A stretch of 23,178 nucleotides of DNA, taken from NCBI GenBank assembly GCA_037442925.1, contig JBBIPG010000035.1:1-23178 (forward strand). Reading direction: 5' to 3'. The translations under genes and the position numbers were made by a program. Source of the DNA: Candidatus Fraserbacteria bacterium. Its GTDB lineage: Bacteria; Bipolaricaulota; Bipolaricaulia; RBG-16-55-9. Numbering within the stretch: the stretch's first letter is position 1; each line of letters opens with the position of its first letter. Below are positions 1 to 23,178 of this stretch, piece after piece. The notes beneath the pieces were generated by a model. The model ran no database searches. It saw nothing but the letters and a program-made list of their open reading frames with translations, and was not told where the DNA came from.

Positions 1-47
1 GGAGGGGAAAAGGTGAGCGGGGGCATCACTGGAAATCCGCAGCGGAA

Positions 48-144
48 CGTCCCCAACGGGCATCCCAAGGATCTAGCGAAGCGTCTTCGAACCCGTGTTG
101 CCGGATTGAAAGCCCGGCGTCCTAGGCCTCTAGACGATGGGGAC
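48..144 (-). tRNA. tRNA-Glu (anticodon UUC) with a 24-nt insertion in the T-loop; no encoded CCA
   Basis: Minus strand reads GTCCCCA (acceptor) TC GTCTAGAGGCCTAGGAC (D arm) G CCGGG-CTTTCAA-TCCGG (anticodon arm) CAAC ACGGG-TTCGAA-[GACGCTTCGCTAGATCCTTGGGATG]-CCCGT TGGGGAC G. All four stems pair. The T-loop is 31 nt instead of 7. Confidence 0.9.
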
Positions 145-160
145 AAAACACCTACTAGGG

Positions 161-189
161 ATTATAGCTCTCAACATCGCCGGGTTCAA
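161..189 (-). promoter_or_regulatory. sigma70-type promoter for tRNA-Glu
   Basis: TTGAAC (189-184), 17 nt, TATAAT (166-161), 16 nt upstream of the tRNA 5' end. Confidence 0.8.
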
Positions 190-207
190 CTGCGGAAATG
201 AAGTCAG

Positions 208-1398
208 TTAGCGCTGTTTCTGCTTTGCGGGCTTAAGCCCCGCCCTCTCTCGCAATAACTCCGCTCTATCCCTGCGTTCCCAAGGCAGATCCAGTTCGGG
301 GCGCCCAAAGTGACCATATGCCGAGATCGGCTTGTAAATTGGCCTTCGTAAGTTCAAGTGTCCAATGATCGCCGCAGGGCGAAAGTCAAAGTGCTCTGCC
401 ACAAGCCTTTCAATCTCCTCATCGGGGATCACCCCCGTGTGAAAGGTATCCACCGTGATGGCCAGAGGCTGCGCCTGGCCGATGGCATAGGCCACTTGAA
501 CTTCGCATTCCTTGGCCAGTTCCGCCGCAATCACGTTCACAGCAGCGTAGCGCGCCATATACGATCCAGAGCGGTCGACTTTGGTGGGATCTTTGCCGGA
601 GAACGCTCCGCCTCCGTGACTCCCGTAGCCTCCATAGGTGTCGACTTCAATCTTGCGCCCGGTCATCCCCGTATCTCCCGGAGGACCGCCGATGACGAAA
701 CGCCCCGAAGGATTGATCAACAGCTTCGTCTTTTCGTCCAGCCACTCTCCTAAAACCGGGCGGATCACCTGCTCCGTCAGATCCTCCTTCAAGCGCCCCA
801 TCGGGATATCCGGATCATGCTGGGCGGAGAGCACAACGGCGTCTAGGCGTTGCGGCCGGTGGTCTTCATACTCCACCGTGACCTGCGATTTCCCATCAGG
901 TCGAAGATACGTGAGTGTGCCTTCCTTGCGAAGTTGGGCCAGCCTCTTGACTAAGCCGTGAGCCAGCGTGATGGGAAGAGGCATGAGCTCTTCGGTCTCC
1001 ACACACGCGTAGCCATACATGATCCCTTGATCGCCGGCTCCCAGGCTCTCATAGGGGTCTTGCGACGATCCCTTCACCACGGCCTGGGCGATATCTGGCG
1101 ATTGCTCATGCAGGGCAACGAGTACAGAGCACTGGTCGTACGAGAAGCCGTACTCTGGACGCGTGTACCCGATCTCCCGGACGGCCTCGCGAGCGATGGC
1201 GGCATAATCCAGGCGACAGCGGGTGCTGATCTCGCCACCGATGATCACTAGACCCGTGGTGACAAACGTCTCACAGGCCACGCGTGCTTGCGGGTCTTCG
1301 ACGAAGATCGCGTCCAGGATGGAGTCAGAGATGCGATCTGCCACCTTGTCCGGGTGGCCCTCGGTCACAGATTCCGATGTAAAAAGCCTTCTACCCAT
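208..1398 (-). CDS. metK: S-adenosylmethionine synthetase
   Basis: Motifs [50 protein letters not shown]. Start moved to ATG 1398 (MGRRLFT), with AAAGGA upstream. Confidence 0.98.
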
Positions 1399-1417
1399 GA
1401 GGGGTCCTTTGGGCGCG

Positions 1418-1460
1418 ATTATAGTCGATCTTGGCGGGCGCGGCAAGCGCTCCTTATAAT
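1418..1460. promoter_or_regulatory. Overlapping divergent sigma70-type promoters (metK and M42 peptidase)
   Basis: Minus: TTGCCG (1446-1441), 17 nt, TATAAT (1423-1418). Plus: TTGGCG (1431-1436), 18 nt, TATAAT (1455-1460). Confidence 0.7.
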
Positions 1461-1496
1461 GTGCCATCTCACTCACCCAGAGAAGGAGACACGAAC

Positions 1497-2558
1497 GTGA
1501 AAGACTCCATCGAGCTATTGAAAACCCTATCCAATGCCTTCGGAGTGGCTGGCTTTGAAGAGGAGGTTCGCACGCAGATTGAGAAACTCATTGAGCCCTG
1601 CGTCGATGAAATTAAGGTAGACGCTTTGGGCAATCTCATCGCCACCCGCCAGGGCAAGGGCTCTCTTACGCTCATGCTCGACGCTCACATGGACGAGATC
1701 GGCTTCCTGATCAGCTACATCGAAGAGGACGGCTTCCTGCGCTTCACGCCACTGGGAGGTTGGGATGCGCGCATCATCCCATCCCACGCCATGACCATCC
1801 TTACAGACACGGGTCGCAAGATCATAGGAATCATCGGCACACCTCCGCCCCACATCACCAAGCCTGAGGAGCGCGAGAAGCCGTTCAAACTGGAAGATCT
1901 CTTCCTCGACATCGGAGCCTCATCCGCCCGCGAAGCACAGAAGATGGGCATTCGCATTGGGTCCCCTGCCGTGATTGCCTATCCGTTCGAGCAGCTCAAT
2001 CAAGAATTTGTGACCGGCAGGGCATTGGACGATCGCGTGGGGTGCGCGGTGCTCATCCGAACGCTGCAAGCTCTCAAGAAAGAGAAGCTGGACGTGACGC
2101 TCGTGGCGAACTTTGCCACCACGGAAGAGGTGGGACTACGAGGCGCACGAACAGCAGCGTATCAAATCGAGCCCGATGTGGCGCTGGCTCTTGAGTGCAC
2201 CGTGGGGGCAGATGTTCCAGGCATTCCCGGGTCGCGCCAGCCCAGTCGCCTCGGTCAGGGACCAGCCATCACGGTGGCCGATACGTCCCTTATCGTCAAT
2301 CCCAAGCTGGTGCGTGCGTTGACGAAGATTGCAGAAGAGAAAGGCATCCCCTATCAGTACAAGATCCCGCCTTTTGGCAGCACGGATGCCGGGGCAATTC
2401 AGCAGACGAAACGGGGAGCCCTGGCTGGGGTCGTCTCTGTGCCTTGCCGCTATATCCACTCGCCGTTTGGCGTGATGCGGCTCGATGACTTCGAAAATAC
2501 CGTCAAGCTCACCGTTGGATTCGTGCGTAGATGCCAAAAGATCTTTGCGCAGCTGTAG
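1497..2558 (+). CDS. M42 family (TET/FrvX-like) aminopeptidase
   Basis: Motifs [40 protein letters not shown] start at 1497 after the SD AAGGAG. Confidence 0.95.
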
Positions 2559-2640
2559 AAGCACTTCTCGCGCTGTTCATGATGCAGCTCATTGGCAGGA
2601 AGGCACATTTCAGATATAAAGTGTCTCTGAGAACACCACA

Positions 2641-2710
2641 CAGCGGGGACTGGCCTTAGCCTCGAACCTCGTCCTCGACATCACACCCTGCCCGGGCCAG
2701 GCCCCCGCTG
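2641..2710. other. Long imperfect GC-rich inverted repeat between convergent genes
   Basis: CAGCGGGGACTGGCC (2641-2655) pairs imperfectly with GGCCAGGCCCCCGCTG (2695-2710). Confidence 0.5.
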
Positions 2711-2763
2711 CCCTGCTTCGCAAACGGATCGGACATCTCATCGCCGTCATTTGCCGAACTCCG

Positions 2764-3462
2764 TCATTCTAGCCTCAGTTCGAGGTGTCGCCTCAAATCC
2801 CCCACGGCACTCTCACTCGGTGTCCCCTCCCAGACGATGGAGCCCTTCTCGAGCACGTAGATCCGATCGCAGACGCGAAGGGTTGTATCTAGACGCTGTT
2901 CCGCCAAGAGCACCCCCAATTGCTCATCTCGCATGTCGCGAACCAAGCGCTCGACCTCTTGCACGAGCGTCGGCATCAAGCCTTCCGTGGGTTCATCCAG
3001 CAACACGAGTCTCGGCTGCATCACGAGCGCTCGCGCGATCGCTACCATCTGTTGCTCGCCTCCCGAAAGCGTCCCCGCACGCTGGTCGAGGTGCTCCCAA
3101 ATCTGGGGGAATGACTTCAAGATCTGGTCCAGTCGAGAGCGCTCGAGAGGGATTTTTGTCCATCCAATCAGCAAGTTCTCTTTCACAGTCAGCTGGGGAA
3201 AGACCCGTCGCCCCTGCGGCACATAGCCGATTCCCAGCCTGGGTATCTTGTGTGCAGGCCACCGCGAGATCTCACGATTCGCAAAGCGCACCGATCCCGA
3301 TTGAACGCGTACTACACCCAAGATGCTCTTGAGCGTCGTCGTCTTTCCCGCTCCATTGCGCCCGAGAAGCCCTATCACCTCGCCTGCACCCACGCGCAAT
3401 GAGATCCCCTGAATCACCCGGCCTGTCCCATACCCCGCATAGACATCGGCCAACTCCAGCAT
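2764..3462 (-). CDS. livF: HAAT-family ABC transporter ATP-binding protein (LivF-like)
   Basis: Walker A GRNGAGKTT, VPQGRRVF, LSGGEQQM, Walker B VLLDEPTEGL. Confidence 0.9.
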   Translation of the reverse strand: MLELADVYAGYGTGRVIQGISLRVGAGEVIGLLGRNGAGKTTTLKSILGVVRVQSGSVRFANREISRWPAHKIPRLGIGYVPQGRRVFPQLTVKENLLIGWTKIPLERSRLDQILKSFPQIWEHLDQRAGTLSGGEQQMVAIARALVMQPRLVLLDEPTEGLMPTLVQEVERLVRDMRDEQLGVLLAEQRLDTTLRVCDRIYVLEKGSIVWEGTPSESAVGDLRRHLELRLE

Positions 3463-4184
3463 TACGCCTCCCCCAAATAGACTTCCTGTACTTGAGGATT
3501 GCGTTGAATTTCCTCTGGGGGTCCTTCCGCCAAAATCTGGCCGCGATGCATGACCGTGATTCGTTGAGCTAAGTGAAAGACAACTTGCATATCATGTTCG
3601 ACGATCAGAACGGCGACGTCTTTGATGTTCGCGATTCTCTGGATCAGCGTATTCGTCTCCGCTGGGCTGAGGCCTGCTGCTGGTTCATCTAGGAGCAGTA
3701 ATTTGGGTTTCTGCACGAGAGTCATAGCCAACTCCAGTAAGCGTTGATCTCCATGAGCGAGATATCGTGCCTCGAGACCCGACTTGTCGGCCAACCCCCA
3801 CAGCTGGAGGATCTCCTCGAGGGTTTGGCTGGTGTGTGCTTCACGAAAGAGATGAAGACGATCTGCTTGAAGGGCAGCGTCTAGATGCTCGCGCACCGTC
3901 AAAGTAGGGAAGAGGGTGGCAATCTGAAAGGTGCGTGCCAGGCCGAGTCTCGCACGCCGATACGCCGGCCAAGCGGTGACATCCTGCCCGGCAAATGTGA
4001 CCGAACCCGCATCGGCATGGAGTTGTCCTGCCAATAGATGGAGCAAGGTCGTCTTGCCCGCTCCGTTGGGACCGATCAAGGCCCGAATCTCTCCCGTTGA
4101 TATTGAGAAATCGACATGATCGACGGCCCACAGGCCATCAAACTGTTTTACTAATCCCTTTGCCTGCAAAATCGCTTCCATCAT
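3462..4184 (-). CDS. livG: HAAT-family ABC transporter ATP-binding protein (LivG-like)
   Basis: GPNGAGKTT, ARTFQ, LLLDEPAAGL, IVEHDM, VQEVYLG. Start at ATG 4184, which overlaps the upstream stop as ATGA; the ORF-track extension to 4517 is spurious. Confidence 0.9.
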   Translation of the reverse strand: MMEAILQAKGLVKQFDGLWAVDHVDFSISTGEIRALIGPNGAGKTTLLHLLAGQLHADAGSVTFAGQDVTAWPAYRRARLGLARTFQIATLFPTLTVREHLDAALQADRLHLFREAHTSQTLEEILQLWGLADKSGLEARYLAHGDQRLLELAMTLVQKPKLLLLDEPAAGLSPAETNTLIQRIANIKDVAVLIVEHDMQVVFHLAQRITVMHRGQILAEGPPEEIQRNPQVQEVYLGEA

Positions 4185-5134
4185 CGTTGCAGAACGCCTC
4201 GCAGCATCTTGCCCAATGTACTGAGTATGCCAAGCATTCCCTGAGGGAAGAAGCGTGCGACGAGCAGCAGCGCCAAGCCCACGAGAATGGGATAGCCGGT
4301 CTGCCAGACTCCGCTTAGTCCCTCGCGCAAAGAGAAGAAGACCCCGGTGCCCAGAAGCGGTCCCACGAGTGTGCCTACGCCTCCGAACAGCGTCCAAATG
4401 AGGGCATCCGCCGCCACAAGCCAGTGAAAGAGCCCTGTGGAGACGTGACAGTTCGTAAGAGCGTAGAGAGCTCCCGCCAGAGCGGCCGCCCCCCCTGAAA
4501 GTGTAAAGGCCAGCCATTTCAGTTTGATCGTATCGTAGCCCAGTGCCTGGGCCCGAGGCTCATTCTCGCGCACCAAGCGTAGTGCCAGTCCCAGTGGTGC
4601 ACGCACCAGGCTGTATAACAACAGAAAGGCTAGACTCACGACGACCAGCACCAGAAGATATGCAGGTCCAGGGTTCGCGCAACCCGCCGTCCATCCTGCG
4701 ATCTCCAGGGGCAGAGGGGCAAAATTCAAACCGTCATCACCACCCGTCAGGTCTCTCTGACCTTGAGCTAAAAGATAGAAGAGCAATGCCGTGACAGCCG
4801 TGACGATGATGAAACCATGTCCGCCCGTGCGTACAGCCAAGACCCCAATCAGAGCTGCTACTCCAGCGCCCACGAGTACTGCTGATGTCAAAGGCAGCAC
4901 GATGCCAGGCTGCACCTGCAACATCCAGAGAACCGCACCGTAGGCCCCCAGCCCAAAGTAGACCGAGTGCCCCAAACTGAGAAGTCCCGTGTACCCAAAG
5001 AGCAGATCGTAGCTCATGGCAAAGAGCCCCCAGATCAGAATCTTCTGTACGATGCTCAGCTGGTAGGCGTTGAGAAGCCACGGAGCGGCCACAAGCACCG
5101 CAAAGACAAGGCCAAAGGCAAGAGATTTGCGCAT
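4181..5134 (-). CDS. livM: HAAT-family ABC permease (LivM-like)
   Basis: Hydrophobic; motifs GYTGLLSLGH, TGGDDG, RENEPRAQALG, GGVGTLVGP. Confidence 0.9.
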   Translation of the reverse strand: MRKSLAFGLVFAVLVAAPWLLNAYQLSIVQKILIWGLFAMSYDLLFGYTGLLSLGHSVYFGLGAYGAVLWMLQVQPGIVLPLTSAVLVGAGVAALIGVLAVRTGGHGFIIVTAVTALLFYLLAQGQRDLTGGDDGLNFAPLPLEIAGWTAGCANPGPAYLLVLVVVSLAFLLLYSLVRAPLGLALRLVRENEPRAQALGYDTIKLKWLAFTLSGGAAALAGALYALTNCHVSTGLFHWLVAADALIWTLFGGVGTLVGPLLGTGVFFSLREGLSGVWQTGYPILVGLALLLVARFFPQGMLGILSTLGKMLRGVLQR

Positions 5135-5135
5135 G

Positions 5136-6011
5136 TCAATCTTCGCCGCCGAAGAGTCCTTGAGGCTTCAAGAGCAAGAGCCCTCCCATGAGCAAGAGAG
5201 CCAGCGCATGTGCTGTGACAGGCGAAGTCCAGACGGTAAAGAGCCCCTTAGCCAGTTGAAAGATGAGGGCGGCTACTACTGCGCCCTTCAGGCTTCCCAG
5301 CCCTCCTACGATGACCACAATAAACGAATCGAGTAGGATATCCATGCCCATGGTTGCCTCGACGGGCACGATGGGTGCCGTCAAGATACCCGCAACGGCA
5401 GCCAATGCCACCCCCAACCCAAAGGTCAGCCCATAGATGCGGGGGACAGGAATGCCCAGGGCAAGAGCTAGTTCACGGTCTTGGCGCACCGCGCGGCTCC
5501 AGAGCCCAAACTTCGTCTTGTACAAGACCAACCACAGAAAGAGCATGAACATTCCAGCCAACCCCGCGAGCACCCAACGATACACGGGATAGCGCAGGCC
5601 GAAGATCTCAACCCCGCCCGTGATGGGAGATGCTACCTGCTCCGTCCCCGGCAGAAGGAGCTGAACCCCTTGTTGCAAGATGAGAAGCAGCGCAAAGGTG
5701 GCAATGATCGTGAGCACAGGTTGGCCTTCGATGGGGCGCAACGCGATCCACTCCAAGAGCACTCCGAGAAACCCAACGAGTAGGGGTGCCACCAAGAGTG
5801 CCACCGCAAAATTCAAAGCGTAGAAATCACTGATCCCCTGAATCTGCTCCAGAATGACCCAACCCACAACGGCCCCCAGCATGTAGAACGCTCCGTGGGC
5901 TACATTGATGACTCGCAAGACCCCATAGACGAGATTGAGCCCCAGGGCCATCAGGGCCACGGCCCAAGCCCAGACGAAGCCATTGAGCAGTTGAAAGAGG
6001 ACCAGCTTCAT
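5136..6011 (-). CDS. livH: HAAT-family ABC permease (LivH-like)
   Basis: Motifs ALGLNLVYGVLRVINVAHG, GGLGSLKGA, KPQGLFG. Confidence 0.9.
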   Translation of the reverse strand: MKLVLFQLLNGFVWAWAVALMALGLNLVYGVLRVINVAHGAFYMLGAVVGWVILEQIQGISDFYALNFAVALLVAPLLVGFLGVLLEWIALRPIEGQPVLTIIATFALLLILQQGVQLLLPGTEQVASPITGGVEIFGLRYPVYRWVLAGLAGMFMLFLWLVLYKTKFGLWSRAVRQDRELALALGIPVPRIYGLTFGLGVALAAVAGILTAPIVPVEATMGMDILLDSFIVVIVGGLGSLKGAVVAALIFQLAKGLFTVWTSPVTAHALALLLMGGLLLLKPQGLFGGED

Positions 6012-7273
6012 CAGAATTCTTGCTGAGTATAATCCACATCGGGCTCGTACAGCGAAGTCTCTTTCGGGAACCGTTCTAGTACGTTGAGTTGCCCTTGCTC
6101 CACATGCTCGACATAATGACCGTGGAACGCAAGATGGTCCTCAGCTCTTATGAAACCCTCGCCCTGAGGGAATGCTGGACCCGCTGACCAGTTCATCCCT
6201 TCTAGTGCTTGGATGAAAGCAGGATTATCTATTTTCGTTTGCCAACCACTTCGCTCAATACCCAGCTTTATGAGTGAGACCGCCTGCCAACTCCCAAAGA
6301 GATCGGCGATCGGCACCACGTCGCCCTGCTCCGAGCGCCCCTCGTCATCAATACGCACCGCTTGCCTGTAACTTTGATCTGCTTCTTTGAGTTCTTCGGG
6401 CACCTGGCTGGCACGACGCGGGTAGCCCGTGATGTAGTATGTTCCCTCAAACTCAGGGAGATTCGTGTCCAGCACGTCAATGCCTTCAATCAATCCCAAT
6501 ATCTTGAGGCGCTCGCGCAATCCCAGCTCGTGAGCGGCTTGGAGAAAACGAATGGTGTCCACGGCCGTGAAGGCCTGATAGAGCACTTCCGTTCGCTCTA
6601 GACTCACACGACTTAAGAAGGGCAGAAAATCTGCCGGGCGGAAGGGAACCGTGATCACATCGACAATCTCTGCGCCGAGCGCCGCTAGTTGCGTTGTCCA
6701 GTCTGCCGCTTGCGACTGAGCGAACTCCAGCTGCGAGGCGATGATCGTCCAGCGCTTGCCCAAGTTCTCGACGGCCCAGCGTACACCCGTCTGCACCGCG
6801 GCCCTCACGCTGTGATAGCTCTTAAAGATGTAGCGATTGCCTGCCTCACCCGTGATCTCAGTGGCAATGCCTTGCGGGAAGTAGACGGTTTTCGATTCCA
6901 AAGCCAAAGGAGCCGTCGCGAGATTCGTAGCTGACCAGACGGAGCCGATGACGAAGTCAGCCCCATCTTGCAGGACGAGCTTCCTGAACTTGTCCTGGCC
7001 CGTCTCTGGGTTCGAGGCCTCGTCTTCCGTGATCAGCGTGACGGGTCGATCCGCGATGCCTCCGGAAGCGTTCATTCTATCAATGAGGGCGCGGAGCGCG
7101 CGGTTGTGCCATTGCCCGAATTGAGCCACGGCTCCCGTGAGTGGAGCCTGATGTCCGATGACGATTGCTTTCGCTTGGGCGTTTGCGCGTGTGAATACGC
7201 TTGAGCCCAAGGCCAGAACCAACAAACCTTGACGAGTTGTTCGCAAGAACTCCCGACGAGTGCACTTCGACAT
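6011..7273 (-). CDS. ABC substrate-binding protein, Leu/Ile/Val-binding-like fold, Tat signal
   Basis: N-terminal TRREFLR twin-arginine motif and ANA cleavage site; IGHQAPLTG, GADFVIG; AGGAGG SD; operon context. Confidence 0.88.
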   Translation of the reverse strand: MSKCTRREFLRTTRQGLLVLALGSSVFTRANAQAKAIVIGHQAPLTGAVAQFGQWHNRALRALIDRMNASGGIADRPVTLITEDEASNPETGQDKFRKLVLQDGADFVIGSVWSATNLATAPLALESKTVYFPQGIATEITGEAGNRYIFKSYHSVRAAVQTGVRWAVENLGKRWTIIASQLEFAQSQAADWTTQLAALGAEIVDVITVPFRPADFLPFLSRVSLERTEVLYQAFTAVDTIRFLQAAHELGLRERLKILGLIEGIDVLDTNLPEFEGTYYITGYPRRASQVPEELKEADQSYRQAVRIDDEGRSEQGDVVPIADLFGSWQAVSLIKLGIERSGWQTKIDNPAFIQALEGMNWSAGPAFPQGEGFIRAEDHLAFHGHYVEHVEQGQLNVLERFPKETSLYEPDVDYTQQEF

Positions 7274-7284
7274 CTCGGTTCCTC

Positions 7285-7890
7285 CTATCGTTTTCGTGTC
7301 TGTGCTTGCCCTCGTGTGTCTACACCAATGCCACTCAAGAAGAGCCGCGTAAGGGTCGGAAGAGCGCGTTCCAGCGGCGGTTCTCCCGCATAGAGCCAGC
7401 GCACCACGAGCTCGTGAATCGCCCCCAGCCAGGCGTGGGCGACCACACGGCTATCCGTCACGGGAATCGATCCCTCTTCGATGGCTTCATCTAGATATCT
7501 CTCGATGAGCTGTGCAAACTGATCGAAGATCTCGAGGCGCTTGCGCGCGAAGGCGGGATTTAGGAGGCTCTGCACCAAGAGAATCTGGGCGAGCCTACGT
7601 CGCTTCATGAGATTCCTCATCACAGCGTCCAGAGCCGTCTGGACCTTCGCGACCGCGCCCTTCTGCTTCGCGATGGACGTTTCCACATCGTGAAGCAGGC
7701 TCTTCGCCAAGCGTTCCATCAGTGCAGCGAAGAGCTGCTCCTTGCTGGGAAAGTGAAAGTAGATGGCTCCCTTCGAGGTCTGAGAGACCTCGGCGATCTC
7801 ATCCACCAGCGACTCGTAGTAGCCCTTTTCGGCGAAGACGCTTTCCGCTGCCTGCAAGATCTTCGCACGGGTTGCTTCCTTGTCGCGCAT
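7285..7890 (-). CDS. TetR/AcrR family transcriptional regulator
   Basis: N-terminal HTH: ILQAAESVFAEKGY...VDEIA...SKGAIYFHFPSKEQL. Confidence 0.95.
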   Translation of the reverse strand: MRDKEATRAKILQAAESVFAEKGYYESLVDEIAEVSQTSKGAIYFHFPSKEQLFAALMERLAKSLLHDVETSIAKQKGAVAKVQTALDAVMRNLMKRRRLAQILLVQSLLNPAFARKRLEIFDQFAQLIERYLDEAIEEGSIPVTDSRVVAHAWLGAIHELVVRWLYAGEPPLERALPTLTRLFLSGIGVDTRGQAQTRKR

Positions 7891-7900
7891 GATCTTACGA

Positions 7901-7947
7901 ACCGACCGGTCAGTCTAAAAGATACTCGATTCGTACACCTCTGTCAA
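7901..7947 (-). promoter_or_regulatory. tetR promoter with overlapping palindromic operator
   Basis: TTGACA (7947-7942), 17 nt, TATCTT (7924-7919). The near-perfect palindrome ACCGACCGGTCAGT (7901-7914) covers the predicted start site. Confidence 0.7.
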
Positions 7948-7950
7948 CTA

Positions 7951-8031
7951 GCCTGTCAACGGATGCGAGAACGGATTAGCGGAGCTTGTGGGCCAGCGAT
8001 CCGTTCATCCGTTTGCTATCTGTTGACAGGC
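7951..8031. mobile_element. 81-bp MITE-like element with 10-bp terminal inverted repeats and a CTA flanking duplication
   Basis: GCCTGTCAAC (7951-7960) and GTTGACAGGC (8022-8031); CTA at 7948-7950 and 8032-8034; internal stem GAACGGAT/ATCCGTTC. Confidence 0.5.
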
Positions 8032-9291
8032 CTACAACTCTTGTTTTGTGTAGTCGACGAGCGGATCGTAGACGGCCTCTTGCTTGTCCATCCGTTGAGT
8101 GACGTGCAAGGCCCCTTGCGCGAAGCGTTCGAGATAGTGATCGTGAAACGCTTGGTGATCCTGAGCCCGGATGAATTTATCGCCCTGAGGGAACTCGAAG
8201 CCCGCAGCAATTTGTATGCCCTCTAGATATTGGACGATCTTGGGGTGATCGCTCCGGTTTTGCCATTCCGTCTCCTCTACAGCTTCCTTGATGAGATGCA
8301 CAATCTCCCAGCCGTACCAGTAGTGCGATCCCGTCGTGTGCCGCCCGGTGCCTTCTTCTGTGCCTTGAGGCGTGACCCCCACTTGGTTGCGGAATTGAGT
8401 ATCGAATTCCTTGAGGCTTTCCGGCACATCTGTCAGCCGATGTGGGTGATTTGAGACGTACCAGCTACCCTCGATGGCAGGCACGTCTTCGAGCTTGATG
8501 CCATCCACCGTGCAGATGACCCCAAAGACCTTCACTCTCTCTAGCAACCCTAACTCACCCGCCGTGGTCAAGAAGCGAAGCGCGTTGGCCCCTGGGAAGA
8601 CGTGGAAGAGCACTTCGGTGTCTGGGTTCACCTGGCTCAAGAAGGGCACAAAATCCACGGTATCCAATGGGATGAAGATCGTATCTAGTACCTGCGCTCC
8701 TACGCTTTGTAGCAAGGGTGGCCACTCGCTCGCATGGCTGCGACCAAACGCATAATCCGCCACGATGATCGTCCAGCGTCTTCCCAGATTCTCGACGGCC
8801 CAACGATGGGCCACTTGGGCGTGGCTGCGCACGGAGTGGTTCGCTCGGAAGATATAGCGATTGCCGGCTGGGCCCGTGATCTCGGTGGCCTCACCCAACG
8901 GGAAATAGACGGTCTTCAGTTCCTGAGCTACGGGGAGACTTGCCAAACTCACACCCGAGTGTTGCGAGCCGATGATGAAATCGGCGCCCTCTTGAACCAT
9001 CTTGTTGAGTTTGTCTCGTCCCACATCTGAATTCGTTGCTGTATCTTCCACCAAGAGCCTTACTTCGCGTCCTGTGATGCCCCCTTCGTTGTTGAGCTTG
9101 GAAATAGCCGCGCGCACGACCTTATCATGCCAATAACCGTAGTCGGGCAGGCTCCCTGTGAGATCCGCTTGCAAGCCAATGACGATGGGCTCTTGGGCTG
9201 AACGAATCTGCATAGGCCAGAGTGCTGCCAACGTGGCGCTTCCCGCCACCGTCTTAAGAAACGTTCGCCGAGTCATGCTACGAAGAGTCAT
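8032..9291 (-). CDS. Second ABC substrate-binding protein, paralog of 6011-7273, Tat signal
   Basis: TRRTFLK motif. Blocks shared with the first SBP: GNRYIF, WAVENLG.RWTII, FPQG..FIRA.DH.AFH.HY.E, VDYT.Q. Start at ATG 9291 (or 9276) after AAGGAGG. Confidence 0.88.
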   Translation of the reverse strand: MTLRSMTRRTFLKTVAGSATLAALWPMQIRSAQEPIVIGLQADLTGSLPDYGYWHDKVVRAAISKLNNEGGITGREVRLLVEDTATNSDVGRDKLNKMVQEGADFIIGSQHSGVSLASLPVAQELKTVYFPLGEATEITGPAGNRYIFRANHSVRSHAQVAHRWAVENLGRRWTIIVADYAFGRSHASEWPPLLQSVGAQVLDTIFIPLDTVDFVPFLSQVNPDTEVLFHVFPGANALRFLTTAGELGLLERVKVFGVICTVDGIKLEDVPAIEGSWYVSNHPHRLTDVPESLKEFDTQFRNQVGVTPQGTEEGTGRHTTGSHYWYGWEIVHLIKEAVEETEWQNRSDHPKIVQYLEGIQIAAGFEFPQGDKFIRAQDHQAFHDHYLERFAQGALHVTQRMDKQEAVYDPLVDYTKQEL

Positions 9292-9389
9292 GGGAAGACC
9301 TTCCTCCTTCTGATGCTCTGAGTATACAGCAATAGACTGTAGTAACACAAGTTGCAATCCCGACCGGGGGAAGCTTAAATGAACGTGCC

Positions 9390-10475
9390 ATGCTGCCAAC
9401 GCAAATCCGCAATAGACTTGATGAGTTACTGAAAGAATACCATGAACTCGAGGGAGAGCTGGCTCGGCCGGAGCTGGTCAACAGCCCTCGTTACATAGAA
9501 CTCTCCCAGCGCTATGCCCGATTGAAGAAGGTCGTAGCGGAGTATCAACAGTTTCAGGAGCTAGAGCGAGAGATCGCCGAAACAGAAGCTTGGCTCCAAG
9601 AGGATCACAGCCAAGAGCTTGTGGATCTCATCCAAGAAGAACTGGCAGAGAATAAGAAGAAAGTCGAAGCATTGCTTCAAGAACTCAAACGCTCGCTTCT
9701 GCCTGAAGATCCTCAAGATGACAAGAACGCCATCATAGAGATTCGAGCCGGAACTGGGGGTGAGGAATCCGCGCTCTTCTCGGCAGATCTCTTCCGCATG
9801 TATCGCAAATATGCCGAACAGAAGGGATTCCGTTTTGAGATTCTTGACGCGCACCCGACGCCTCTGGGAGGCTTCAAACAAGTTGTCTTTTCGGTTCTAG
9901 GCAGGGGAGCCTACGGCCTATTCAAGTTCGAGAGTGGTGTGCATCGAGTTCAGCGTGTGCCGGAGACTGAGGCCTCCGGGAGAATCCACACTTCTACGGC
10001 GACCGTCGCTGTGCTAGCGGAGGCGGAAGCCGTAGAAGTTGACGTAAAAGAGAGCGATCTTGAGATCGAGGCGTTTCGTGCGAGCGGCCCCGGCGGCCAG
10101 AACGTCAACAAAGTGAACTCCGCCGTGCGCATTAGACACAAACCTACGGGAATCGTCGTCGCCTGTCAGGAGGAGCGCTCCCAGCACAAGAACAAAGAAC
10201 GCGCACTACGACTGCTGCGGGCCAAGCTCAAAGAACAAGTGGAATCCAAGGCGGAGCAGGAGCGTGTCCACGAGCGAAGAATTCAGATTGGGAGCGCGGC
10301 ACGTTCTGAAAAGGTCCGGACGTACAACTTTCCGCAGAACCGCGTCACGGATCACCGCATGGAGCTGACACTGCATCGCTTAGAAGAGATTCTGGAAGGA
10401 AACCTTGATCTGCTGATTGAGCCACTCTCGCAGACGTATCAGCAAGAACGCCTGGCCGAGTTGGTCAGGTCCTAA
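9390..10475 (+). CDS. prfA: Peptide chain release factor 1
   Basis: [24 protein letters not shown] (PxT, RF1-specific), [23 protein letters not shown]. Confidence 0.97.
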
Positions 10476-10509
10476 ACGACGAGATAGAGCAAGAACCCAG
10501 GAGAACCGC

Positions 10510-11781
10510 TTGCACCTACGAAGAGATCCCATTTCTACAGAGAGTTCACCGAGAGACATTCGAGCGCCTCAGACGTTTCGTGCGCTTAGGCACCGCAATT
10601 TTCGCCTCTTCTGGTGGGGCCAGCTCGTCTCAGTATCGGGAAGTTGGATGCAGATTGCCGCCCAGGGCTGGCTGGTCTATCGCCTGACGGATTCCGCGCT
10701 CTATCTGGGGTTGGTGGGGTTCGCGCGCTATTCTCCGGTCTTGTTGTTTAGTCTGTTTGGCGGAGTGTTTGCGGATCGCTTCCCGAAACGACACCTGGTG
10801 ATTTTCACGCAGACCGTTGCGATGATCCAGGCGCTGTTGTTGGCCATCCTGACCTTCACCGGCATGGTGCAGATCTGGCACATCATTGTGTTGTCTGCGC
10901 TTTTGGGATTGGTCAACGCGTTTGATACGCCCGCCCGACAATCGTTCATCGTGGAAATGGTGGGTAAAGAAGACTTGATGAACGCCATTGCGCTCAACTC
11001 CTCCGTCTTCAACGCCTCGCGCATTGTGGGACCTATGGCGGCGGGGGTGCTGGTGCCGACCGTGGGAGAAGCCGGTTGTTTCTTTCTGAACAGCTTAAGC
11101 TTCTTGGCGGTGTTGATGAGTCTCCTGCGCATGGATGCTGGCGGCCTCTCCCCGGCGCCTTTTGAGGCCGCGAACGGCTCCGTCTGGCAAAAGCTTCGGG
11201 AAGGTTTGAACTATGCTCGCCGTGATACGGTCATTCTCGCACTGCTTGTCTTGGTCTCCATTTCTAGCGTTTTTGCTCTTCCATACTCGACGCTGATGCC
11301 TGCGTTTGCTCGGGACGTGTTGGGCTTGGGGCCGACGGGCTATGGAGCATTGCTGGCAGCTGTGGGCGTGGGAGCCTTAAGTGGCGCGCTCTTTCTGGCC
11401 TCTTGGGGGAGCCATTTCCCCAAGGGAAGGCTTTTCACCGTGGGAAATCTCTTGTTCCCGCTGAGCTTAGTCGCTTTCTCGGTCTCTCGTTCCTTCGTGC
11501 TGTCGGAGTTGCTGCTCGTGCTAGTGGGATTTGGGTTCATCTTGCAAAACGCGATGGCCAACACTCTCTTGCAGACGACGGCCAAAGAGGGTTTCCGCGG
11601 GCGTGTGATGAGCATGCATACGATTGCCTTCATTGGTCTCTCTCCTGTGGGCGATCTACAAGCGGGAACGATTGCCCATTTTTTGAACGTCCCTCTCGTT
11701 GTGGGGTTAGGAGCCGCGGTGTGTCTGGGGGGAGCGCTCTGGGCTCATGGGAAGCGGCCGGAGTTGAGGCGGCTGGCATGA
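10510..11781 (+). CDS. MFS transporter (MFS_3/DUF894-like exporter)
   Basis: FRALRHRNFRLFW.GQLVS..GSWMQ, GGVFADRFPKR, AIALNSSVFN, FRGRVMS. Probable TTG start at 10510 after AGGAG; the start is uncertain. Confidence 0.85.
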   Translation: MHLRRDPISTESSPRDIRAPQTFRALRHRNFRLFWWGQLVSVSGSWMQIAAQGWLVYRLTDSALYLGLVGFARYSPVLLFSLFGGVFADRFPKRHLVIFTQTVAMIQALLLAILTFTGMVQIWHIIVLSALLGLVNAFDTPARQSFIVEMVGKEDLMNAIALNSSVFNASRIVGPMAAGVLVPTVGEAGCFFLNSLSFLAVLMSLLRMDAGGLSPAPFEAANGSVWQKLREGLNYARRDTVILALLVLVSISSVFALPYSTLMPAFARDVLGLGPTGYGALLAAVGVGALSGALFLASWGSHFPKGRLFTVGNLLFPLSLVAFSVSRSFVLSELLLVLVGFGFILQNAMANTLLQTTAKEGFRGRVMSMHTIAFIGLSPVGDLQAGTIAHFLNVPLVVGLGAAVCLGGALWAHGKRPELRRLA

Positions 11782-11795
11782 GCCTGGCCAATCAA

Positions 11796-12578
11796 TCAAA
11801 TCGACTCTATCACCAAATCCTGCGCCGTCTGAATCTCCTGATCTAGCGAAGCAATGGCAACCAGGCGTTCTCTAGACCCGTACGCCGAAGACGTAAAGAT
11901 CGTAAGACAGCGATCATCAAACATGAATCGCGGTGCGTGAGGCTGATGAGAGCGTACGAGCACCTTCTTTCCAAAGCGCTCCATCTGACGCTCGAAGTGA
12001 TCTTGACCGAACTGCGGTCGGCCACCGTAGTTCCCCAGAGAGTGACCGGGAGCATCCTGCCAGTCACCCCACGTAAGCTGTCTCCATTCTTCGCTGCCGA
12101 AGGCAATGGAGTTGATGTCTTTCAATCTCTCCACGGCCGGCAGCGCCCCGTGTAGAGCTAACAGTCCGTTTGGCGTGGCCGTGGCCCAAGGGAGTCTGGC
12201 AAGCGTCTCTGCGTAGAGCGCTTGTTGCTCCGGGTTCAAATTCTCCCAAAAATCAGCAGGATAGAAAGAGGCTTCTTTCCAAGCTTCGTGATTGCCCTGT
12301 AGTAAGTAGATGTGCCTTGGCTGCTCGACTTTAAGAGTCAAAAGATATTCGAGGTTCTCACGAGAGTGAGGCCCGCGATCCACGTAATCTCCCAGAAAGA
12401 CGAGCGCGATCTCCGGCTGAAAGTATCGCGCGATGATGAGTTGAGTTGCCTCAAGATCTCCGTGAGTGTCTCCAATGAAGATAGCTCGATCAAACCCGCT
12501 CAGTTCAATCAAGCGAGGCTCTTGTGCAAAAAGCTCGCCCGCTTGTTGTAGTAACGATCGCTCATTCATCTTCGGCAT
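11796..12578 (-). CDS. PPP-family (calcineurin-like) Ser/Thr protein phosphatase / metallophosphoesterase
   Basis: GDTHG, GDYVDRG, GNHE, LHG, RSHQ, LTIFTSSAY. Confidence 0.88.
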   Translation of the reverse strand: MPKMNERSLLQQAGELFAQEPRLIELSGFDRAIFIGDTHGDLEATQLIIARYFQPEIALVFLGDYVDRGPHSRENLEYLLTLKVEQPRHIYLLQGNHEAWKEASFYPADFWENLNPEQQALYAETLARLPWATATPNGLLALHGALPAVERLKDINSIAFGSEEWRQLTWGDWQDAPGHSLGNYGGRPQFGQDHFERQMERFGKKVLVRSHQPHAPRFMFDDRCLTIFTSSAYGSRERLVAIASLDQEIQTAQDLVIESI

Positions 12579-12599
12579 CTTACACCGAGGAGCACTGGC

Positions 12600-13751
12600 T
12601 CAGCCAGAGGGTTTCGCATGTGCTCTCCTTTCCAGGGTTTGCAGTCTCAGCAGGATGGGAAGGCTGAGCAACATGAGCAGGCTTGCGATCAGGATCATGC
12701 CTTGAATTCCAAAAGCATCCGAAAGGGTTCCGCCGAGCAAGGGACCTACAGAAGCAGCGGAGGTAAACGCAGACTGCAAGTACCCAAAGGCCTTGCCTCG
12801 GCTGCCCTGGGGAACCTCCTCGATCATATAGAGGTTGATGCCGATGAACATCGCTGACCAGGAGGCCGCGATCATCACTTGTCCTATGATGATCTGCCAG
12901 ATGCTGGGAGCCAAAGCGTACACAAGGAAAGTCAAAACGCTTCCCCCGACTCCCAAGAGCACCATCTGCAACTTGTCCCAGCGCTCGGCGTTTCTTCCCA
13001 ATGCCAACATGAACAGGGGTTGAAGGAGCATGTTGATGCCGTTGACAGCGCCCACCAGTGACAAGCTAGGGACGAAGGTTTTGAGATAAAGGGGGAAGAT
13101 GGACCAGAGAGCGACGGCCGCGCTATGCCGCACGAAGATCATCCCATAGAGATAGAAGAGCTTGCCGGGAACGCGAATGCTTTCGTGAGTTCTCTTAACA
13201 GGAATCGAGGATGGCTTCTCTGGCAGTCCCCAATAGATGAACCCCGCACTGATCAAGGGGAGGAGGGAGACAATCGCGAAACCCCAACGGATGCCAATCG
13301 TATCGGCCAAGATCCCTGAGAGTAGGCTTCCCAAGCCCCATCCCACCGCGTTGGCTGCGCTGAAGGCCCCGAAGCGCCGAGCGGCCTGTTCACCGAAGTG
13401 CTCTGAGAAAAGTGCCGTGAGCATAGGGTTTGTGGCGAAACCGATCCCCTGCAAGAATCGAACGACGATCAATCCCTCCAACGTGTGAACGTACATGTAG
13501 AGAAAGCTGCTCACGAAAAAGAGCAAGTTCCCGAAGATGAGGAAGAATCTTCTGTGGCCGTAGCGATCGGAGAGGTGGCCCCAAAGCGGGCTGAACAAGA
13601 TGATGGCAATCGAGAAGACAGCCAAGGTGATGCCGATCTCTGTCAGGTTCATTCCCAGCTCATCGGCGAAGAGGGGGATCAGCAAGATGAACGAAAAGAA
13701 GCTAAAACCGGTGAGCAGGGTCACAAGATTAAAGCAGAGCACGGAGTTCAT
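12600..13751 (-). CDS. MFS transporter (DHA-like)
   Basis: About 12 hydrophobic segments; motif A GHLSDRYGHRR; RFLQGIG; GPLLGG. Confidence 0.9.
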   Translation of the reverse strand: MNSVLCFNLVTLLTGFSFFSFILLIPLFADELGMNLTEIGITLAVFSIAIILFSPLWGHLSDRYGHRRFFLIFGNLLFFVSSFLYMYVHTLEGLIVVRFLQGIGFATNPMLTALFSEHFGEQAARRFGAFSAANAVGWGLGSLLSGILADTIGIRWGFAIVSLLPLISAGFIYWGLPEKPSSIPVKRTHESIRVPGKLFYLYGMIFVRHSAAVALWSIFPLYLKTFVPSLSLVGAVNGINMLLQPLFMLALGRNAERWDKLQMVLLGVGGSVLTFLVYALAPSIWQIIIGQVMIAASWSAMFIGINLYMIEEVPQGSRGKAFGYLQSAFTSAASVGPLLGGTLSDAFGIQGMILIASLLMLLSLPILLRLQTLERRAHAKPSG

Positions 13752-13770
13752 AGTGGATGTGTCGCGTGGC

Positions 13771-13847
13771 TGGTACGCCCGGGAGGACTTGAACCTCCGA
13801 CCTGCGGTTTAGGAAACCGCTGCTCTATCCCGCTGAGCTACGGGCGC
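13771..13847 (-). tRNA. tRNA-Arg (anticodon CCU), CCA encoded
   Basis: GCGCCCG TA GCTC-AGCGGGATA-GAGC A GCGGT-TTCCTAA-ACCGC AGGTC GGAGG-TTCAAGT-CCTCC CGGGCGT ACCA. Confidence 0.97.
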
Positions 13848-13859
13848 TTGGGTCAGCTC

Positions 13860-13888
13860 ATGTTACCTCCGTAAAAGGGCCACGTCAA
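13860..13888 (-). promoter_or_regulatory. sigma70-type promoter for tRNA-Arg
   Basis: TTGACG (13888-13883), 17 nt, TAACAT (13865-13860). Confidence 0.7.
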
Positions 13889-13916
13889 GCGCGTAATCTC
13901 AGATCCGCAAAATCTC

Positions 13917-14063
13917 GGTAGTCCCCCATTTCAGTGCAGCTCTCAGATCGTCCGGACGTGATCCGTCAGCACGCTGCCATCGCGGGCGTCCTGAGCCACC
14001 CCGGTGCCGCAGACCCGCCGGCACTTCACCTCTCCTTTAACTGCACCTGTCTGGGGGACTACC
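13917..14063 (-). mobile_element. 147-bp non-autonomous IS remnant (IS1-family-like MITE)
   Basis: 23-bp imperfect TIRs GGTAGTCCCCCA-N5-GTGCAG at both ends. The minus strand encodes a degenerate transposase C-terminal motif RTPAMAA-(frameshift)-LTDHVRTI*EL. Confidence 0.75.
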
Positions 14064-14205
14064 TTAATCTTCTGGGATCTGATGATGAGGAGGTACTAGC
14101 GGTGCGCTTCCAGAGCGGCGAGGAGCTGAGTCCCACTCCTCGTCAATGCAAAATTACGCTCGTTAAAGTGTCGGTATCTTGTTTGATGCGAGTAGCCATC
14201 AGCAC

Positions 14206-14544
14206 TTACTGGTGCGCTAACTCGAATTCCCGAGGAAAGCGCTCTAAAACTAGGAGGGGTGGCGTCCTCGGAATAGGCTTATAAGTCACATGCAATGTGG
14301 CTACATATACGGGTTGACCCGCATCTCGTTGCCTCTCAGCAAGATCCTTGAGCCAAGTATTGAACGCCTCTACCTCAGAGGTGACTTTGGCAGTCACCGG
14401 CCCTTCCATCTTAAGCTGAAAGAGCACATATGCGTTCGAGGGCATATCGGAAGCGAAATCTGGGTCTTCAAGGATGCGACGATCAAAATCTGAGCTAATG
14501 ACGCTTAATAACTGCTCAAACCTCTTAAGTGTCGCTTTGTTCAT
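14206..14544 (-). CDS. DUF5647-like protein, putative antitoxin
   Basis: SSDFDRRILEDPDFASDMPSNAYV...FNTW...QPVYV resembles my recollection of DUF5647 (EFDRY.LEHP.F...IP.NA). ATGA overlap with the upstream gene; alternative start at 14556. Confidence 0.6.
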   Translation of the reverse strand: MNKATLKRFEQLLSVISSDFDRRILEDPDFASDMPSNAYVLFQLKMEGPVTAKVTSEVEAFNTWLKDLAERQRDAGQPVYVATLHVTYKPIPRTPPLLVLERFPREFELAHQ

Positions 14545-14882
14545 GGTATAGGCCACTTGCCTTTCAGAAAACGCTCCTGATAGGTCTTCCAGTTTGCCTC
14601 TATATCGCGCTCGGCTTCTGCTACAGCATCTTTGTATCCGGTCAGGAAGTCGAACTTGACATTGAGAAACTGCTTCTCTTGCTCGCCGGTGATCTTCAGC
14701 TGATCGCGATGCGGTCCTCCGTGCTGGGTATCATAACGCACAGCAGGTTGCCACCTATTGGGTTCGGTCTCGACTTCCAGCTGCACAAGATAGTCCATGA
14801 TCCTCTTGCCCTCTCGGGCGATCCAAAGTCGCCGCCGAGCTCCTTCACCCAGCGGCTTTACATATTCCCGTTCACGTATCAC
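14541..14882 (-). CDS. Small RYD-x2-H-x3-H protein (DUF7718/DUF6516 TumE-like), putative toxin
   Basis: VQLEV...W..AVRYDTQHGGPHRD...A..DI..NW..Y..RF. Upstream promoter TTGGCA, 18 nt, (TGn)TAAACT ends 9 nt before the GTG. Confidence 0.65.
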   Translation of the reverse strand: MIREREYVKPLGEGARRRLWIAREGKRIMDYLVQLEVETEPNRWQPAVRYDTQHGGPHRDQLKITGEQEKQFLNVKFDFLTGYKDAVAEAERDIEANWKTYQERFLKGKWPIP

Positions 14883-15015
14883 CAGAAGGGCAGTTTACCA
14901 CAAGGCTAAGGGAGCTGCCAAAACCATGTGACCGCCCCAGACCCCACTCACTTGACAGCTCCATGGCCTCTTGTGCTATGGTTATTCCCCTGAACGGTCA
15001 AAGGGAGCTTGTCTT

Positions 15016-15282
15016 TTACTCTTCGGATTCATCTTCTTCTCGAGGCTCCGCTTCAAAGCCGGGCTCAAAACTCATAAGAGGATATCCATCATGATCCTTC
15101 TCATGCACAGCCTTCCACAGCCTGACACCTTGAGGATCTAGAATGACTCTCTTCAGCGACAGTGCTCCGTCGTCGTATTCCCAAATGATAAGGTCATCCG
15201 ACGTGATCCGGTTCGGTTCCACTTCGACGGCTTCATCCTCCACTCTTGTGCCGTCGGGTGCGACAAAGACTTTTCTAGGCAT
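15016..15282 (-). CDS. Hypothetical acidic protein (88 aa)
   Basis: SD GAAGGAG before ATG 15282; own promoter TTGCAA (15341-15336), 17 nt, TAGAAT (15318-15313); no recognisable motif. Confidence 0.7.
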   Translation of the reverse strand: MPRKVFVAPDGTRVEDEAVEVEPNRITSDDLIIWEYDDGALSLKRVILDPQGVRLWKAVHEKDHDGYPLMSFEPGFEAEPREEDESEE

Positions 15283-15349
15283 CTGGACTCCTTCCCGTGG
15301 CAAGATGCGCTCATTCTAAGTGGTAAGCCGTTGAATTGCAAAAGAAGTC

Positions 15350-16030
15350 TTACGAAGTCAAGCGTTCGTACAGCTGTCTGGCCGCATCTTGCTCTGCTGC
15401 TTTCACCCGGCGTCCCCATCCAACGGCCGCTTGCCCTGCCAGTTCCACCTGCACGGTGAACTCCTTCTGGTGATCCGCCCCTCGCGCTTCGATGAGAGTA
15501 TAGATGGGACGTAGACCCCGCCTTTGGGCTTCTTCTTGGAGCAGCGTCTTGTAGTCAAAGCGGTGCTCGCCCTGATACGCTTTCTCAATCTCGCCCCGCA
15601 GCTGCCGTAGGACGAACTGAGTAGCTGCCTCGTAACCCTGCTGGAGGAAGATCACTCCGACCAGGGCCTCGAAGGCATCGCTCAGGATGGAACCGCGCTC
15701 CCGTCCCCCTCCTTCCGCCTCGCCTCTCCCTAAGAAGAGATACTTCTGTAAGCCCAATGCCTGAGCGTGCTTGGCCAGGGTCGGCCCGCTCACCACGACG
15801 GATTTGATCTTGGTGAGTTTGCCTTCGCTCAGGGAGTAATGACGGAAAAGGTATTCACTGATGGCGAGGTCGAGGACAGCATCGCCCAGAAACTCCAGCC
15901 GCTCGTTGGACTCCTGCCCTGCCGGGTTCTCATTGACGTAGGAGCTGTGCAGAAACGCCCGCTGGAGCTCTGTCTCCGGGATTTCCAGCTGGAGCTTATC
16001 TTTAAGCTCGGTGAGATCTTCTACCGTCAT
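15350..16030 (-). CDS. rnc: Ribonuclease III
   Basis: Signature NERLEFLGDAVL, SDAFEALVG, C-terminal dsRBD (DYKTLLQE...AAEQDAA). Start at ATG 16030, because the longer ORF runs through a tRNA. Confidence 0.96.
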   Translation of the reverse strand: MTVEDLTELKDKLQLEIPETELQRAFLHSSYVNENPAGQESNERLEFLGDAVLDLAISEYLFRHYSLSEGKLTKIKSVVVSGPTLAKHAQALGLQKYLFLGRGEAEGGGRERGSILSDAFEALVGVIFLQQGYEAATQFVLRQLRGEIEKAYQGEHRFDYKTLLQEEAQRRGLRPIYTLIEARGADHQKEFTVQVELAGQAAVGWGRRVKAAEQDAARQLYERLTS

Positions 16031-16041
16031 GGCTTCGCGGG

Positions 16042-16112
16042 CTGGGGCGGGAGGATTCGAACCTCCATTCTCGGCTCCAAAGGCCGGTGTGCTACCATTG
16101 CACCACACCCCA
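16042..16112 (-). tRNA. tRNA-Gln (anticodon UUG), no encoded CCA
   Basis: TGGGGTG TG GTGC-AATGGTA-GCAC A CCGGC-CTTTGGA-GCCGA GAAT GGAGG-TTCGAAT-CCTCC CGCCCCA G; U1-A72 is typical of tRNA-Gln. Confidence 0.95.
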
Positions 16113-16133
16113 AAAGCTCTAGATTCCAGCCTT

Positions 16134-16162
16134 ATCTTAACAGAGGAGCTATTGGCCTTCAA
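16134..16162 (-). promoter_or_regulatory. sigma70-type promoter for tRNA-Gln/rnc
   Basis: TTGAAG (16162-16157), 17 nt, extended -10 TGtTAAGAT (-10 at 16139-16134). Confidence 0.72.
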
Positions 16163-16196
16163 GCTCACTCTCCCTGAGTTCTCGGGGAAAGACTTG

Positions 16197-16225
16197 TTGT
16201 GAACCCCCCGAAGGCCGTGTATAAT
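16197..16225 (+). promoter_or_regulatory. sigma70-type promoter for the Zn peptidase gene
   Basis: TTGTGA (16197-16202), 17 nt, TATAAT (16220-16225); SD GAGGTGA downstream. Confidence 0.7.
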
Positions 16226-16252
16226 CTGCTCCGAAACTGAGGTGACCGAACG

Positions 16253-16957
16253 ATGTTCTTTGATCCACTTTGGCTGATCATGGTATCGCCAGCCTTACTC
16301 TTGGCCGTCTATGCGCAGTGGAAGGTTAAGAGCACCTATGCGCGTTACTCCCGAGTCGCTTCCTCCTCGGGACTGAACGCTCGCCAAGTAGCAGAGCGCA
16401 TCTTGGGGCACGGAGCGGTCAGCTTGGGGCAACCCGATCTGAGAAGCGTACGAGTGGCTGCTGTTGCCGGGACCTTGACTGATCACTACGACCCTAGGGA
16501 CAAAACTTTAAAACTCTCACAGCCTGACAGCCGCTCCCTGGCCGATATCGGCGTAGCCGCTCACGAGGCAGGCCATGCGCTCCAAGATGCAGCGCGATAT
16601 CAACCCTTGGTGTTGCGCTCGACCCTTGTGCCTGTAGCCCATTTTGGCAGCCAATTGGCATTGCCTCTGTTTTTCGCAGGATTCCTGCTGAAAATACCCA
16701 ATCTGGCGCTTCTGGGCATCGTCGCCTTTGCCGCGGCTGTGCTCTTCACGGTCGTCACGTTGCCCGTGGAATTTAACGCCAGCCGAAGGGCGATGAAGCT
16801 CCTCAAAGAGACAGGGGTTGTCACCTCCGGCTCCGAGCTTGCTGCCGTCGGCAAAGTGTTGAATGCCGCCGCGCTCACGTATGTGGCTTCCGCTGCCATG
16901 GCGGTGTTGCAGCTGCTCTACTACGTCTTGATATTCTTGCAAAGCTCACGACGCTAG
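16253..16957 (+). CDS. YugP-like membrane neutral zinc metallopeptidase (Zn_peptidase_2)
   Basis: LTDHYDP, VAAHEAGHALQ (HExxH), TLPVEFNASRRA, VLNAAALTYVA. Confidence 0.93.
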   Translation: MFFDPLWLIMVSPALLLAVYAQWKVKSTYARYSRVASSSGLNARQVAERILGHGAVSLGQPDLRSVRVAAVAGTLTDHYDPRDKTLKLSQPDSRSLADIGVAAHEAGHALQDAARYQPLVLRSTLVPVAHFGSQLALPLFFAGFLLKIPNLALLGIVAFAAAVLFTVVTLPVEFNASRRAMKLLKETGVVTSGSELAAVGKVLNAAALTYVASAAMAVLQLLYYVLIFLQSSRR

Positions 16958-16965
16958 AGGGCGCT

Positions 16966-17901
16966 TCAACACGACCAGACGTATAACAAGAGCGCTAATA
17001 CGGCTAACACAGTAAAGAGCCCGTACAGAACCCAGACTGTGCGACGATACCCCCAGTCTCTTCTAAGCAATTGGTGATGCAGGTGCTCCCGGTCGGCTTT
17101 GAAGATCGAACGTCCTGCACGTAACCGTCGGATGATGGCCCAAAACGTGTCTGCCAGAGGATAGCCCAGCAGCACCATCGGCACGAGCAGGGGCACTCTT
17201 TCCGAAGGCCCCCACTCCCTCTGCAACGCGGAAATGGTCAGTAGAGCGACCGTGAAGCCGAGAAAGTAACTACCACTGTCTCCCAAGAAGAGCCGCGCCG
17301 GATAGATATTGAACCGCAAGAAAACGATGGCCCCTCCCAAGAGCGCCAAGGAGAGCGCAAGCGCGCTGCCATTCCCCATCTGACTACTCAAGACGGCACT
17401 CGTTGCTGCAAGGATGATCGTAGCGCCAATGGCCAACCCGTCTAGTCCATCCATGAGGTTGAATGCATTCGTGATCCCAAGGAGCCATAGGAATGTGAAG
17501 GGAACTGCCAACAAGCCCAAGTCGACCTCGATTCCGAAAAGACAGACGGAGTGAAGGATGAACCCTCCCAAGAGTATCGGAAAGAGTGCAGCCAGCGATT
17601 GTCCCAAAAGTTTGCTACTTGCTGACAGTTCCCTGCGATCATCCATCAACCCCAGAAACGCTACGCCCAGAGCCCCGAATAGCCAACCCAAGAGATCGAG
17701 GGAGAGCGGCACGGCCAGAGGCAGAAAGCCCGCTAGACTGCCCAGGACGAGCGCCATACCACCAATCGGCGTCTCTCTCGCATGGGGCTTACGCTCACTG
17801 GGCCAGTCCACAAGTCCCAGTCGAGGCGCCCAGCGGAGCATCCCCCACGCGAGTAGATAGGTGACGATCGCAGAGATGATCGGGGCTATGAGAATGGGCA
17901 T
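16966..17901 (-). CDS. MraY/WecA/TagO-family undecaprenyl-phosphate GlcNAc-1-phosphate transferase
   Basis: RKPH..ETPIGG, GLMDD, NAFNLMDGLDGLA, FLGDSGS, ADREHLHH (WecA/TagO-type). Confidence 0.92.
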   Translation of the reverse strand: MPILIAPIISAIVTYLLAWGMLRWAPRLGLVDWPSERKPHARETPIGGMALVLGSLAGFLPLAVPLSLDLLGWLFGALGVAFLGLMDDRRELSASSKLLGQSLAALFPILLGGFILHSVCLFGIEVDLGLLAVPFTFLWLLGITNAFNLMDGLDGLAIGATIILAATSAVLSSQMGNGSALALSLALLGGAIVFLRFNIYPARLFLGDSGSYFLGFTVALLTISALQREWGPSERVPLLVPMVLLGYPLADTFWAIIRRLRAGRSIFKADREHLHHQLLRRDWGYRRTVWVLYGLFTVLAVLALLLYVWSC

Positions 17902-17973
17902 CGAGGCATTATACTCAACACGTTTTGGAGATTGGAATCTCCTCGTAAGACATGCTACGCTAACACAGTTCCC

Positions 17974-19011
17974 ATGTACTCACTCGAAACGCTCTGGGGT
18001 CAGGCGCTGGCCGATGGTCGATTGGCTCATGCGTATCTGATCGCAGGCGAAGGCGCTACCGCTGTAGCGCAAGAATTTCTCCTACGGATCTATTGCGAGC
18101 GCCGGTGTCGCGAGTGCGCGATTTGCCTGAAGATTCTTCATAGAACCCACCCGGACGTCCAGTGGATTCGCAAAGAGGGCAAGCGCATCAGCATCGACCA
18201 GATCCGCCAACTCCAGAAAGACGCCCGTTATCAACCGCTAGAGGCTCCACGCAAAGTCTATATCCTCGAGGGCGCGGAAGACCTAAGTGCAGAAGCAGCC
18301 AACAGTCTCCTCAAGATCTTGGAGTCTCCTCCGCAATACGTCACGTTTCTGCTCCTGACGCGTAGCGTAAGAGTACTGCCCACGATCCTCTCCCGCTGCC
18401 AGATCCTGCGACTCAAACCCCTCTCGCTCGCTGAGCTTCGCAAGATACTTGAGAGCCGAGGTTTCGATGAGCGAGAGACGGAATATATTCTGGCTTTGGT
18501 TCACGGGTTTCCCGAAAGGATCTCTTACTTCGAGCGTGAGGAAGTGAAACCTCTAGCGCGGAAGAGCGAAGCGCTCGAGCAACTCCGCGAACTCGGTGAC
18601 TTGGAGGTAGCCGAGTTCTTCGCACATGCCGAAGGGCTGATCCAGCAACGAGAAGCGACTCTTGAGCTGATCCGACGCTTGAGATCTCAGCCCCCCCATG
18701 CGGTGCTCGAAATGGCTCAGGCTTTGAGCAAGTTGAGCCCCGAAAGGCTCGAATTCTTTCTTGAGGAAGCCCTGCGTTGGTATCGAGATCTCGCCCTTGT
18801 CAACGAGAGCAAAGAACTGATCTTCAATCGAGACCGACTCGATGAACTCCACCAACAACGAGAGGATTGGGATACAGCTCAACTGGCTCTGGCGATGGAT
18901 TCACTGGCAGGCGTGCGCGAAGCATTGCAAGGGAACGCCAATATCCAACTCACCTTGGAATCTCTGCTCTTCAGGCTGGCCGACTCAGCAGCACGCCGCT
19001 CTGCCGGCTGA
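17974..19011 (+). CDS. holB: DNA polymerase III subunit delta'
   Basis: RLAHAYL, C4 Zn cluster ([11 protein letters not shown]), [32 protein letters not shown]. Confidence 0.92.
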
Positions 19012-20302
19012 GTTTCTCTAAGGCCGCGATGAACGTCCTTTCGAGGATGGCCTCAATCACGATCTTGTCCGATTCGTAGCGTTCCTGATGAACCTTGCCC
19101 CATTCATGCAATTTTTCTACTAGACCTGCTTGAGAGTAGGGAATCTCTACGTGAACCCGTTCCCTCTGGGAATCTAACATCTGAGCTATTTCCCTAAGGA
19201 GCTGATCGAGGTTCAGCTTCTGCTGGGCGGAGATCTCAACGAGCGGCTGAATCTCTCGTCTCGCCCGCTCCAGACGGCTGAGATCTTCTGCCGTGACCAG
19301 CCGGTCTATCTTGTTCAGGACGTTCAGCATCGGTGGCCGAGGCTCCTCACCGAAGAGCTCCCCCAGCACGTGCTGAATGGTCTCGTGCTGCTCAAGGAGG
19401 CTCTTGCTCGAAGCATCCAGTACATTGAGCAGTACATCTGCCTCGCGGACGGAGTCCAGCGTGGAGTGGAATGCGGGCACTAGCTGGTGAGGCAGTTGGC
19501 GAATGAATCCCACGGTGTCAATGAAGACGACCTGCTGGCCGTGGGGGAGGCACGCCCGACGAGCTTTCGGGTCCAGAGTTGCGAAGAGCTTGTCTTCGAT
19601 GAGAGTTTCGGCGCCGCACAACGCCTGCAGCAAGGTGGACTTGCCGGTGTTGGTGTATCCGAGAATGGCGATCTCTGGCACGGAGCGCCTCAGGCGTTGC
19701 TTGCGCCGCAGTTTGCGCTCCTGTGCTGCCTGGGCCAATCGTTCTTTGATGCGATGAATGCGGCGATTGATCGCCTGCCGCTCCATCTCGAGCTTCGTCT
19801 CCCCCGGACCTCGAGTGCCGATGCCTGCACCCAGCTGTCCGAGCGCTTCCCCCCAACCGCGTAGTCGCGGCAGCAAGTATTCCAGTTGGGCTAACTCCAC
19901 TTGAAGTTTCGCCTCTTTGCTTTGAGCGCGCTGTGCAAAGATGTCCAAAATCAACTGGCTGCGATCGATGATCTTGACGCCGATCAGCTCTTCGAGATTT
20001 CGCCCCTGAGCCGGAGTGAGCGAGTCGTTGAAGATGATGGCATCCGCGTCCGTTTCCTTGCACAACTGCCGCAGCTGCTCAGCCTTGCCCTCCCCAATAA
20101 AAAACGAAGGGTCGGGCCTCGTGCGCCGCTGCAGGATCACGTGGAGCACCTCTACATCCGCCGTGCGACTCAGGGCGATAAGTTCTTCTATCGTCTCACG
20201 CTCTTCTGGGTCTCGGCCCTGAACCACCCCGACGAGAATCGCCTTCTCTCGGCCGTAGACCCGAGAACGTTCTCCAATTCGATCCTCAATCAAACGACTC
20301 AC
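18971..20302 (-). CDS. hflX: Ribosome-splitting GTPase HflX
   Basis: [61 protein letters not shown]. Confidence 0.97.
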
Positions 20303-21555
20303 GACGAGACCACCTCAATCTCTGCTCCTAGGTGACGGAGCGTCCCTGCCAGATCACTATAACCGCGCAGAATATGCCCTTCTTCGTCATGCACCGTGGT
20401 CCTACCGCGTGCGGCTAAGCCAGCCAGCACAAGAGTTGCGCCCGCCCGGATATCCTGCGCTTCGACTTCCGCGCCGGTAAGCTCTTTGACCCCGTGGACG
20501 ATCGCTGTCTGCCCCCAAATGCGAATGTCGGCTCCCATGCGAACGAGCTCTCTCGCATACGAAAAACGATCTTCATAGATGGTCTCACGCACTCGACTCT
20601 CACCTTCCGTCACAGCCAGCAAAGGCACGAGGGGAGGATGCAAGTCGGTGGGAAAGCCCGGAAACGGTCGGGTCTCAATCTCCACAGGACGATACGCCGC
20701 AAATCCATTCCGGCTGACGATCACTCCTGTCGGTTGCTCTTTTAGATGCACACCCATCTGCTCCAGTGTAGTCAAGAGCGGGCGCAGGTGCCAGGGAATG
20801 CAGCGAATGAAGACTTCTCCGCCCGCTAAGGCGGTGGCGATCGTGTACGTGCCCGCACAGAGCCGATCGGGAATGACCCGGTGTGTTGCGCCACGCAGCT
20901 CATGGCCTCCCTCGATCTCGATGTGGCTGGAGTGTAGTTCGATCTGGGCGCCCAGCTTTCCCAAGAAATCAGCCAAATCATTGACTTCCGGTTCTTGCGC
21001 GGGGTTGCGAATGACGGTCCGACCGCGAATGCGCACCGCGGTCATCATCAAGTGTTCCGTGGCACCTACGGAGGGATAGCTCAAATGGATCTCAGCAGGT
21101 TGCAGGCGCTTTGTCCGCGCGAAGATGATCGCATCTTGCTGTTCGAGTTCTGCTCCCATAGCCTGAAGACCTTTCAAGTGAAGATCTACAGGTCTAAGGC
21201 CGATGGCATCTCCTCCGGGCAACGACACCTCTGCCTCGCCCACACGGGCGAGCAAAGGACCTAGCACCAAGAAGGAAGCTCTCATTCGGCGCACCAGAGC
21301 CTGAGGGGGTACGGCGCGGAGTTGACCGGCTGCGCGAATGCGATATTGTCCGTCTCCGAGATGCGCCACTCTCTTGCCCAGATGTTCCAGGATCGCGATG
21401 ATCGTCTGGACGTCCTTGAGAGCCGGGATGCCTTGCAGTACGATGTCGTCATCGGTGAGAAGAGTTGCCGCGAAGAGGGGTAGAGCGGAGTTCTTTGAGC
21501 CTTCGACAGCGATCTCACCCTGCAAGGGGCGGCCGCCGGTGATGAGGAGCTTCAT
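20299..21555 (-). CDS. murA: UDP-N-acetylglucosamine 1-carboxyvinyltransferase (Cys-to-Asp variant)
   Basis: [50 protein letters not shown]. Confidence 0.96.
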
Positions 21556-21569
21556 TGCCTCCTGATAGA

Positions 21570-22883
21570 TTACTCGCTCTTCATGTTGTTTAGGAACTGC
21601 TCGTTGGTCTCCGTCTTGGCCATCTCGCTGAGGATGAAGGCGAGAGCTTTCTGCTTGTCGTTCATGTCTCCGATCATCTTGCGCAGAATCCAGACCCGGC
21701 GGCGGGTATCCGGATCTAAAAGGAGCTCCTCTTTGCGCGTGCTCGAGAGATCCAGATCAATGGCCGGGAAGATCCGTCGATTCGACAGGTTGCGGTCCAG
21801 CACCAGTTCCATGTTGCCCGTGCCCTTGAACTCCTCAAAGACCACTTGATCGAGCCGGGAACCCGTATCGATGAGGGCTGTCCCAATGACGGTGAGGCTG
21901 CCGCGGCTGGGCGGATGGCCGTTCTGATCGCGGGGAACAGTCAAGTCGACGATGCTCCTGGCGGCGCCGAAGAACTCCTTTGGCTTGTAAAGAGCCGTGG
22001 GGTCCATACCCCCGGAGAGGAGCTTCCCGCTCGGAGTGATCGAGAGGTTGTACGCGCGGGCCAGGCGCGTGATCGAATCCATCAGGATCACGACATCGAA
22101 GCCATGCTCGACGAGTCGCTTGGCTTTGGCGATCACGAGTTCAGAGATTCGTGTATGGATCTCTGGCTTCTGGTCGAAGGTAGCCCAGACGACTTCCGGC
22201 TCGTGTTTGAGCGGGTCAACGCCCTTCTCCAGCGAGAGCTTGATATCTGTCACTTCCTCCGGGCGCTCATCGACCAAGAGCACGATGAGGTAGATCTCGG
22301 GATGGTTGGCCATGATGCCGTGGGCGATGTTCTTTAAGAGTGTTGTCTTACCTGCCTTGGGAGGAGAGACGATCAGACCGCGCTGGCCTTTGCCAATGGG
22401 GGCAAAGAGATCCAGAATGCGCGTGGAGAACTCCTCCGGATCGTGCTCGAGTTTGATCTGCTGCGTGGGGTGATAGGGCGTTAGATCGCTGAAATCCGTG
22501 CGATGGCGAATCGTCTCCGGATCGTTGAAGTCGATCTCTTGGACCTTAAGGAGCGCGTAGTATTTCTCTTCCTCTTTGGGCGGGCGGACCTGGCCTCGCA
22601 CAATGTCGCCGTCCTTTAAGCCAAAGCGCTTGATCTGCGAGGGGCTTACATAAATGTCGTTCTTGCCCGGAAGACACGACTTGTCGCGCAAGAAGCCGTA
22701 GCCGTCGGGCAAGATCTCCAGCACACCGTCCTTGATGCTCAGCCCCTCCTTCTGGGCAATCGCATCCAGAATCGCCCAGACCAGCTCCTCTTTCTTCATC
22801 TGAGAGAGGCCGTTGATTCCGTACTGTTCAGCGAGATCCCTCAGTTCCTTCATGCTCTTGGACCTGAGGTCACTGATATCCAT
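21570..22883 (-). CDS. rho: Transcription termination factor Rho
   Basis: GVLEILPDGYGFLR, DIYVSPSQI, PIGKGQRGLIVSPPKAGKT, DERPEEVTD, DSITRLARAYN, FEEFKGTGNME. Confidence 0.98.
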   Translation of the reverse strand: MDISDLRSKSMKELRDLAEQYGINGLSQMKKEELVWAILDAIAQKEGLSIKDGVLEILPDGYGFLRDKSCLPGKNDIYVSPSQIKRFGLKDGDIVRGQVRPPKEEEKYYALLKVQEIDFNDPETIRHRTDFSDLTPYHPTQQIKLEHDPEEFSTRILDLFAPIGKGQRGLIVSPPKAGKTTLLKNIAHGIMANHPEIYLIVLLVDERPEEVTDIKLSLEKGVDPLKHEPEVVWATFDQKPEIHTRISELVIAKAKRLVEHGFDVVILMDSITRLARAYNLSITPSGKLLSGGMDPTALYKPKEFFGAARSIVDLTVPRDQNGHPPSRGSLTVIGTALIDTGSRLDQVVFEEFKGTGNMELVLDRNLSNRRIFPAIDLDLSSTRKEELLLDPDTRRRVWILRKMIGDMNDKQKALAFILSEMAKTETNEQFLNNMKSE

Positions 22884-23017
22884 CAGATGGTTCCCTCCTC
22901 CATAGGCTGGGAGTGTTCCGTGATGTCAAACTTCCCTGAGCGTGAGATGATCGGGTAATGACATGTCAAATCGGCTGGAAATGAAAAGGGTCTATTTCAC
23001 CTCGGTTGTCAAGGTGT

Positions 23018-23046
23018 ATTATAGCGCCTCGATGCTGTTTTGACAA
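23018..23046 (-). promoter_or_regulatory. sigma70-type promoter for the rho-murA-hflX unit
   Basis: TTGTCA (23046-23041), 17 nt, TATAAT (23023-23018), giving a leader of about 130 nt. Confidence 0.7.
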
Positions 23047-23055
23047 GGGGTCGAA

Positions 23056-23112
23056 TTGCCTCATCAAAAAAGTACTCCAAACGGGATCGTTGCCTCAGGT
23101 AAGAAAGTACTC
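23056..23112 (+). repeat. Two-copy bipartite direct repeat TTGCCTCA-N5/6-AAAGTACTC
   Basis: Copies at 23056-23077 and 23090-23112. Confidence 0.7.
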
Positions 23113-23159
23113 GAACCCGAGAGGAGGTTTTGGTTGTCTCTCAGAGCAAGGAGGCAACC

Positions 23160-23178
23160 ATGGAACTGACCATGAGGC
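23160..23178 (+). CDS. Start of a CDS truncated by the window edge (MELTMR...)
   Basis: SD AAGGAGG (23148-23154) 5 nt before ATG 23160. Confidence 0.55.

Follow-up and report, generated by a model that had tools for sequence, protein, structure and literature searches.

Among the islands catalogued by Islander, 5′ fragments of the target tRNA gene are reported for 159 of 3919 and damaged fragments for 148, damage denoting in that work that a 3′ fragment has lost a few bases close to the discriminator (PMC4383910). The same paper gives, in a footnote to its Table 1, the concept of sublocation for the crossover within a tRNA gene. Recombination of the 5′-distal type is described as much less frequent in a further source (PMC6563490), with reference to Zhao and Williams (2002, J Bacteriol 184:859), and the tRNA remnants left by mobile elements are reported to be often mis-called as tRNA genes (PMC9897764). 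As to interrupted tRNA genes, the introns of bacteria are described as group I or group II introns near the anticodon, and the non-canonical tRNA introns of archaea as requiring particular types of EndA (PMC4033280). A literature search found no description of a T-loop insertion in an att-site copy of a tRNA gene, which is not proof of absence.

The window analyzed here, a stretch of 23,178 nt, is contig C35 of the genome labeled G000 (2.07 Mb, 94% complete; C-numbers denote its contigs), and it carries a tRNA-Glu(TTC) gene on the minus strand (144-48). Positions 1-59 of the tRNA (G1 to A59; window 86-144) are followed by 25 nt (61-85) in place of T60, a net gain of 24, and then by positions 61-73 (48-60), that is, C61 to G73, comprising the 3′ strand of the T-stem, the acceptor strand and the discriminator, with no CCA. 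All four stems are intact. The sequence-only reading had described the gene in these terms, as a tRNA-Glu(UUC) with intact stems and 25 nt at 61-85 where 1 nt is expected, and its coordinates and counts were right; the promoter it had placed just upstream, TTGAAC-17-TATAAT, was likewise found, at 189-161 on the same strand, as a sigma-70-type site of the ancestral tRNA-Glu gene that scores 10/12 (expectation in shuffles, 0.1). Farther upstream, also on the minus strand, lies a SAM synthetase-like gene (208-1398), which from its translation we take to be metK, and which serves as a synteny marker upstream of the ancestral tRNA-Glu. On the other side the tRNA gene stops 47 nt short of the contig end, and these bases (1-47, minus strand), which differ from the DNA behind the intact copy described below, are likely the first bases of an integrative element cut by the contig end. 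The gene is missed by ARAGORN and has no Rfam match at E≤1. A structural scan for T-loops of 9-60 nt recovered 39 distinct normal tRNAs in the 2.07-Mb genome and this gene as the sole tRNA with a long T-loop, and the same scan of 2.3 Mb of fetched loci (153 normal tRNAs) found no other, so that the search for further T-loop inserts that had been suggested turned up none; the match at the window is not due to chance.

The count of tRNA-Glu(UUC) genes, another step suggested from the sequence, proved more telling. ARAGORN finds 48 tRNA genes in the genome, including an intact tRNA-Glu(TTC) on the minus strand at C9:44658-44731. This copy and the window copy are identical over positions 1-59 and 61-73, with the identity starting exactly at G1 and the insert as the only difference. 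In the relatives, 27 of 27 tRNA-Glu copies examined have a normal T-loop (from 29 relative loci, two being missed by the pattern), and a pattern of the T-loop, 12-40 nt and the Glu 3′ end occurs in one of the 184 genomes of the phylum, namely G000. The insert was also sought in JGI metagenome contigs and in viral contigs, with no match in either, in scans that may omit the window's own genome and very near ones. The sequence-only reading had offered a spliced mini-intron, a tolerated long T-arm or a scar in a redundant copy, and had held that an intact second gene, insert-free relatives and the lack of a spliced or aminoacylated product would together speak for a recent pseudogene; the first two were found, and of its three options it is the scar that they favor, over the other two. 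We therefore regard the window gene as probably a redundant and likely non-functional tRNA-Glu, the likely left junction of a small reversed tyrosine-integrase element, and the scar itself as very probably real rather than an artefact.

The neighborhood of the two copies points the same way. In six of the eight genomes of the family an intact tRNA-Glu(TTC) follows metK within 2 kb, in G001 with a near-identical promoter before it, and in G006 the order is metK, intact tRNA-Glu, class V aminotransferase, small gene and tRNA-Lys, which represents the empty site with a single intact tRNA. Judged by this gene order, the window copy is at the ancestral place of tRNA-Glu. The genes that follow tRNA-Glu in G006 are matched behind the intact copy, by C9:42438-41302 (the aminotransferase, 73%) and C9:41207-40986 (the small gene), with five small genes, toxin-antitoxin pairs among them, separating the intact tRNA-Glu from the aminotransferase. 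This stretch (C9:42523-44580) includes BrnT/CopG-antitoxin, DUF433/DUF5615 and DUF6941 genes and is absent in G006; a displaced 3′ fragment of the tRNA was sought in it and not found. On the 5′ side of the intact tRNA-Glu are a divergent integrase, HTH and RHH genes and, truncated where the contig stops, a DUF3987 gene. The integrase, of the tyrosine type (C9:44844-45770; PF00589, E 1.9e-38), lies head-to-head with the tRNA gene at a distance of 113 nt, possesses the R/K/H-x-x-R/H/Y catalytic motifs and has no stop. The metK-tRNA-Glu synteny on one side and the gene matches to G006 on the other suggest that the two copies likely flank one element, the middle of which is absent from the assembly; as the ends of C35 and C9 share no overlap of at least 8 nt, the join is inferred from the synteny with G006 and G001. 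Contig C72 was considered as the missing middle and rejected, its gene order and tail matching the C8-type element.

A promoter candidate for the C9 copy, TTGCGT-17-TAGAAT, lies 12 nt before G1 and scores 8/12, which is below the calling rule of the promoter-scan tool. The 47-nt flank of the window copy shows no significant likeness to the ends of other elements or to the C9 end (p 0.17-0.9); such end-to-end likeness reaches p<0.05 in at least one orientation in seven of nine relatives, over a flank longer than the 47 nt of the window. The same element was not found elsewhere, the best integrase relatives being only 56-59% alike, nor was it found in viral contigs. A second element with an integrase of the same family (G000:C76:1521-2612) is present in tRNA-Leu(TAG) in the usual orientation, with a 73-nt displaced copy (positions 12-84) at C8:47763-47835.

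In terms of the described systems, the locus probably resembles the reversed (5′-fragment) tRNA islands, as these are presented in the sources above, with the integrase beside what would be the regenerated tRNA and the displaced copy upstream at the host promoter, a probable crossover in the T-loop region and an element of likely a few kb. It differs from them in that the displaced copy, rather than being a truncated 5′ fragment, is full length with a 24-nt T-loop insertion, and in that the two ends are on separate contigs. It also resembles the remnants of mobile elements described in PMC9897764, in that a complete copy is accompanied by something tRNA-like left over where an element ends, but those remnants are partial, whereas the window copy keeps every base but T60.

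Relatives of the integrase are encoded in 36 of the 184 genomes of the phylum at E≤1e-30, and among 158 loci checked 22 are reversed, the tRNA facing away from the integrase, 26 are normal and 110 are without a nearby tRNA, the otherwise rare reversed geometry being thus common in this integrase group (22 versus 26 among loci with a nearby tRNA). In an integrase tree (n=19) the G000 enzyme groups with four other reversed ones (94/91), while reversed and normal integrases do not form two clean clades. At least two orientation changes are forced on the tree, which makes the group suitable for the study of flips in target orientation.

Both ends were seen for 12 related reversed elements, of about 5-11 kb, which do not represent 12 independent events, as L104 and L108 are close kin. 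Not counted among them, for lack of a far end, are G002-Thr, G024-Ser, G024-Arg(CCG), G044 and G050; within the fetched flank the far end was also not found for 13 of the 22 reversed loci, likewise not counted, nor for L203, which was resolved through G119. The copy at the host-promoter end is broken in 11 of the 12. Nine of the far copies stop at positions 62-71 (L104, L108, G015, G024-Arg(CCT), G118, G124, G137, G142 and G178), two are full length with a duplication of 14-15 nt in the anticodon arm and lie mid-contig (G119, G140), and one is intact (G004); none has a T-loop insert. A promoter-like site of at least 8/12 precedes 14 of 15 integrase-side copies, as compared to 4.5% of random 80-mers, the exception being the G004 element, whose far copy is intact and keeps the host promoter. 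In that element the whole tRNA-Gly(GCC) is duplicated as an 81-bp direct repeat (L084:264-339 and 8918-8998), and the integrase-side copy is without a promoter-like site.

One more recurrent feature is a motif of 15-20 nt that overlaps the ribosome-binding site of the integrase gene and recurs 40-80 nt inside the far end, seen in L104, L108, L084, L085, L087, L090, L091, L092 and L094. It is likely an arm-type integrase site, through which int could be autoregulated as well.

None of the nine truncated far copies has lost the T-loop, and each retains two or more bases of the 3′ strand of the T-stem; in the L108 far copy the T-arm matches the tRNA of its own host as far as the loop, and right after the T-loop an element flank of the L104 type begins. 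The truncations and this switch in sequence point to the T-loop as the place of crossover, and they fit a layout in which the T-stem would provide the core sites (for the concept of sublocation, PMC4383910). In G000, too, the identity of the two copies breaks inside the T-loop, after A59.

The insert, which thus sits at the likely crossover, reads as a degenerate head-to-tail repeat of the tRNA's positions 54-74. It aligns to a doubled 54-74 unit with p = 0.0002 (5000 shuffles), this unit is the best in a scan over all unit boundaries, with 0 of 400 shuffles reaching the score under the same scan, and when the 48 tRNAs are compared as sources, only the two Glu genes score 26-27 and the rest no more than 19. 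The match to a single whole tRNA is weak (p = 0.08); stretches of the nearby tRNA are pieced together in the insert, and their homopolymers are shortened. The 24 extra bases consist of pieces of the tRNA's own 3′ end and are scrambled local sequence, as are the duplications in G119 and G140. In the latter two genomes, which belong to two genera, the duplications are tandem repeats of 14-15 nt of the palindromic anticodon arm in an orphaned tRNA-Gly(CCC) (L090:5182-5275 in G140, L094:11405-11491 in G119); the orphaned copy of G137 is without one. Self-derived repeats are thus present in three of 13 far ends, as the T-loop insert of the window and the two anticodon-arm duplications.

The course of events that we propose is as follows. 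The element would have arrived with a promoter of its own as well as a 5′ portion of the tRNA gene and recombined at the T-loop, so that a working tRNA-Glu was rebuilt at the integrase end and the host promoter was left driving the other copy. Either an integrase reaction gone wrong or slippage where the strands cross over would have produced the insert, which would have been tolerated because the window copy is a spare. The insert would draw T-loop bases 54-59 into other pairings, leaving a transcript unable to serve as a tRNA, and it would break the att core, so that the element would no longer excise cleanly. The maker of the insert may have been the integrase, replication slippage or a library chimera. 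A wider proposal, that the reversed elements of the phylum take a host tRNA hostage and that short repeats of the tRNA's own sequence are written into the orphaned copy by the integrase, is in our view unlikely.

The alternative that survives best, though we consider it unlikely, is an assembly or library artefact in which the element and its geometry are real but bases 1-85 are chimeric or a dead-end tip of low depth, the actual left copy being either intact or simply truncated. It agrees with the position of the insert, 61-85 nt from a contig end that overlaps no other contig, with its make-up of self-derived pieces, and with its presence nowhere else (1 of 184 genomes, no JGI metagenome or viral contig). 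However, no irregularity is seen up to the final base at the other contig ends that bear a tRNA (C4, C13, C34/C66), self-derived insertions in the orphaned copy are found mid-contig in G119 and G140, and the second tRNA-targeting element, running from C76 to C8, is likewise broken inside, so that an assembly break at the window element is not unusual. Data from four sequencing runs, X1 to X4, were examined as contigs. X1 matches window positions 115-1400 with no differences and has neither cover at 1-47 nor a contig with the insert, a hole that proves nothing, as a dead-end branch would be clipped. A 74-nt tRNA record in X1 has a depth of 26.7, versus 16.8 for the flank, where 27.9 is predicted for two copies sharing 59 nt, 33.6 for two intact copies and 16.8 for one copy, the depth being a sum that includes other organisms too. 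In X2, from a strain about 96% identical, the 74-nt record includes the upstream bases of the window and continues past 86 with other letters; its loose ends may be read as an intact T-stem, a weak sign of an intact native gene there. The element and the redundancy of the tRNA stand even if the insert is an artefact.

Less probable still is the entry of a separate tiny element, or of an older island remnant, into the spare copy, which would involve the loss of 10 nt behind A59, the gain of a foreign hairpin of about 20 nt and a 13-nt duplicated tail of the tRNA. The insert does contain a 4-bp hairpin, and its first five bases are those of tRNA positions 70-74, but the remaining insert also aligns to the 3′ end of the tRNA, there is no second copy in the genome, and the fold is no better than that of shuffles (z = +0.65).

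Very improbable, in our opinion, is that the strong native promoter drives a tRNA that works despite its extended T-arm. The intact stems and promoter would suit it, but perfect stems are already expected of a recent duplication, the extended arm is conserved in no relative, and when the cloverleaf is forced, the predicted pairing probability of bases 54, 56, 58 and 59 is 0.94-0.96, the bases needed for the elbow being predicted to pair within the insert. Pairing of these T-loop bases would remove the D/T elbow of the tRNA.

We give next to no credence to a mini-intron at 59/60 that would be excised by proteins at a relaxed BHB, with RtcB as the ligase, even though the locus shares with the non-canonical introns of Thermoproteales, as described in PMC4033280, a short insert in the T-loop region, a drawable relaxed BHB and an RtcB in the genome. 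The weak BHB-like fold proposed from the sequence can indeed be drawn as stated, with the cut after 59, as a four-pair helix with two 3-nt bulges, but it is at chance level: the helix has one Watson-Crick and three G-U pairs, whose probabilities stay at 0.001-0.017 even when the cloverleaf is forced, and a helix as good arises in 8% of shuffled inserts for a cut at 59 or 60 and in 35% if any register is allowed. Splicing would, moreover, yield G60 where the twin has T60, and there is no other T-loop insert in the genome. As to the enzymes that had been named for a search, EndA (PF01974) was found in none of the 184 genomes of the phylum, against control matches in four archaea, and RtcB is encoded in G000, as in many bacteria (10 of 14 controls). 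The rtcB gene (C7:737-3577, minus strand) contains an intein, about 500 aa long, that includes a LAGLIDADG-like domain. In contrast to the archaeal introns as described in PMC4033280, the insert belongs to a phylum with no EndA in the 184 genomes searched, has a chance-level BHB and an intact twin, is not conserved and is self-derived. A group I or II self-splicing intron was rejected, since, although here too a bacterial tRNA gene is interrupted, such introns sit by the anticodon with a catalytic core of about 100 nt (PMC4033280), whereas the insert has 24 nt, lies in the T-loop and has no Rfam match, and a bacterial-intron reading is not supported.

As read here, the tRNA-Glu gene of the window is no more than what integration into tRNA genes ordinarily leaves behind, and it carries a warning: a tRNA gene that looks intact, has a strong promoter and seems to hold an 'intron' may be the scar of an att site, and tRNA finders miss it. 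If the insert was made by the integrase and excision is blocked, the locus would be a natural example of an element made permanent by capturing an essential tRNA, with the element locked in and the one tRNA by which the cell reads GAA dependent on a promoter of the element. It would then also present one DNA-level route to intron-sized inserts at tRNA position 59/60.

Some further observations concern the other tRNA genes of the genome. A tRNA-Ala(GGC) is missing from the 48, and a hidden, T-loop-inserted one was sought by the structural scan and not found; of tRNA-Arg, the GCG and TCG anticodons are present and ACG is absent. The genes for tRNA-Val(TAC) and tRNA-Asp occur twice, adjacent at the end of C4 and 5 kb apart on C13 (39991-45278), the latter pair with a new promoter before Asp and no integrase match, and the two arrangements look like two alleles in one assembly. 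In the window itself, between tRNA-Arg(CCT) and tRNA-Gln(TTG) (13847-16039), there are several uncharacterized short genes (14206-15303), which may be what is left of a small island.
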